A stretch of 64,000 nucleotides of DNA from a virus: positions 32,001-96,000 of IMG/VR virus record IMGVR_UViG_3300009503_000018; one strand, given 5' to 3'. Below, one piece after another: positions 1 through 64,000 of the stretch (position 1 is its first letter; the number at the start of each line of letters is the position of its first letter). Both the position numbers and the translations under genes were made by a program. The notes beneath the pieces were generated by a model. The model saw only the letters and a list, made by a program, of their open reading frames with translations, had not been told where the DNA came from and ran no database searches.

Positions 1-297
1 AATATCGCCGTAAATCTCTTCGTCAGTTCTCATATTGCGAATTCGATAATGCATAGAATTTGGGGGGAATCTATAGTACATTACGGTTGTACCGAACCGG
101 CCAAAAGCGACTTCAATGCAGTTCTCCTTTACCAATGCTTGCAATCCACGCAACGCCACATCAAAAGAAATCGGATAGTTATTAATGCATTGCCAAATAT
201 TTTTATCGTTGCGATAGCAAAAGTCAATCATCCACTCATGCTCTGGAGAGGTGTCTCTTTCGCAATAAATAGTGAATATGTCGGGAGAAGGTTCCAT
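1..297 (-). CDS. Small protein of an expanded paralog family (W[VIM]I[DE]...R[IFL]RNxxT[DG]E), 3' end runs off the window
   Basis: Hand translation from ATG at 297: MEPSPDIFTIYCERDTSPEHEWMIDF...HYRIRNMRTDEEIYGDI; tandem nucleotide paralog of 305..682. Confidence 0.65.
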   Translation of the reverse strand, partial: MEPSPDIFTIYCERDTSPEHEWMIDFCYRNDKNIWQCINNYPISFDVALRGLQALVKENCIEVAFGRFGTTVMYYRFPPNSMHYRIRNMRTDEEIYGDI

Positions 298-304
298 AAG
301 ATAA

Positions 305-682
305 TCACATCAGAACATCACCGTAAATCCCTTCGTCAGTTCTCATATTGCGAATTCGATAATGCGTACAATTCGGGGGGAACCGGTAATAAAATACGGA
401 CTGACCAAAATCGAGGGAGAGCCCAATACGGTTCGTATTGACCAAAGCTTGCAATCCACGCAATGCCACATCAAAAGAAATCGGATAGTTATTAATGCAT
501 TGCCAGATATTAATTGTCGCAATGCTTATGAAATATTCAATCACCCACTCATATTTTGGAGATGGGTCTCTTTTGCAATAAATAGTGAATGTGTCGGGAG
601 CATGTTCCATATTGTGAACTGATTCGATTTCTGCTATCCCGTCCGCATTGTACTGAATTTCGTGGACGCGGATGTGTATCAT
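305..682 (-). CDS. Small protein of the same paralog family
   Basis: EWVIEY...HYRIRNMRTDEGIYGDVLM; long identical blocks with the copy at 1..297; true start may be ATG at 610. Confidence 0.7.
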   Translation of the reverse strand: MIHIRVHEIQYNADGIAEIESVHNMEHAPDTFTIYCKRDPSPKYEWVIEYFISIATINIWQCINNYPISFDVALRGLQALVNTNRIGLSLDFGQSVFYYRFPPNCTHYRIRNMRTDEGIYGDVLM

Positions 683-731
683 ACATTACTTTTGTTCGAT
701 CTCAAAGAATAGGACTCCGAACGAGGACTGT

Positions 732-1067
732 TCACAGTACATGAAAAACATGTGATAAAGAAAAGAGAACAACCGTCAAATATACCACGAGGAGAAATCG
801 CCAGGCTGTTTGCACCAGAGGTCGATGCCTCCACGGAATGGACAATGTCAGCAATCCCGTTTTATACAAAAAAATCATCATCATGGCTTGTGGCAATCCA
901 TGCACTCCAATCAAATATTTGACAATCGGATTCAATTCGACCACGTCATGACGTGCAGTCAATCCGATGTAGGTCGTGATGGAATCCAAAGCAAATAGGC
1001 AAATCAAAAAACCATAAAGAAAAAACTGGGAATTCTTTTTTACATAGTTTTGCATAAAAAACTCCAC
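732..1067 (-). CDS. Small multi-pass membrane protein (DUF5658-like)
   Basis: Hydrophobic segments and LDSITTYIGL...ELNPIV pattern. Confidence 0.5.
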   Translation of the reverse strand: MEFFMQNYVKKNSQFFLYGFLICLFALDSITTYIGLTARHDVVELNPIVKYLIGVHGLPQAMMMIFLYKTGLLTLSIPWRHRPLVQTAWRFLLVVYLTVVLFSLSHVFHVL

Positions 1068-1162
1068 ACGAACCAGCTCAGATATGCTCCGACCAGAACG
1101 CCATAAACAAATGCAATGTCGCTGTCACGCATAAATTTTCACCCAATAGTCTTTGCTCATTC

Positions 1163-1420
1163 CTATTTTACAAATGTTGGCAATATTGGCAAAAGGTGCC
1201 ACATTGCCGTATCTCTAGGATCGACAGAACGACAGGACGCTAACGCCCGTCTTTCCTCATCCTGAATGAGGAGATCGTACAAAGAAACTGTGGCGTAGGA
1301 AACCGCTAGACGAAGCGTCTGTTTATGCTCCTTCGACAGGATTTCGTCATTGACGCGATCAAGCGCGTCCAGCGCTTCATCAAATTTTCTTTGCCATTCC
1401 TCAAATTCTTTCGGAGTCAT
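1163..1420 (-). CDS. Hypothetical protein
   Basis: 85-aa ORF in a co-oriented gene string. Confidence 0.55.
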   Translation of the reverse strand: MTPKEFEEWQRKFDEALDALDRVNDEILSKEHKQTLRLAVSYATVSLYDLLIQDEERRALASCRSVDPRDTAMWHLLPILPTFVK

Positions 1421-1484
1421 AATGAATGATTTTTCTTTTTATAAACTACTTATTGGAGTGTATGGCATAGACTACGCACCGTTA

Positions 1485-1655
1485 TTACAATCTCGATCTC
1501 TCTTCACGCGCGGCACGCTGTCCCTGAATATAGCCGCTACGATACATAGGATTGGGCGAGGTCAATGCGGTGATAAGACGAATGCCGTTGCGCGCGTCCA
1601 AATAGCCATTGCGCCATGCATCACGCCACGTTGGATCACTGGGATACTCGGTCAT
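1485..1655 (-). CDS. 56-aa protein, ribosome modulation factor (RMF)-like pattern; absent from ORF track
   Basis: GAGGAG RBS, ATG at 1655: MTEYPSDPTWRDAWRNGYLDARNGIRLITALTSPNPMYRSGYIQGQRAAREERSRL; own promoter at 1679..1707. Confidence 0.55.
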   Translation of the reverse strand: MTEYPSDPTWRDAWRNGYLDARNGIRLITALTSPNPMYRSGYIQGQRAAREERSRL

Positions 1656-1678
1656 TTGTACTCCTCTTCTAAAATTCG

Positions 1679-1707
1679 AGAATATCAGGATTGATGATCA
1701 ATGTCAA
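1679..1707 (-). promoter_or_regulatory. sigma70-type promoter
   Basis: TTGACA-TTGATCATCAATCCTGA(17)-TATTCT. Confidence 0.65.
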
Positions 1708-1786
1708 TAATCTTTGGCCTGTGCGTAAAACATATAGGAAGACATAGCGCTTGGATCGGCACAGACCGAGGACCATCCTCGGCGTA

Positions 1787-2200
1787 CTATTTCCACTGAA
1801 TGCCGGCTCGAAATACCGGCATGACTTCGTACCGGAATTGTGGGCTTAAATGTATTACACAATGATAGGTAAATCCCGCATTTGCAATGCGCCGTAGAAC
1901 AGTATCCGCCCATTCCTTTTCTTTGTCGTGCTGTGGATCAATTAGTAACAGAAAGTACACATCCTGATAAATCACGCGCAGAGCATCGAATGCTTTTTCA
2001 AGTCGGGGAAGAGTAAACACGTTCGGATATTCACCACCATATGGATCACTGTCATCGAGCAGAATTTCGTATTGTCCTATAATTTCATTTTGAAAAACTG
2101 ACGACAAATCCACTTCTTTATACAAGAGCCGACCATGTGGAATAAACACAACGCCCCGAATATGTTCTTTTTCTTTTTTTGAGTCCTTCAGTAGTAGCAT
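1787..2200 (-). CDS. Hypothetical protein
   Basis: 137-aa ORF abutting the upstream gene. Confidence 0.55.
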   Translation of the reverse strand: MLLLKDSKKEKEHIRGVVFIPHGRLLYKEVDLSSVFQNEIIGQYEILLDDSDPYGGEYPNVFTLPRLEKAFDALRVIYQDVYFLLLIDPQHDKEKEWADTVLRRIANAGFTYHCVIHLSPQFRYEVMPVFRAGIQWK

Positions 2201-2201
2201 C

Positions 2202-2627
2202 TTATAACTTGTGCTCCACGTAATGTCCGACGACGCAGTCGTACCCGCGCTCCTTCGCCGCCTCTAGTGCTTTAGCCCGTAGCTTGGCGGATACACCCGA
2301 ACGGCGCCAAATGTGCGCAACGAACGTGCCCCAGTCGTAACAAACGCGCTTCGCGCACCAACCCGGCGCCGCGCTCTCGCCCCACAGAATATATCCCACG
2401 ATCGCGCCACATGGCCCCATTTCCGCAATGAACGTCGGCTCGCCGCGTTGCGACCATTCGAGGCCCATCTTCCACAGCCGATCCACGTTTTCGTCCGTCG
2501 GCGCCAGGAGGAATCGGAATCCGTCTCGCGCTGCCTCTTCGAGACATGCACGGATCATCGACTTGAGGATAAACGAGTCTTCGGGCCGCCACGGACGAAT
2601 GTTAATCACTTGTGCCTTCTTAGCCAT
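2202..2627 (-). CDS. GNAT-family acetyltransferase
   Basis: IVGYILW...FVAHIWRRSGVSAKLRAKALEAAKERG matches the GNAT acetyl-CoA motif A; starts MAKKAQ within the repeated cassette. Confidence 0.7.
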   Translation of the reverse strand: MAKKAQVINIRPWRPEDSFILKSMIRACLEEAARDGFRFLLAPTDENVDRLWKMGLEWSQRGEPTFIAEMGPCGAIVGYILWGESAAPGWCAKRVCYDWGTFVAHIWRRSGVSAKLRAKALEAAKERGYDCVVGHYVEHKL

Positions 2628-2742
2628 AAGGGTCTCCTTTGTTAACGGGAAAGCCTATCATACACGGGTTCGTGAATTTTGTCAATGCGCGAGTGCTATG
2701 TTTATGCCTATAGCTGCCGTAGCAAGTAGTGAATCACACTAT
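2611..2742 (-). repeat. Promoter-RBS-start cassette, copy 1 (inverted relative to copies 2 and 3)
   Basis: 132 bp, 1 mismatch to 8576..8707; contains TTGACA-17-TATGAT, GGAG and ATGGCTAAGAAGGCACA. Confidence 0.95.
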
Positions 2743-2871
2743 ATACAGTTAACTTAACTAACCCAGTTTTGGAATGCCTTGAGGATTCTCGTAGCGTACC
2801 ACTTGATACAGTTAACTTAACTAACCCAGTTTTGGAATGCCTTGAGGATTCTCGTAGCGTACCACTTGATA
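2743..2871. repeat. Exact 63-bp tandem duplication of a gene 3' end
   Basis: atacagttaacttaactaacccag...gcgtaccacttg starts at 2743 and again at 2806. Confidence 0.95.
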
Positions 2872-3101
2872 TCTATTGACGATTGTTCCCACTCATACCA
2901 TTCTTTGGCATCAGCAACTAAATCTTTAACTTTTTCTAACAACTGTTGATCAGTCAGCAAAGCCCAATTACCGAGTTTTTTCAAGACTCTGACGGCATAC
3001 CATTTGAGGTCTGGTGACGAGCGTTCCCATGTATACCATTCGTCGGCATCAGTGACCAAATCTTTAACGCGCCAGCGCAGTCCTTCAAGGTCATTTTCCA
3101 T
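2817..3101 (-). CDS. Hypothetical protein with two internal repeats
   Basis: VKDLVTDADEWYTWERSSPDLKWYAVRVLK and VKDLVADAKEWYEWEQSSIDIKWYATRILK. Confidence 0.7.
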   Translation of the reverse strand: MENDLEGLRWRVKDLVTDADEWYTWERSSPDLKWYAVRVLKKLGNWALLTDQQLLEKVKDLVADAKEWYEWEQSSIDIKWYATRILKAFQNWVS

Positions 3102-3299
3102 TTATTCCTCCGAACGACGGACTAGTTCAAACCAGTTTCCGCGAGCGTATCCAAATGCGCGACCGTCCGTTGTCTCGGCATACGCGGTTTTGTTTTCTTC
3201 ATCGTAAAAAAGCAGCGCCGCATATTCATTTTTTGATAACCGCCGGTCGAGCGTTGTCATGAGCGCTCGTTCGACGGGGAATCGAATGATTTTTGACAC
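3102..3299 (-). CDS. Hypothetical protein
   Basis: AAGGAG RBS plus GTG start, 65 aa. Confidence 0.6.
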   Translation of the reverse strand: MSKIIRFPVERALMTTLDRRLSKNEYAALLFYDEENKTAYAETTDGRAFGYARGNWFELVRRSEE

Positions 3300-3369
3300 G
3301 TGATTTCTCCTTTACAATCGAGTATACGGAAAAGGAACCCATGTATGACAAATACGCCATCTTCGGAAG

Positions 3370-4149
3370 TCACAATTCCAATTTTTCCAGCACGGGCATG
3401 AGGACGTAAGTGAAGCGCGGATCGCGCGACCCACGGATAACCACGGGACTGGCGTCGTCCGTGATCCCAATCGAAATGATATCGTATGCCGCATGGAGGC
3501 GCAACACATCGGTCAGGTGGCGCGTGTCGAACGCAATGGTGAGCGGCCTTGCGTCGTAACGTATCGGCAGCGCGCTGGCTTGCGGATTCGCGTCCGGCAC
3601 AACGTCGAGGCGGCCGTGGTCGAAGTGCAAACGGACGGTTGGGGAGTGCTTGGGATAGAGACGATATAAGGCGTCGAGGAACTCTTCGCACGGGACCTCA
3701 GCGGTTATACCATGAGGCTTTGGGATGGCCTCATGGTACGGAAAGGTGACATCGCGCAGCACGGGCAAGACGATGATGGAAGTGCCGTCGGTCGTCCGCA
3801 CGTCAAGGCCGCGGTCGGTCAGCGCAAGGGTCATTTGAGCGTCCGACCGGCCACCCACGAGTCGCTCGTGTAGGTCGGCCAGCGGCTTGCGCGGGATAAC
3901 GAGCCCGGGCGGTAGATCGACGGCCTCGCAGTCCCGTTCAACGACGGCGAGCCGATACCCATCGCTGGCGACCAGGCGCAGCGCGCAGGGCGGTTGGGTC
4001 TCTATGAGGACGGTGCTCAGATAGGGACGTGCCGGATCACGCCCCGCAGCGAACAGGGTCCGGTCTAGCATTTCGCGGAACGTGCGTGCGACAATCCGTA
4101 CCGTAGGGGCCGCGTCCGTACTGTTACTGAGCGTCGTTATTTTTGACAC
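3370..4149 (-). CDS. dnaN: DNA polymerase III beta-clamp-like protein, domains II-III only
   Basis: RPYLSTVLIE...LRLVASDGYRLA, FPYHEAIP, IAFDTRHLTDVL and C-terminal YVLMPV are DnaN signatures; 259 aa versus about 370 aa for full DnaN. Confidence 0.8.
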   Translation of the reverse strand: MSKITTLSNSTDAAPTVRIVARTFREMLDRTLFAAGRDPARPYLSTVLIETQPPCALRLVASDGYRLAVVERDCEAVDLPPGLVIPRKPLADLHERLVGGRSDAQMTLALTDRGLDVRTTDGTSIIVLPVLRDVTFPYHEAIPKPHGITAEVPCEEFLDALYRLYPKHSPTVRLHFDHGRLDVVPDANPQASALPIRYDARPLTIAFDTRHLTDVLRLHAAYDIISIGITDDASPVVIRGSRDPRFTYVLMPVLEKLEL

Positions 4150-4180
4150 GTAATTTCTCCTTCATTCATTCGCTATATTG

Positions 4181-4209
4181 ACTTTACCCGGATTAGCGAA
4201 TTTTGTCAA
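4181..4209 (-). promoter_or_regulatory. sigma70-type promoter
   Basis: TTGACA-AAATTCGCTAATCCGGG-TAAAGT upstream of the clamp gene. Confidence 0.7.
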
Positions 4210-4264
4210 TACGCAAATGCTATGTTCTCTTAGCAGCCTCCCCGGTACGTAGATGTGATCAGCG

Positions 4265-4969
4265 TCAACTCAGCGACGGGCTTGAAGACTTCTCCGTATG
4301 TGGGTTATTATTGAGTACTGTCGTTTTTCCCTTGGAACCGGGCTTCGGTTTTGCTGCCATAATATTGTTAATTTCCGGCGTGTACTTTCCAGTCTTGGGA
4401 TTGAGCTTATTCTCGATCACGAGCCGACATTCGCGACCAATGACGGTATCCTTAAAAAAAGGAATAGAAAGCTTCAAGGCATTCAACGTCTTCACCAACT
4501 TGGACTGTGAATCGAAAGTATATCGGGTATACCAACTTAGTACGCCCTTGTCTTCATGACCAATTAGGACAAAATCCCAACGAAATCCCGAATACTGATC
4601 TACTAACACAACCCGTCCAGATTGCGGCTTATTCCCTTTAAATACAGAGCTATCACGCTCGAATTGAACATTGACAACAATCGCTAAATACGTATCATCG
4701 TCGAGGCTGCCCTTAAAAAGGGGGTTGTGCTTGTACTTATTGCAAAATTTCGCTTTGAATTCGTTTTCAATACGGGATCGCCAAAGCTGACGGCGAACGA
4801 CATCTCCCCGCGTATGAGCCAAAGCACACTGTAGTTCAGTAGCGAGTAGGGCAGACCGATCTTCTTCGGATAGTGGCGATTTGACAATATCATCAAAATA
4901 TGATATGGCATTTTGCCGTCTAATATCGAATAGCTTATCGGCGGGTCGTTGTACAGTTTTGGTCGCCAT
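4265..4969 (-). CDS. Hypothetical protein
   Basis: 234-aa ORF with AAGGAG RBS. Confidence 0.7.
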   Translation of the reverse strand: MATKTVQRPADKLFDIRRQNAISYFDDIVKSPLSEEDRSALLATELQCALAHTRGDVVRRQLWRSRIENEFKAKFCNKYKHNPLFKGSLDDDTYLAIVVNVQFERDSSVFKGNKPQSGRVVLVDQYSGFRWDFVLIGHEDKGVLSWYTRYTFDSQSKLVKTLNALKLSIPFFKDTVIGRECRLVIENKLNPKTGKYTPEINNIMAAKPKPGSKGKTTVLNNNPHTEKSSSPSLS

Positions 4970-5198
4970 TTTTTTCTCCTTTTCTATTGCTTATATAAAT
5001 CTTACTTACCATAGTCGGTAATCAATTGCAAGTACCCCCTGTTGTCCGCAATGCGGTTTCTTTCTTCGCGGTTGTGGCGTGCGGCCTAGCGGAGTTGCGT
5101 CATGTTTCTACCTTATTCCTAATTCCTATCTTCTTCCTGCCCAGATTTCGCACGCGGCGCGCATCGGATCGTCAGAAAGCAAGAAAACGAACCGGGAT

Positions 5199-5363
5199 TC
5201 AATCTGGCTCATCACACAACGGACACACCAGCGCACGACCTTCGTACCTCCAACCCGCCGGCAACAAACACATCGGTGGTCGGTCAAAGGCGCCGAGAAC
5301 GTTGTGCATAGTGACCCACCCACAGCGGTCGCAGACAAAGCGATACTCAATGTAGATCGGCAT
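5199..5363 (-). CDS. 54-aa zinc-ribbon protein; absent from ORF track
   Basis: AGAAGGA RBS; MPIYIEYRFVCDRCGWVTMHNVLGAFDRPPMCLLPAGWRYEGRALVCPLCDEPD with CxxC...CxxC. Confidence 0.6.
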   Translation of the reverse strand: MPIYIEYRFVCDRCGWVTMHNVLGAFDRPPMCLLPAGWRYEGRALVCPLCDEPD

Positions 5364-5422
5364 GATCAATCCTTCTATCTCTTTTATTTTCCAATACTTA
5401 TTTCCAATTTTTTACCATTTAT

Positions 5423-5689
5423 CTATTTGAAATTCTTACGATTTTTGTGGCCTTTGCTATCCTTTTTCCCCTTTTCTTTTGTTACTAAATCCAATTTTTT
5501 CGCCAACCTTTTCTGAATTGTAATTTTCAATTCCGTTTTTCGTACCGGGATGTGTATCCCAATAGAACGACCTTTTCGGTCGATAACGTCAAAAATGTAA
5601 TATCGAGGATTCACTGTTTTATAGACTCGGAATTTACAAAATCGACCTTGGATTTCAACTCCGGGTTGGAATTTATGCGAAAACTGCAT
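5423..5689 (-). CDS. Basic hypothetical protein
   Basis: 88-aa ORF with Lys-rich C-terminus. Confidence 0.5.
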   Translation of the reverse strand: MQFSHKFQPGVEIQGRFCKFRVYKTVNPRYYIFDVIDRKGRSIGIHIPVRKTELKITIQKRLAKKLDLVTKEKGKKDSKGHKNRKNFK

Positions 5690-5909
5690 ATGGGATAATC
5701 TCCCCTGTTATGATATTGCGAAATCTAAAAGAAAAAATGCAATCCTTAACGCGACCGCAACGGGCGCGGACAATAGACACACAATCTTCGAGAGTACATG
5801 GGTTCATTGGAATCCCATTACATCCACGCCGACAGTTTTCATGATACCACGAATCTTCAGTCACAGTCCACCGCCCCGCTTCGGTGTAAATGTCAATAAC
5901 CCATTCCAT
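5673..5909 (-). CDS. Paralog-family protein
   Basis: MEWVIDIY...PCTLEDC...FRFRNIITGEIIPY. Confidence 0.7.
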   Translation of the reverse strand: MEWVIDIYTEAGRWTVTEDSWYHENCRRGCNGIPMNPCTLEDCVSIVRARCGRVKDCIFSFRFRNIITGEIIPYAVFA

Positions 5910-5912
5910 GAC

Positions 5913-6161
5913 TTATACGAAAAGCTCATAGGGAATGATTTCTCCCGTTTTGATATTGCGAAATCTCCAATACGGAGCGCACTTTCGTTTGTTACGAACC
6001 ACGACTAAACACTCTTCGAGAGAATGTGGCTTCATTGGAAGCTGATTACATCCATGCCGGCAGCTATTGCGAAACCACGAATCTTCAGCTACACCCCAAT
6101 TGAGATTACCCTGATCGTCGTAGTCTCGTATTTCGATAATCCACTCCCTCTTTTGTCTCAT
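5913..6161 (-). CDS. Paralog-family protein
   Basis: MRQKREWIIEI...PHSLEECL...WRFRNIKTGEIIPYELFV; ATG at 6161 chosen over the track start at 6209. Confidence 0.7.
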   Translation of the reverse strand: MRQKREWIIEIRDYDDQGNLNWGVAEDSWFRNSCRHGCNQLPMKPHSLEECLVVVRNKRKCAPYWRFRNIKTGEIIPYELFV

Positions 6162-6171
6162 AATCCTGGCG

Positions 6172-6462
6172 TTAATAAACAGTACTTCCCGCATCAACGA
6201 AAAGCTCATAGGGAATGATTTCTCCCGTTTTGATATTGCGAAATCTCCAATTAGGAGCGAGCTTTCGTTTTATAAGAACCACGGCTAAACAATCTTCAAG
6301 AGAATGTGGCTGCATCGGAAGATTATATGCCCAAGCAGACTGGCAAATTCGACGGGTTTTACATCCATGCCGGCAGCTATTGCGAAACCACGAATCTTCA
6401 GCTACCATCCACTGTCCCGCAGTGGTATAAATGTCAATAACCCACGATTTGCTTTGTCTCAT
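6172..6462 (-). CDS. Paralog-family protein
   Basis: SWVIDIY...PHSLEDCL...WRFRNIKTGEIIPYELFV; nucleotide blocks of about 45-55 bp identical to the adjacent copy. Confidence 0.7.
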   Translation of the reverse strand: MRQSKSWVIDIYTTAGQWMVAEDSWFRNSCRHGCKTRRICQSAWAYNLPMQPHSLEDCLAVVLIKRKLAPNWRFRNIKTGEIIPYELFVDAGSTVY

Positions 6463-6623
6463 AATCCTACGTTAAGAAGCAAATGTGGAAGGCGCGGGTG
6501 TTCATATTTCGAAAAAGGATTTGGACGGTGAATAAGCAAGTAGAACAAAAAAAAGATTGCACCGGCTAAACACACAATATTGATAATTTTTTTTAACATT
6601 TTTAGTACAAACCGGGATGTCGT

Positions 6624-6953
6624 CTACGCTCGACGTGGACGGCCGCGATATTCGCGGGTGTCGCACTCGCCGGGATTCCTTTGCCACCCCATGTGAACCT
6701 CTACACGACGCATACCACATCGAGTGCATACCCATTCAAATCGGTACGTTGTCCCGCCAAGCGACCAAACGCCGGGGTTTGTATTGCAGCCGCCAACGAG
6801 TTTTACGTCATCGCTCCAGGCATGTTCTTCGTCCTCGTCCTTCGGGCATGGCGGCTCGTCCGCCCATGCTTCACAAATGCCATCCCCGCCACAACAAAAG
6901 TCGGTGGGATCATGGTCAATATCCCTAGTACAGTCATCGCAATAGTGAGCCAT
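6624..6953 (-). CDS. Cys-rich hypothetical protein
   Basis: GAGGA RBS; MAHYCDDC...GGCNTNPGVWSLGG...CTRCG. Confidence 0.6.
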   Translation of the reverse strand: MAHYCDDCTRDIDHDPTDFCCGGDGICEAWADEPPCPKDEDEEHAWSDDVKLVGGCNTNPGVWSLGGTTYRFEWVCTRCGMRRVEVHMGWQRNPGECDTREYRGRPRRA

Positions 6954-6963
6954 ACGTTTCCTC

Positions 6964-7932
6964 CTATGCTCCCTGCTTCCAGCACACGAGACGGGCAATG
7001 CGCTCAAACGTTTCTTGATCCTGCGAAGCCTTCAAGACATTCGCCAATTTCACGACGGTACGCAAAGAGACCTCGCGGAGCTGGGCCTGATGCGCTCGGA
7101 TGTATTCCAACACCGAAGCCCCTTGTTCCGGTGTAATCCCGAGATGTTCGACCATATCGGTCTTTTGCACGACCTGTTCAAGCCGCAAGAATAGCTCCTG
7201 AGCAGACCGCAGGTGCAGATCCAGATAATACGAGCGACTAAGTAGCGCCTCGATATGGGGGGCGAGTCGGCTCTTGAGCGATCGTTCGAAGTCCATGTTG
7301 GTCACGAAAATGACCGCGCCGTCGAACGTGAAAGAATTCGGCAAAATATTGCCGTTTTCATCCTTGAATCGGTATTCGCTCAACCAGGAGATGTGCCGGC
7401 TCTTTGTCGTATCCAGGGCGGTCTTGAGCATGTTGAGCGATGTTTCATCGCCAAAGATCGAATCACAATCGTCGAGCATCAGGATAGACGATGCCTCGCG
7501 CGAGTCATACAAGAGACCATACAACCCGCTCGCCCGAGCATATCCATGCACCACTCGGGTCTTGAAATTCCCCCATGCCGTTGCCGCGAGCAGCGCCCGC
7601 TCGATTGTGTACGTCTTGCCGATGCCGGGATTCCCGGCGACGATCAGCGCCCGATAATGCCCACGCAGCACCCCATAGGCCATGTCTTCGAGGGCATCGA
7701 ATCGTTCGGCAATTTCTTGCCGGAGTACCTCGACAGACTTCGTCTTGACCGGCTCGGGCGGGGAATCGGAGGAATCGGGGGCTGAATCGAAAGCATAGAC
7801 CGGATTTCGACCCCGAGACACACACCGGAGCTTCGGCACGGCCAAAGAGTGTTGTGCGCAATACGCCAGCAAATCGCTGCGCCGCACCGTCTTCCCAAAC
7901 TGATTCCTCAACGCGCAAAGATCAACCTTCAT
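6964..7932 (-). CDS. AAA+ family ATPase
   Basis: Walker A GNPGIGKT, Walker B ILMLDDCD, VIFVTN, SRSYYLDL. Confidence 0.85.
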   Translation of the reverse strand: MKVDLCALRNQFGKTVRRSDLLAYCAQHSLAVPKLRCVSRGRNPVYAFDSAPDSSDSPPEPVKTKSVEVLRQEIAERFDALEDMAYGVLRGHYRALIVAGNPGIGKTYTIERALLAATAWGNFKTRVVHGYARASGLYGLLYDSREASSILMLDDCDSIFGDETSLNMLKTALDTTKSRHISWLSEYRFKDENGNILPNSFTFDGAVIFVTNMDFERSLKSRLAPHIEALLSRSYYLDLHLRSAQELFLRLEQVVQKTDMVEHLGITPEQGASVLEYIRAHQAQLREVSLRTVVKLANVLKASQDQETFERIARLVCWKQGA

Positions 7933-7997
7933 ATCGGTTCCTTCAAGTCGAAGAAGTCATCAGCGTCGATGTGCTTTGCTCTTTGCTTAGGACTCAC
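7929..7997 (-). CDS. 22-aa leader ORF translationally coupled to the ATPase
   Basis: GGAG RBS, GTG start, MSPKQRAKHIDADDFFDLKEPI; ATGA overlap with the ATPase start. Confidence 0.35.
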   Translation of the reverse strand: MSPKQRAKHIDADDFFDLKEPI

Positions 7998-8017
7998 CTT
8001 ATTCTCCAAACTCTTTC

Positions 8018-8046
8018 ATAGTACCCCGTTTAATCGAAAATGTCAA
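8018..8046 (-). promoter_or_regulatory. sigma70-type promoter
   Basis: TTGACA-TTTTCGATTAAACGGGG-TACTAT. Confidence 0.6.
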
Positions 8047-8249
8047 TACGGTCGGGCTTCCTTAACGGTTGGTGGATGCAGTACGCGGAACCACGACGGC
8101 GGGATCGCACGACCGGACCGTGCGTACTCAGCTTGTGCCGCGCGCAGATGCCATTCACACACTGCTACGCCGTGGACATCATAATGCCCGGGCGCCCAAC
8201 AGCGGCGGCCGTCTCGACGAGTCCAAGTACATTTCATGTAATGGCGCAT
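8043..8249 (-). CDS. Small Cys/His protein
   Basis: GGAGGA RBS, 68 aa, C...C...CxxH. Confidence 0.55.
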   Translation of the reverse strand: MRHYMKCTWTRRDGRRCWAPGHYDVHGVAVCEWHLRAAQAEYARSGRAIPPSWFRVLHPPTVKEARPY

Positions 8250-8275
8250 TGCTATCCTCCTCCCTGATTGTTCCT

Positions 8276-8304
8276 ATCATACCCGGATTAGCGAATAATG
8301 TCAA
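8276..8304 (-). promoter_or_regulatory. sigma70-type promoter, divergent from cassette copy 2
   Basis: TTGACA-TTATTCGCTAATCCGGG-TATGAT. Confidence 0.7.
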
Positions 8305-8316
8305 GAGGAATAATGA

Positions 8317-8427
8317 ATAGGCATAAACATAGCACTCGCGCATTGACAAAATTCACGAACCCGTGTATGATAGGCTTTCCCGTTAACAAAGGAGACCCTT
8401 ATGGCTAAGAAGGCACAGACGATGTAC
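8317..8427 (+). repeat. Promoter-RBS-start cassette, copy 2
   Basis: TTGACA 8343-8348, TATGAT 8366-8371, GGAG, ATG 8401; 8320..8427 identical to 8610..8717. Confidence 0.95.
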
Positions 8428-8610
8428 AACTGGTGGCTAGCTCGACTCGAAGGGGACAAGGCAACTCCAGAGCAACATGCGCGGATTCTGGAGTTGGCCA
8501 AACAATTGAATAAGAATTATCCTGAAAAGGTAATTCTGGAAGCAGTCCAGAGCACAATGTGCAGAGAATTCGCTTATAGTGTGATTCACTACTTGCTACG
8601 GCAGCTATAA
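8401..8610 (+). CDS. Hypothetical protein (MAKKAQ start)
   Basis: 69-aa ORF directly behind cassette copy 2. Confidence 0.65.
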   Translation: MAKKAQTMYNWWLARLEGDKATPEQHARILELAKQLNKNYPEKVILEAVQSTMCREFAYSVIHYLLRQL

Positions 8611-8717
8611 GCATAAACATAGCACTCGCGCATTGACAAAATTCACGAACCCGTGTATGATAGGCTTTCCCGTTAACAAAGGAGACCCTTATGGCTAAGA
8701 AGGCACAGACGATGTAC
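8576..8717 (+). repeat. Promoter-RBS-start cassette, copy 3
   Basis: Matches copies 1 and 2; includes the 3' end of 8401..8610. Confidence 0.95.
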
Positions 8718-9152
8718 CAGATCACGATTGACGGATCGCCGCTGAACGTGCGGCGGTTGGACCGTGTTCCGCTTATCTACGTGAGCGGCCCGTTGACGAC
8801 GGGCCACATGCCAACGAACATCCGTAACGCGCTAGAAATCGCGTACATGTTGATGACAAGCGGCTACTCCGTCATTGTGCCGCACGAGCAAGCGCTGCTG
8901 ATGGAAGCGCTGTATCCGATGAGCTATGTGGAGCGGCTACGCTACAACTTCAAATGCCTCCTTGCGTGCGATGCGGTATACCGTATCAGCGGCGAATCGC
9001 GGGGCGCGGATTTGGAAGTGCGGTTCGCGGAGTCTCGCGGTATCCCCGTGTTTAGTCAGCTTATCGACTTGATGAAGAACGTACCGCCGGACAAGTACCG
9101 CCCGCGCGTCAAGGCAAACAGGAGAGTCAAGCCGACGACGCGGTGTGCTTGA
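8691..9152 (+). CDS. DUF4406/nucleoside 2-deoxyribosyltransferase-like Rossmann protein
   Basis: IYVSGPLTTG...LLACDAVYRISGESRGADLEVRFAESRGIPVF. Confidence 0.7.
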   Translation: MAKKAQTMYQITIDGSPLNVRRLDRVPLIYVSGPLTTGHMPTNIRNALEIAYMLMTSGYSVIVPHEQALLMEALYPMSYVERLRYNFKCLLACDAVYRISGESRGADLEVRFAESRGIPVFSQLIDLMKNVPPDKYRPRVKANRRVKPTTRCA

Positions 9153-9177
9153 CAAAATTTGCGAATCCGGGTATATT
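9149..9177 (+). promoter_or_regulatory. sigma70-type promoter
   Basis: TTGACA-AAATTTGCGAATCCGGG-TATATT. Confidence 0.7.
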
Positions 9178-9197
9178 CTAAGTGAAAGGAGCTAATC

Positions 9198-9425
9198 ATG
9201 GGTCTTTGGACAGCCGCGAGTGACGTAGATTACGACACGGAGTGTGGAAACGGGGATTTGTGGGACAACTCCGATCATGCCGAGTTCGAGGCGTGGCTTG
9301 AAGACTCCGGGTTTTTGAGCATGCCGGAAGACGAAGCATGGGAAGAGTTTTTGCGCCAGCGGTGGGAAACGTCAGTTCCCTTTTCGAACGATGTCGATGT
9401 CGAAGAAGATGACATTGCTTTTTAA
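9198..9425 (+). CDS. Small highly acidic protein
   Basis: AAGGAG RBS; 23 D/E, 2 R and 0 K in 75 aa. Confidence 0.7.
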   Translation: MGLWTAASDVDYDTECGNGDLWDNSDHAEFEAWLEDSGFLSMPEDEAWEEFLRQRWETSVPFSNDVDVEEDDIAF

Positions 9426-9435
9426 TAAGAGGTCT

Positions 9436-9596
9436 ATGAAGAAGAACAAATAATTCCAACGAAGCCGAAAAGATTCGTGTAGGTTGCTGAAGCGCTGCAA
9501 AGCCTATCTGAACCATTGCACAGCATCTGCGATTCGCTCGATAGCATTGCTGAGGTGGTGAAAGGCAAGAGTGAATCGGCGATTAGACGTGGCTAA
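9436..9596 (+). pseudogene. Small ORF broken by two single-base insertions
   Basis: AAGAGG RBS; removing one base after AAA and one after GTA gives MKKNKNSNEAEKIRVVAEALQSLSEPLHSICDSLDSIAEVVKGKSESAIRRG. Confidence 0.35.
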
Positions 9597-9654
9597 TGCG
9601 CTCAACAATGACTAGACGGCGCCGGACCAAGGAAAAGGCCATAGCACTTGCGTA

Positions 9655-9683
9655 TTGACAATATTTGAAAATCCGTGTAAAGA
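9655..9683 (+). promoter_or_regulatory. sigma70-type promoter
   Basis: TTGACA-ATATTTGAAAATCCGTG-TAAAGA; the track ORF start at 9655 is the -35 box. Confidence 0.55.
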
Positions 9684-9690
9684 TGAGGTT

Positions 9691-10119
9691 ATGGATGAGC
9701 TACGGATCGTTCGCGAACGCCGAAAGGGATATGGGCAGTGCCGTGTTGCCCGCGACCCTAAGGCGGTCGTAGAGGCATTCAAGGATCATTTTCAAAGCCT
9801 TGATCGTGAGCAAGTGATCGCCATTGTCCTAGACACGAAAAATCACATTCAGGGCTTTCACGTCGTTAGCACTGGTTCGTTGGATTCCTCAATCGTACAT
9901 CCCCGAGAAGTCTATAAAATCGCTGTACTGTCCAACGCTTCGGCGATTATTCTCGTCCACAACCACCCAAGCGGCGATCCGACTCCATCATCGGAGGACG
10001 TTTCTCTTACTCGGCGGTTGAAGCAGGCTGGTGACATTCTCGGGATTAAGCTGCTCGACCACATCGTCATCGGCGATGACACATATGTGTCAATTTGCGA
10101 AAAGTATGGTCTCGATTGA
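9691..10119 (+). CDS. JAB/MPN+ domain protein (RadC/UPF0758-like)
   Basis: LDREQVIAIVLD, SIVHPREVYK, LVHNHPSGDPTPSSEDV, LLDHIVIG. Confidence 0.9.
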   Translation: MDELRIVRERRKGYGQCRVARDPKAVVEAFKDHFQSLDREQVIAIVLDTKNHIQGFHVVSTGSLDSSIVHPREVYKIAVLSNASAIILVHNHPSGDPTPSSEDVSLTRRLKQAGDILGIKLLDHIVIGDDTYVSICEKYGLD

Positions 10120-10140
10120 TTGCTGATTGATTTCAGACTA

Positions 10141-10169
10141 TTGACATTAGTCATCAATCCTGGTATGCT
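10141..10169 (+). promoter_or_regulatory. sigma70-type promoter
   Basis: TTGACA-TTAGTCATCAATCCTGG-TATGCT. Confidence 0.65.
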
Positions 10170-10221
10170 TCGATGAAGCGCTGGACGCACGCAACGGCAA
10201 TTTTAACGGGAGAAAAGAGTT

Positions 10222-10437
10222 ATGGCAATTCAAAATGCAGTCCGGACTTTAAATGTTGAAGTCGCGTGCGAAGAAAATGGCGATTTTGTGGCACGTGTGC
10301 CCCAAGCCGACAGTACGTTCATTTTCATAGAAAAGTCATGGGAGGCGCTAATGCGCAAAATCGCAACGAAGCTCCGTCCATCAATTACAGAACCGGTGCG
10401 TTGTTCGTTTAATTTGCTTGTTTATCCCGCTGATTAA
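10222..10437 (+). CDS. Hypothetical protein
   Basis: GGGAG RBS, 71 aa. Confidence 0.55.
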   Translation: MAIQNAVRTLNVEVACEENGDFVARVPQADSTFIFIEKSWEALMRKIATKLRPSITEPVRCSFNLLVYPAD

Positions 10438-10635
10438 TCGTGACTTATGTATGGGGTTTAGGGCGTCAATAACAACAACAATGAGCGCAAAAAAGTCAAA
10501 AACTGATGGCTTTTGGACCGAGGTTGCACGGCTCGTGGAAGCCTACAAAGAAGGAACCGAAGAAGTTTCACAATTCTTGGCGTATCTAAAAGCGGATGAC
10601 GCGCCAAAGCAAGAAGATTAAGAAAGGGCTAATAC

Positions 10636-11394
10636 ATGGCATACTCATTTCGCCTTGGTGATTCGGGGAATACGGAAATATGGGTGGAAGATCTGTATCG
10701 AACCCAGGGGACTGTGAATGGGAAGTATCCTGGCATTTGCCAACACTGCGGTAAAACCGGAATCCGGTACATTGCACATGTCCGCCAGGATGTCGCCGAT
10801 ACGCTTGCTCGGGGATTGGGCAATGCAACAAGCGCCGGTGGCCCCTTGACTTTGGATGATACGCAACAGACTGTCTTGTCCGCTGCTTTGCTCGAAGGCA
10901 AGGCAAAGAAACAAGTCGATGTCGGGTGTGTCTGTGTATCGCAGTATTTTGTTGATTGCGGTGTCGATGCGGGTTTGGCGACCCGCGCACAACGAGTAGT
11001 CAATCGGATTATGCATTGTTTGCAGACCATCGCTGCCCTCGAAGGTGATAGTGCTCCCGAGCGACTCCAGAGCGCTGTTGCCCGATGGGAGCTTGTGGCC
11101 GATCTTCGAGATCGCGCCGAGGCTATTGGTAGTGTGCCGTATTGGAACGAACCGAAGCTCGCCGATCCAGTTGCTCGGCAGATCTATTTTGCCATCCGTT
11201 CAAAGGCGCGTAGTGACTACGCGCAAGCGGCGGAAAAGTGGAAGCGACTTGCCCACGGATATTACACGCATTTTCGGAGGAATACGCCTACCCCTGTGAC
11301 TGTCGACAATCTGCTTGATTACTATCAGAGAAAAATTGCCGAAATTCAACAGAAATTGACAGCATATGAACAGGGTCCGAAATTCGTAGCCTAA
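10636..11394 (+). CDS. Hypothetical Cys-containing phage protein
   Basis: 252 aa; CQHCGKTGIRY...VGCVC. Confidence 0.7.
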   Translation: MAYSFRLGDSGNTEIWVEDLYRTQGTVNGKYPGICQHCGKTGIRYIAHVRQDVADTLARGLGNATSAGGPLTLDDTQQTVLSAALLEGKAKKQVDVGCVCVSQYFVDCGVDAGLATRAQRVVNRIMHCLQTIAALEGDSAPERLQSAVARWELVADLRDRAEAIGSVPYWNEPKLADPVARQIYFAIRSKARSDYAQAAEKWKRLAHGYYTHFRRNTPTPVTVDNLLDYYQRKIAEIQQKLTAYEQGPKFVA

Positions 11395-11413
11395 AAATAA
11401 TCTATTCTTTTGT

Positions 11414-11998
11414 ATGGCTATTTCATCATTTGCCGACAATACTGGACTGCGTCAGGTCGGGAAATTAGAAGACGCCGATTCTGACGCTATTTTTGCTGCA
11501 CTTCAGCAGCTACATTCTGCTGGTGTGTCATGTGTGAGTGTGATCAACATTGCGGATCGTATTCTTGTGTATGAATGCAGACAATGCAAAAAGTTGTGGA
11601 TTAATGATACACTACATAAAATTCCGCGTTGGAATATTAGTCGTACTGGCCATAAAGGAAGACCGATTAACGTTGACGAAATTATTACCGCGCTAGCGCT
11701 GTGGGATTCCGATTCATTATATTGCGAACCGTGTTTGTTGGACATTATCGTTCCATTTCTAGCTCGGGAAGTCCTAGATACGTTAAAAAATAAAAATCTG
11801 AAAAAGTTTTTTCGCGCTTTTGTTCAGCGACTAGAAATCGAATCGTCTAATTTTAAGTCTGACAACCCTAAGCAACAAGTCAAATACAGATTTTATGTGA
11901 AATTTGTAGAAAAAATGATAAAAGATCTTTCCCCGCGCTATAGAACCGCGTGCAAAGACTTGACACGGGCGATGGTTATTCTGGGGCTGATTCAGTGA
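11414..11998 (+). CDS. Hypothetical protein with CxxC pairs
   Basis: 194 aa; ECRQCK...YCEPC. Confidence 0.65.
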   Translation: MAISSFADNTGLRQVGKLEDADSDAIFAALQQLHSAGVSCVSVINIADRILVYECRQCKKLWINDTLHKIPRWNISRTGHKGRPINVDEIITALALWDSDSLYCEPCLLDIIVPFLAREVLDTLKNKNLKKFFRAFVQRLEIESSNFKSDNPKQQVKYRFYVKFVEKMIKDLSPRYRTACKDLTRAMVILGLIQ

Positions 11999-12345
11999 GT
12001 ATAGGACCAATACGGGCTACGTACCGACACCGCACATTCGGCGGTTCTTCGTATTTTTTCCTTGATGACGAAGAAGTTCGCCAATTTTTTTATCAACCAA
12101 AGGAAACTGGAGAACTACGACTCGCATACGCTGTGCTGAAACAGGCGCTGGAAGATTTTTGTGAATATGCTAAATCCAAACAGAAGAAAAAGTTTAGAAA
12201 AGTGGCGTCCTGGATTTACAGTAATGACACATCTTGGCCGTTTTCATTCGTTTCATTATGTCACATATTAGGAATTAATGAAACCGTCTTAAGAGACCGT
12301 ATTGACAAGTGGCGCATGTATTCCGCTTGTGTGGAAAATAAATAA
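11950..12345 (+). CDS. Conserved-looking hypothetical protein
   Basis: RLAYAVLKQALEDF...WIYSNDTSWPFSFVSLCHILG. Confidence 0.6.
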   Translation: MQRLDTGDGYSGADSVSIGPIRATYRHRTFGGSSYFFLDDEEVRQFFYQPKETGELRLAYAVLKQALEDFCEYAKSKQKKKFRKVASWIYSNDTSWPFSFVSLCHILGINETVLRDRIDKWRMYSACVENK

Positions 12346-14043
12346 ATGGCCCAACTGTATGTCGGAGTAGCGATTCACGGTTGTCGTGACTACGTCGCGC
12401 CGTGTCTTGAATCACTTTTGAGTAGTGAGTTAGACTTTCCTACGCATTTTATTTTTTTAGATAATGGATCCCCCAATCCCACCGAAATTCTTGATATATT
12501 TAACATAATGAAAGCAAAATACGGCGACGTTCTCGAATGTTACAAAAGCGCAGTCAATAAGGGGTGTGCTGGGGGTTGGAATTTCTGTATTCAAAAAGCC
12601 CTGGCCGATCCAGAATGCCAATGGGTGATTCTTGCTGGACACGATATCGTTGTTCATCCACGTACACTCAGCAATCTCGTCCATCGGTATTTGCGCGGCG
12701 GCGTCGATATTACTTCAGGTGTAGACGCCGTGTACGATGCGGACATGCCCACTCCCGAAGACAAAGAAGTGCCAGGAGCAAACTTCTCGCTAATCTTGTT
12801 GCCACGAAAAGTTATTGAGACAGTTGGTTTGTTCGATGAAAATTTCTGGCCGGCGTATTTTGAAGATAATGATTATCACTATAGAGCAATTCTTGCCGGG
12901 TGTGGTAATGGTGTCTGGACCTGGCTTGCTCCATTTCGACATGCGCGATCATCAACGATCCGGACCTATCCCCAATTGCTAGCACAATCGAAAAGTGCCG
13001 CCTATTTTATTCAAAAATGGGGCGGACTCCCGAATGAAGTCTTAAAAAATAACGAAACTCTTCGTATAGCATGTGAACGTGAAGACTTGCGCCGATCTTT
13101 AGAATCAGGTAAAGGGTGGAAAGGAGAAAGTACTATGTTTGTTTTGTGCATTCCGGCCTTAGATACGCATGATCTGACTCATCAGACTATTCTGCATCTG
13201 AATGAAACAGTCGTCGATAAAAATGGCTTTATCGCCTTAATAGTAGATAATGACTCCGAAGTTCCTTATGATCTCAGCGAATTTTCTGGCACCAACTTAC
13301 GCATCGAAATTATCCGTAATACGGAGAATAAGGGGAATTTCTATCCACTGCTTCAGGCAGACATGTGGGTCAAAACCCATTTCCCTTCTGATCGTGATCA
13401 CATTGTCGGCGTGATGCACAACGATGTGTTTATTTATGAAAAAGGTTGGGATTTGCGTGTGCGAGATGCTTTTTGGAAAGACGAAAAGCTCGGGGCGCTA
13501 GGTTTCTGCGGTTCGAATGAAGTATGCGAACGAGGCGGTCGCGGCGGCGGAACGATGTGTTATTTCGATGGACGAGCGGGGCAGAGCCCGAATACGGGGC
13601 GTCGAATTATCGGACTTCATCCGGCCTTGATTTTTGATGCTTTGTGTATGATCTTCCGTTCCAGCGTTCTTCCGGTATTGAAAATCGACGACAGTATTAC
13701 TCTGATGCATTTTTATGATCGGATTTGGCCATTAAGACTCGTTGATGCAGGTTATCACGTCGCCGTTTTGGGCGTCCAAATTGACCATGTCGGCGGAAGG
13801 ACGAGCCCAAAACATAATATTGACGCAGCGAAGTGGTGCAAAAAGTACGGTATTCCCTATAATGAAGCCGATATCGGCAGCGCTGGACATGCTGTATATC
13901 TCGAAGCCGAGCGCCGAATGTTTGAAGAATTCGCCCCGAAAGGGCTCATTCCAAGCTGCATTGACGCTAATTATAATGTCACACGATTTTATAACAGGGC
14001 GAAATGGCCTAATCCATCGCCTTACAAAAAACCTAATTCATGA
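12346..14043 (+). CDS. Two-domain GT-A (GT2-like) glycosyltransferase
   Basis: Domain 1: FLDNGS...NKGCAGGWN...FDENFWPAYFEDNDY; domain 2: IVDNDS...MHNDVFI...MHFYDRIW. Confidence 0.8.
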   Translation: MAQLYVGVAIHGCRDYVAPCLESLLSSELDFPTHFIFLDNGSPNPTEILDIFNIMKAKYGDVLECYKSAVNKGCAGGWNFCIQKALADPECQWVILAGHDIVVHPRTLSNLVHRYLRGGVDITSGVDAVYDADMPTPEDKEVPGANFSLILLPRKVIETVGLFDENFWPAYFEDNDYHYRAILAGCGNGVWTWLAPFRHARSSTIRTYPQLLAQSKSAAYFIQKWGGLPNEVLKNNETLRIACEREDLRRSLESGKGWKGESTMFVLCIPALDTHDLTHQTILHLNETVVDKNGFIALIVDNDSEVPYDLSEFSGTNLRIEIIRNTENKGNFYPLLQADMWVKTHFPSDRDHIVGVMHNDVFIYEKGWDLRVRDAFWKDEKLGALGFCGSNEVCERGGRGGGTMCYFDGRAGQSPNTGRRIIGLHPALIFDALCMIFRSSVLPVLKIDDSITLMHFYDRIWPLRLVDAGYHVAVLGVQIDHVGGRTSPKHNIDAAKWCKKYGIPYNEADIGSAGHAVYLEAERRMFEEFAPKGLIPSCIDANYNVTRFYNRAKWPNPSPYKKPNS

Positions 14044-14348
14044 ATCAAGATCAATGGATCATAGAATTTCGTATAGACTTTGAAGAAAATTATATTGGTG
14101 TATTTCGGGGAACGAGAGAATATAAAAAAACAGTGGTGCTATGTTCTAATTCCACAGGTTGGTATCGTTTAGCGGAAGGGACGTTTCGCGAAGGACAGGG
14201 ACGTGTTCGATCAGGATTTATGCACCCGCGTCCTCTTAGAAAATGTATCCAAAGAATTCACAAAATGTATCAATTTGATAAAAGCGCACAAACACGTTTG
14301 AGAAATATAAACACGGATGAAATAATTGTAGGGGAGTTGTTCGTCTAA
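14040..14348 (+). CDS. Divergent paralog-family protein
   Basis: QWIIEF...PRPLRKCI...TRLRNINTDEIIVGELFV. Confidence 0.6.
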   Translation: MNQDQWIIEFRIDFEENYIGVFRGTREYKKTVVLCSNSTGWYRLAEGTFREGQGRVRSGFMHPRPLRKCIQRIHKMYQFDKSAQTRLRNINTDEIIVGELFV

Positions 14349-14521
14349 TGCCGAGTTGGAAAAGAAAACTGTTTGACAAAATTAAGCACCGTAATCCTTA
14401 TGCAGTGCCTGCTCGTCAGCGCAAATCCGGCGTCGTTGATCCTCGTAACAAGCCGCGTGGCGGCGCCAAAAATTGGCGCGACTTTTTGGATGATTTTGAT
14501 ACGGACTCTGATTTAAAATAA
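14348..14521 (+). CDS. 57-aa basic protein with acidic tail; absent from ORF track
   Basis: TAATG overlap; MPSWKRKLFDKIKHRNPYAVPARQRKSGVVDPRNKPRGGAKNWRDFLDDFDTDSDLK. Confidence 0.55.
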   Translation: MPSWKRKLFDKIKHRNPYAVPARQRKSGVVDPRNKPRGGAKNWRDFLDDFDTDSDLK

Positions 14522-14540
14522 GACAGAGAGGAGAATTGTT

Positions 14541-15164
14541 ATGAACAAGTTCGTAGTAAGTATAATTGTCGCCGCATTTTTATTTGGTACGGCAGCGTTT
14601 GGAAACGGAAATGGGAATGGAAATGGGAATGGAAATGGGAATGGAAATGGGAATGGGCATGGGGGTGATACTATATGCACACTAGAAAATGCGACGTTTA
14701 GTCCGGCTGAGGCCGTAAGTTTTTGTTCCCAATTGGACACTAATCTGTTGACTAATATTTGTCGTCCAGTAGTAACAGCGCATGTTGCAGATTACTGCGA
14801 GCCGTATATAAACACCGAAGTCGAGAACCGCATTAATCAGCGAATTGGTGATATTTCTAATTTCTGTGGCGGAGATGTTGATTTGACCAAAATTGCTGTC
14901 TATCTCGGCAGTATTTATCATATGTGTGCGCAAACTCAAAATGCGGCATTAAATACTTCTAGTGTGTGTGAAATGACTCAGAACACCTGTGCTCCAAACC
15001 AGACTGTTCATTGCCCCGATTTTCAGCCGATGTGCGCGAAATGGGTTAAGCGCCGTCGGAAGTTTTTTGTCGTCGACTCAGCGACTGGAAAAAGAGTTCC
15101 TGTTGTTGATAATATGACTTTTTGTGTAAAGTGGGTTAAGCCCGCAGTGATACCTGTCCCGTAA
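14541..15164 (+). CDS. Secreted Cys-rich protein with (GN)9 tract
   Basis: GAGGAG RBS, signal-peptide-like N-terminus, (GN)9 at 14601..14654, many Cys. Confidence 0.75.
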   Translation: MNKFVVSIIVAAFLFGTAAFGNGNGNGNGNGNGNGNGNGHGGDTICTLENATFSPAEAVSFCSQLDTNLLTNICRPVVTAHVADYCEPYINTEVENRINQRIGDISNFCGGDVDLTKIAVYLGSIYHMCAQTQNAALNTSSVCEMTQNTCAPNQTVHCPDFQPMCAKWVKRRRKFFVVDSATGKRVPVVDNMTFCVKWVKPAVIPVP

Positions 15165-15189
15165 GGAGTAGTACTTTCTTCGCTAATAG

Positions 15190-15228
15190 CAAGGGAATCT
15201 CGCAGCTAATAGCTGCGAGATTCCCTTG
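15190..15228. terminator. Perfect 39-bp palindrome between convergent genes (bidirectional terminator-like)
   Basis: CAAGGGAATCTCGCAGCTA-A-TAGCTGCGAGATTCCCTTG, 19-bp arms. Confidence 0.6.
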
Positions 15229-15493
15229 GACAACTTTTTTCTGTCCTTCGTGGGTTCAAGCTGTAAGAGGTGGGGGTTTACTATTCGGTCTCAGAGGTCC
15301 GACGAGAACGATAAAAAGGAACAAGGAACTAAATGAAGCCACAGCTTCCGAGTTTGTTTGCCCAAAATCAAAACATTGGGCACCAACCAGAACATTCTTT
15401 GAGAGAAGTCCAGACGGGAAAACGACGAAATAATCGAGGATTCTTTTGAGCTATATCGCGATGTGCCGGACCAAACAGAAATACTAAACAACG

Positions 15494-15940
15494 TCAATGA
15501 GGAATTACCTTCATTATACCGCACGGGTATCTCATAAATCGGACATTTTTCCGCACGACTTTTTTGCCGGACCACAAAGTCGGAATATTCTCATGCACTA
15601 GCTCGCGAGCGTCGTTTATATAGTATACTTTTTTGACGCCGTAGTCTCGAAGCATAGCAAAACACGCCTGACACGGTCGTGAGGTTGCCAAGAGTCCCGT
15701 CCGAGTAATCCGGACGACGAACATCGTCCCGCCTTTCGATTCCGACAAAGGAACTCCCAACAACGCATCTGCCTCGGCATGAATGGTCTTCCAGAAACAA
15801 TAGCTCTGTGGATGCGTTTTCGGCTGATTTGTACCGAATGAAACAACTTTGTTCCCTCGGGTTAGGACCGCACCCACATGATACTTGTGCGAAGACCGCA
15901 AAGCGGCCCTCTTTGCGAGTTCAACAAAACGCGTATTCAT
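15494..15940 (-). CDS. Zn-dependent cytidine/deoxycytidylate deaminase-family protein
   Basis: HVGAVL, HAEADAL, SRPCQAC. Confidence 0.85.
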   Translation of the reverse strand: MNTRFVELAKRAALRSSHKYHVGAVLTRGNKVVSFGTNQPKTHPQSYCFWKTIHAEADALLGVPLSESKGGTMFVVRITRTGLLATSRPCQACFAMLRDYGVKKVYYINDARELVHENIPTLWSGKKVVRKNVRFMRYPCGIMKVIPH

Positions 15941-15959
15941 AAAGAGTTACATGTTTAGG

Positions 15960-18900
15960 ATGACATCAATATCTTCGGATGAAGTCGTGCCGGTAGAAGA
16001 CCCTTTTGCTTCTGATCCAAGTGTAGCACACATATTGGACAAAATCAAGAGCGCTGTTACTACCCGCTGTGATCGAGGTCTGCCGAAAATTACTCTAGCA
16101 CAGAACTTCAAACAATTCAAGAACATCATCCATTTCGTGACCGATCCAGAAGGACTCGCATTGAATACGCTATGGCATTTTAATCGGCAGTATCAGTACA
16201 TGCGGGATTTTTATTCGCTACTGTGTCCACAATGTAATAAGCCAGGTCCGAATCCCGAAGCCCCATTCGATTGTTGGGGAAAATCCGCCTTACAGCTCCA
16301 AGACGATGTGTTATTTGAAAAAAACGCGATGGGCGAATATCAATGCCCACAATGCGGTCTTTTGCAAAAAGACTCGGGACTACCGAACTATCGTGAAATG
16401 ATTGGAGTCTGTGGAATGCGCAGTGGCAAAACCATGCTCGCAGCGCAAATCCTGTTATACGAGCTTCATTGTGATTTACTCCTTAATGACCCACAAAAAT
16501 CTTGGGGTTTGGCGCCGGGGCAAGAAGTTTATTATTGCTTAAAAAAAGGCAGTCTCATCAATACTACACAAGGATATAAACCAATTGAAATTATTGGTGA
16601 AGGAGACGTTGTTATTGACAAAGACGGGAATGAAAATGTGGTAATGCAGGCCTGGGGAGAGGGTGTTCGTCCTATTATGGAAATTTCTTTGTACGGAGGA
16701 AAAAAAATATACGCCACCCCTCAACATACTCACCCCGTTTGGGCTTGGCCAAGATTATGTGCATGTGGATGTCGACGACCGGTTAATTCTGGTGTTTTAT
16801 ACGTGTCTGGACATAATTTTAATCGGCAGGTTGTAACGAAAAAAGCCGGCGCGACGATTACACAAGGTCATAACACATATCGGAATATCCCCTACGATTA
16901 TAATCCTTTTCAGCGCTTACGCACTGATGAACTACGAAAAGGTGATTATTTTCTTATTCCACGACATTTCAATGAAATCAAACCAAAACAACCAATTGAA
17001 TTTGCACGGTTGTTAGGATACTACATCGCTGAAGGAAATTCCGTTTCAAATCGAAAGGCCATTTACTTGAACTTTAGCGCTCACGAATATGAAACGTGGG
17101 CAAAAGATGCGGTAGACTTGGCGCGCGGGCTTTCCTTTGTTGCTTCTCGGAATGTACGATCTCCTCGATCACGTGTGTATATTGGATCCCAATCTTTAGA
17201 ATTATTTGAGTATCACGGTGGACGGTATTCTTCAAAAAAGCACTGTAGTGAAGAAGTAATGCGTTGGCCCCTCAAATATAAGCGTGAATTGATTATTGGA
17301 TTATTTCGCGGTGATGGAACACGAGGATATTATAAACGAAATAAAGACAAAAAAATATTTATGGTCCAATATACTACAACTTCTAAAATTTTAGCATTAC
17401 AAATTGAATTACTTCTGGCTCAACTCGGTTTTCCTTGTGCGGTATCGTGTGTTCACAAAAAGCTGCCGCGCCACGATTGTTATATTTTGCAAATTCGTGG
17501 AAATTTTGCTAAACAATTGGCACATATGATTTGGGGTGATGAATTTCCTGTTTTACCATCCAAGAAATGGAGAACCCAAGCGTGGGTAGACGACCAGTAT
17601 GTGTATATTCCAGTCCGATCTGTGAAGTTTGTTCCTTCCGATGAAGTATACAACATTACAGTCGATAATTCACATTCATATTTATGTGAAAACATTGCAA
17701 CTTATAATTCCGTTGCAACCACGAAAGGCGAACAAGCCAAAGACACGATTTTTGCCGCGATTGATGGCCTATTTACGAATTCTCCGTGGTTTACGCGCTA
17801 TGTCAATGCCCTTAAACATACAGCAAAAAACCAAGGAGTTCCTGTAGACAGCGTTTTCGTCAAAAACTTGTCGGAGATTCGCTTCTTGCACAAACAGCTT
17901 TTTGTGGATTTAACCGGCTCGAACTCGGCTGGCATAGCCGGAAAAACCCGAAAAGTGTGCGTTGTCGACGAAGTCGCGCGATTTATGGAAACCGAAAGTC
18001 GCATGGGTGTAGACGCTGTTTACGATACGCTCAAAGCGTCGCTTCTTACGCTTTCCAAATACGGATCGAAAATGATCTGTATTTCGTCTCCACTGTTCAA
18101 AACCGACAAAATCATGCGCCTCAAAGAAGAAGCACTCACAACGATAGAACACGCAAAAGCGGAGGGAAAAACCCCCTTTGTCCTCGTATTTCATCATGCG
18201 ACATGGGATTTTAATCCGAATATTAAACTAGAAGACGCATTTATTCAAGAAGAATTTCGGAAAAATCCTGTCGCAGCACGCCGAGACTTTGGTGCGGACC
18301 CTCCTGGGGCGTTAGATCCGTGGATCCCCGAGGAATCTTGGATTGATAGATGTGTAGACCCAGACATTACAAATCTCGTGTTCGTTCGCGATAGGACAAG
18401 ACCACGTCTATTGAAAGACAATGTCACAACAGTTGTGCAAAAAGATCTGGCGAGCATGGTCTTGGATGTGCCGACGACCCGACACATCACAATTGCCTGT
18501 GACCCAGGATATCGCAAAGACTCGTTTGGTATGGTCTTAGGATATACAAAGTTCACGGAAACACAGCGAGGGGGTGAGGAACATTTGTACGTGGGTGCCG
18601 TTCTTGTATGGGAACCCCGGGAAAAACCGCGAATCGAAGTTGATTTTGTGAATGTCCTAGACTGTATTCGTCGATTTGCGAAACATTGGATCGTTGACAA
18701 AGTGTATTATGACCAATGGCAGTCAATTTTTCAAATTCAACAACTTCGAGATGAAGGAATTGATACTGATCGAATATCCTTGGAACCAAAAGATTGGGAT
18801 TTGCTTGCAACGCTGATTTACAATCAGCAAATCCATTTACTCTCACCAGACAAAGGGGGGAAAGCGGCAGAACGGTTGCTTTGGGAACTCAAAAATCTTC

Positions 18901-19070
18901 AAATCAAAGACAAAGGCAGAGTAGACCACGCTTCGTATTCTTCCAGCGATTTGGCAGTTTGTTTAGCTCGTCTTGCAAAAGCTTTAGTAAGTCCTCAAGC
19001 GGGACGGAAAAAGACTTTGGATCAACGCTCGGCGGGGATTGCTCGGACCGTGCATTTGCGCCGACCGTGA
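15960..19070 (+). CDS. terL: Terminase large subunit with intein
   Basis: Walker A GMRSGKT, Walker B CVVDEVARF, ICISSP, RDFGA, nuclease ACDPGYRKDSFG...YYDQWQS...DLAVC; start chosen at ATG 15960 (track 15885). Confidence 0.85.
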   Translation: MTSISSDEVVPVEDPFASDPSVAHILDKIKSAVTTRCDRGLPKITLAQNFKQFKNIIHFVTDPEGLALNTLWHFNRQYQYMRDFYSLLCPQCNKPGPNPEAPFDCWGKSALQLQDDVLFEKNAMGEYQCPQCGLLQKDSGLPNYREMIGVCGMRSGKTMLAAQILLYELHCDLLLNDPQKSWGLAPGQEVYYCLKKGSLINTTQGYKPIEIIGEGDVVIDKDGNENVVMQAWGEGVRPIMEISLYGGKKIYATPQHTHPVWAWPRLCACGCRRPVNSGVLYVSGHNFNRQVVTKKAGATITQGHNTYRNIPYDYNPFQRLRTDELRKGDYFLIPRHFNEIKPKQPIEFARLLGYYIAEGNSVSNRKAIYLNFSAHEYETWAKDAVDLARGLSFVASRNVRSPRSRVYIGSQSLELFEYHGGRYSSKKHCSEEVMRWPLKYKRELIIGLFRGDGTRGYYKRNKDKKIFMVQYTTTSKILALQIELLLAQLGFPCAVSCVHKKLPRHDCYILQIRGNFAKQLAHMIWGDEFPVLPSKKWRTQAWVDDQYVYIPVRSVKFVPSDEVYNITVDNSHSYLCENIATYNSVATTKGEQAKDTIFAAIDGLFTNSPWFTRYVNALKHTAKNQGVPVDSVFVKNLSEIRFLHKQLFVDLTGSNSAGIAGKTRKVCVVDEVARFMETESRMGVDAVYDTLKASLLTLSKYGSKMICISSPLFKTDKIMRLKEEALTTIEHAKAEGKTPFVLVFHHATWDFNPNIKLEDAFIQEEFRKNPVAARRDFGADPPGALDPWIPEESWIDRCVDPDITNLVFVRDRTRPRLLKDNVTTVVQKDLASMVLDVPTTRHITIACDPGYRKDSFGMVLGYTKFTETQRGGEEHLYVGAVLVWEPREKPRIEVDFVNVLDCIRRFAKHWIVDKVYYDQWQSIFQIQQLRDEGIDTDRISLEPKDWDLLATLIYNQQIHLLSPDKGGKAAERLLWELKNLQIKDKGRVDHASYSSSDLAVCLARLAKALVSPQAGRKKTLDQRSAGIARTVHLRRP
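16536..17708 (+). mobile_element. Intein with LAGLIDADG homing endonuclease (391 aa)
   Basis: Starts CLKKGSLINT; block B ATPQHTHPVW; LLGYYIAEGN and LIIGLFRGDG; ends VYNITVDNSHSYLCENIATYN followed by Ser+1; splicing restores QEVYY-SVATTKGEQAKDTIF. Confidence 0.92.
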
Positions 19071-19219
19071 CTCGAAGACTTTTAAGGAATAAAACTGAAG
19101 AACTCCGAGTGAGGAATTCCAAGCCAATGCAAAATAAGATGTAGAATAGGAAAGACCAACGAAAGTCTCCACAGCCAACAACACGCGTGATTTTGAATAT
19201 TTTTTGTACAAATCCTCAT

Positions 19220-20190
19220 TTACGCTCTCTCCAAATACGTATTACTAACGACTTTGAGAATTACTCGTTCGCATTCAGGATGCCATCGTTCCTGCATTGG
19301 CTTTATGACGATACCTTCTCGGCAATGATTGGCTCCCGGGATAAGCGTATTTCCTTCAGCCAACGCGAGCATTCGATCATAGTCCATAGGGCAGCAATCT
19401 ACAATCGGCACCCACGGCAAATCCGGCCCTCCGAAGCTGTACAGATCTTTGGCATCTACCCATTGGCCATTATGCCAAATATCAAATACCGCAATATGGA
19501 CCTGTCCCGGCTTAGCCCCATAGCGCAGGTCTTGGACCCATCCGTAGACTTCACCGTACACAGCAGTCCCGGGATTCGCTCGGAGAAAGTCTTGCAAAGC
19601 TGGATACTGACGCAGCGCCTTCCACCACACCACATCATCCGCTTCGCTTTTCCATGTTGTCCGAGAGCCGGCACGAAACCGTCCATCCACATAGACCCAT
19701 CGCCCATTGGTTCCATGGATCTTCTCTGTTACTACAACCATTTCTCCAGACTCAAACACACTGCGCCCGTACTTTCGAAAAGACTCAATGTCGTATACAG
19801 GATAATGACCAGGGGGGGCCTGCTCGCATTTTCCGCAAGACGTGGATTGGACTCCGGCGGTTCGTAATGCACAATCCCAAGAACCTGTGTCATGTCTTCG
19901 CCGATTTGCGCTCCGGGAGGAGCCGGGACTAGGAGTCCGGCACTCCATTGCCCTCGCAAGCGTCGAGCTTTGATGCGCCGCTCGTCTTTGAGAAAGGCGA
20001 ATTCTGGTGTATCAGGGACGACGTTATCGGGCGGAATGTACACACCTCGATCCTTCCCGATCCAATCTTCGGTTCTGACCACAACTTGATAGCCTCCGCC
20101 GTAGATTTTCACGATCGAGAGACGATCAGCATTCGGGTGCGGCTCCAAAACCACAGGAACAACTTCTGCCTTGTGTGTACTACTGGCCAT
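19220..20190 (-). CDS. Rnl2-type RNA ligase (DRB0094-like, N-terminal OB/tRNA-binding domain), split by a frameshift in a C7 run
   Basis: Frame 1 (20190 to about 19812) HPNADRL...KARRLRGQWSAGL; frame 2 (to 19220) TEKIHGTN, VYGEVYG, VFDI, REGIVIK, ILKVVS; junction AGG-CCCCCCC-T-GGT at 19812..19818. Confidence 0.85.
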
Positions 20191-20380
20191 GTCGCTTCCT
20201 TTTGATCTTAAGACGTTTGTCTAATTCGTCCATGTTCTTACGCATTTCAGGATCGTTATCCGCATGGCGGACGATTACGCGCTTCTTTGTCGAGTCGTAG
20301 TACGAACTACAAACCAATCGGCGAGGTTTGATATTCATCATATGTTACTGCAAAGTCTGAGAGAATTTCCCAAGCACGCG

Positions 20381-20776
20381 CTACTCTGTCACATACCTTT
20401 GTTTTAGGGGTTGCCATATGTCTTTTAGGACCCACGCAACCGCGCTACACCTTTGCAGGATGTCGTTCACAACCTCTTGCTGCGGATATTCGGTCAACAC
20501 GATCCCCAGCACCATCAGTACTTTGAGCGTTGTTGCAACGTCTCGCGGGAGTTCCGCCGGTAGGTTTCCGTCGTGTCGTTGGAAGAATGCCGCGAGTTCG
20601 GCGATATCGCGCCGCATCATTTGCCTATTGGTTTGTGTCATAAAATAAACCTTCCTTTCGGCTACCTCTTTCTGACGGGTTTTGCGAGCAATTGCATTCA
20701 GCCGGCCAAACGTCGCCATTGTGTCAAGTCCGTTCGAGTCAAACTTGAGAATACACGAACTGTCGGCAGAAGTCAA
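20381..20776 (-). CDS. Hypothetical protein
   Basis: 131-aa ORF; true start probably internal (MATFG). Confidence 0.5.
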   Translation of the reverse strand: MTSADSSCILKFDSNGLDTMATFGRLNAIARKTRQKEVAERKVYFMTQTNRQMMRRDIAELAAFFQRHDGNLPAELPRDVATTLKVLMVLGIVLTEYPQQEVVNDILQRCSAVAWVLKDIWQPLKQRYVTE

Positions 20777-20818
20777 GAGGGGGGGGGCAAATTTTTTGAT
20801 AAGACGGACTCCGGCGGT

Positions 20819-21823
20819 TTATAATGCACAATCCCACGAACCTGCGTATTTTTTTGATTCCCACCACGACCGATGCGCGCGATACCACTCAACCGTAGCT
20901 GCAAGCCCGTCTCGCAGCGACCAGCGCGGTCGCCAGCCCGTTGCCCGCAGTCGGCTAGAGTCAAGTGCGTAACGTCGATCATGTCCCGGTCGATCTGTTA
21001 TATACTGCACAAGACTTTCGGGACGCCCCGTTAGCTCAAGGATAGCCTTAGCAATTTCCAGATTTGACGCTTCATTTTCCGCACTTACATTGAATACACT
21101 ACCAATGTCGCCTTCTTGCCCCAGCAAGTGCCATAACGCTGCGCAATGATCCTCGACGTGAATCCAGTCACGCACATTCATTCCATCCCCATAAAGTGGA
21201 AGTGGCTTTCCGTCGAAGGCATTTGTCACGAAAAGCGGAATAAGCTTTTCTGGAAATTGGTAAGGACCATAATTGTTCGAACAGCGTGTAATCACAGTTG
21301 GTAGCCCATAGGTTGTAGCATATGCTTGAACAAATGCATCGGCTGCGGCCTTACTTGCCGCATACGGGCTCGATGGTCGCGTAGGCCATTCCTCTGTTGC
21401 CCGTCCTTTTGCAATGCTTCCGTAGACTTCATCAGTTGACACATGAAGAAATCGCCGAAGTCCCCGCAATCCCCGCGCGACCTTCAGCAAAGCCACTGTT
21501 CCTACAACATTGGTCTGAAGAAATGGAGCGGGATCGACAATGCTGCGATCCACATGGGACTCGGCTGCGAAATGTACAATTGTATCAATTCGTTCCTCGC
21601 GGAGGAGTAATGCCACGGCTGGCCAATCTACTATATTTCCGCGCACGAACCGAAAGCGAGCGTCGCCCTCCAAGTCAGCGAGGTTCGCCCAATTTCCTGC
21701 ATACGTAAGGAGATCTAAGACTACCAACCGTTCAATGAGCGGAGTGCCCGGTGTTCCCTCGAACATTCCACGAACAAAGTTTGTGCCAATAAAGCCGGCT
21801 CCTCCGGTCACGAACAGACGCAT
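20819..21823 (-). CDS. rfbB: dTDP-glucose 4,6-dehydratase
   Basis: TGGAGFIG, HFAAESHVDRSI, STDEVYG, YAASK, CSNNYGPYQFPEKLIP, DRPGHDRRY. Confidence 0.95.
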   Translation of the reverse strand: MRLFVTGGAGFIGTNFVRGMFEGTPGTPLIERLVVLDLLTYAGNWANLADLEGDARFRFVRGNIVDWPAVALLLREERIDTIVHFAAESHVDRSIVDPAPFLQTNVVGTVALLKVARGLRGLRRFLHVSTDEVYGSIAKGRATEEWPTRPSSPYAASKAAADAFVQAYATTYGLPTVITRCSNNYGPYQFPEKLIPLFVTNAFDGKPLPLYGDGMNVRDWIHVEDHCAALWHLLGQEGDIGSVFNVSAENEASNLEIAKAILELTGRPESLVQYITDRPGHDRRYALDSSRLRATGWRPRWSLRDGLAATVEWYRAHRSWWESKKYAGSWDCAL

Positions 21824-21841
21824 GATCTTTTCAAAAAATAG

Positions 21842-22051
21842 TTATTTGATCTTTTCAAAAATAGAAATTTCGATGTGAGACCCATCTTCAAATTCTAAGT
21901 ACAACCCATACGGAGAAGGTGCTGCATCGGCGTGGCTGTACCGTGTGACCTTATTTAAAACGGCAATTCGACTATCATGTCGAAAACGTATATCCGCCCT
22001 AGCTAAAGCGTCAGCAATAAGATTTTCAATATCAACTAAATCTACCGTCAT
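21842..22051 (-). CDS. Hypothetical protein
   Basis: AAGGAG RBS, 69 aa. Confidence 0.55.
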   Translation of the reverse strand: MTVDLVDIENLIADALARADIRFRHDSRIAVLNKVTRYSHADAAPSPYGLYLEFEDGSHIEISIFEKIK

Positions 22052-22053
22052 TA

Positions 22054-23034
22054 TTATTCTCCTTTTGAAAATTCCTGGAGTAACTTCTTTTGTTTTTCTG
22101 TTAATTTTTGCGGGACTTCAATGGTTATCTCTACGATTTGGTCTCCTGTTTTCTGTCGGCTTTTTACGCCCTTGCCTGGAACGCGAAAACATGTGCCGAT
22201 TTGTGTACCGGCGGGTATATGAAGAATAATATTGCCAAACAGTAACGTGGGGACTTCGATGGTCCCACCGAGAACAGCCGTAGAAAAAGGAATAGGGTAT
22301 TTTATTTTCAAATCGTCGCCTATTCGTTCAAACTTGTGGTGGGGGAGTACGGAAATATGTAGATAAAAATTTCCGGGTCTTCCTCCACACCGTCCTGCAT
22401 GACCAAAATTGTGCTTTACAAGGACTGCGTCGTGCTCTGTCGCCGGACGCAACTCTACAGCGACGACTTCTTTTTTCGGAACACGTCCCTCTCCATGACA
22501 GGTCTGACATTTGGCCTTTATCGCAGCGCCGTACCCGCCGCAAGAAATGCAAGTCTGTGTAAATGAAAAATATCCCGCGCGCTGGGAAATATGCCCTTGT
22601 CCTTTACAATGTTCACAAGGCGCTTCTTCTCCACCCCGTCCACGACACTCGCTGCATTCTTGAAGTCGGGAAATCTCAAATCGTTTGGTACATCCAGCAA
22701 TCGCTTCTTCTAAGGTAATATGAAGAACATGGTGCAAATCTTCTCCACGCCGGGTCCGAGAAACTCTCTCTTGTGCAAAGAAAGAATTAAACGCATTATA
22801 TATTCCTTCGAGATTATCAGTGAAGAACTCTGGTTCTTTCTTTTGACCGTCTTTATTTAAAAGCGTGTCTTTTGCTTCAAGTATCTCGCGAAATTTTTCT
22901 TCCGCTTCTTTTCGATTATTAGGACACTTATCGGGATGCCATTGTACTGCTAATTTCCTAAATGCCGCTTTAATGTCATCCGCAGTTGCGGATTCGTTGA
23001 GTCCCAGAATTTGATATGCGCGAGTATGTGTCAT
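22054..23034 (-). CDS. dnaJ: DnaJ chaperone
   Basis: J-domain with HPD, four CxxCxGxG repeats, C-terminal domain. Confidence 0.95.
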   Translation of the reverse strand: MTHTRAYQILGLNESATADDIKAAFRKLAVQWHPDKCPNNRKEAEEKFREILEAKDTLLNKDGQKKEPEFFTDNLEGIYNAFNSFFAQERVSRTRRGEDLHHVLHITLEEAIAGCTKRFEISRLQECSECRGRGGEEAPCEHCKGQGHISQRAGYFSFTQTCISCGGYGAAIKAKCQTCHGEGRVPKKEVVAVELRPATEHDAVLVKHNFGHAGRCGGRPGNFYLHISVLPHHKFERIGDDLKIKYPIPFSTAVLGGTIEVPTLLFGNIILHIPAGTQIGTCFRVPGKGVKSRQKTGDQIVEITIEVPQKLTEKQKKLLQEFSKGE

Positions 23035-23121
23035 TGAAAGTTACATATTAGCTGACACAAAATAGTATAATCTGAATCATAACTAATTGTACACAAAATT
23101 GCACATAAAATGTTGGTTAGT

Positions 23122-23205
23122 AGCGGCGGAGGGACTCGAACCCCCACGGATATTAATTCCGCCGGTTTTTGAGACCGGAGCGTCTGCCAATTCCGCCACG
23201 CCGCC
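23122..23205 (-). tRNA. tRNA-Leu(CAA)
   Basis: GGCGGCG/CGCCGCT acceptor, D-arm GCGGAATTGGCAGACGC, CCGGT-CT-CAA-AA-ACCGG, long variable arm, GGTTCGAGTCC; CCA not encoded. Confidence 0.92.
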
Positions 23206-23245
23206 ATTTTCCAATCCTTTAGCGCGGGATTGGAGATATGTCGCA

Positions 23246-23701
23246 TTATGTGTCTGAACCTACCTGAACCGGAATTTTCACGACTTGAGGTTTGGGATTA
23301 TTCTTTTTTACAGTAATTGTCAAAACCCCATATTGCAGTTTAGCGGTAACGTCCTCTTCTTTTATCGGTATATTGGCGATAGAAGGATCCCTTGCGATAC
23401 AAGTGCATGTGTGCGAAGTCTGCGTTTCTGCATTATGGCGCTTCGCTGTTACTGAGACATAATTTCCGGGACGTAATTCGATTGTTATGTCTTCTGGACG
23501 TACTCCGAGCATATCGAAATTAAAAGTTACGGTATCTTCCTTGTCATAAATTTTTGGATATGAATGGTCTGCACAATACCTCACATACTGGTTAGAAAAA
23601 TTATCTCTCATATAAGAGTCATACCACTCCCTATAAGAATCATACCACGACCAAAAAGAATAATCCATACCTGGTGGATTCACATTCAATAGCCACGTCA
23701 T
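23246..23701 (-). CDS. Hsp20/alpha-crystallin small heat-shock protein
   Basis: AGGAGG RBS before MTWLL; DMLGVRPEDITIEL...VTAKLQYGVLTITVKK. Confidence 0.8.
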   Translation of the reverse strand: MTWLLNVNPPGMDYSFWSWYDSYREWYDSYMRDNFSNQYVRYCADHSYPKIYDKEDTVTFNFDMLGVRPEDITIELRPGNYVSVTAKRHNAETQTSHTCTCIARDPSIANIPIKEEDVTAKLQYGVLTITVKKNNPKPQVVKIPVQVGSDT

Positions 23702-23714
23702 TCTAATCCTCCTT

Positions 23715-24050
23715 TTAGTGAAGAGTTCTTTGTATTGGTTCCTGCTGTTGTAATGGGAAATGCACATCGAACCATCGGTCAGCACAAGAGTCACAGAACG
23801 TGTCAGGGAGATATCGTCCATGTGGACACGTCACAAACCCAAACATCGCCCGAACAATAAATTCTCGTTGAAGGCACGGCGTATATATTCGTTTATCGTA
23901 TAGATAAACGAACAGACAAATCCCGAAAAATAGCCCTGTAGCCCACCAAGGGCAAAAGTAAACAACTAAAGTACATAGCCATCCAATCGGAGCAAAAAAT
24001 ACCGCCGGTGAAACAAAACTCTTCGCGATACGATTTTTAAATTTCATCAC
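23715..24050 (-). CDS. Membrane protein
   Basis: Hydrophobic N-half, 111 aa. Confidence 0.5.
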   Translation of the reverse strand: MMKFKNRIAKSFVSPAVFFAPIGWLCTLVVYFCPWWATGLFFGICLFVYLYDKRIYTPCLQREFIVRAMFGFVTCPHGRYLPDTFCDSCADRWFDVHFPLQQQEPIQRTLH

Positions 24051-25234
24051 TCCAACTCTCCAGTTTTATTGTTTCCAAAAATAGACAAATCAACTTGTTT
24101 TGTGTTTTGTAGAAGTAGAGATTTTAGCAACTTTTCACGATTCGCCATTTCTCCCAAATACACGCTCATTGCATATGCAAACTTCTTGGTATGTCCATAT
24201 TCCTGTTGGGCTCGAATCGCAAATTCTTTCCTATCTTCGCGACGAATATTATCAATATTTCTAGGTCGAGCTTCCGTTTCTTTGCGCTCTCGTGCTGTTT
24301 TCCAGTTCGTTACTTTGGTTTGAATATGCTGCTCGATTGCTTCGAGTTCTCGGACCCCGTCGTACAGCGTCGAGATCGCTGGCATTGCCCACATCGTGAT
24401 TTCTTCGTCAAATGACTCCTTAAACTTATCGACGAATTGAGAAAATGTCGGTCGTCCGTATTGGAAATACATATCGGCCAACTTTTCGGTCGTTAAGTTA
24501 GATTTGAGTGCATGTTTTGTCAAGTAGTGGGCGCACTTTACTTTAACCAATGATTGCTCATGGCGCAGCCGAATAACGTACCCTTCAATGTCTTTGTTCT
24601 TTTCCAAATCTGTATACAGGTCTGCCCAACCTTGCGATGTCAAAGGGAAAAATTGTGTTACCGGAATATTCAAAATTTGTCCAATTTCTGTCAATTCAGA
24701 CATGCGGACATAAGACATTGTCCGATGGTCTACAGCGCCGATCAAGTACAAAGCAGGTTCTGGATACTTAATTACAATGGTGTTAAATGGACTCACCCAT
24801 TCGAAGAGCAAGCTATGATTTTTTGCGAATCCCACGTCGAACAGTTTTGGATACTTTTTAGTAAACTCTGTGTCAATCTCAAAGGCATTTTCCAAATGCG
24901 AATACCCGAATGATCCTCGGGTCCGTAGATAGACTTTGTTGTTATACACTGAGCGGATAAGCAAAGATCCGTCGATTTTCAATGTTGCCAAAGCATCATT
25001 ATGCTCAATAGCTTGAGCAATATCATTAATCGCTATGCGCAAATCGTCCGGTCCTTGTCCCACATTAAAGAATTTTCCAAATCCTTGGGACACGACTTGA
25101 CCGTCGAGAGTTTCAACCCGCGACCGCCACCACACATTTTTTGGCGTCCATCCTGCATTGCCTATCGCAGCACTATGCGCGGGAACAATCAATCGCAGCC
25201 CGTCTTTTTCTTGGATATTGAAATATTCATTCAT
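24047..25234 (-). CDS. T4 RnlA-like (Rnl1) RNA ligase
   Basis: GFGKFFN, KIDGSL, RTRGSF, LLFEWVSP, IEGYVI, VKVKCAHY; start chosen at MNEYF (25234). Confidence 0.85.
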   Translation of the reverse strand: MNEYFNIQEKDGLRLIVPAHSAAIGNAGWTPKNVWWRSRVETLDGQVVSQGFGKFFNVGQGPDDLRIAINDIAQAIEHNDALATLKIDGSLLIRSVYNNKVYLRTRGSFGYSHLENAFEIDTEFTKKYPKLFDVGFAKNHSLLFEWVSPFNTIVIKYPEPALYLIGAVDHRTMSYVRMSELTEIGQILNIPVTQFFPLTSQGWADLYTDLEKNKDIEGYVIRLRHEQSLVKVKCAHYLTKHALKSNLTTEKLADMYFQYGRPTFSQFVDKFKESFDEEITMWAMPAISTLYDGVRELEAIEQHIQTKVTNWKTARERKETEARPRNIDNIRREDRKEFAIRAQQEYGHTKKFAYAMSVYLGEMANREKLLKSLLLQNTKQVDLSIFGNNKTGELE

Positions 25235-25345
25235 AATGCCAACGTTTGCTACACCCACTACTAGGATAGTGGAAAATTACTCAAGACGCAGGTGATTGAT
25301 CTTCGTGCATGTTACCGCGCGATTGCTATAGCACGTTAGCGTGAC
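25235..25345. repeat. Imperfect direct repeat, copy 1: tRNA-Lys leader plus tRNA 5' fragment
   Basis: Aligns to 25401..25519 with a few substitutions and small indels. Confidence 0.9.
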
Positions 25346-25349
25346 GTAG

Positions 25350-25424
25350 TGGGGGCGGTGGGAATCGAACCCACGTTTAGCCGGATTAAAAGTCCGGAGC
25401 AATGCCAACGTTTGCTACACCCCC
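25350..25424 (-). tRNA. tRNA-Lys(UUU)
   Basis: GGGGGTG/CGCCCCC acceptor, CCGGA-CT-TTT-AA-TCCGG anticodon arm, GTGGG-TTCGATT-CCCAC T-arm; CCA not encoded. Confidence 0.9.
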
Positions 25425-25519
25425 ACTACTAGTATATTGGAAAATTACTCGAAGTCAAGACGCAGGCGATTGATCTTCGTGCATGTTACCGCGCGATTGC
25501 TATAGCACGTTAGCATGAC
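25401..25519. repeat. Imperfect direct repeat, copy 2
   Basis: Covers tRNA-Lys nt 1-24 and about 95 bp of leader. Confidence 0.9.
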
Positions 25520-25677
25520 CGCGCCTTGTTCGGAGAACTTGAAATCACGAACTGTGACCTCAAGTTATTGAACTTCTCCCTCATGAGCAGGAAGTCATCA
25601 AATGTTTGAATACGCAGGTTGAATACGCAGATTACAAAGACTTTACAATCGCGATGACTTCGGAGGAGTATGTGTAT

Positions 25678-25974
25678 CTAAAGATCTATTAACCCATTCG
25701 CGGCTCCCCAATGAAGCCAGCGTCGGGCCATCGCCTCAAGGTTGCCTTTCTCTTCGGGCGGCACCGGATCTGCACCCGTAATTTCATGTAGGACCCAAAA
25801 CCAGTGATCCGGCTGCCGTTTTAACTCCTTGAAGAGAAATGGGAGAGCTTCTCTGCCCATGCCGATGATTTTTTGATAAGCAGGATGCAGAACCATGTCA
25901 TGCACAGAAGAGAGATATTGCGTCTCTTTTTTCCACTTTTCAACCAACTTGTGAAATTCCTTTTTTGACATCAA
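25678..25974 (-). CDS. Conserved-looking hypothetical protein
   Basis: KWKKETQYLSS...HPAYQKIIGMG...PDHWFWVLHEITGADPV. Confidence 0.7.
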   Translation of the reverse strand: MMSKKEFHKLVEKWKKETQYLSSVHDMVLHPAYQKIIGMGREALPFLFKELKRQPDHWFWVLHEITGADPVPPEEKGNLEAMARRWLHWGAANGLIDL

Positions 25975-25981
25975 GAATGTC

Positions 25982-26545
25982 TTACAATAATGCTGTTTTG
26001 CTCAAAATCCCTAAACCACAACAATGGGGATAATTGTAAAACAGCATATTTTCTTGTGCAGCAATATCCCCAACAGCTCTTTTCACCTCGGGAAAGCTTT
26101 CTGTGTCATGGAAAATTACCACATTGGCGTGTTTCGCCGCCCACAAACCACATTGATATGTAGGTGTATACTCATGAACAATGTCAATATGAACTAAATC
26201 ATATTGTTCAGTATTATTTTGAATGAAATCTTCAAAACTGCTGGCTATTACTTCAATATTTGAGTAGGGTGATAATGTGTGTCGTACCCGATTTTCAAAA
26301 TCGTAATCCCTAAAGCCAGCGCACACATCACCTTTGAAATGATCAACAGCAATAACGCGCGAAAAATAATTACTTAAAGCCACGGTTGAGTATCCATAAT
26401 CTACACCAAATTCTAATGCCGTATTCCGAGGAATACGAAACCTCTCAATTAAGTCAAGAAGAATGCTCTCTAAGCCCTTCCACGCCGAAGGAACATCAAT
26501 GAGTTTAGGTGGAAGATTAATTTTGCGGGGGAAATACAGAATCAT
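25982..26545 (-). CDS. Class I SAM-dependent methyltransferase (Methyltransf_24-like)
   Basis: ALEFGVDYGYST, AVDHFKGD, YDLVHIDIVHEY, VIFHDT. Confidence 0.85.
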   Translation of the reverse strand: MILYFPRKINLPPKLIDVPSAWKGLESILLDLIERFRIPRNTALEFGVDYGYSTVALSNYFSRVIAVDHFKGDVCAGFRDYDFENRVRHTLSPYSNIEVIASSFEDFIQNNTEQYDLVHIDIVHEYTPTYQCGLWAAKHANVVIFHDTESFPEVKRAVGDIAAQENMLFYNYPHCCGLGILSKTALL

Positions 26546-27282
26546 GTAATCGGTCCAGACTTAAGCGCTTGGCTGAGATCTGGAGTTTGCGTCAATTGCT
26601 GCAAATTTTTTTGGAACAGTTCCGCTTGTTGCTGCGCCGGCATAGTCATGACTTGTAACGCGGCAATATTCGCTTTCAAACTCATAGCGGCTTCCATAAA
26701 TTTAGTAAATACTTTGGATAATTTTTCGCTACTTTCTGGGGGAATGACTTTCATTAAAGCGAGCATACTATTACTAATATCTTGAATAGCCTCGTCAGTA
26801 AAGTGCTGGTCTAGTGTTTGGATAATGCTTTTAAGATCAGTAGGTTCAGATTCTGGTTTTTCTTGTATTGGCTTTTTTGGCGCGTCCTCAGTCGGCGGGG
26901 GTTGGAGTTCGGAAGAAGGGCGCTCCGGGCGTTCTGAACTTACTGGAGATGGTGTGCGCGAAGGAAAGGCTTTTGCTCCTGGAAGAGGAGCCGCCATTTT
27001 CTGCAATACTTCGACTCCTGTTACTTTCATACCCTCTTTCATCCACCGATTAAGCTTTTCGGCCCGTTCTTCGGCATCCTCCCGTCTCAAATACTGAGTT
27101 GACTCTGGATATCCTTCAGGACTCACAACAAGATAATAATCGTCCCAGCTTGTTTTTCTCCCAGGAGGTCTAAAGTACACAACACGCCACTCGCCAGTCC
27201 CTTCAAACTTTAGAGGTTTAAAACCCTTTTCATTCGCCACTTCGGCCGCTGTTACTTTCATGCTTTTTCTCCAAGAGATCAC
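26542..27282 (-). CDS. Hypothetical protein with Pro-rich linker
   Basis: 246-aa ORF. Confidence 0.65.
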   Translation of the reverse strand: MISWRKSMKVTAAEVANEKGFKPLKFEGTGEWRVVYFRPPGRKTSWDDYYLVVSPEGYPESTQYLRREDAEERAEKLNRWMKEGMKVTGVEVLQKMAAPLPGAKAFPSRTPSPVSSERPERPSSELQPPPTEDAPKKPIQEKPESEPTDLKSIIQTLDQHFTDEAIQDISNSMLALMKVIPPESSEKLSKVFTKFMEAAMSLKANIAALQVMTMPAQQQAELFQKNLQQLTQTPDLSQALKSGPIT

Positions 27283-27445
27283 AAATTTTATTAATATCTC
27301 TACAAATACCTTCTATTCGACGGAGGATCAGATACTCAACATTTAACTGATCTTTTAAAACAGCCAAAACATCCCCTAAATCATACTGCTTTTCTACTAC
27401 TTCAATAGGTTCGCGTCGAGACCGTTTACTCACTATAATACACAA

Positions 27446-27664
27446 CTATTTTTCGTCGAGCGTAGGAGTATTCCGCAAAATCTCGCGAAAATCCTGCCCC
27501 GGATATTGGGCATACGTGCGAGTTTTACTCTCCTGATTAGGAAGCTGGCTATGAAATGTAAATACTATTCTCTTTTTTTCGATTGTGTATTCGACATTTT
27601 TTAAAATCTCGTTGGGAAATGCCTCTTGAAATGCTTCTCGAATTTTTAAAATATTCGGGGACAT
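27446..27664 (-). CDS. Hypothetical protein
   Basis: AAGG RBS, 72 aa. Confidence 0.5.
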   Translation of the reverse strand: MSPNILKIREAFQEAFPNEILKNVEYTIEKKRIVFTFHSQLPNQESKTRTYAQYPGQDFREILRNTPTLDEK

Positions 27665-27709
27665 GACCTTATTGGCATCAGATAATGTTTGAATTTTTTG
27701 AATCTTTTG

Positions 27710-27988
27710 TTAGATGATTGTGACTCCGCGTTTGTGTTCTTCATCAAGCCACCTCTGGATAATCGTTGTTGCGATACTGGGTTCCGATGCCCCTTTAATA
27801 ATTGAAATAATCTCGTTAATAGAAAGGGTGATATTAATTTTGGCTAAACGGGGTTGATATTCCACGGCGAGTTGCTCGACGGTTTTTCGAGAGACCCGCC
27901 CCCGCCATTTGTTGGTCCCCTCGAACTTTAGAGGTTTAAAACCCTTTTTCCCCGCTCTCATGTCATCACAACGTATCAGCCAATTCAC
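27710..27988 (-). CDS. Hypothetical protein
   Basis: 92 aa; shares KGFKPLKFEGT with 26542..27282. Confidence 0.5.
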   Translation of the reverse strand: MNWLIRCDDMRAGKKGFKPLKFEGTNKWRGRVSRKTVEQLAVEYQPRLAKINITLSINEIISIIKGASEPSIATTIIQRWLDEEHKRGVTII

Positions 27989-29579
27989 GAATCAGTTTCC
28001 AATCGTGAAGAGACTTCACGACATCACTGTGTCCGTTCGGACCTTGCTGTAACCGCATTAAATACGAGGGGTGGAACACGGGTATGAAAGTAATCCCAGG
28101 CCAATCAGGATGCGTCAGAATAGCGCCTCTTGCTGTCGAAATTTTTTCAGTAACATGTGGAAATACGGCTTTGAAGGCTTTATCTCCTAGCAGGATCACC
28201 AATTTTGGGTTCACTAAACGGATATGCGCACGAAGGCGTATGTTGCACGCCGAAATTTCCTCCGGTGTTGGAGCACGAATTTCCCCATTCGAATTTGGAA
28301 AGCACAAAACGACATTAGTAACGTGAATTTGGTTACGATCTAGTCCTGCATGGGCAAGTAAGGTTTCATTGAGATATTTCCCCGCTCGACCGCAAAATGG
28401 CGAACCGAAAAAGTCTTCACTTGGACCCGGTGCCTCACCAAGCGCCATAATCTTTGCCTTAGCCGGTCCCGAATATTTTACGATAGTGTTTCTTTTTTCG
28501 TGCAGCGGACATCGTGTACAGTCGCCCCATACACTAAACATGTCGTCTAGAGATTCGGCAGATAACAACTTTTTTTCAAATGATGACGTATCAGTCAAAA
28601 TATCACGTAATCCAGTCCCGACTTTTTTGAGTTCGTATGCGTCGAGGAATCTGTGGATTTCGTCCCAATCTACTTGAGGTTGTATATTCCATTGTTTTAG
28701 AAAAACGGTCCTCTGGTCTTCATCTAATTGATCAACTGATGAAAGAATATATGATAATTCATAGGCCATACGAATCTGTTCAGCATATTCGGGGATTTGA
28801 CTCATAATCGCTGTTTTGGGGTTGTTGTTGGCTTCATCAAGCAAATTAACAATATTGCCATATTGAGCAATCAATTTAGCGGCGATCTTTGCCCCAATTC
28901 CCGGAACGCCCGGAATATCGTCATGTACATCCCCCATCAACGCTTTTACTTCGGCCCATTGCGCGGGCTCTATTCCGTATTTTTCCACGAAATCAGATGC
29001 GGTGAACAATTTCTTTTTAACCGGGTCGTATTGAGATACCGTTGGCGATAATAATTGATATAAATCTTGATCTGAAGAGACGACTATAACATGCCCCAAT
29101 GCAGACAACGTATCAACCGCGATTCCGATTAAGTCATCGCCTTCGACTTCATGAATCGTCAGTTGCATAATCCCCATCGCTGGGAGAATCTGTTGTAGCG
29201 CTTCCATTTGAGGTAAGATCTTTTCTTGAAAGTTGCGGTGCTCTTCATCGGAACGGTTTTTGTAGCGACTCTCTTTGTACTGCATCGGCAGATCGTCGAA
29301 GATTCTAGCCGCCGAAGAGTCGGGGTCCTTCCGCGCTAACTCTTCGATTTTCGCACGATAGGCTTTAAGGACTCGTCGGCGATACCGGGATTTGTGGTCC
29401 CAAACAACAACAATTTTTTCAGGCTTAAACTTTTTAACAACTGCACAAAACGAAGAAAGAAATCCGTGGATTATTCCAGTGGCATCACCGCGCTTTGTCC
29501 GAAGAGCCTGCCCGCTTGCCGTATTCCAAATACGGTAAACTAAATAATTTCCATCAATTACGACAAATGTCGTGGGCAT
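27966..29579 (-). CDS. 5'-3' exonuclease (Pol I N-terminal/FEN) fused to family-4 uracil-DNA glycosylase
   Basis: IDGNYL, VVWD, EGDDLIG, SSDQDLYQL, ALMGDVHDDIPGVPGIGAK; then CTRC, LGEAPG, FCGRAG, TNVVLC, FHPSYL; start chosen at MPTTF. Confidence 0.9.
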   Translation of the reverse strand: MPTTFVVIDGNYLVYRIWNTASGQALRTKRGDATGIIHGFLSSFCAVVKKFKPEKIVVVWDHKSRYRRRVLKAYRAKIEELARKDPDSSAARIFDDLPMQYKESRYKNRSDEEHRNFQEKILPQMEALQQILPAMGIMQLTIHEVEGDDLIGIAVDTLSALGHVIVVSSDQDLYQLLSPTVSQYDPVKKKLFTASDFVEKYGIEPAQWAEVKALMGDVHDDIPGVPGIGAKIAAKLIAQYGNIVNLLDEANNNPKTAIMSQIPEYAEQIRMAYELSYILSSVDQLDEDQRTVFLKQWNIQPQVDWDEIHRFLDAYELKKVGTGLRDILTDTSSFEKKLLSAESLDDMFSVWGDCTRCPLHEKRNTIVKYSGPAKAKIMALGEAPGPSEDFFGSPFCGRAGKYLNETLLAHAGLDRNQIHVTNVVLCFPNSNGEIRAPTPEEISACNIRLRAHIRLVNPKLVILLGDKAFKAVFPHVTEKISTARGAILTHPDWPGITFIPVFHPSYLMRLQQGPNGHSDVVKSLHDWKLIRELADTL

Positions 29580-29739
29580 GACTTTCGGCTTTCCGGCTCT
29601 TAAGTCGGTTTCTTCTACAAACGGGACCACAAAAGCGACGTTGCGTCCGTCCCTTTTCGTTTTCCGCTGTTGTTGCCGGGAGGACAATACCTTTGTTGCA
29701 GGTTTCGCATATCCCGACCACTTCAACTAGTAAGCTCAT
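29554..29739 (-). CDS. Small Zn-finger-like protein
   Basis: CETC...FCGPVCR. Confidence 0.5.
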   Translation of the reverse strand: MSLLVEVVGICETCNKGIVLPATTAENEKGRTQRRFCGPVCRRNRLKSRKAESHAHDICRN

Positions 29740-29747
29740 AGTTGATC

Positions 29748-29945
29748 CTAATCTTTCGTTTCTGTTGCAAGGCGAATAATGTAATCTGGCGCCCGCTCAT
29801 TTGCTTTGTGTTCTTCTTTAAAGACCACAATCGGGACTTCTCCGAACAGCCCAACACTTAGTGGGCCCGCGAGATACTCTCGACCTTGCTTGTCCTTTTT
29901 AATCCACAAGTAGCCAATTGGAATTTTTGTCTGATCACGTACCAT
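29748..29945 (-). CDS. DUF736-like small protein
   Basis: IGYLWIKKDKQGREYLAGPL...KANERAPDY. Confidence 0.55.
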   Translation of the reverse strand: MVRDQTKIPIGYLWIKKDKQGREYLAGPLSVGLFGEVPIVVFKEEHKANERAPDYIIRLATETKD

Positions 29946-30186
29946 GATGGGTTTCCTCCGAATTAAGAATAGTGATAAAAACTCGAAGCTTTTTGTCAGC
30001 TTCTTGCTCGAACTCTTGAAATTTCTTTCGAATTTCTCCTACGGAAATAAAATCTGTGTCCGCCATATTTGATATATACTTTTCAAAGGCGGTGTGTATA
30101 AGTGCGCATTTGTTCATGGACACGTACTCGCGAAGTACGTTTTGAACAATGTCTTTCGGGGCTTTGCTTTCTTTACTTTCTTCCAT
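29935..30186 (-). CDS. Hypothetical protein
   Basis: 83-aa coupled ORF. Confidence 0.55.
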   Translation of the reverse strand: MEESKESKAPKDIVQNVLREYVSMNKCALIHTAFEKYISNMADTDFISVGEIRKKFQEFEQEADKKLRVFITILNSEETHHGT

Positions 30187-30610
30187 AAAGAATATCTACT
30201 GTGTTTGGAGTAACATTCTCCGATGCCATATGATAGTGACCTTGTATCGCTAGACTTAGCAGATACTGAGGTGTAAAAATATATGTTTGTGTGACGCCCG
30301 GAATGGCATTTAATAATTCGGAGAACTTCGTCCAATGATTTTTACGAATAGCGGCAATAATATAAACTTCATATAGTCCGTTTTTCCCGTTGTTAATCAG
30401 CAAAACCAACTTTTTGAGCGCTTCATGGTTTGGCGGAAACAAAATATTTATTAATTTTATAAAAGCCTTGATAGATTCTGGTTCGCTGTACGGAAATTCC
30501 CATATGACGCAACGCGCATCTTTAAAAAATCGGGACTCTATAATGTTTTGTGTTTGATAAAAAATAAAAGAGCATAATTTAGCAAATTTGAGTAAAAAGA
30601 AATTCAACAC
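30173..30610 (-). CDS. Hypothetical protein
   Basis: 145-aa coupled ORF. Confidence 0.55.
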   Translation of the reverse strand: MLNFFLLKFAKLCSFIFYQTQNIIESRFFKDARCVIWEFPYSEPESIKAFIKLINILFPPNHEALKKLVLLINNGKNGLYEVYIIAAIRKNHWTKFSELLNAIPGVTQTYIFTPQYLLSLAIQGHYHMASENVTPNTVDILYGRK

Positions 30611-30668
30611 ATTTCGTCCTATTTTTAAGCGAATTTGATTTTATTTGTAACACATTTTAACAGTCATG

Positions 30669-33071
30669 TCAAGATTCAGCGTCAGAATAATTTCTCCTTT
30701 CTGGAACTTTATTGTCCCACAAAGGATTCACATCAAAAACTTGACCACGATGTTGATGTCTCCCGTTCGTATTAGCATCACGAATAAAGCCACGGTCCAT
30801 AAGATACAGTAAGGCATTTTCAATAACGCGTCCGTGTTTTTTGGTGCAACGAACCGCATCTTGTTTGGTGATTTGCTTTTTATTATTACGCGCGATATAT
30901 AACAGAATATTTCTCGCAACGTCGTGGGACACTGAAGATTGCATTTGTTCATGGGCAGCAATCGCGTGAGAAATAAAATATGCGCCCAACTCTCTTGCAT
31001 TTGAGAATGTCCGTGCGTCGATTTCCCACTCCCACGGACACCCCTCGATGATGTTTTCAGCCATGTGAAATAAACCAGCGATACGAATAACGGCGCCCGC
31101 GAGTTTGGCTCCCCACTCTTTGAGTTCATCGCAGGTTGCTAAGACCCCGCCAGGTCGACACTGAGTATTAATCCATGTCCGAAACTCATCTAACAGCTCT
31201 TTTGCCTCCGACGATAGTGTCAAAACGTGCGGGACATCAGTTTCTCCTTCTATTGATTCTCGATATGGAATACTCAATAAGGCCCGAACGTTTTTTCGAT
31301 ATACGTCGAAAACGCGAAATGGGATTGTTTGTGGATTCATATTCTCTTTAAATTCTTTTTCTACCATACTATACAAGAACCGAGCATATAATCCACGGTA
31401 CGCCAAACCCGTTTTATCCAAAAGCCCTCGAAGTGATTTCGTCTGCGTGCAAATACCAATAGTCAAAGCGGGTTTTCGAATATCTTCTTCCCGCCGAGAT
31501 ATTCTATTGACTCGAATATCGTCGCCCGCATGACCCTTTAAATACACGTCAATATCAGGCTCTCCGTTGGTTTGGTAACGTCCATTCATCATAGCGAAGA
31601 TATCGCCTTCAGCACTCAAAATAGCCAATCGACCACTTTGTTCATAGAGCTTTGTTTTAATGGCTTGCGGCGTAATATCATCACCGATAAGGCTTGGAAG
31701 GATAGCCTTTTTTTCAAGTTCGGCGATTTTTTCGAGAATTTTGGTTGTTTCTTCGAGTATAGATGGTTCGTCTATACCCGCTTTCGCAGTCCGAGACCGG
31801 AGTGAGCGATACCGTGATTCAAGTAAATCCATATGGGCTTTGATTTTGCGAATTTCACTTTCTGCTCGTGTCTTCAGATACGACTCGTGTTCTTGTATTA
31901 CTTCGACCATATGCCGAAATACAACACCTTTGCGACTTCCCGGCGGTGCGCACACTACCGTAAACAAATTCAGCGGTTCACTCCAATCGCTTGTCACAAA
32001 TACGCGAACTTTTCGAGCACATCCTGTCGCTAATACTGAAAGAGCGCACATCGACGCCATGTCTACTGGAGTCTGTGTCGTTTCAGCTACGGCTTCAACA
32101 TAATTCTTTACCCATCCAGGAAAAACATGTGTCGGAAATGCCGGTAAATTGAGTTCGTCAAAGGCGACTGGGGCTTGCCATTCAACCGTTTCTACCGGTT
32201 GTTCATACGGACGACGAACATTTTTCCAGCTCGTTCCTGGAGCAAACTTGCGATACGCCCACTGGACTTGTTTGATTGCCTCGGCATGAGGATACGGCGG
32301 ATTACAATTATCGGCCGCTTGAAGAATCCAAGTCAAAGCCGTATCATATGAAAAATCTTGCGCTCGTAACGAGGCGGCGAGTCGAGTAATGGCATGATTG
32401 CGTTCGCCTTCCGGGACTCCGCACAAAGCACGAACAACATTGAAACGTTCTGATTCTCTTCCTTGCTCCAAGGAGGCGGCCGAAATCAGCGCAAGTACCC
32501 ATTCAGGAGCTTGAGCGACTGGGACTTCCCACGGTGCAGAGTCTTCGCACCACTCGTAATTTCCATTCGCATTCCGTGATGGTGGAAGAACCGCTTGTCC
32601 ACCTTCTCCGCGAACATCAATACCGATACCAGGAAACAATTTCGCTTTGGTCGGAATAGTAATAGTCGAAGGGCATTGAAAACAAATATGCCGTCCGTCG
32701 CTTCCGGTTTTTGCAATCGGGGTTGGCGGGATATCGCCATATTTTTTGATCAGTTCTACCCATTTTTCCACGCCCCCATCTTTAGTGTCAATATCGACCA
32801 GAAAAAGATTAGAAGCTTTGCCTGTCGCTACTCCAATATTGGAATTAGGCCAATAGTCCTTAAACCAAGCAACAATTTCTGTTGGTTCTGTCGTCGCTTT
32901 GAGCTGCCATTCATTAAAACGGGGATGTTTTCCTGGACTAAGACATTCGGATTTTCTCCAACACGTGCATTTTCCGTTTACACACGCATGGTTTGGAATA
33001 ATTCTCCACCCTAGTGTTGCATAGTACAGCGCGAATTCTAATGTTGTTTTTGGAATTTTAAAATCAGCCAT
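30669..33071 (-). CDS. Bifunctional primase-polymerase (Prim-Pol/AEP, primase C-terminal) fused to a DUF3987/YfjI-like domain
   Basis: GKHP, NIGVATG, VDIDTK, KTGSDGRH, DVRGEGGQAVLPPS, GERNHAI; APPGSRKG, DDITPQAI, SAEGD, LKGHAGD, GLYARFL. Confidence 0.85.
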   Translation of the reverse strand: MADFKIPKTTLEFALYYATLGWRIIPNHACVNGKCTCWRKSECLSPGKHPRFNEWQLKATTEPTEIVAWFKDYWPNSNIGVATGKASNLFLVDIDTKDGGVEKWVELIKKYGDIPPTPIAKTGSDGRHICFQCPSTITIPTKAKLFPGIGIDVRGEGGQAVLPPSRNANGNYEWCEDSAPWEVPVAQAPEWVLALISAASLEQGRESERFNVVRALCGVPEGERNHAITRLAASLRAQDFSYDTALTWILQAADNCNPPYPHAEAIKQVQWAYRKFAPGTSWKNVRRPYEQPVETVEWQAPVAFDELNLPAFPTHVFPGWVKNYVEAVAETTQTPVDMASMCALSVLATGCARKVRVFVTSDWSEPLNLFTVVCAPPGSRKGVVFRHMVEVIQEHESYLKTRAESEIRKIKAHMDLLESRYRSLRSRTAKAGIDEPSILEETTKILEKIAELEKKAILPSLIGDDITPQAIKTKLYEQSGRLAILSAEGDIFAMMNGRYQTNGEPDIDVYLKGHAGDDIRVNRISRREEDIRKPALTIGICTQTKSLRGLLDKTGLAYRGLYARFLYSMVEKEFKENMNPQTIPFRVFDVYRKNVRALLSIPYRESIEGETDVPHVLTLSSEAKELLDEFRTWINTQCRPGGVLATCDELKEWGAKLAGAVIRIAGLFHMAENIIEGCPWEWEIDARTFSNARELGAYFISHAIAAHEQMQSSVSHDVARNILLYIARNNKKQITKQDAVRCTKKHGRVIENALLYLMDRGFIRDANTNGRHQHRGQVFDVNPLWDNKVPERRNYSDAES

Positions 33072-33072
33072 A

Positions 33073-34782
33073 CTAGAATTCACAAGTCCCCTTCGTACAT
33101 TGTAAACGAAGAGCCTCTTCCATGTCTAGTGGTTCAATCGGGCTTTTTCCTCGTGAGCTGTCTCGATACAAAGTCACGCCCTTCAATTGACCAATATATT
33201 TTCTCAAAATTGGATCGAGGTCTTCTCCTGTATATGATTTCGGCAGATTAATCGTTTTGGAGATTGCGTTATCCACATGCCGTTGACAAATCGCTTGAAT
33301 CTCTAAATGATCTTTGACAGAAATTTCAAGGGCAGATTCATACAACCGAACACGAGGATCGCCAGTGTCGCGTAAATCGACGAAAGGTTGGTGTTCGATA
33401 ATCTCTTCTTCTAGGCGATCTCCTGATCGGAATCTACGCCGATACGCGAATGCGTATAACGGTTCAATTCCGCTTGTGACATTAGAAACAATACTCGTTG
33501 TACCTGTCGGAGCACAAGTCAATAAAGCACAATTACGAATGCCGTTTCTCAGAATTCTCTCTCGGATACCAATGCTGAGATTTTTTTGACAAAACCCTGA
33601 CTCAACGAACTTGCCCCGGTTCAATGCCGGAAATTGACCTTTTTCAATGGCGAGGTCAATACTTGCTTCATACGCTTTCTTTTTGATGAATCGGAATACC
33701 TCGTCAACGGCGGCTTTCCCTTCGTCGGATGTGTATTTTTTTCCCAACAAGACCAACATATCGTGCAAGCCCATAACGCCAAGACCGATACGACGGACTT
33801 GTTTGCAATGCTCTTCAATTTCTTTGAGAGGATATGTATTTACATCTAAAACGTTATCCAAAAATCGTACAGCAATAGCAATCGTCCGTGCCAAACTGCG
33901 ACGATCTAATTCTCCATTGACGACAAATCGAGGCAATACAAGCGCACCCAAATCACAACATCCGTAGGCTTCCAAAGGGATTTCGCCGCACGGGTTTGTC
34001 GAAATGCACGGATGAGAATAATAAATGTTGTTCTGTTGATTCCACAACCAGCCATTAAGAATACCGGGCTCTCCACATGCAACAGCGTTGTCTAGAATTT
34101 TTTTCCACAATTCCCGAGCAGGTATGGTCTTTACTACTTGGTTATTCCACATAAATTCGTGGAGTTCGTCTCGTTCTACGCGCTTCAAGAATTTTGTCGG
34201 ATCCTCGTTCATAAAAACGACGCTGACGTTGGCATTAGTCAGTTTTTTGAGGTCGAGCTTTTTGTCCAGAAATTCAGGAATATCTGGATGATCGTGATTC
34301 AAACACAGCATTAGAGCTGTACGCCGTCCTCCTCCGGCGCGGATAACGTCTCCGGCAGCATTGATAATTTCCATAAGAGACACAGCTCCGGTTGCTGCTC
34401 CAGAATGTCCACGAATAACACTACCACGCGGACGAATTGGAGAAAAGTTTATTCCAATTCCTCCCCCCATACCAGACACAACAATCGAATCTGATACTGT
34501 CTTGCCCCATCCTTCGCGGGAGTCGCTTGTCGGCAAACAAAAACAATTCAGCAGTTGTCCACGGGGTCTGCCGCTACCATACCAAATACGACCACCCGGC
34601 ATAAACCGATTATTTACCAATTCGTTCCAAAATACTTCTTCGCACTCTTTGATTTTGTCGTTATTTTCGGCGGCCGCTACAACGCGAGCGACTCGTCGAC
34701 ACGCATCTTCCCACGTCTCGTCATGATTCAAGGCATACCGCTCTTTAAAAATTCGCATTGAAAAATCATTTTTTCCAACCAT
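33073..34782 (-). CDS. nrdJ: Class II (adenosylcobalamin-dependent) ribonucleotide reductase
   Basis: FMPGGRI, LLNCF, GGGIGINFS, GGGRRTA, TNPCGEI, CDLGAL, APTGTTS, NAISKTINLP, C-terminal CxxxxC. Confidence 0.9.
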   Translation of the reverse strand: MVGKNDFSMRIFKERYALNHDETWEDACRRVARVVAAAENNDKIKECEEVFWNELVNNRFMPGGRIWYGSGRPRGQLLNCFCLPTSDSREGWGKTVSDSIVVSGMGGGIGINFSPIRPRGSVIRGHSGAATGAVSLMEIINAAGDVIRAGGGRRTALMLCLNHDHPDIPEFLDKKLDLKKLTNANVSVVFMNEDPTKFLKRVERDELHEFMWNNQVVKTIPARELWKKILDNAVACGEPGILNGWLWNQQNNIYYSHPCISTNPCGEIPLEAYGCCDLGALVLPRFVVNGELDRRSLARTIAIAVRFLDNVLDVNTYPLKEIEEHCKQVRRIGLGVMGLHDMLVLLGKKYTSDEGKAAVDEVFRFIKKKAYEASIDLAIEKGQFPALNRGKFVESGFCQKNLSIGIRERILRNGIRNCALLTCAPTGTTSIVSNVTSGIEPLYAFAYRRRFRSGDRLEEEIIEHQPFVDLRDTGDPRVRLYESALEISVKDHLEIQAICQRHVDNAISKTINLPKSYTGEDLDPILRKYIGQLKGVTLYRDSSRGKSPIEPLDMEEALRLQCTKGTCEF

Positions 34783-34848
34783 CTCTTTTCTTCCTCGCCC
34801 CAATAGTGTTGATAGTAATCCTAACTCTTTTCTGCGTCCCCAAAAAGT

Positions 34849-36597
34849 TCATGCGAGATAAGCAAGGAGTTCTTCTTTTTTCAACGCAATCAACTGTGCA
34901 TCTTCCAATGTAAGAGCGTCGAATATGTCTTGACGTTTCTTTAAGACTGCGTTGACTAATTGATCCACGGACTTCGCCGCTTCGATTGTGATAATTAATG
35001 CGGGGTCCGTATTTGATCGACGATCTATTCTGTCCAATGACTGACGATACAATGGCAAATACCACGGTTTCTCTAAATAGACCGCTGTTCGACAAACCTT
35101 TAACCAATCAATGCTCGTTCCAGCTTTTTCCGGAATAGACACGACAATTCGGGCTTTCTTTGATAAAACAGCGTCTCGCACTGTTCGGTCGTCCGAACCA
35201 CCGTAATATGCAACGGCATGATAACGTTTATATCTCTGGACTAATTTATCAACCGACTCTCTCCACTGCGTCCATACTAAAAGTTGAGCATCAGGATTGC
35301 TCAAAATTTCCTCAACCACATCGTCTAATTCGAGATATTTTGCTGAATCACCAGAAAATTTTTTAAACCCAGCAATATGTGGATGATTCAGGATTTGTCG
35401 GAGACGTAACACGCGCGTTCCCGCCCCTACAACAGAGACCGTATCTCCTTCCGATGTCTGAATTTCAGCGTGAATGGCTTTTTTCATTTCATTGTAAATT
35501 TTCTCTTGACCTCCACGCAGCGTAACAACACGTGTTTGAAAAATCTTTGAAGGACGATTCAACACTTCAGATTTCAAAAATCGAATTGATGCGCACTCCA
35601 TCCAATCTTTGAGCGTTTGAAGATTTTTGAACCCCGTTTCGACCATCACACGCCTGTGACCAAAAAATCGCAGTTTCCGTTCAACAAAGTAATTATAAAA
35701 AACAGAATACGGAGGAAAGTACCGATTTGGGCAATGTTCAACTAATTTCAACGGTGCCCACGCGCTTTTTGGATTTCCGTCAATGGCGGTTCCCGTCGCG
35801 CACACGAGTTTAACATCTCCCCACCGCTGAATCAAATCCATGATTCTCTTGTGCCGCTTGGCATTCGGATTTTTTAAGGTGTGACATTCGTCGAGAGCGA
35901 CAAAGTCAAACTTCAACTTCTTAAAAGAGTCGAATACTCTAACACGGCTCTTGGAATCTTGATATAATGCATCGTAATGCAAGATTAAGAGATCATAATT
36001 ATTATTTTGAAACTCTTGGAGATCACGAAGGACCGCTTGAGTGCCATTCCCAACACACAACGCCTTTAATGTTGTGTGCCGCTTGACTTCTTCTATCCAA
36101 TCTAATTTTCCCGAATTCAAACACAATACTAGCCCTTTATTGCACACACCTGTCGATTTCCAATACAAAAATGTGTATAAGAGTATGAGAGTTTTCCCAA
36201 GTCCAGTTTCCGAAGCTTCAAGTGATCGTCCACGTTCGATATGGAATTTAATACACTGGAGCTGGTCAGGATATGGCTTTGTCTTCGCGCCCTGAATTTT
36301 TTCGAGCAAAGTTTCATCTGGCGGAGCTTTTTTGAGAGTTAGTAAATACTGGCGTCGTTCCTCAAACTGATCAATAAAGTCTTTTGCTTCTAAGGACATT
36401 TCTCCTTTATCAGGAGCTTGTAACGTATTCAAGCGGTGGGCGAATATGTGGAAATCGTGGACGCCAATAAGCCACGCCCGACACTTCTCATCGTATTTTG
36501 CCGTGAGAAGAGACCGAATCGCGGTAATTGCTTGTTGAGAAGCGTCAGTGAATTCGATTTTTAAACGGCCGTTATCCGCCACATCAACAAAAATCAT
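34849..36597 (-). CDS. SNF2-family helicase
   Basis: ETGLGKT, LDECH, CATGT, LRLRQILNHP, QSLDRIDR. Confidence 0.88.
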   Translation of the reverse strand: MIFVDVADNGRLKIEFTDASQQAITAIRSLLTAKYDEKCRAWLIGVHDFHIFAHRLNTLQAPDKGEMSLEAKDFIDQFEERRQYLLTLKKAPPDETLLEKIQGAKTKPYPDQLQCIKFHIERGRSLEASETGLGKTLILLYTFLYWKSTGVCNKGLVLCLNSGKLDWIEEVKRHTTLKALCVGNGTQAVLRDLQEFQNNNYDLLILHYDALYQDSKSRVRVFDSFKKLKFDFVALDECHTLKNPNAKRHKRIMDLIQRWGDVKLVCATGTAIDGNPKSAWAPLKLVEHCPNRYFPPYSVFYNYFVERKLRFFGHRRVMVETGFKNLQTLKDWMECASIRFLKSEVLNRPSKIFQTRVVTLRGGQEKIYNEMKKAIHAEIQTSEGDTVSVVGAGTRVLRLRQILNHPHIAGFKKFSGDSAKYLELDDVVEEILSNPDAQLLVWTQWRESVDKLVQRYKRYHAVAYYGGSDDRTVRDAVLSKKARIVVSIPEKAGTSIDWLKVCRTAVYLEKPWYLPLYRQSLDRIDRRSNTDPALIITIEAAKSVDQLVNAVLKKRQDIFDALTLEDAQLIALKKEELLAYLA

Positions 36598-36622
36598 ATT
36601 CTTTACTGCGAAACTAGAATTT

Positions 36623-36910
36623 TTATTTTGCTGATGCTTTTTTCCGACCTGCCTGCATAGCCGCTTTTTGTGCTTCTGTCAGGACTTTTCCTTCTCTCTT
36701 TCTCTTTTTTCGTGGGAGTTTAATCCAGTCTTTAGGAACAATCCAAGACCAGGAATCAGTTGCTCCGGGCCACATGGGCTGTGGCGGACCGAGGCGACGT
36801 GTAAGCTTCTTCAGCAACACCGGCGATGTAGTTTCTATCCATGCCGTGTCTTCTCCGTCGTTGAATCCAATGATTGTTTCTCTTTCGATTTTAGTCCGAG
36901 ACTTCGCCAT
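36623..36910 (-). CDS. Hypothetical basic protein
   Basis: GGAGG RBS, 95 aa. Confidence 0.65.
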   Translation of the reverse strand: MAKSRTKIERETIIGFNDGEDTAWIETTSPVLLKKLTRRLGPPQPMWPGATDSWSWIVPKDWIKLPRKKRKREGKVLTEAQKAAMQAGRKKASAK

Positions 36911-36932
36911 TTGTACCTCCTATACTTTGCGA

Positions 36933-39083
36933 TTATTTTAGGTCGGCCCAGGATTTTCCAATTTTCGGTTTGAATTTGAGAGGAACCGAAATATATTCTT
37001 GCACGCTTGTCATGGCTTTTTCAAAATCCTGTGCAAACAAATCGACGTTTTGATCAGCACGTACACTGAAAATTACTTCATCATGCACATATAAGTACAA
37101 CACAGCGTCCAAGTTGTGCCGTTTTATGAGTTCTCCAACCCGGACAATACCCAAATTAGTAATATCGGCCGCAGACCCTTGAATCTTCGTATTGACAATT
37201 TGTCTTTCTACATGTTCGATTTCACGCTTCAATCGGCGACACTCGACTGTATAATAGCACTCCCACAAAAAAGGGCAAGTTGCACACGTGTCTTTTTTGT
37301 AGGTTTTAAGCAATGGTCGGATTTTTTCGGCTCGGTCTCTTGTCCATTCGTGCAAATCCATACCCAAGTCATATTGTATGGACATAGCGACTCCGCCGTA
37401 TTTTTTCATTTGACCATAACATGCGGGCGGCTGTCGTGGATATGGGGGTGTGTCACGAGGCGGAAGCTTTTTTATGTCGGGAATGTACCGCCGGCGCCCA
37501 AACAGCATTTCCACATAGCCTTGGGCTCGTGCTAGAGAAACCTCGTGTTTCGCCCACGGCTTAATATATTTATAAATACGGAAGAATTTTTCATAGTACT
37601 CTTTTGCGGCAGGAACATCACAATCGAGTTGTCGAGCAAGCCCAAATGCGGTTTCCAAATACAGCAAAGCAAAATTGATACTTTTGGCGAGTCGACGAGC
37701 CTCTGGAAATAATGTTTCTACTTCTTCAACCCGGCATGGCAAATTCAACATCGCTACAGCCGTAGACGAATGAATGTCTTTATCGTGATGGTAAATTTTT
37801 AATAGTTCAGGATCTTGACAATAATGCGTCAATACCCGAGCTTCCAATTGGCTGTGATCACCGCCACACAAGACCCAACCCTCTTCCGCCACAAACGCTT
37901 TTCGGACAAGGGGGCCATGTGGAATTTGGTGCAATCGCGCCATACTGAGCCGGCCGGTTCGTGTTCCATGAATTTTTGGATCTGTCCGATAAAACCCGTC
38001 AGGACCAATATCAGATAGCAACCCAGTAAAATACGTGCTTTTAAGTTTTTCGGCAGCCCGATATTCAATAATATAATCAACAACCGGGTGAGTTCCACGA
38101 AGCCGTTTTAGCTCGGCTTCATCGGTACTGTACCCCTTTTTTGTTTTACGCCCCCCCGGTAATTTCAACGTGTCATATAAGAGTTCTCGTAATTGATCTG
38201 GTGAGCTTGGATTAAATACTGGATTACCGACGATTGTACGGATTTGATCTATTAAAATTTTTATTTCTGCATTATACCAATTTTCGCCATTTTCGAGATA
38301 TTCCGTATCAAGACAGACTCCGTGTACACGCATATCGAGGGCTGTGCGGGCAAGCGGCATTGTAATAACAGTATAGATGGGCTGTGTAGTCGGTAACAGC
38401 GATTGTTCAAGAATGTCATCGAGTCTTCGGGTCCAAACGGCATCTCCAGCACCATATTCTGCAACATACTGTACAGGAATTAACCAGTATTTCGGATTTT
38501 CGTCTGTACCTCCTACCGCTTTATTCCACCGCTTGAGTTCGACTTCATACCAATCGGCGTCAGGATGAATTTTTTTCACCGCCAGTTCTTTAAGACTATG
38601 CTGTGAGTCTGCATCCACAACATGAGATTTCAACATCGTGTCGCTGTAAATACCGCGAACCACAATATCAAAATTGAAATAGATAATCGGAATATCATAT
38701 AGCAAATTATGAAATATCTTTTTTATATCACTTTCTAAAAATGACTTTAAAAAATCAACAAGATAACGGAACTTTTTTTCGCTGTTCCAGTATATTGTTC
38801 CTTCTGGGGAATTATACATCGGAATATAATATCCTTCTTCCCACGGCGGGAAAGATAGGCAAATCCCGATTACCTTGTCTCGGTCAACATGTAGACCGGT
38901 TGTTTCAGTGTCCACAGCCGCTCGTGATGCGTGCTCAGCGACCTTTTCTAAGGCTTTAATAGTTTCATCAGATTCTACAAGGATGGGACGAAAGAGGTTA
39001 GGACACGGCCGAACCGGAGGAGGGAGAACAACCTGGGGTGGTACACCCTCTTTCGGCGGTTGAAGATCCGTGTACTTGTTCAT
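36933..39083 (-). CDS. polA: Family A DNA polymerase with 3'-5' exonuclease
   Basis: VDTETTG, HNLLYD, YGAGD; motifs GDHSQLEAR, RRLAKSINFALLY, NTKIQGSAAD, VHDEV. Confidence 0.93.
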   Translation of the reverse strand: MNKYTDLQPPKEGVPPQVVLPPPVRPCPNLFRPILVESDETIKALEKVAEHASRAAVDTETTGLHVDRDKVIGICLSFPPWEEGYYIPMYNSPEGTIYWNSEKKFRYLVDFLKSFLESDIKKIFHNLLYDIPIIYFNFDIVVRGIYSDTMLKSHVVDADSQHSLKELAVKKIHPDADWYEVELKRWNKAVGGTDENPKYWLIPVQYVAEYGAGDAVWTRRLDDILEQSLLPTTQPIYTVITMPLARTALDMRVHGVCLDTEYLENGENWYNAEIKILIDQIRTIVGNPVFNPSSPDQLRELLYDTLKLPGGRKTKKGYSTDEAELKRLRGTHPVVDYIIEYRAAEKLKSTYFTGLLSDIGPDGFYRTDPKIHGTRTGRLSMARLHQIPHGPLVRKAFVAEEGWVLCGGDHSQLEARVLTHYCQDPELLKIYHHDKDIHSSTAVAMLNLPCRVEEVETLFPEARRLAKSINFALLYLETAFGLARQLDCDVPAAKEYYEKFFRIYKYIKPWAKHEVSLARAQGYVEMLFGRRRYIPDIKKLPPRDTPPYPRQPPACYGQMKKYGGVAMSIQYDLGMDLHEWTRDRAEKIRPLLKTYKKDTCATCPFLWECYYTVECRRLKREIEHVERQIVNTKIQGSAADITNLGIVRVGELIKRHNLDAVLYLYVHDEVIFSVRADQNVDLFAQDFEKAMTSVQEYISVPLKFKPKIGKSWADLK

Positions 39084-39736
39084 CGCTTAAAACACTTATA
39101 CCGACCGAACGATTCGACAATGCGGTATCCGTGAGCCTCTTGTGCGGTTAATGCTGTGACTTGCGCAATAACTGCATCGACTTTGGTCGCAGCCTCTTTG
39201 CGTAAAGAGAGGACTGTCGCCTTTACATCACCGAGCGTAGTCCAATTCCGAATAAAAATATCCAAGACGAGGCGGCGAAGCGAATCTCGCCGAAACGGAT
39301 TAACCGCAGGTTGAAGCGATATGCTAACACCGTGCGCCCGAATCCGCTGTCGATCATTTTGTTCTTGCACGGCATTATATTGTGGAGATTCCTGGCGCGC
39401 AAACAACTCGTCTGACTCAGCCAAGACTTGCTCATACGATTTTTTCGAACAGTGTATCGCGTTGATGGGAATATTCATTGACAACAATTTCGCGACTAAG
39501 CAGGACTTTGCTAATGCACATTCATACGGCTCCCCCTCATGAAGAGGGAGCTGGGGATTACACACTCCTGACTCAAGGTTTGGGTCAGAAAAACAGGGGG
39601 GAATTTTTGATGTCGGGATTGACTCGGAAAGTCCCTCAACGATTTCGATCAATCGCTGTTTATCCCCTTTAAATTCTGGACGTGCAATGTCGTTAACAAT
39701 AACGTCGAAATTTTTGTTTTCTGGCTTTTGCATCAC
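39080..39736 (-). CDS. Hypothetical protein
   Basis: 218-aa coupled ORF. Confidence 0.65.
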   Translation of the reverse strand: MMQKPENKNFDVIVNDIARPEFKGDKQRLIEIVEGLSESIPTSKIPPCFSDPNLESGVCNPQLPLHEGEPYECALAKSCLVAKLLSMNIPINAIHCSKKSYEQVLAESDELFARQESPQYNAVQEQNDRQRIRAHGVSISLQPAVNPFRRDSLRRLVLDIFIRNWTTLGDVKATVLSLRKEAATKVDAVIAQVTALTAQEAHGYRIVESFGRYKCFKR

Positions 39737-39903
39737 GAATTTTTCAAATCTTTTACATAAATGATTGTGTGATCTGTGTTCGACTTTTTTGTTGATAATT
39801 GTTCGGAATTGAAAATTCGACTACAATTTAAACACAGATACGCCCCGGAAGGCAAACGATGAAAAGCGTCCTGTCCACACTTGGGGCAAAAAATATTTTT
39901 CAT
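39733..39903 (-). CDS. 56-aa zinc-ribbon protein; absent from ORF track
   Basis: MKNIFCPKCGQDAFHRLPSGAYLCLNCSRIF...; overlaps both neighbours. Confidence 0.6.
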   Translation of the reverse strand: MKNIFCPKCGQDAFHRLPSGAYLCLNCSRIFNSEQLSTKKSNTDHTIIYVKDLKNS

Positions 39904-40140
39904 TTAAACGTATGATTCCAATTCATCAACGATGTCGTCGATCTCGCCTTCTAATTCTACGGCATCAGTGTACAACCGTTCAAGCTGGTGAGCAACATGG
40001 GCTAAAATCTCTGGTGTTGTATAGTACACTTCAGACGGCATTGGTGGCGGAAGACTCGTTTTCGCCATCCCCCGTAAAAAATCCTGGAGATCACGTACTC
40101 CAGTTCGGATATTGTTCAATAACTGCTCGTATCGCTCCAT
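39904..40140 (-). CDS. Hypothetical protein
   Basis: 78-aa coupled ORF. Confidence 0.55.
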   Translation of the reverse strand: MERYEQLLNNIRTGVRDLQDFLRGMAKTSLPPPMPSEVYYTTPEILAHVAHQLERLYTDAVELEGEIDDIVDELESYV

Positions 40141-40291
40141 TAGTTTCCAACCTCGGTTTCAGATTCTTCTTCATACATCGCACTGACTAAAAGATTGAGT
40201 TTTTCAGAAATGTCCAGTAGCAATAACAAAATCAATGTATCGCGTTCTGAAAAACACCCCGCCGCAATACGAGTACGAATGTCGTCTAAGC

Positions 40292-41485
40292 TCAGCTCAG
40301 TAATTGTTTGAAAAGTTCCCGCCATTGTGGCACCACATGATGCTTCCAGGTTCTGTTTTCTTGATACCACTTCCGTCCCTGAAGCGCCATCTCTTTGTAT
40401 TTTGTGTAATTAGTACGGACTTCGAGCATTGCTTTTGCGACGACGCGCGGATCAGCATAATATCGCCAATTGCTCCTGTCAGTACCAAACGGAAGAGCCG
40501 AATGACGAAGTCCGGGGTCATACAGGTAACCAAAATCTCGCACGACTTCGGGGAATGAAGTATGTCGGGGAGCGATAACCGGTATTCCAGCACAAATTGA
40601 TTCCGATATCGAGAGTCCCCAGCCGTCACCGATGGATGTCGTCAATGTTACTCGACACGCGTTGTACATGGCATTGAGTTGCTCCTCGGACAATCGCGCT
40701 GGAGACACTCGAATTGAATTATTTTTCTTGAAGTTTAGACTGTTAGCAATAAGGCGAATATTACAGCCAATACTTTCTTCTTCATTCATGTGAAGGACAA
40801 GAGTATCGTCATTGTCGACAAGATTTTTATACTCTCGCAATGCCGCAATCGAACATGGGATATTTTTCCGGACTTGATTTTTGTTAACATTAATAAAAGC
40901 AAAATCTCCAACTAACTTTTTGTAGTACGCCACGGCTGGATTTGAACCAGGCGGAATTGGTCGAAAAGTCTCCGGATCCGCGCCGTGTGGAATGACTTTA
41001 GTCCGAATCCCCAATGTGGGGTGAATTCTTTTTACCGTGTCTAAGGCAAATTCTGTGTAGGTCACAGGTACGTCAACGCAGACAAGCCAATCATACCACA
41101 CTCCGTCCAGCTCTTCGCAATCAATAGGGAAATAGCACACAACCGGAATTTGACCTTTCTTTTTTACACGCTCAACAACATCAGGCATGAAATCGCGCAT
41201 GAGCCACGCATCATTGAGTATAAAAAATAAATCGAACTGCTCGAATTCGACCCAGCGTTTCAAATGCTCTCTCCCGTAATAATCTATCGGACCTGCGCCG
41301 AGCAAAGGATTACATGCCGGATAAATCTTCAGATGAGGAAATTCGTGAGGATATCCATTATAGTTTATGCCAAATATTTTAATATCAAAATCATCAATTA
41401 GGTTAGTGAAAATGCTTTTAATAACATTTCCAAACCCGGTGCAGACAGTCGGGGTATCCCCGTAGACGGCAATAGTCTTTTTCAT
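40292..41485 (-). CDS. GT-B (GT4-like) glycosyltransferase
   Basis: DTPTVCTGFG, VIPHGAD, VNKNQVRKN, LNAMYNAC, GDGWGLSISESICAGIPVI. Confidence 0.85.
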   Translation of the reverse strand: MKKTIAVYGDTPTVCTGFGNVIKSIFTNLIDDFDIKIFGINYNGYPHEFPHLKIYPACNPLLGAGPIDYYGREHLKRWVEFEQFDLFFILNDAWLMRDFMPDVVERVKKKGQIPVVCYFPIDCEELDGVWYDWLVCVDVPVTYTEFALDTVKRIHPTLGIRTKVIPHGADPETFRPIPPGSNPAVAYYKKLVGDFAFINVNKNQVRKNIPCSIAALREYKNLVDNDDTLVLHMNEEESIGCNIRLIANSLNFKKNNSIRVSPARLSEEQLNAMYNACRVTLTTSIGDGWGLSISESICAGIPVIAPRHTSFPEVVRDFGYLYDPGLRHSALPFGTDRSNWRYYADPRVVAKAMLEVRTNYTKYKEMALQGRKWYQENRTWKHHVVPQWRELFKQLLS

Positions 41486-42264
41486 AGCTTCAGCTCCTTT
41501 ATAGCCGTTAAAAAGATTTTGCGATATTTTTCTTGCGCCGCAGTCGCAATGCGGTCTCCCCCGAAATCGTCCAATACTTCTGTTAGCCGTTTGGCAAATA
41601 CGGCTTGATTGATTCTTCCGGCAAGGAACTCGTTGGCCGAATCTTTCACAAGATTAGATTTTTCTGTTAATACCGTGACATACAGTTCTGTCATCTCTTC
41701 GACAAAGGTCACAAACGTTTTTTCAGCAACCCGATGGACAATATCCATCGGGTTTCTCATTTTCATAACAGTTTCTGCTTGCTCGCGCAGCTCGCGAAAT
41801 ACTGCTAGAAGCTTAAGCAAATTCGGTCCTGTATCATCACGTCCGCATTTTTCACATTTTGTCGCTGTATGGATTTTTTTCCACTCGTCGTGAAGATAAT
41901 TTACCCGATCCATGAGCGTAACCATCATGCGATCCAGGGTCTTGATCACATCAACGCGCTCTTTAAATTCCTCGGCAAAGATCGCTCGTTCGCCTTCTGT
42001 TAGGGTCGGGACACTTGGATTTCTCTCCAACTTCATTTCAATCATTTCATCGACAACATCTTTCACAGGGAAATGGTACTTAAAATGCCGCGACAGAGCC
42101 TTCTGAACGTTGGAAACTTTTCGCTGGGGGAAGTACTTTTTCGCGATCGCGTCGTATTTCCATAGATTAACCCAACGATCGGTGTGCAGAGCCTCACGCT
42201 GTTCGGGCGGAAGCTTACAAATTGAGCAATGTCCACTAAGTTTCATCGTCGTTAAAACCGCCAC
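41482..42264 (-). CDS. Hypothetical helical protein with CxxC motifs
   Basis: CSIC...SRHFKYH; CEKC. Confidence 0.65.
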   Translation of the reverse strand: MAVLTTMKLSGHCSICKLPPEQREALHTDRWVNLWKYDAIAKKYFPQRKVSNVQKALSRHFKYHFPVKDVVDEMIEMKLERNPSVPTLTEGERAIFAEEFKERVDVIKTLDRMMVTLMDRVNYLHDEWKKIHTATKCEKCGRDDTGPNLLKLLAVFRELREQAETVMKMRNPMDIVHRVAEKTFVTFVEEMTELYVTVLTEKSNLVKDSANEFLAGRINQAVFAKRLTEVLDDFGGDRIATAAQEKYRKIFLTAIKELKL

Positions 42265-43064
42265 AGCATGCTCGGAAAGCCGTGTTTTTCTACACAGTCA
42301 ACGAATTGCTTCATCGCAGGCTTTAGCGAATCATAATTTGATTTGAGAGCGTTGTATAGATCAGAATACAATGGAGTAAAATCTCCGCACTTATTAATTT
42401 CTTGAATACGTGGATACAATTGGCGAATTTCTGGGATATGTTCTGTGTGATACTTCAAAACCGTTAGCCCGTTCCGTACCATATCGTCAATGGCCGCTGA
42501 ACGTGGCTCAGCACCTTCGCGCATCGGGCGGGCCCATGTAAAATGCATGCGCGTTGTGTCCAACGGCTCATCAGAGTAATTTCCGATAATATCAGCTTCT
42601 GCTCTTTTCACGCACAAATCTTTTACAAGCAGCGATCCCCGTTTAACAATAACGGAATCAGCAAACACGTAATTCGCTATCAAATCCCCGTCGATGTGAA
42701 TTTGATTCGCCATAATCCTGTCAGCAAAGCATGGACCATAAAAGGTCATAACGGTTGCTTCAACTGTAGCAAACCGTGATTCGCCGACGATAAGGATTTT
42801 TTTCGCTTTAACGGACGCGGCATTAGAAAAAGGTTCATAACAGGCCAAAAATGAGCAGATAATTGGTCCGTGTATTGCTGTTTCATTGCGAAATACAATA
42901 TCGCCGGTGGCTTCTATTGAATTATGATGATGAAATTGGCACGGCCTTTCTACACACACATCGCCATCGACTTTAATATTGGCGTTTTTTATTGTACAAT
43001 CCGCCAACCATAGAGACCCGTTAACTTCCAAGCTGCCGGTAATATCTTTTCCTTCGATAATCAC
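42252..43064 (-). CDS. Beta-helix/bactofilin-like repeat protein
   Basis: Repeated short beta-rich segments (ITGSLEVNGSL, IKVDGDVCV, IHIDGDL). Confidence 0.5.
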   Translation of the reverse strand: MIIEGKDITGSLEVNGSLWLADCTIKNANIKVDGDVCVERPCQFHHHNSIEATGDIVFRNETAIHGPIICSFLACYEPFSNAASVKAKKILIVGESRFATVEATVMTFYGPCFADRIMANQIHIDGDLIANYVFADSVIVKRGSLLVKDLCVKRAEADIIGNYSDEPLDTTRMHFTWARPMREGAEPRSAAIDDMVRNGLTVLKYHTEHIPEIRQLYPRIQEINKCGDFTPLYSDLYNALKSNYDSLKPAMKQFVDCVEKHGFPSMLWRF

Positions 43065-43114
43065 GCGGAGATTATACTACTGTCAAAATCTTTTGGCAAG
43101 AGGGTTTGATCGTA

Positions 43115-43372
43115 TTAAATTTCAACAACCCATTGGGGAACAAATGTCCGTTCGGTAATATGGGCGGCGGAGATACGATCTAAACGAAAACCTCGAATTT
43201 CATTTTTGGTCAAATCAAAACCAAAAAACCGAATACTGCCCGGGTCTTTTCCCGAACGCCAGGAATATGGTTCGACTTCCCGTGTCGAGGTCTGCCCTTT
43301 CTGGTCCGTGTAGTTGATGATAACGGTATGTAGGGCTCTAGCCGCTTGCCGTATTGCTTCTGACGGGTCCAT
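43115..43372 (-). CDS. Stand-alone WYL-domain protein
   Basis: INYTDQKGQTSTREVEPY...FFGFDLTKNEIRGFRLDRI. Confidence 0.85.
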   Translation of the reverse strand: MDPSEAIRQAARALHTVIINYTDQKGQTSTREVEPYSWRSGKDPGSIRFFGFDLTKNEIRGFRLDRISAAHITERTFVPQWVVEI

Positions 43373-43383
43373 TCCAAACGAGT

Positions 43384-43908
43384 TTAGGCTCCTTCGCGTT
43401 TAGAGCATGGGTCGTTCGGGTTGGGGAATGGAAGAATTTCGTCGTCTATTTTACCTTTTTTAATAACAGGAGAACCTGTTGCACCTTCGAAAAGATAATC
43501 AATTAGAGAAGCGGTATCGCCGTGCCATGTTGACATTTTATATTTTCTTTTCTGAATAGACTCTTCTCGAAGTTCGATTTCATTCATTTTGAAGTCCGCC
43601 GAGACAAAAACGACCCGCTTCGGACCGAAAAAGCCGATAATATACACTTTGTCTGTTAAGTCAAGACCATCATTTTGCGCGACGAGCATATGCGCATGGA
43701 GCATCCAAAAGACTTGTTTATGAGTAACATCAAAGCTAAAATGATACGCGAATAACACCCCATCACCACAAGGGAGTTCAGCAACTAACGGCGTTTGATT
43801 CATATCTTCCGGGGAGACGTTCGCAAAAGGGTCTTTGTTTTGTGCTGACACAACGGCACACAGAAACGACAACGAAAAAATAATTATAACTAAAATTTTT
43901 AATTTCAT
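43384..43908 (-). CDS. Secreted hypothetical protein
   Basis: Signal-peptide-like N-terminus. Confidence 0.65.
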   Translation of the reverse strand: MKLKILVIIIFSLSFLCAVVSAQNKDPFANVSPEDMNQTPLVAELPCGDGVLFAYHFSFDVTHKQVFWMLHAHMLVAQNDGLDLTDKVYIIGFFGPKRVVFVSADFKMNEIELREESIQKRKYKMSTWHGDTASLIDYLFEGATGSPVIKKGKIDDEILPFPNPNDPCSKREGA

Positions 43909-43920
43909 ACTACACCTATT

Positions 43921-44394
43921 TTACTTCCACGGATGGTATACATCAACTACACTTCGGTGGGGAGGGACCGTTCCGGGAAGCGGCGGAGGCGCATACATAT
44001 AATCGCGGTCGAGTAAAGGACGAGGAAATTGCTGAGCGGTAAATAATGCATCAATAGCGTCTTTGGTGAATACATCGGTTTTTTCTCCAGTTCGAAAAAT
44101 CGCCGGATCAAGAATAACCCCCTCACGAATCACCAATGGAACGACCAATTCAAATCGTGTATCGCGTCCTGTTGCTTGGATTTTGCCTGTAAAGTATGCA
44201 ACAGCATTTCGCAAAGACCCATCGGCCCATAAAGACTCAATATCGGTCTTGAAATGTGACCACGTCCCAGAAACTGGAAGTCCAAAACTCGATAAGAATT
44301 CAGACAATTTTTGAGAACCGACTCTAGCAATGGTAAGCGCGTTGGCTTCTCCGTATAGCTTAGTGTGTTGTGGCCGTTTATAATTCCTAGGCAT
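43921..44394 (-). CDS. Hypothetical protein
   Basis: 157-aa ORF in operon. Confidence 0.65.
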   Translation of the reverse strand: MPRNYKRPQHTKLYGEANALTIARVGSQKLSEFLSSFGLPVSGTWSHFKTDIESLWADGSLRNAVAYFTGKIQATGRDTRFELVVPLVIREGVILDPAIFRTGEKTDVFTKDAIDALFTAQQFPRPLLDRDYMYAPPPLPGTVPPHRSVVDVYHPWK

Positions 44395-44397
44395 ATA

Positions 44398-44970
44398 TTA
44401 TGATGCGGTCCCACAATTTGTGCAAGTCGAATCGCACAAGTCTTCTCCGCATACTCGACAAGTCCCTAGTCGCACCAATGGTTCGTCCATGTTCACATAA
44501 TGACGAACTTCGGATGGAGAAAATTCGTGGGCGACAAAGTCATCATCCACGCCAATACAAGTGTCGTCGTGAATTTCGATAACATGTAAGCTCGTACCGT
44601 CGTGGAGTGTGGCGTGCGCATACAGTTTCATTGGTCCAAGAGAATTAGCTGGTTTAGTGGTGGGCGCGTGCTTTGTGGCTACGGCGTTTTGTACTTTTTG
44701 ACCCATGTCGAGATCGACTTTCGATATTGGTCTTCGGGTCTGAGCCGGATTCTCCATTGGACCAGCGACAATTTTGATGTGACCTTTGGTAATTCCTTCT
44801 ACCAAATAAGCGACCTTTTTCAAGTCCGGCTGTTCTTGTTCTGTTAGCTCAACAATACCTTCTCGATGGCAAAAATCGCTTAATTCTTTGAATGTAAAAC
44901 GATCTTTAAAAGGCAAAGTCGAACCCAAAGAGTCAAGAAAAATGAGCGCGGTCGGAACACTGCTATCCAT
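44398..44970 (-). CDS. Hypothetical protein with C-terminal CxxC pairs
   Basis: CRVCG...CTNCG. Confidence 0.65.
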   Translation of the reverse strand: MDSSVPTALIFLDSLGSTLPFKDRFTFKELSDFCHREGIVELTEQEQPDLKKVAYLVEGITKGHIKIVAGPMENPAQTRRPISKVDLDMGQKVQNAVATKHAPTTKPANSLGPMKLYAHATLHDGTSLHVIEIHDDTCIGVDDDFVAHEFSPSEVRHYVNMDEPLVRLGTCRVCGEDLCDSTCTNCGTAS

Positions 44971-44971
44971 T

Positions 44972-45229
44972 TTATCCTAAGTCCTTTACGCCATGATCCC
45001 TTGACAAATGATCGCGTAGATCTCCGCCATTTGTAAATACACGATTACAACCCGGATACCGACACTTCCACGGTCGTCCTTCAGATGGCGCCGCGATAGA
45101 AGGTCCGGCAGTGTGTGTAGGATTTGCGCCAGCACCCGACATACTTGCTCCGCCACCCATCGGAGATATGCCGGGACCGAGGACATCGGGTCCAGCCTTT
45201 TTCAGAAAGGCTCTTTTGCTCAAAAACAT
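44972..45229 (-). CDS. Small protein with a classical C2H2 zinc finger
   Basis: C-x4-C-x3-F-x5-L-x2-H-x4-H: CRYPGCNRVFTNGGDLRDHLSRDH. Confidence 0.7.
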   Translation of the reverse strand: MFLSKRAFLKKAGPDVLGPGISPMGGGASMSGAGANPTHTAGPSIAAPSEGRPWKCRYPGCNRVFTNGGDLRDHLSRDHGVKDLG

Positions 45230-45270
45230 GGTAACGTGACACCCCCAGTCAACAACTGGAACTTTTCATG

Positions 45271-45657
45271 TTAATTTCCAAATATGATACGTACAAGAAT
45301 CGGCGCAGCGACTGGAACATTCGCGTCAACGGAATTAGACCAAGCAGAGACCGTCGCCGCATCGGCAGTGTCAGCACGGAGCCAAAACCGAGTCGATCCT
45401 ACGCCCGTTACATTGACAAGAGTTGTGAATTCCTGACCACACGCAAATCCAGTTGGAAGAGCCACGGTAACAACCGTAGCTTTTGCATCTGGTTGAGTTC
45501 CAGCATTGGCCACAGGTTCATAAGCTAACTCATATTGCGTAATTGCGCCACAATCACTGTCTTGACGAAAGACAACTTGAGCAGGACCGCTTGCTAGACA
45601 CGAACAACTCAGAGCAAAAACAATGGGCAAAACATTACGAATCAGTTTAATAATCAC
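45271..45657 (-). CDS. Secreted/lipoprotein-like protein with fibronectin-III-like fold
   Basis: Hydrophobic leader; YELAY...FWLRA...SAWSNSV. Confidence 0.55.
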   Translation of the reverse strand: MIIKLIRNVLPIVFALSCSCLASGPAQVVFRQDSDCGAITQYELAYEPVANAGTQPDAKATVVTVALPTGFACGQEFTTLVNVTGVGSTRFWLRADTADAATVSAWSNSVDANVPVAAPILVRIIFGN

Positions 45658-45658
45658 C

Positions 45659-46219
45659 TTAATTCTCCTCTTCCCATGCCTTGATGAGGCTTATATGAAT
45701 TTTGCTGACACCTTCACGCTTCATACGTTCTACTACCCAATCGCCGAATTGGGCGGCTGCTGTTTCTCGGTCATATACTTTGGACTGATCCCGGGGATGA
45801 GAAAGAACGTCGGAATACTTCTTATGACAATTATCGCATTCGTAGGGATTTCCTTCTTTCGTTATATTTGGGGCTGAACAAGACTCGCACTCCCACAAAA
45901 TATGAACTTTATTTCCAACTAACGTGCGATAGGCAGCTTTCGCATAATCCTCTGTTGAATCTTCCTCGGCGATAAGACACCTTTCCTCGGTTCCCTCTTC
46001 TCCGACTCGAACAATGTAGGATCGGCCATCTTCCCCCGCTTCCATTTTCCATACTGGCTCATAATTGTCTCGAATACGATAGAGTCCCCCAACTTTAATT
46101 AAATCAGACCGTTTTACAATAGGCATAGGCGGCGGTTGGTTCCGCCCACGAACCCAATTTCGTAGATTTTCCCAATTAAAGCGCAATGTTGCCATTTCCC
46201 CTCCCCAAGGATTACTCAC
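45659..46219 (-). CDS. Hypothetical protein with Zn ribbon
   Basis: CESC...CDNC. Confidence 0.6.
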   Translation of the reverse strand: MSNPWGGEMATLRFNWENLRNWVRGRNQPPPMPIVKRSDLIKVGGLYRIRDNYEPVWKMEAGEDGRSYIVRVGEEGTEERCLIAEEDSTEDYAKAAYRTLVGNKVHILWECESCSAPNITKEGNPYECDNCHKKYSDVLSHPRDQSKVYDRETAAAQFGDWVVERMKREGVSKIHISLIKAWEEEN

Positions 46220-46275
46220 GAGAATTCAACTATTTTTTTATTCAAGAGAATACGTTTTCCCATAAAATAACCTAA

Positions 46276-47304
46276 CTATTGTTCAATTTGAAAGCGTCGA
46301 ATAAGCTTGTCAAAAGTCGTTGTTGAAATCTCTAAGATCTCCGCCGCCCGTTTCTTCGAACGAAACAGCTTTAAGCTAATAATCAGTATTATCTCTATTG
46401 GAGTATTGTATGATGACTGTAACCGATTGATGATCGGAGGCCATAGTTTCTTACATCGTTTTGAACAATAGCCAAAGCCTCTTTCAATAATAGTTTTTGT
46501 CGGTTTTAACTCATTTTGACAAAGCCTGTTTGCGCATTTCTTAGGCGTTCTGCGTCCTGGGATTGGCGTCCGTAATATAATGTTGGTGTTGCAATCATCA
46601 TCCGTACTTTGCTGAATATACTCCAGCGGCAAAGACGGAGATATTGGAGCTTCAAAAGGGACTTTTACTTGTTCAGTTGTTTTATATTCATTGATTATTT
46701 CAAATAACAAATTTCTCGATTGTTCGAGATTCAAATCTTGTCGGTTTCGCGCTTGGCTTAAAAGGTCTAAACGGCGCTGTTTAATAGCGTAATCAATAAA
46801 GTCCTCTTCGGGGGGTTGTGAAGAGTACACATACTCTTCTCCGACGGAGTTCATAAAATCCCCCAAGCGCTTTTCTATTTTGTCCTTACTGTCGTTGTCG
46901 TTGTTAAGGATCTCTCCTTTTAGTTCCTTTCGGAGTTTAAAAAGAGAAATTCCGAAACGCGAACGAAATTTTAAAATATAGTCGCGAATCGCGTTCCGAA
47001 CAACCGCTCTTACGTACAAATAGAATTCTTCTTCTGAAACAAACCGGGGCGGATGCTTATTAATTTTTTGTAAAAAATTAAGTAAGCTGAGATACCCCTC
47101 TTGTTCCAAATCTGCCCGATCATCCGGATTTGTGTGCGTCCCATATTCTTTGTGAATGAAGCCTTTAAGCCAAGGTTTGAGGACTTCGATTATTTCTTCG
47201 GGCGCGGGGGGACGATACTTGCGTACATATTTCCTTTTTCTATGCGCTGTTTTATTTTTATGTTGTTTGATAGTTGTGATATATTTATATTCTCTTCTTC
47301 GCAC
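46276..47304 (-). CDS. Phage sigma70-like factor with C-terminal Cys motif
   Basis: Region-2-like DLEQEGYLSLL...FYLYVRAVVRNAIRDY; CANRLC...YCSKRC; HTH-like KKRAAEILEIS. Confidence 0.6.
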   Translation of the reverse strand: MRRREYKYITTIKQHKNKTAHRKRKYVRKYRPPAPEEIIEVLKPWLKGFIHKEYGTHTNPDDRADLEQEGYLSLLNFLQKINKHPPRFVSEEEFYLYVRAVVRNAIRDYILKFRSRFGISLFKLRKELKGEILNNDNDSKDKIEKRLGDFMNSVGEEYVYSSQPPEEDFIDYAIKQRRLDLLSQARNRQDLNLEQSRNLLFEIINEYKTTEQVKVPFEAPISPSLPLEYIQQSTDDDCNTNIILRTPIPGRRTPKKCANRLCQNELKPTKTIIERGFGYCSKRCKKLWPPIINRLQSSYNTPIEIILIISLKLFRSKKRAAEILEISTTTFDKLIRRFQIEQ

Positions 47305-47463
47305 GCTGTTTTTCAGTCTTGGAAAATTGAGATCGTGCGTTTTTTGCGAAAACTGCCTCCTTTTGTTGTTGTAATGTTTTGATAGTTTCCTTTCTTAGAG
47401 CTACCAACCCCTTTTCATAACGCTTGAATGCTGCGTCAATCATACGAAAAACATCTTGGGGTA

Positions 47464-47979
47464 TCATGATTCACCAAAACGCGCTTGATAGTGCCAATTC
47501 CAGTATGTCACAATATTTTCTAGAGCTTCTTCTAATGTGGAAAATTTATGAGTTATTGTTTCGGTAATAAACGGATGATTTTGATACAAATAATTGTCTT
47601 CCTCGACGACGGCAATTATCGGCTTTTGATATTGCCACGCCCAAGCCATTTCGAAAAATGATCCAATCAGCGGCTTTTTGATTGGAATACCGCTATAGCC
47701 TTTTACTTTAAGATTGACGAGAAGAATGTGCGCCGATTTTACCATTGCATGATCGCGCATGAATACGGCGCTGTTCGGTATACTCGATGTAATCCCTCCA
47801 TCATTCGATGTGTTCAATTCTTTTTTCGCCATTGGCGACAATGGAATAATCCCATTAGCTCGCAAATACTCGCTTGCTTTTGCTCTCCATTCCGTGAAAT
47901 ACGGATCTTCCGTTGTAATAGTCCCCGCAAGATATACCCGTAAGGAGTCCTTTTTCAATTCAAAATTATTTTTTTTCAT
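47464..47979 (-). CDS. Nucleoside 2-deoxyribosyltransferase-like protein
   Basis: VYLAGTI, DHAMVKSAHILLVNL, IGSFFEMAWAW...KPII. Confidence 0.75.
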   Translation of the reverse strand: MKKNNFELKKDSLRVYLAGTITTEDPYFTEWRAKASEYLRANGIIPLSPMAKKELNTSNDGGITSSIPNSAVFMRDHAMVKSAHILLVNLKVKGYSGIPIKKPLIGSFFEMAWAWQYQKPIIAVVEEDNYLYQNHPFITETITHKFSTLEEALENIVTYWNWHYQARFGES

Positions 47980-48266
47980 AGATTCTCCTGATACTCAGGA
48001 ATATCACCGTTTTTCTTTACGGCCCCGTCTTCATATAAAGAAATGTATCTGCGATAAAATTCGAGGACTGCGCATATCAAAGTCCCTACTCCCAACGCAA
48101 GTGCCCAATACCTTTTCTCCGGTAGGACTTTGAGCAAAAGACGGGTCACTACATAATTGAGTTCGCCGGCGAACGCTGTATGTGATTTGTTCATACAAAT
48201 ATTCGCAGCAAGTTTCTCGATCCACGGATCTATTTCTTTTCTTCGCGTGTCTTCGATGTACGGCAT
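47976..48266 (-). CDS. Conserved phage hypothetical protein
   Basis: MPYI...GELNYVVTRLL...LEFYRR...YED...KNGD. Confidence 0.7.
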   Translation of the reverse strand: MPYIEDTRRKEIDPWIEKLAANICMNKSHTAFAGELNYVVTRLLLKVLPEKRYWALALGVGTLICAVLEFYRRYISLYEDGAVKKNGDIPEYQENL

Positions 48267-48751
48267 GTTAGCACTTGTTGTGCTGGCGTCGTTTCCAAAT
48301 ATTCCGCTGCCCGCCTGAGATATTCGGTATTGTCGCCGAATTTCGCGATTGCATTATTACAGCGCCAGCACAATATTCCTCGAATTTGGTCTCTAATTAA
48401 TTTCGGATCTTTCCGTTTTTCCCCTTTTTCGTGTCGATGATCCACGCTTAGGCTGACCGTTTTTGGTGATCTTCCACAAATCCAACATACCCCGTTTTGT
48501 GCGTAAAGTAAATTTTTGTACTCGGTTAGGGTTATACCATACGTCCTCAAGAGAGCACAATCCCGTTTTCGTTCTTTGACAGTATATTGCGCAATTTCAT
48601 TAACACATAATTTACATAAATATCGTTTGTCTGGTTCGGTCAATACCGTATCACACCGCGAACAGTGTCCTCGGCAGCGGGGACATATAGCCCACTTCTC
48701 TTTTTTATGTTTCGTAAATATGGACCGGCACCGTTTGCATTTTTTCCGCAT
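48230..48751 (-). CDS. Recombination endonuclease VII-like HNH nuclease
   Basis: YGITLTEY...QNGVCWIC...VDHRH...IRGILCWRCN. Confidence 0.85.
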   Translation of the reverse strand: MRKKCKRCRSIFTKHKKEKWAICPRCRGHCSRCDTVLTEPDKRYLCKLCVNEIAQYTVKERKRDCALLRTYGITLTEYKNLLYAQNGVCWICGRSPKTVSLSVDHRHEKGEKRKDPKLIRDQIRGILCWRCNNAIAKFGDNTEYLRRAAEYLETTPAQQVLTCRTSKTREEKK

Positions 48752-48752
48752 G

Positions 48753-49241
48753 CTACGCTGTCCATTCTTTACCGTCAAGGAGAATTGTTATTCCAAAATT
48801 TCCATCAATTAATTTATATTGAACACCAGATTCTCGCAGCAAGTTCAATCCTATATGGACCGCCTCTTCCCACCGTTCCGGAGCGTGGTCGTAAATTTTT
48901 TTATGTCCAATAACTTCGGTTATGCCACATTGAATAATCGCCCGCGCACAATCAGGACATGCAAACCACGGAACATACATTTTAGCACTACGCGTTGAAA
49001 TACCTCTTTTTGCCGCTGAAAAGAGGACATTCCTTTCCGCGTGTTCGACGTACTTGTATTTCAGCGGGCGCTCCCAGCGGTCACGAGTTTCCTTAACGCC
49101 TGTAGGAAAACAATTTGCCGCGTCCGCTAAAATATTTCCACACGCATCAACGAGAACGGCGCCGTTTTGTGTACTAGGATCGGTGCTATATTTCGCAGCA
49201 ACCTGATACGCCAATTTCAAATAAAAATAGTCGTCTCTCAT
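48753..49241 (-). CDS. dCMP deaminase
   Basis: STDPSTQNGAV, HAERN, FACPDCARAIIQCGI. Confidence 0.9.
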   Translation of the reverse strand: MRDDYFYLKLAYQVAAKYSTDPSTQNGAVLVDACGNILADAANCFPTGVKETRDRWERPLKYKYVEHAERNVLFSAAKRGISTRSAKMYVPWFACPDCARAIIQCGITEVIGHKKIYDHAPERWEEAVHIGLNLLRESGVQYKLIDGNFGITILLDGKEWTA

Positions 49242-49450
49242 TATTCTGATTCTTCTCTTTCGTCTTCCTCTTCTTCTGTGACGACTTCAAAAAATGTTTC
49301 GGTCTTTTTTTCGAAAGTTGTGACAATGAAACCCTTTTTATCGTATTCCGGTCCAACAAATGCTAGTGCTTCGTCCTTGGAGTTAAACATTTTAACAAAA
49401 GTGGGGTCGTTTTGATTAGTAACAACTGTAAATAGACTCTTTCGTGCCAT
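49241..49450 (-). CDS. Hypothetical protein with acidic tail
   Basis: GAGGA RBS, 69 aa. Confidence 0.6.
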   Translation of the reverse strand: MARKSLFTVVTNQNDPTFVKMFNSKDEALAFVGPEYDKKGFIVTTFEKKTETFFEVVTEEEEDEREESE

Positions 49451-49462
49451 TTATTCCTCCGT

Positions 49463-51496
49463 TTAATGTTCTCCTGAAAGGTCATATTCTTCGATATGGG
49501 TAACATGATTTTGTTTCACGGCTCGAATTTCTTTATCGAATCTCCCGCTATCGCGAACACTTCGATGGTTCGTAATAACAAGAACGGTCCTACCATCGCC
49601 GGTAAGATGTTCGAGAAGTTTGCACATTTGTTCTTCGCCCCAAGTATCCAAATTCGCAAATGGCTCATCCAGTAGCAACAAATTTACATTCGCATCTGCT
49701 TGTTCCATTGACAGATCTCCGAAAGCTCCAGTAATGGCCAAACTCAATGCGGCTTTTTCACCTCCTGAATAAAACCGTATCGGGACGTGTTTTTTATTTC
49801 CGTCTTTGACCAAAATGTCAAGTTCGGTTTTTACTCCTTTGCCATCTGCTTTTGGAACTTCTGTAACCAATTCTGCGTGAACTTCTCCATCCGTCAGGAT
49901 AGACAAATATTTAGCTAGTGAATTATTAAACGCGTCGCGACTCGAATGAATTTTGAACGATTTAAAACCTTTATCTCCAATAAGTTCTTCGCATCGCTCA
50001 ATATACTTAATGCTTTTTTCATTTTTCTCATTAATAGTAATTTGGTGCTGTAATTGCTTGTTAAGTTTTTCATATTGAGACCGGGAATTTTCGGCGGTTT
50101 CAATCTGTGTTTTCAACTGTGTATACGCTTGTGTAAGATGGAGTTGCTCAGCCAAGAGATCTTTCTTTTCCTCCTCAATTTTTTCCGGAATATGAACACC
50201 GGTCCCGATACACTCTTTTAGAGTTTTGAGTTGTTCTACTACCTTTTGTAGGTCGTTGCTTGCTGTTTGTAGAAGGGCGTGATTTGCCGTCATGTCAGCT
50301 TCATACGCCCGCATATCTCGTAATACTCCCTGTGTACTTTTCTGTGTAGAAAGCATTTGTTGGAGCGCGTCTTTTAGAGCGTCTCTCTTTTTCGTCAACT
50401 CTTTAATGGTCCGTGTATATTTCGTATGCAAACTTTGGCGCAACTCATCAGAAACCGCTTGTTCACACTCCGCACATTCCCCTTTCAAAGATTCCACATG
50501 TTGTAGCCGCATCTCCGCCTGCCGTACTTCCGCGTTTGCCATTGCATGTTTATTTTGGAGATCGCAGACTTGTGCATTAATCGCCTCAACTTCTGCTTCA
50601 AGCTGTGCCGACGTTTTAAATGTCGAAAACCGAAAACTAAAATCTTCTGCCTTTTGGCTGCACGTTTTCGCTAATTGCTGAACGCGATCTTTTAATAGAC
50701 GCTCTTTAGTTTGTAGTTCTGCAATAAGTCGAAGTTTCTTTGCCTCTTCTTCCAACGAGGCAAGTTCGTCTGCAATAACACGCAGTCGTGCTTGTTGTTC
50801 TTGGAGTTCCCGCGACCATTGAGCAATTTCTTCGGGTGCGACCAGTGTTTTTGCCATCGCGGCAACTTGCGCTTGAAGTGTTGTTACAACCCCTTGCCCT
50901 TTCAGCAATTCTTGACGCAGGGATTTTCTCCACTCGCTCGCCACTTTGATATATTTGTCGCACTCGTCGAGATTCAAGATATTTCCAAAAATAGCTTTCC
51001 GCTCTTTGTCAGTACGTGTAATAAAATCAGCTATTTTCGATTGTGGAATATACGCTTGATTGACGAATTGGTCATATGTCATTCGAATATGATCCCGAAT
51101 GATTTTTTTGGTATCCGTATTTCGAGCGCCTTTTTCTGGTTGCCAGTTTTGGCCGTCCCACCGATACAACGTCCAATGCGTGCCTTCCTTCGGATGCTGC
51201 CGTGCATAAACAACATAATACGGCACACCAGCATCGTCAATAAACGAAACTGCTATGCGACATCCCTGGTCACGTCGAACCGTATTAATGACGGTATCGT
51301 GAGTTGAACCGTCGTCGTTTTCTTCAAATAAAGCAGTCGTAATGGCTTTAAAAATAGAACTTTTTCCCGCCCCAGACGAAATACCACGATCACGATTTTC
51401 GCCGGTGACGAGATATAACTTCCCGGGCTCAAAATCGAGGACTTGTTTGTCCCCATAAGACCGAAACCCCTCAATTTCGACCGAACGAATGATCAT
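49463..51496 (-). CDS. sbcC: SbcC/Rad50/gp46-like SMC ATPase
   Basis: GAGKSSI, coiled coil with CAEC hook, YSGGEK, LLLDEPF, ITNH. Confidence 0.92.
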   Translation of the reverse strand: MIIRSVEIEGFRSYGDKQVLDFEPGKLYLVTGENRDRGISSGAGKSSIFKAITTALFEENDDGSTHDTVINTVRRDQGCRIAVSFIDDAGVPYYVVYARQHPKEGTHWTLYRWDGQNWQPEKGARNTDTKKIIRDHIRMTYDQFVNQAYIPQSKIADFITRTDKERKAIFGNILNLDECDKYIKVASEWRKSLRQELLKGQGVVTTLQAQVAAMAKTLVAPEEIAQWSRELQEQQARLRVIADELASLEEEAKKLRLIAELQTKERLLKDRVQQLAKTCSQKAEDFSFRFSTFKTSAQLEAEVEAINAQVCDLQNKHAMANAEVRQAEMRLQHVESLKGECAECEQAVSDELRQSLHTKYTRTIKELTKKRDALKDALQQMLSTQKSTQGVLRDMRAYEADMTANHALLQTASNDLQKVVEQLKTLKECIGTGVHIPEKIEEEKKDLLAEQLHLTQAYTQLKTQIETAENSRSQYEKLNKQLQHQITINEKNEKSIKYIERCEELIGDKGFKSFKIHSSRDAFNNSLAKYLSILTDGEVHAELVTEVPKADGKGVKTELDILVKDGNKKHVPIRFYSGGEKAALSLAITGAFGDLSMEQADANVNLLLLDEPFANLDTWGEEQMCKLLEHLTGDGRTVLVITNHRSVRDSGRFDKEIRAVKQNHVTHIEEYDLSGEH

Positions 51497-51628
51497 TGCT
51501 TGGTGACGACATCCTCAGTCAATGACAAGGACTTCTCAGGTTAACCTGAAGGCTCCGTCCAAGCCGAAGGATATTTATCGCTGCATTCACATCTCTGTCA
51601 AGTAGTAAACTACACGAACACGAGTGTA
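51483..51628 (-). ncRNA. omegaRNA/reRNA A of the resident TnpB (scaffold ends GTCGTCAC at 51503; guide CAAGCAATGATCATTCGTTC)
   Basis: Overlaps the tnpB 3' end; three hairpins GGCTT/GAGCC, TCAGG/CCTGA, GTCCT/AGGAT; GACG/CGTC pseudoknot; 5' end uncertain. Confidence 0.7.
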
Positions 51629-52640
51629 TTCGTTCTGACAATGTTTTTTGTCGAACCAATCCACATTGTGAACAGGTACTTGACGTGCCACGAGGTGGGA
51701 CCTTGACGAATCGGCGTCCAGCCTCTTCCGCTTTGACACCAAGAATGTCGAGGAATCGTGACCATGCAGCATCTGTTATAGATTTAGATTTATTGAGCCC
51801 GCTCGTTGACTTGTGTGTCATTTCACGCACATCTAAATCCTCAACGACGATCATTGCATTCTCAGAAACAATTCGATGGGCAAGTTTATGCTGAAAATCA
51901 TTTCGTTGATTTGTTATTTTCGCATATAACCTGGCGAGGTATGCTTTCGCCTTTTCTCGACGCTTCGAGCCTCGATTCTTTCGACTAAGCGCTCGCTGAG
52001 CTGCGCTCAGCCGCTCTTCAGTTTTTCGATACCATCGTGGATTCTCGATTTTTTCACCGGTAGACAACGTGGCAAAACTCTCTAAACCCATATCAATACC
52101 AATTTCTGCGGTTGCTTCAGGGTATGGTTTGGCAGGAACATCAGCGCAGGAAAATATCGCATACCATTTTCCTGCTCGACGCTTGAGGGTGAGCATCTTT
52201 GGTTTTCCAGTAATTGGTCGGTGAAACCGAATCCGAACACACCCAATACCACCAAGACGGATTTTCTTCGGGCTAATCAAACGAAAGCCAATATCCTGAG
52301 GCCATGTCAGGCTATTATAACGATCTCGTCCTTTGAACCTTGGATAACCAGGCTTTTCGCCATTTTTTACACGCCCGAAGAATTGTTGAAATGCAAAATC
52401 GACACGGTAAATTACCTGTTGAAGAACCTGCGCATAAATATTCGCGAATTCAGGTCGTTCTTGTTTGACAACGGGAAGTTCTTTTGATTGTTCAAAAAAG
52501 CCAATACGCACACCATGTTTCCAGGCTTCGCGCTCTTTGATCGCCGCATTGTACAATTCACGGCAATATCCAAGCCACAGGTCTAATTGTTGTGCTTGTA
52601 CCTTGGTTGGATATATGCGATATTTAAATGCTCTATGCAT
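51519..52640 (-). CDS. tnpB: RNA-guided endonuclease TnpB, catalytic residues intact
   Basis: RAFKYRIYPT HTH; RuvC-I GIDMG, RuvC-II VVEDL, Zn finger CSQCG...CSC, RuvC-III DRDVNAAINI; start chosen at ATG 52640. Confidence 0.95.
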   Translation of the reverse strand: MHRAFKYRIYPTKVQAQQLDLWLGYCRELYNAAIKEREAWKHGVRIGFFEQSKELPVVKQERPEFANIYAQVLQQVIYRVDFAFQQFFGRVKNGEKPGYPRFKGRDRYNSLTWPQDIGFRLISPKKIRLGGIGCVRIRFHRPITGKPKMLTLKRRAGKWYAIFSCADVPAKPYPEATAEIGIDMGLESFATLSTGEKIENPRWYRKTEERLSAAQRALSRKNRGSKRREKAKAYLARLYAKITNQRNDFQHKLAHRIVSENAMIVVEDLDVREMTHKSTSGLNKSKSITDAAWSRFLDILGVKAEEAGRRFVKVPPRGTSSTCSQCGLVRQKTLSERIHSCSCSLLLDRDVNAAINILRLGRSLQVNLRSPCH

Positions 52641-52668
52641 TAATAGACATATTAGGCTACGTACTTTA

Positions 52669-52692
52669 TAGTAGCGGCGGAGGGACTCGAAC
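52669..52692 (-). repeat. 24-nt exact copy of the tRNA-Leu 3' end
   Basis: tagtagcggcggagggactcgaac at 52669..52692 equals 23118..23141. Confidence 0.9.
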
Positions 52693-52941
52693 TCATTGCT
52701 TGGTATGCATTTCAAAAGCGAATGCTACTGTATACCCTTCAACTCGTTGTTCGTCAAGTACTGAATTTAACAGTTCTTTCGTCGGACATACAACGACTCG
52801 TCTTTTCTCTATACCTTCTTTCTGAAGGACCGCGACATATGAAACAGCGTTATGCTGTATAGATTTATGCACCGATAAAAGAAGATCTGCAAACTCATCA
52901 ACGGAAACTGGTTTTTCTATTTCTATATGTTTTCTATTCAT
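52693..52941 (-). CDS. Hypothetical protein between sbcD and sbcC
   Basis: 82 aa, coupled to sbcD; its TGA lies in the direct repeat. Confidence 0.65.
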   Translation of the reverse strand: MNRKHIEIEKPVSVDEFADLLLSVHKSIQHNAVSYVAVLQKEGIEKRRVVVCPTKELLNSVLDEQRVEGYTVAFAFEMHTKQ

Positions 52942-54014
52942 ATTGTATCAATCCGTCGTTCAATTTCTTTTAAATACTCCAGCAATTCCGGGTCATTATC
53001 GACTTGCTGCACGTAAGAAAGTAATTGCTTTCCAATTGGAATTCTTTTGTTGATTTTTGCATTGACATTTAAGGGAGTTGTCGCTTTCGCCTGCATACGG
53101 ACCTTTGCCGAAGCCGCCCCCATCGCCCGCAGGCGTTTCTCTAGTTCTCGTCGAACAGACACAGGAGCTTGACCATTATGTTCTACAACCATAAATACAA
53201 CATTGCCCACAACGTTTTTCTCAATTTGGAGCATTTCTTCTATATCACCAGCCCAAGTTTTCACAACATTAATGATTTTAGGAAAAGGCGATTCAACAAA
53301 TTCAACTGCAATCGACGATTCAACGTCGACAATAAGAGCCCCTTTCGCACCTTGATCGCCGTCTTGGACGCGCTCTAATGGCGTTCCAATATGCCAGGCA
53401 GGGACATTTTCAAATTTGAGTTCTTGACGTAAGTGAATATGCCCTCCCAGCACGTAGGATAATTCAGAACGGTCAATGGTTTCTCGGACAATTCCTGTTG
53501 TGGCGGCATATTTTCCATCTCGTGAATGTCCGATGACGGAATCATGGAAAAACAGAACATTAATATCGTGCGGACTTAAGTCATACTCGAACTGTGTGTA
53601 ACCATAGGGCAAAAAGTGCAATAACAGCCCATTAAAGTCTAGGACACCGGGCTTGTCAAACACAACAATTTTATCGTCGTCATTCCATATTTGTACGCCG
53701 TTATAACTGTGCCATTGTCCTGTCTTGTCATACAAATCGTGGTTGCCAAGAAGACACGCAATACGAACATTGTCGCGGCGAAATCGGTTGAGCCGCTCGT
53801 CCGCTAAGTCCCGCATCCATGCTGGTGGTCTGTGAGGTTTAAAGCGGTCTCCACCAAAAATTACTGCGTCGGCCTTTTTTTGTAAAGCAAGTTCTCGAAC
53901 CCAGTCCCACACATTCAGCGTATCAAGCAACCGGCTGTTAAAACCGGTTTTCTGGTCAATATGACCTTCGCTATATTCGCCGATGTGACCATCGCTAAAC
54001 ACGACGAGTTTCAT
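52938..54014 (-). CDS. sbcD: SbcD/Mre11/gp47-like nuclease
   Basis: FSDGHI, FGGDRF, LGNHD, FFHDS, GGHIH, HIGTP. Confidence 0.92.
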   Translation of the reverse strand: MKLVVFSDGHIGEYSEGHIDQKTGFNSRLLDTLNVWDWVRELALQKKADAVIFGGDRFKPHRPPAWMRDLADERLNRFRRDNVRIACLLGNHDLYDKTGQWHSYNGVQIWNDDDKIVVFDKPGVLDFNGLLLHFLPYGYTQFEYDLSPHDINVLFFHDSVIGHSRDGKYAATTGIVRETIDRSELSYVLGGHIHLRQELKFENVPAWHIGTPLERVQDGDQGAKGALIVDVESSIAVEFVESPFPKIINVVKTWAGDIEEMLQIEKNVVGNVVFMVVEHNGQAPVSVRRELEKRLRAMGAASAKVRMQAKATTPLNVNAKINKRIPIGKQLLSYVQQVDNDPELLEYLKEIERRIDTI

Positions 54015-55036
54015 AAGGTTTCTCGAATATGAGGCAACCCTTCATTATATGCCGCTGGTGTAATTTCAATAAATTCTGCTTTTTGTTGTAATTCTTGAAT
54101 GTTTTTTGCTCCACAATACGTCAAACCAGACCGCAAACCGCCAATCAGATCTCGTACAACATTCTCTACTGGACCTTTACACGGGACTTTGATAGAAATC
54201 CCCTCCGCTGTTTTCCACTCTGGTACATCACCATAGTAGTCACGATGCGCCTCAACAGAGGCCATGCCACGAAATATTTTATAGTTATTCGGGCCGTCCC
54301 AAATCTCTTCGCCGGGAGTTTCGTCTGTACCAGCCAACAAACCGCCAACCATAACCATAGTCGCTCCGGCAGCGAGCGCTTTTACTACATCTCCCGGGAA
54401 ACGAATTCCTCCGTCCGCTATTACTGGACGACCGGTCCTACTGCAATCCATAATCGCTGTAATTTGTGGAACACCAAACCCGGTTTTTAGGCGTGTTGTA
54501 CATACTGACCCTGGACCGATACCAACCTTGATTGCATCGGCACCACAACTAGCCAAATAATCAGCGCCGGCGGCCGTGGCGACATTTCCAGCGATAATAT
54601 AAATATTCTTTTTAAACTTTTCCCGTAACGCTTTAATCATTTTGCCGGTCAATCGTGAATGACCGTGGGCTACATCAACGCAAAATAGCGTTGCACCAGC
54701 ATTATACAATGCTTCAGCGCGATCCAATCCTTCATTAACACCTACCGAGACTCCTACGATGGGATATTTATTGTCTTGTGATTGTGTTGCCTTTTTATAT
54801 TCATTGACATTTTCTTCAATTGAAATAAAACGATGCAATATCCCTAGACACCCCAATTCCCACATCTTTCTTGCCATTACTGCTCCACAAATTGTATCCA
54901 TATTTGCTGCAATAATAGGCACTTTAAATAAATACGGACCTAATGACGCTTCGGTAGAGACCGCCGACCGAGAAGAGAAATGATTATAATTGGGCTGTAA
55001 CAACAGATCATCAAAAGTTAATCCACGACGGATCAT
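54011..55036 (-). CDS. IMP dehydrogenase/GMP reductase family protein, no CBS subdomain
   Basis: [52 protein letters not shown]; IMPDH versus GMPR not resolved. Confidence 0.9.
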
Positions 55037-55380
55037 TTCTCTCTCTCCCAAGGATAAACAACATATTGATCTATTTCTCGCACCCAATATGTCGGCACAA
55101 ACGGACAATGTTTGTGCTTGTGGAGTGTAGCGATATCGTATTTATCTATAAAAGGAGATAGAGTTTTTCCACTATCTGCAATATCGTCCACGACGAGACT
55201 GTGTTCTTCGGGCTCATCAAACTTGAGAGGGAGGTCAAGCAAATGCGATAACGTAACACCAAGGGGCAGACCGCCCCGTGGGAGACTGAAAATGGATGAA
55301 TACTTTTTTCCTTTTTTACGGATTTGCGCTACGAGTTGAGACACGTCCGTGTCGAAATCTGCCCACGAATACACAATCAT
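55033..55380 (-). CDS. Purine phosphoribosyltransferase (Gpt-like)
   Basis: LPRGGLPLG, LVVDDIADSGKT, YVVYPWE. Confidence 0.85.
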   Translation of the reverse strand: MIVYSWADFDTDVSQLVAQIRKKGKKYSSIFSLPRGGLPLGVTLSHLLDLPLKFDEPEEHSLVVDDIADSGKTLSPFIDKYDIATLHKHKHCPFVPTYWVREIDQYVVYPWEREK

Positions 55381-56396
55381 GAATTGTTTTTTTGGATAGC
55401 AATGTTTTCTTGAATTTTCTTTAACATTTCAGGATGTTCCACGAGAAAAGCTCGGGCATTGTCAGCGCCCTGTCCAATACGCTCTCCCTCAAAGGAATAC
55501 CACGCCCCTGTTTTTTCGATGACACCTGTATCGACGCCGTAATTGAGCCAGCATTTGACAACATCAAACCCCTCCCCATAGATCAAATCGAATTCCGCTT
55601 CGCGAAATGGGGGAGCGACTTTATTCTTTACGACTTTGACTTTCATTGTATGACCAATAACTTCTTCACCATTTTTCAGTGTTGTGCTCTTTCGCACGTC
55701 GAGGCGCACCGAAGCATAAAACTTTAGGGCATTTCCTCCAGTTGTTGTTTCAGGATTTCCAAACATTACTCCGATTTTCTGGCGCAATTGATTAATAAAA
55801 ATAATCGAGGATCGGTGCTTATTCAAGTTACTGGTGATCTTGCGCATCGCTTGCGACATGAGGCGAGCTTGCAAGCCCATATGCGCACTCCCCATTTCTC
55901 CCTCGATTTCTGCTTTCGGGACGAGAGCTGCTACCGAATCTACCACGATCAAGTCCACGCCGGCTTCAATAGCAAAATCAGCCATTTCTAGCGCTTGTTC
56001 CCCACTATCTGGCTGAGATACTAGTCCTTTCGACAAATCGAGTCCCAACCGCTGAGCATACTGCAAATCCAAAGCATGTTCTGCATCAATGTAATGAACT
56101 ATTCCGCCTAATGATTGGGCTCGGGCAGCAACCTGAATTGCTAATGTCGATTTCCCCGTTGCCTCGGGACCGTAAATTTCGACCATTCGTCCGCGCGGGA
56201 TACCGCCTACGCCCAATGCGTTATCAAGAGGTGGAATGCCGGTCGGAATAACTTCAACACTAGGAAGTTCTTGCTGCCCGCCCAACACAAAAGCGGACTC
56301 AGCGCCGAATTTCTTCGTAAAACCCGAAAGATAATTCTCGATGTCTTTTGATGGACTTGGTGAAGCAAACATTTTCTTTTCCTTTGGCGGAACCAC
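55377..56396 (-). CDS. recA: RecA recombinase
   Basis: GRMVEIYGPEATGKST, IDAEHALD, SQPDSGEQAL, VDSVAAL, FINQLR, TTGGNALKFYAS. Confidence 0.97.
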   Translation of the reverse strand: MVPPKEKKMFASPSPSKDIENYLSGFTKKFGAESAFVLGGQQELPSVEVIPTGIPPLDNALGVGGIPRGRMVEIYGPEATGKSTLAIQVAARAQSLGGIVHYIDAEHALDLQYAQRLGLDLSKGLVSQPDSGEQALEMADFAIEAGVDLIVVDSVAALVPKAEIEGEMGSAHMGLQARLMSQAMRKITSNLNKHRSSIIFINQLRQKIGVMFGNPETTTGGNALKFYASVRLDVRKSTTLKNGEEVIGHTMKVKVVKNKVAPPFREAEFDLIYGEGFDVVKCWLNYGVDTGVIEKTGAWYSFEGERIGQGADNARAFLVEHPEMLKKIQENIAIQKNNS

Positions 56397-56397
56397 G

Positions 56398-57567
56398 TTA
56401 CCTCCACGTCACTTTAGGGCGTCTTGGTGCCGAAACCGGCATCGGCGACGGTTCAGAAGACGGCTCAGGAGTTGAAGTCACTGATTCAGGGACTCGCGGC
56501 GAAGGAACAACCGGTTTTGGACTAAGCTCGACTGGGCTTACAGGACGAGGAACGGAGTTATTAGGAGCCACTTCCGCGCTGGGCTCGACGGGCTTTGAAA
56601 AAGCTACCGATGCCGGAGCCACGGGACGCGGCGGCGTCATAAACTTTTTTGTCCGTACTGGTGTACCCGAACCAAAACTTTGAACATACGCTTGTTTTTG
56701 CTCAGGAGTCCAAACCTGAACCCACTGCGCCGGATCGGGAATATCTTCCGCCGCTTGAAGATACGCCACTACCTCTCCGGGAAGATTCGGGATTTCATCT
56801 TCAATTTCAATAAAGTATTCGCAAAACTGGGAACCCCGCGTATTATCGCGCGTTACATTCACGACACGATACCCACCAGACTCAAAGTCCCAGAATTTCT
56901 TTAGTTTCTGTTTGCGGTACAACTGACCGATGATTGAGTCCGGACCAAAATACCCCTGAATTCGGACATGACCGCCGTCCTCTTCTTCGAGGGGCTTTTG
57001 ACCTAAAGCCTTCGCGACATCGAAAACGGCAAAGTAATATCTGTCGACGGGTCCCCAAGCCTTGGCAAGGTCACGAACAGCGCTTACCTCGGGATGCTGC
57101 GCGATAACGGTAAAAAATTCGTCCTTTGCAATATTTTCGAGACCTGCCGCTTTCCGCTTTTCAGTGTACTCATCCCAAAACAACTGAGCGTGCCGGCAAA
57201 ATACACATTCGTCAGTGTCGAACACCGGCGGGACCGGCTGACCAGCGCGCGATAAAGATTTCGCTTGCTTGTTCATCTGCGTTTCACAAGCAACCATAAC
57301 CCGACGGAAATTACTATCATCGGCGGGAGCTAGTTCAACCCAGTGAACAGCCAACTTGGCGTAATAATTGACCATATCAGGCCAATGCCGGAAAAATGTG
57401 AAGCGGTTCAAATTAAAAGCGAGAAAAAACAGTCTATTCTCCGCAGCTTTCCGTTCTTCGCTTGGGAGCATACGGAACAAGTTCGGATCACGCTTAAAAT
57501 TCTTTCGTGAACCCTCTTCTCCCGGACTCTCCACGTCTACCTCTTGCGGATAATTCAACTCAACCAT
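56398..57567 (-). CDS. gp32-like single-stranded DNA-binding protein with Pro-rich tail
   Basis: CVFC, RYYFAVFD and aromatic-rich OB-like core; position next to recA. Confidence 0.55.
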   Translation of the reverse strand: MVELNYPQEVDVESPGEEGSRKNFKRDPNLFRMLPSEERKAAENRLFFLAFNLNRFTFFRHWPDMVNYYAKLAVHWVELAPADDSNFRRVMVACETQMNKQAKSLSRAGQPVPPVFDTDECVFCRHAQLFWDEYTEKRKAAGLENIAKDEFFTVIAQHPEVSAVRDLAKAWGPVDRYYFAVFDVAKALGQKPLEEEDGGHVRIQGYFGPDSIIGQLYRKQKLKKFWDFESGGYRVVNVTRDNTRGSQFCEYFIEIEDEIPNLPGEVVAYLQAAEDIPDPAQWVQVWTPEQKQAYVQSFGSGTPVRTKKFMTPPRPVAPASVAFSKPVEPSAEVAPNNSVPRPVSPVELSPKPVVPSPRVPESVTSTPEPSSEPSPMPVSAPRRPKVTWR

Positions 57568-57641
57568 GTTACCTCCGTTAAAAATAACGACTCAAAGTAT
57601 ACCATCCATACACCACACGGGAATACTTGTCAAGAGCATAA

Positions 57642-57875
57642 TTAATCCATTGGAACTAAAGGTGCTGTTAGTACTTTTGGTTCGTCCCACCACTGGATAT
57701 GTCCCAATGTTTCCCAACATTTAATAAAATTTACAGCCGCATTCCAATTTGGAAAATTATAGCGCTGAATAACTGGGCTGGCGAATACGGCCCGTGAATG
57801 TTCGACATACGTCAGTTCAACAGAACCGTCGTCTTGTTCTATCAGTTGAATGCCTTTTCCAAAGCCACGTGACAT
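57642..57875 (-). CDS. Hypothetical protein
   Basis: GAAGGG RBS, 77 aa. Confidence 0.6.
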   Translation of the reverse strand: MSRGFGKGIQLIEQDDGSVELTYVEHSRAVFASPVIQRYNFPNWNAAVNFIKCWETLGHIQWWDEPKVLTAPLVPMD

Positions 57876-57888
57876 GTAAATGCCCTTC

Positions 57889-58497
57889 TCAATTGATATT
57901 CGACTGCAACGTCGCTCTTCGATCAGCGGCGAGAGTCCTGATACTCCAAATTTTATTGTTAAATGCGGCGGAAATCGCTTTTAATTGTCGTGTTTTATGC
58001 TGTAAGGATAACAGGTGTGTCTGGGCATCCTCGTATGAAGGAGCATAAATATACATCTCTTCTTTGAATTCCTCTGCGCTTTTCGGGGTTAATCCAATAC
58101 CGGACACTTCTGCAACATACCCTTTATACGCAATCTCAGCATATTCATCTTGATTCGCGTTTTTAGAGAAAATTAACACCGCCGCATTTTCTTTTGCAGC
58201 TACTGTCGGATTTTTTTCTCCACTCCCTTTGAGATAATACTTAGCGTACTTCTCTATATGGGCCATGTACTGCGCATAATCAATTTTTTCGAACCGATCT
58301 TTTGCCAATTCCGCGTCGATTGCCAATTGGGACCAGAAATGTTCCTGAGCTGAACACTCCCTGACTTCACGTTCTAAATCGCTTTCGTCTACCACGAGCA
58401 TCTCAGAAATGATGAATTCTTCATTTCCGTGCTCATCAGACACGACGACACGGAAATCTTGAGTCGTTTGGCCGTGGATAATAACGTTAATCGACAT
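57889..58497 (-). CDS. Helical protein, possible UvsY-like recombination mediator
   Basis: LVVDESDLEREV...EHFWSQL...; clustered with SSB and recA; start chosen at MSINV. Confidence 0.45.
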   Translation of the reverse strand: MSINVIIHGQTTQDFRVVVSDEHGNEEFIISEMLVVDESDLEREVRECSAQEHFWSQLAIDAELAKDRFEKIDYAQYMAHIEKYAKYYLKGSGEKNPTVAAKENAAVLIFSKNANQDEYAEIAYKGYVAEVSGIGLTPKSAEEFKEEMYIYAPSYEDAQTHLLSLQHKTRQLKAISAAFNNKIWSIRTLAADRRATLQSNIN

Positions 58498-58526
58498 TGT
58501 TCGACGACGTTGGACACCCCCAGTCG

Positions 58527-58566
58527 ATGGTGGGAGCTTCTCCGCAATCTGGAGAGCCCCCACCAT
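58527..58566. other. About 15-bp stem-loop in a 5' UTR
   Basis: ATGGTGGG-A-GCT(T)CTCC-GCAATCT-GGAGAGC-C-CCCACCAT. Confidence 0.55.
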
Positions 58567-58603
58567 TTAACCACAACACCGGATGATGCGCCATTAGTCA
58601 GGT

Positions 58604-58816
58604 TTAACCAACGGCTACCCGATCAGCCACTTCGGTCTTGACCATCGAGAAAATATAAGTGGCCAAAAGACGAAGCCGATCGCTCTGACTCTTGGTCTGA
58701 GTCAGACCCCGAACGCCCAGCTCTTCGAGATCGCGAAGGAGAGCACGGGTTCTCTGTCGCGCACGGGGATGTAGTGCGACACCTTCGACTGTGCTTGGGA
58801 CTAGCTTATTAGCCAT
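58604..58816 (-). CDS. Hypothetical protein
   Basis: AAGGAGGT RBS; MANKLVPSTVEG, 70 aa. Confidence 0.65.
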   Translation of the reverse strand: MANKLVPSTVEGVALHPRARQRTRALLRDLEELGVRGLTQTKSQSDRLRLLATYIFSMVKTEVADRVAVG

Positions 58817-58820
58817 TTCG

Positions 58821-58895
58821 GACCTCCTTTTTGAAATTTCGTGACGGCACCCCAACAGGGCTTCTCGGGATAACCCCGACGGCTCCGTCCGAGCC
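58821..58895 (-). ncRNA. Orphan omegaRNA C (diverged scaffold 58841..58895, guide GAAATTTCAAAAAGGAGGTC)
   Basis: GGCTCGGACGGAGCCGTCGGGGTTATCCCGAGAAGCCCTGTTGGGGTGCCGTCAC, collinear with scaffold A with structure-preserving changes. Confidence 0.65.
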
Positions 58896-59034
58896 TAAGC
58901 TTAATACCGTGACGACATCCTCAGTCAATGACAAGGACTTCTCAGGTTAACCTGAAGGCTCCGTCCAAGCCTGAGTATATTTATCGCTGCATTCACATCT
59001 CTGTCAAGTAGTAGACCACACAAACACGAGTGTA
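58896..59034 (-). ncRNA. Orphan omegaRNA B / tnpB 3' relic (spacer GGTATTAAGCTTA)
   Basis: 58909..59034 matches 51503..51628 at 120/126 nt; first 63 nt identical. Confidence 0.75.
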
Positions 59035-59068
59035 ATCCACCGCCGCTTTTGATCAATCATTCTGCCAC

Positions 59069-59251
59069 TTAACCCAATTCATTATTTACGGGAACAATCC
59101 GCCAATTCAAACTAGGCATTCTCTCTCGTACATCGTCTAAGCACACTAAGATCTCCTCTAAGCTATGAGGCTCACCAAAGGGTCTCCATTCACTATACTG
59201 CTCATCTTTTAGACTCCATTCAAGAATCCACTTATCTAGTATACTGCTCAT
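59069..59251 (-). CDS. Divergent paralog-family protein
   Basis: KWILEW...PHSLEEIL...NWRI resembles 5913..6462. Confidence 0.55.
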   Translation of the reverse strand: MSSILDKWILEWSLKDEQYSEWRPFGEPHSLEEILVCLDDVRERMPSLNWRIVPVNNELG

Positions 59252-59642
59252 CTTTTAGACTCCGTTCAAGAATTCATTTATCCATCTGTGCGACCGACGA
59301 ACGCGCTTTCCGTTATCAACGATGTAGACCATACAAACGCTTCTCTGAGTAGTGAATGTGACACAGCCACAGATAGCCGCCCGGTGTTGGCATGCCACAC
59401 GTCCCGTCGCTGCGACAACCCGCCATGTCGCATACCGGCACGAACTGCGTCACCGCCTTACACTTTGGACACCCTTCGACGATATCGTTCAAATTAAACG
59501 GGTTTGGCGCCTTGAGAATTTTGGCCGTAGGCAATAGCGTGTCACACGCCCGACAACGACTATGGCGCGGTGTCTGCATTTTCACACCTCGCGCGGATCA
59601 ATGCTGCTCATTTTTTAGACCCCATTCAAAAATCCACTTATC
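59194..59642. repeat. Three copies of a 39-43-bp gene-start segment
   Basis: 59194..59236, 59240..59282, 59604..59642; 3 mismatches each versus copy 1. Confidence 0.9.
59316..59585 (-). CDS. Zn-finger-like protein
   Basis: CRAC...CPKC...CDMAGC...LCHIH. Confidence 0.6.
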   Translation of the reverse strand: MKMQTPRHSRCRACDTLLPTAKILKAPNPFNLNDIVEGCPKCKAVTQFVPVCDMAGCRSDGTCGMPTPGGYLWLCHIHYSEKRLYGLHR

Positions 59643-59679
59643 CATTTTTGCGACGACCTCTTAGTCAATTAAGGACTTC

Positions 59680-60936
59680 TTACGCTTGAACTGTAACGCT
59701 TTCGCCCCACGGCGCTGGGGAATGCTCTTTTGTGAATGCCCACAGCACTGGATAGTCCGGAGCTGTCTTAGGAAACGTCCCGTATCCATCTGTGAAATAA
59801 ACGAGCAGATTAGGACACAGACCGAGTTCGGCGATCTTATCGAACGCCGGACGAAAATCAGTCCCACCGCCCCCCTTGAACTTCACAGCATTGAAAACTT
59901 CATCGAATTTGTCGATTTCGGCGATTTCGTGAACCTTGGCATCGGCTGTCATGACGATAGTGCGGTCTGCAAGCATAACGACATCTCGAATTTCTGAAGC
60001 AAACTCGTTTAGAATATCCGCAGAAATAGACCCTGATGTATCAACTACGAGAACAAGAAGCGCCGCCTCTTTTTTGGCCAAACCAGGGAGGAATGTCCGA
60101 CCCCCCGCAACGCAACCAGTTAGGATTGAGCGGACTCCGCCGTGGTAATCGACCTTCTCAAAGATGTTCAATGCCTGTCCACGAATGAACTTTCGCCAGT
60201 CTACTTTTGGATCGCGTAGATGCTGGACCAAGCGCTCTACGCCGAGAGGCATTTGCCCACGCTTTTTTGCCTGGTCGGCTGCACGGATAATACGATCCGC
60301 GAGAGCGGCTTCGTCGAGATTGGGATTGGAAAAATGTGCATCCCACGAACCCATATCGCCTGCTTCTTGTTGGCAATAAGGGCAATCGGGATCGGCATCG
60401 CCCTGACCCTGGTCCGAACCTGCTTTATCCGCACCTGAACCTGAACCCGACTTTCCTTTGTTCTCATCGAGGAGTTTTTTGTAGATTTCCTCAGCCGCGA
60501 GCCCACTAAACTCTCTTCGATACAGCGTCCACTCCGGCAACTGCATGGACAGATCCTCAATGAGGATTGCATTGACAGCATAGTCACATGCGCAGTTCCA
60601 CAGCTTATGGCTCTGGTGATTTTGCCGCCTCTGGATATGCCGGAGTGCGAGATGCATTACTTCATGACATAGCACAGCTCGACGAACAGGCTTCTCCAAG
60701 GCCAAAACAAAAGCAGGATTGTAAAAGAGGTGTACTCCATCAACACCCATCGTGGGAAAGTCCCACGTCGGGATTCGACGCAGACCACACAGAAGCTGCC
60801 CAAAGAACGGCTGATTGGTTAGAAGCTGAATCGTGGCGATAGAAAGAGCGTCTTCCGCCTTTTCAATCATCTTCGGCTTTTCCGCGTCGGGCGGGATGTG
60901 TGGATGCAAAGCCTTGTGTCGAGTATTTTTATCCAT
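59680..60936 (-). CDS. Metallopeptidase-like plus VWA domain protein (DUF2201-like)
   Basis: TMGVDG, LCHEVMH, NCACDYAVN, VDTSGSI, GGGGTDF, YFTDG. Confidence 0.85.
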   Translation of the reverse strand: MDKNTRHKALHPHIPPDAEKPKMIEKAEDALSIATIQLLTNQPFFGQLLCGLRRIPTWDFPTMGVDGVHLFYNPAFVLALEKPVRRAVLCHEVMHLALRHIQRRQNHQSHKLWNCACDYAVNAILIEDLSMQLPEWTLYRREFSGLAAEEIYKKLLDENKGKSGSGSGADKAGSDQGQGDADPDCPYCQQEAGDMGSWDAHFSNPNLDEAALADRIIRAADQAKKRGQMPLGVERLVQHLRDPKVDWRKFIRGQALNIFEKVDYHGGVRSILTGCVAGGRTFLPGLAKKEAALLVLVVDTSGSISADILNEFASEIRDVVMLADRTIVMTADAKVHEIAEIDKFDEVFNAVKFKGGGGTDFRPAFDKIAELGLCPNLLVYFTDGYGTFPKTAPDYPVLWAFTKEHSPAPWGESVTVQA

Positions 60937-62204
60937 TACTTCTCCACAACCGCAGTAGCCAACCGAGACATCAACTCCGTAAATTCTACTTTAGCATGCT
61001 TTCGGAAAAAGTCAACTAGGCGAATTTCCGAAGCCAAATTCATATCTTGCAACGTCTTGACCTTAAGTTCGATCTGACCGAGTGTGCCCAAGAACTTAAA
61101 GATGTTCTGTGCTTGATGCGGATGCACAATCTTCGCAGCATGCACTTTTACCCAATGCGCGACTGCGCACGAATACGCATACTTCTGGCTTACATCCTCG
61201 GTGTCGTATTGAGGCATCTTCCCTTCATTAACGATTTCCTCCGGACACACCTTTTGGAACTGCGCAAGAAATGCCATAAACTCCGTAGTTGCTCCAGGTC
61301 CAATCAAGGGGAGAGCCAGCCGCCGGAAGTCCACATCGGACTGTGCATTAGTTTGGTCGAGAACTCGGGAATAAAATTCCCAACTTCGCGGATTCGGCTG
61401 CGCCTGTTCATCCTTCTTGAACTTTGTTGGCATGAGCGTATCGGGATACGTAGAAATCGCGCCAATAATCTCGGGACGAATCGCGTTCTCTCGCGCCCAA
61501 GCCAAAAAATCTTCGGCGTCAGTAACAATTTCAATATGCGCAACCCGATTGTTTAGGGCGGATGAAATCCGATGGACGAATGTCCCATCACCCGCCTGAT
61601 TTCCGGCGAGAACAATCATGCACCGCTTCGATAGTGCGTGAGAATGCACACGCCGGTCATACACAAGCTGCAATGCCGCGTTCTGCACCGCTTCGCATGC
61701 ATTGCTAAATTCGTCGAGGAACAAGATGGAATACACGTCATCATCCGTATTCAAATACTCCGGCTTAAACCACTGAGTAGTCTTAGACTTAGGATCAGCA
61801 AAGGGCAACCCTTTGACCTCAACTGGATCAAACAAGGCAAGGCGCACATCGTCTACACGGATATGCGCGGGAGCTGGTCCGCGCGTCACAACCGGCTTTC
61901 CATTCTCATGTGTCACTCTCGTAACGCCACGCACACACAAGGCACATCCGGTCGGAAGATGATGCTTGGGGCATCCCCGCACATGTTCTGTAGGATTAGA
62001 CGACTGGGTCTTACATCCCCCGCACTTATCGCCTGTAGCGAACTCTTCAGCTTTCTCGATCGCCATTTGATACACAATAGCGGACTTACCCACACCGGGC
62101 GGTCCATGCATAAATGGGGGGCAGGGCTGCGGAATGTTCAGAAACAACCGCAACAGAGCCTTTGCTTCGGAAATGCTGACCTTATCCACATCTCGGACAC
62201 TCAT
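60936..62204 (-). CDS. MoxR-like AAA+ ATPase
   Basis: HGPPGVGKS, ILFLDEF, LAGN, ALNNR, PNPRSWE; coupled to the VWA gene. Confidence 0.88.
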   Translation of the reverse strand: MSVRDVDKVSISEAKALLRLFLNIPQPCPPFMHGPPGVGKSAIVYQMAIEKAEEFATGDKCGGCKTQSSNPTEHVRGCPKHHLPTGCALCVRGVTRVTHENGKPVVTRGPAPAHIRVDDVRLALFDPVEVKGLPFADPKSKTTQWFKPEYLNTDDDVYSILFLDEFSNACEAVQNAALQLVYDRRVHSHALSKRCMIVLAGNQAGDGTFVHRISSALNNRVAHIEIVTDAEDFLAWARENAIRPEIIGAISTYPDTLMPTKFKKDEQAQPNPRSWEFYSRVLDQTNAQSDVDFRRLALPLIGPGATTEFMAFLAQFQKVCPEEIVNEGKMPQYDTEDVSQKYAYSCAVAHWVKVHAAKIVHPHQAQNIFKFLGTLGQIELKVKTLQDMNLASEIRLVDFFRKHAKVEFTELMSRLATAVVEK

Positions 62205-62224
62205 AATAATTCCTCCTACATCCC

Positions 62225-62291
62225 CTTATACTAGGGAAAATGCCAAAAGTCAAGAGCGAGATTTGACAGAACAACATGTTCCAGGTATACT
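62225..62291. promoter_or_regulatory. Divergent promoter pair
   Basis: + strand TTGACA(62263)-17-TATACT; - strand TTGACT(62253)-17-TATAAG. Confidence 0.6.
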
Positions 62292-62297
62292 ATAAGT

Positions 62298-63206
62298 ATG
62301 AACCCTCTGCCGAGGATACCCCCAGCTCGTTGTACTGGGGAATTGTCATCATCCATTCACATAGATGACTACATGGCAGAACCCAAGCTCGATGGCGGAC
62401 GGTACATGCTCTATTTGGAGCATGATGGAACTGTCCATTTTTATAGCCGTCGGGACTTTCCTCGTATTGATAAATGCGATGTCGTTCCGCATATTGCCCG
62501 TCCATATCCTCAGTTCCGAGGAACTATCCTTGACGGAGAAGTTGTGTTGCCCAATCAAACCCAATTGAGCGAGACGACTCGAATCCTGAATATGACTCCA
62601 AAAAAGGCCGTTGCTGAACAAGAGAAGCGGGGGAAGCTTACGTACCACGTCTTTGATATTCTCTTTGTTCGTGGAGACGATGTGCGTTGGCAACCGTATC
62701 ACATAAGACGGACACTGCTAGAGTCCGTGATTTCCGGAATTGCGAACCCCCATATTCAAATAATTCCACAGAGCAAAGACTATGCTCAACTATTCACGAG
62801 CATAATCGCGCAGGGAGGCGAGGGAATCGTCCTGAAGCATATTCGTTCTTCATATGGTATGAATTGGATTAAGATGAAGCGTCGACACGACGTGAGCTGT
62901 GTCGTATCTGGTTTCCAAGAAGGACAAGGAAAATATCGTAATAATCTCGGGTCTCTCCGCGTGTCCGTATGGGACGGCGGCAAGCTCGTCGAAGTAGCAA
63001 CATGTTCTGGAATGACAGATGCGGAAAGAAGTCAAATCTGGAGACACAAGGAGCGCTTTATTGGACGCGTTGTGGATGTCTTTGCGCAATCTATTACGCA
63101 GGACAAAAGGCTTCGCCACCCTATTTTTCACCGCTTCCGTGACGATTATGCTCCAAGTGATTGTACCATGAAAAAGCTCCTATCCGATCTTCAAGCCAGG
63201 ACTTGA
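62298..63206 (+). CDS. ATP-dependent DNA ligase
   Basis: EPKLDG, ILDGEVV, VFDIL, EGIVLK, WIKMK, OB domain with LRHP. Confidence 0.92.
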   Translation: MNPLPRIPPARCTGELSSSIHIDDYMAEPKLDGGRYMLYLEHDGTVHFYSRRDFPRIDKCDVVPHIARPYPQFRGTILDGEVVLPNQTQLSETTRILNMTPKKAVAEQEKRGKLTYHVFDILFVRGDDVRWQPYHIRRTLLESVISGIANPHIQIIPQSKDYAQLFTSIIAQGGEGIVLKHIRSSYGMNWIKMKRRHDVSCVVSGFQEGQGKYRNNLGSLRVSVWDGGKLVEVATCSGMTDAERSQIWRHKERFIGRVVDVFAQSITQDKRLRHPIFHRFRDDYAPSDCTMKKLLSDLQART

Positions 63207-63231
63207 CATTATTCGACAATCCGTATATTGT
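63203..63231 (+). promoter_or_regulatory. sigma70-type promoter
   Basis: TTGACA-TTATTCGACAATCCGTA-TATTGT. Confidence 0.65.
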
Positions 63232-63250
63232 TGCTTGTAAGGAGGCGACA

Positions 63251-63844
63251 ATGCCAATCGTTAAGAAGGAAGAAAAGGCTACAAAGTCCTATCCCGAGCC
63301 ATTCCTTCGGCTCGCGGACAAGGCGGCGACGCTCCAGGTCGCGCAAAGCTACTTCCGCGACCTATACGATGAGGCGCGCAGCGAAATCGAGCAGTATCTC
63401 GCCGATGATAACTGCCCTATTACCGTCCATATCGGCGAGAAGGGATCAAATCCCAAGATCGACGGCGTTTGCACCATTATCCTTACTCAGCCCGAGCGAC
63501 TCGATAATAGAGCGGCCGCGCAAACCGTTGCCGACCTTGTATCCACAGGCAAGATTAATCCAGCCGATCTCGTCGAGCTTATTTCACAAGTCAACAAGGA
63601 AGCTTTGGCGAAGGTTGTTGACTCAGACACGCTCAAGTCTTTGATTAAGCGCAACGACGACGGCGATGTGCCTGTGCAGATTGCAGTCCGTGTTGACAAC
63701 GAATATAAGCTCGCGGTTCATCCGTATTTCGAAGCCATGTACGCTACCGTGAGCGAAAAGATCGACAAACAGCGCGAGCCGACAGCTCAGCTAAAGATCA
63801 AATCCGACAAAGACGACAAGAAGCGTAATCGAAAGGCAGCATAA
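63251..63844 (+). CDS. Hypothetical protein
   Basis: AAGGAGG RBS before MPIVKK. Confidence 0.7.
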   Translation: MPIVKKEEKATKSYPEPFLRLADKAATLQVAQSYFRDLYDEARSEIEQYLADDNCPITVHIGEKGSNPKIDGVCTIILTQPERLDNRAAAQTVADLVSTGKINPADLVELISQVNKEALAKVVDSDTLKSLIKRNDDGDVPVQIAVRVDNEYKLAVHPYFEAMYATVSEKIDKQREPTAQLKIKSDKDDKKRNRKAA

Positions 63845-64000
63845 TGAACACTAATAAGCAGGACACGGAACTAATATGGCAGCCGATTCCGGCGAAATGC
63901 TCAGGCGGCGTAATCTACGGATGGAGGCTCCGGCGCAGCGACGGCGTAGTCAGCGATGAATTGTATGTTACTTATGCGCAGGCTGTACGTTCTGCCGCAT
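63844..64000 (+). CDS. Partial hypothetical ORF running off the window
   Basis: TAATG overlap; MNTNKQDTELIWQPIPAKC... Confidence 0.45.
   Translation, partial: MNTNKQDTELIWQPIPAKCSGGVIYGWRLRRSDGVVSDELYVTYAQAVRSAA

Follow-up and report, generated by a model that had tools for sequence, protein, structure and literature searches.

The locus described here raises the question of how a complete tnpB gene came to lie between two genes that overlap in sibling phages, and of what it may be doing there. It is part of the window, by which we mean the whole 64-kb stretch of DNA from a large phage that was analysed. The explanation that we favour, and to which we give an even chance, is that of a tnpB/omega-RNA cassette without the left end of a transposon, which would be copied among loci in a non-canonical manner anchored at its right end, and which would be poised to cut and convert the empty alleles of sibling phages.

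Locus anatomy and empty alleles

On the minus strand, a gene for an SbcD/Mre11-like phosphoesterase (gp47 analogue; 52938..54014) is followed by an ORF of 82 codons (ORF82; 52693..52941), which has no Pfam family match and is kept in 8 of 8 siblings, then by the cassette and by a gene for an SbcC/Rad50-like ATPase (gp46 analogue; 49463..51496). The window contains two copies, and no more, of a 12-mer, both on the minus strand (52704..52693 and 51504..51493), whereas shuffles of the window would give 0.02 occurrences. The two copies are spaced 1200 bp apart and the intact tnpB lies between them. The left copy, which is the single one in empty alleles, ends in the TGA of ORF82, and the right copy contains the ATG of sbcC.

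The preliminary description had read this arrangement as an insertion with a 12-nt duplication that rebuilds both genes, and had expected relatives to carry a contiguous empty site. Both points are borne out by seven sibling contigs (L007 and L180-L185) that have an uninterrupted ATGA overlap with a single 12-mer, so that the duplication is real and not a chance repeat. Both flanks are 97-99% identical between the window and these contigs. As in homing genes, the cassette has conserved genes on both sides and is carried by some close relatives and not by others; since only one of the eight sibling contigs is occupied and seven are empty, it has not swept. Mosaic patches of SNPs are found in ORF82 among the siblings and are not centred on the insertion. 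The preliminary description had called the insertion harmless, which is a presumption: in the occupied allele, the start region of sbcC is now under the guide and scaffold of the cassette, and its translational coupling to the upstream ORF is lost.

Searches of larger collections gave little. SbcC relatives in IMG/VR were limited to one distant locus. The cassette locus had no blastn match among 50,697 phage records, and neither the empty junction nor the right end turned up when IMG/VR was scanned for exact patterns. A pattern scan of metagenomes had L018, a further sibling, as its sole match.

TnpB protein and omega-RNA scaffold

The tnpB gene (51519..52640, minus strand) encodes an intact protein of 373 amino acids with the Pfam domains HTH_OrfB_IS605, OrfB_IS605 and Cas12f1-like_TNB, homologous to the ISDra2 TnpB structures (E 4e-45). 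The RuvC residues D183, E267 and D350 and the four zinc-finger cysteines are invariant among 20 homologues, and the predicted catalytic core is intact. The closest phage TnpBs at the protein level are those of Thermus phages, which are 46-49% identical. There is no internal promoter or clear ribosome-binding site ahead of the gene, and no sigma-70-like promoter or terminator above chance near it.

The 3' part of the predicted omega-RNA scaffold (51503..51582, minus strand), which is the right end, overlaps the 3' end of tnpB and terminates with GTCAC at 51503. Compensatory changes are found in 7 of 17 pairs of its hairpins, and by this comparison the predicted RNA fold is conserved. Folding of the scaffold alone was not unusual (z -1.35), and an Rfam scan of positions 50500-53500 returned no omega-RNA family and one sub-threshold chance match only.

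Other copies and the missing left end

The same cassette was found at other loci in several states, intact at the sbcC site and in contig L010, frameshifted in sibling contig L179 and truncated at 58.9 kb of the window. The copy in L010 occupies a third site, empty in this genome, and shows an imperfect 17-nt duplication of guide positions 1-17 when compared with the empty site. The 5'-truncated remnant (58909..59037, minus strand; 95% identical) has the same GTCAC terminus and a different flank, and measures 129 nt in the window and 242 nt in L018. An older and diverged right-end remnant stands in tandem with it (58841..58900, minus strand), with its own GTCAC end, 24 nt upstream of the ATG that opens the following gene. 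Between the two intact copies, which lie at different loci, identity is 96% for the protein and about 98% for the DNA, and this points to recent spread. Together, these intact, frameshifted and truncated states fit the cycle of invasion and decay of homing elements.

Comparison of the copies indicates what the cassette consists of. In copies that are 96-98% identical, homology starts 1 nt before the tnpB ATG (L010) or at a 28-nt leader (L179), so that the copies have in common only the stretch from the ATG to the fixed GTCAC terminus. None of them has a left end; in canonical relatives, the shared left end measures about 96-98 nt. The same right-end terminus is found in the window, in L010 and L179, in the 58.9-kb remnant and its version in L018, and in relatives at 70% identity. 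The insert thus has the TnpB core and the omega-RNA scaffold with fixed terminus, then guide, of IS200/IS605 elements of the IS1341 type, and is missing the left end, duplication-free insertion and a Y1 TnpA in the replicon; on this sequence comparison, it is not a canonical IS200/IS605 element. No PF01797 match to a Y1 (HUH) TnpA was found in the 139.5-kb phage record, which is 77% complete, and the enzyme could therefore lie elsewhere in the phage or in the host. In sibling contig L179, about 2.6 kb separate the cassette from a Y1_Tnp gene, and in the relatives at 70% identity a remnant of Y1 tnpA lies directly 5' of tnpB.

Duplication of the guide is not a habit of the whole family. Among 65 viral loci, the longest words shared between the guide and the sequence upstream of tnpB follow the control distribution, the exceptions being the window (12), L010 (9) and L095, where the excess is a coordinate artefact.

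Probable descent from a copy beside tRNA-Leu

The 52 nt ahead of tnpB consist of 24 nt that match the 3' end of a tRNA-Leu of the phage itself, and of the 28-nt leader. The first part (52669..52692, minus strand) is an exact copy of the 3'-end fragment of tRNA-Leu(CAA), from the T-loop to 2 nt of trailer, and has thus the genomic form and not the CCA-tailed one. Its source, the tRNA-Leu(CAA) gene with the 2-nt trailer, lies at 23118..23205 on the minus strand. The leader (52641..52668, minus strand), which directly precedes the tnpB ATG, is unique in the genome, absent from L010 and identical in L179. The site just 3' of tRNA-Leu (between 23118 and 23117) is empty in the window and occupied by the cassette in L179, in which the complete tRNA-Leu, the identical leader and the cassette are contiguous. 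As L179 has the same leader and cassette behind a complete tRNA-Leu, the sbcC copy most likely descends from a tRNA-Leu-site copy in a sibling phage. The cassette therefore most likely arrived by a route other than ordinary IS200/IS605 transposition.

Two further explanations of this arrangement were weighed. The first is that a canonical IS605 or IS1341 element was put in by TnpA at a TAM and that its left end and tnpA were deleted later in place. It would agree with the canonical form of the relatives, which have left ends or remnants of tnpA, and with the progressive 5' loss seen at the 58.9-kb remnant between L018 and the window. It is contradicted, however, both by the 12-nt target duplication relative to the seven empty alleles and by the tRNA-Leu fragment with the leader in common with the tRNA-Leu-site copy, and we regard it as highly improbable. 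The second is an assembly artefact, in which the insertion or the tRNA-Leu-site arrangement would be a chimeric join through short repeats. All the data are indeed metagenomic contigs, and L179 ends 1 nt after the right end, this single nucleotide being all that is known of the right flank of the tRNA-Leu-site copy. Against this, the left junction, from a stop codon into the middle of a tRNA, has no common repeat on which a false join could form, and independent samples agree on the empty and the occupied forms. Moreover, shared stretches of 24 and 12 nt look too short for false joins at the usual k-mer sizes. An artefact is hardly credible.

Predicted guide, target and self-protection

The preliminary description had also placed a guide at 51502..51483, matching the empty junction in full and the occupied left junction for 10 nt only, and each of these proposals held. 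The cassette has its right-end terminus at 51503, as its other, independent contexts show (L010, L179 and the remnant at 58909), and the predicted 20-nt guide thus takes up 51483..51502 on the minus strand; it spans the right copy of the repeat and codons 1-5 of sbcC, whose ATG forms guide positions 7-9. In IS200/IS605 TnpB elements, the guide is whatever flanks the right end, and the empty site is hence the target (PMC8612924; 10.1101/2023.03.14.532601). The match to the empty junction is 20 of 20 in L184, which also matches the 5' flank of the guide perfectly and does not differ from the window from -66 to +157 around the junction. The other six have one or two differences: a T at +16 in L180, L181 and L185, a T at +1 in L182 and L183, and a C at -3 together with an A at +17 in L007. 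Variants among the siblings fall at 4 sites of the TAM-plus-guide window against 1.3 expected, an excess that is not significant (uncorrected P 0.036; about 6% of 25-nt windows score as many).

In the carrier, guide positions 1-10 are repeated at 52702..52693, in right-end register and with ATAC (52706..52703) just before them, and the match of the left junction ends there. No further guide site with 3 or fewer mismatches exists in the window. With its target interrupted and 10 nt of it left, the carrier allele is, as far as the predicted guide tells, not a target; that GTCAC next to the guide does not act as a TAM is something we infer from the survival of the element.

The TAM itself is less clear. 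The guide match is preceded by ATAC in the empty alleles of the sbcC site (ACAC in L007) and the junction by GTAC at the L010 site, with TAC common to the two sites, and the tRNA-Leu site has CTA at the corresponding place, which does not fit ATAC/GTAC. Published TAMs are at most 5 nt (PMC10278001). We regard ATAC as a weak candidate, and the AC common to the sites could simply be microhomology with the right-end terminus. Canonical relatives were also considered as a source of the TAM. They proved not transferable: L023/L024 lead to a TTAT-like motif and L083/L084 to something else, and the relatives available in genomes for this purpose are at most 49% identical.

How the cassette may have been copied

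In the explanation that we favour, an IS200/IS605 element would have lost its left end and tnpA and retained tnpB with the omega-RNA right end. The cassette would then have been copied into the ORF82/sbcC overlap from the copy just 3' of tRNA-Leu in a sibling genome, by TnpA-independent break repair or by copy-choice during recombination-dependent phage replication. On one side, the copy would have ended exactly at the right-end terminus; on the other, it would have continued for 52 nt past the tnpB ATG, through the leader and the 24 nt of tRNA, and joined 10-12 nt downstream of the right-hand entry point, generating the duplication. An insertion into an ATGA overlap can be viable only if these 4 nt or more are duplicated, so that selection would keep only those products in which the ORF82 stop and the sbcC start are both preserved. 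An 8-nt microhomology exists between the tRNA-Leu-site donor and the sbcC site; a crossover there would leave 2 nt more than observed.

Random break repair does not predict an exact right-end boundary at every site, and an end-specific enzyme fits this better. Such an enzyme could be a Y1 (HUH) TnpA provided in trans and acting on one end only, cutting at the right-end terminus and joining it to a TAC-like target site; with the left end missing, the other junction would be closed by illegitimate recombination, which would bring in the donor flank (the tRNA piece) and duplicate 10-17 nt, and the inserted cassette would afterwards function just as in the explanation given above. Besides the constant boundary, this agrees with the TAC directly 5' of the junction in the empty sbcC and L010 sites, with the Y1_Tnp gene near the cassette of L179 and with the tnpA remnant just before tnpB in the relatives at 70% identity. 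However, no Y1_Tnp was found in this phage record, 77% complete as it is, the tRNA-Leu site has no TAC in register, and duplications no longer than the guide are not predicted. To our knowledge, one-ended transfer has not been documented for IS200/IS605 TnpA. On balance we consider this unlikely.

Another possibility, to which we also give a low probability, is that TnpB itself provides mobility without left end or TnpA. An RNA-guided cut at the TAM-distal side of the target would be repaired by copying of the cassette from its right end inward, so that a second copy of the TAM-proximal target sequence, 10 to 17 nt long and at most the length of the guide, would stand on the left, with a variable 5' boundary that might include donor flank. 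If true, the duplication would be a footprint of RNA-guided cleavage, and free-standing RNA-guided homing genes, as well as tandem scaffold-guide arrays, could arise from transposon-borne TnpB by a natural route.

Two further routes were considered. Off-target homing from the tRNA-Leu site was set aside because the match of the guide is too little for TnpB; the presumed guide of that site shares only the first 5 nt with the sbcC site and is alike at 9 of 20 positions. RNA-mediated copying is a remote possibility, with no reverse transcriptase in the phage record (77% complete) and a tRNA piece that ends in genomic trailer and not in CCA.

Predicted homing or passive carriage

Once in place, the cassette would be transcribed with the sbcD-ORF82-sbcC operon, and TnpB would process the RNA so produced to an omega-RNA with a guide that extends into the opening codons of sbcC. 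During co-infection, sibling genomes in which the junction is uninterrupted would be cut by the complex and would acquire the cassette through recombinational repair, which amounts to homing, or to a gene drive with marker exclusion. The carrier would escape cutting, since no more than 10 nt of the target are retained beside its left flank. The copying mechanism, transcription, TAM, cleavage and homing are what we infer.

The cassette could instead be a passive or decaying passenger that came in by illegitimate recombination and persists because it is nearly neutral, with a TnpB that is inactive in the host or cuts unrelated competitors. The low occupancy among siblings, the frameshifted or truncated state of other copies, a tnpB without promoter or ribosome-binding site of its own and the absence of a clear co-conversion tract around the insertion would all suit a passenger. 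Such a passenger would nevertheless not be expected to keep an intact ORF with all catalytic and zinc-binding residues and a scaffold conserved through compensatory changes, nor a guide in exact register with an existing empty allele of the same phage population, and the near identity of the two intact copies implies recent spread. We therefore find this account doubtful.

Comparison with known systems

TnpB is known as a protector of its transposon that cuts the vacated site, and has been shown to drive IS605 through plasmid populations. The present locus bears on the spread of TnpB-only elements, which are very common and have no transposase, and on whether phage-borne TnpB copies act as homing genes. 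This phage population is a natural test set, with one cassette in intact, frameshifted and truncated form at four loci, and with matching empty alleles that include variants at the seed and at the presumed TAM. In addition, a copy has, from the sequence evidence, most likely moved between loci without a left end and left a target duplication. With all these features, the questions are directly testable with a few synthetic substrates.

Like ISDra2 and the TnpB-only IS1341 group, the cassette combines a RuvC and zinc-finger core with an omega-RNA encoded by the right end together with the 3' end of tnpB. Unlike IS200/IS605 elements, it has no left end or subterminal left hairpin and no TnpA in the record, it carries a 12-nt target duplication and 24 nt of the flank of its previous site, and its copies share only the stretch from ATG to right-end terminus. 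Copies that are variable in 5' and anchored in 3' are known from one-ended transposition of IS91/ISCR and from interrupted gap repair of P elements; the likeness, one end constant and the other variable with flank or truncation, is one of pattern only.

The T4-like Seg and Mob free-standing homing genes ('intronless homing') also lie between unbroken genes of replication and recombination clusters and are present or absent among near-identical phages, and the cassette would be expected, by analogy, to share with them the cutting of the cassette-less allele and the copying in at co-infection (PMC13565253). Its recognition, in contrast, would depend on a guide RNA and a TAM instead of protein contacts, and self would be told from non-self by interruption of the target, as in intron homing, and not by flanking substitutions. 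Plasmid experiments have shown that TnpB drives the conversion of element-free copies (PMC11870625), and the same has been proposed for phages (PMC13565253). As in the IS605 TnpB gene drive of multicopy plasmids ('non-restorative homing'), takeover would proceed without TnpA (PMC11870625). That drive, however, involves a complete IS placed by transposition, whereas the replicon is here a lytic-type phage genome and the cassette has apparently changed loci in the absence of a left end.

Insertion of a tnpB cassette between ORF82 and sbcC

The window belongs to a 139.5-kb IMG/VR virus record. A SbcC protein search found a cluster of near-identical proteins, encoded on seven sibling phage contigs (L007 and L180-L185, from several JGI, ENA and SRA samples) that match the window at 97-99% identity on either flank. 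In all seven, the junction between an 82-aa ORF (ORF82) and sbcC is an ATGA overlap containing a single copy of a 12-mer. In the window this 12-mer occurs twice and only twice on the minus strand (0.02 occurrences expected in shuffled sequence), the copies lying exactly 1200 bp apart: the left one (52704..52693) ends ORF82 (52941..52693, minus), and the right one (51504..51493) contains the ATG of the gene coding for a 677-aa SbcC/Rad50-like protein (51496..49463, minus). The uninterrupted junction that was to be sought in related phages therefore exists as seven natural empty sites, and comparison with these establishes the TnpB insertion with a 12-nt target duplication claimed in the preliminary description.

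The SbcD/Mre11-like gene (54014..52938, minus) lies directly upstream of ORF82, and the small ORF is wholly absent from more distant relatives (SbcC 52-54% identical). At window 52759-52786, 66-93 nt before its stop, ORF82 carries a patch of 8 substitutions in 28 nt that places the window and L007 on one side and the six other siblings on the other, a pattern that indicates mosaic recombination within this ORF. The SbcC of L184 (L184:3001-5061) has 686 aa as against 677 aa.

The TnpB encoded between the repeats (52640..51519, minus; 373 aa) contains all three Pfam domains characteristic of its family. Its RuvC residues D183, E267 and D350 and its four zinc-finger cysteines are unchanged in 20 homologues, and ISDra2 TnpB, whose structure is solved, is a clear homologue (E 4e-45). 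A 5-codon mini-ORF (window 52633-52650, minus) starts 10 nt upstream of the tnpB ATG and overlaps the gene in a different frame; no Shine-Dalgarno-like sequence was found upstream of tnpB.

Right end, scaffold and guide

The cassette was found in three further contexts: contigs L010 and L179 (97.6% and 97% DNA identity, respectively), and, within the window, a truncated copy at 59037..58909, a site whose sibling version is seen in L018. Similarity among the copies ends in every context at one GTCAC, corresponding to 51503 in the window, and relatives with 70% protein identity have the same type of terminus. This common terminus fixes the guide at 51502..51483, as first proposed, with the sbcC ATG at guide positions 7-9. 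The final 80 nt of the cassette form three hairpins, with compensatory changes in 7 of 17 pairs across relatives, as expected of an omega-RNA scaffold.

The full match of the guide to the empty junction held for L184 (20/20, with an identical 5' flank), while the other six siblings differ at one or two positions: +16 in L180, L181 and L185, +1 in L182 and L183 (synonymous ACC to ACT), and both -3 (synonymous CAT to CAC) and +17 in L007. At the occupied left junction the match is indeed down to 10 nt, and no further site with up to 3 mismatches occurs elsewhere in the window. Variation at the seed and at the presumed TAM hints at escape, but the siblings do not have significantly more variable sites here than expected (4 as opposed to 1.3; uncorrected P 0.036).

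Donor flank and other copies

Transposition of IS200/IS605 elements does not produce target duplications. The cassette at sbcC, although built from the same parts as an IS200/IS605 TnpB element, is not a canonical one. Canonical relatives from other phages have about 96-98 nt of left end in common, some with a Y1 tnpA remnant, whereas the sequence common to the window and L010 copies begins just 1 nt before the ATG, and the L179 copy has a 28-nt leader more in common with the window copy. Neither a Y1 transposase nor a reverse transcriptase was found in the phage record (77% complete).

The L010 locus, 2.5 kb ahead of the window in the record, is empty in the window's genome. In L010, the 17 nt following GTCAC recur directly before the tnpB ATG with two mismatches, and this left copy runs leftward into homologous sequence that is unusually diverged, with 32 nt containing 5 differences, one of them 2 nt ahead of the junction. 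Both duplications begin at or beside guide position 1, and neither reaches the length of a guide. No guide-type duplication beyond chance was detected across 65 more distant viral TnpB loci; target duplication is therefore a trait of this left-end-less subfamily.

Directly behind the left TGA, 24 nt (52692..52669) exactly reproduce the 3' end of a tRNA-Leu(CAA) gene that the phage itself carries (23141..23118), including two trailer bases and not CCA, and are followed by the 28-nt leader and tnpB. Contig L179 matches the window genome through the complete tRNA-Leu and continues uninterrupted into the same leader and cassette, stopping 1 nt past GTCAC; the site 3' of tRNA-Leu is empty in the window. 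In the simplest history, the sbcC copy would have been templated by a copy 3' of tRNA-Leu, with copying extending 24 nt into the tRNA gene; the opposite direction requires two additional events. The tnpB at the tRNA-Leu site of L179 has a frameshift ahead of the zinc finger, leaving a 345-aa ORF, and the remnant at 58.9 kb, which rests on a still older right-end remnant, has a 5' deletion further advanced in the window (129 nt) than in sibling L018 (242 nt). The phage population therefore carries the cassette at four loci, in every stage from intact to decayed.

Several other sequences were noted. The two remnants at window 58841-59037 (minus) lie head to tail, each with GTCAC as its terminus. 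The first shares 95% identity with the right end of the resident cassette and has the tail of an older tnpB as its 'guide'; the second ends 24 nt ahead of the ATG at 58816, so that its 'guide' covers the ribosome-binding site of that gene. In L018, 8 nt between them are missing. They could reflect simple decay or supply extra guides to the resident TnpB. About 2.3 kb before the window, roughly 180 nt without an ORF (G000:C1:29510-29690), with a terminal hairpin plus GTATGTCAG, interrupt the loop of a terminator-like hairpin that lacks the insert in L010; this segment looks like a right end from a different TnpB subfamily (compare L076, ending GTGTCAG). L179 also carries a gene for an IS200-type transposase (Y1_Tnp) that is not at that place in the window genome; this gene and the frameshifted tnpB of the contig account for L179:1-402 and 3001-4134. 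Finally, several copies of a 42-54-nt unit precede small ORFs on the minus strand (window 59195-59293 and 59601-59654); the unit recurs in L018 and may be a repeated promoter or regulatory element of the phage.

Arrival of the cassette

The constant right boundary, variable left boundary, donor flank and short duplication point to one-sided copying. Break repair or copy-choice during recombination-dependent replication could have copied the cassette, selection retaining just those products that preserve both ORF82 and sbcC; as both genes must survive in the ATGA overlap, a viable insertion duplicates at least 4 nt. We place this explanation slightly ahead of two others. It requires no additional enzyme, but such repair alone leaves the exact right boundary unexplained. 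That boundary would be accounted for by one-ended joining of the right end by a Y1 TnpA acting in trans, and so would the TAC that precedes the junction on its 5' side at two sites in their empty forms. The tRNA-Leu site, however, does not conform, and no TnpA was found in the phage record, though the L179 contig carries one. The third explanation, repair of a TnpB cut in which the TAM-proximal target is kept on the left and right-end synthesis halts early, would explain why the duplications never exceed the guide length, but requires a guide already matching the target. Off-target cutting of the sbcC site from the tRNA-Leu site is unlikely, because the presumed guide of the latter shares just 5 leading nt with the former. 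The reading in which the duplication records an RNA-guided mode of mobility that does without TnpA seems to us rather improbable.

Proposed function and relation to known systems

No promoter or terminator beyond chance was found near tnpB, so the gene is probably transcribed by read-through from the sbcD operon. In a working model drawn from TnpB biology (PMC8612924, 10.1101/2023.03.14.532601, PMC10278001, PMC11870625), TnpB would process this transcript into an omega-RNA ending in a 16-20-nt guide, and the complex would recognise the uninterrupted junction of co-infecting siblings and cut in the first sbcC codons; the phage recombination machinery would then mend the break from the occupied genome and so insert a copy of the cassette. 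GTCAC itself must act as a non-permissive TAM, as the carrier would otherwise cut its own DNA. The putative TAM, probably a short motif containing TAC, is the weakest link of the model. The insertion may be less harmless than first proposed: it uncouples sbcC from the ORF ahead of it, and scaffold and guide overlie the sbcC start region.

Full-text literature searches found no description of a left-end-less cassette moving among loci with an exact right end, nor, for such cassettes, of a carried donor flank with target duplication or of matched natural empty alleles. Gene drive by TnpB has been demonstrated for plasmids (PMC11870625) and was proposed for phages in a 2026 review (PMC13565253). 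The sbcC cassette is proposed here to live as free-standing phage homing genes do, and the plasmid TnpB gene drive (PMC11870625) matches this life style equally well.
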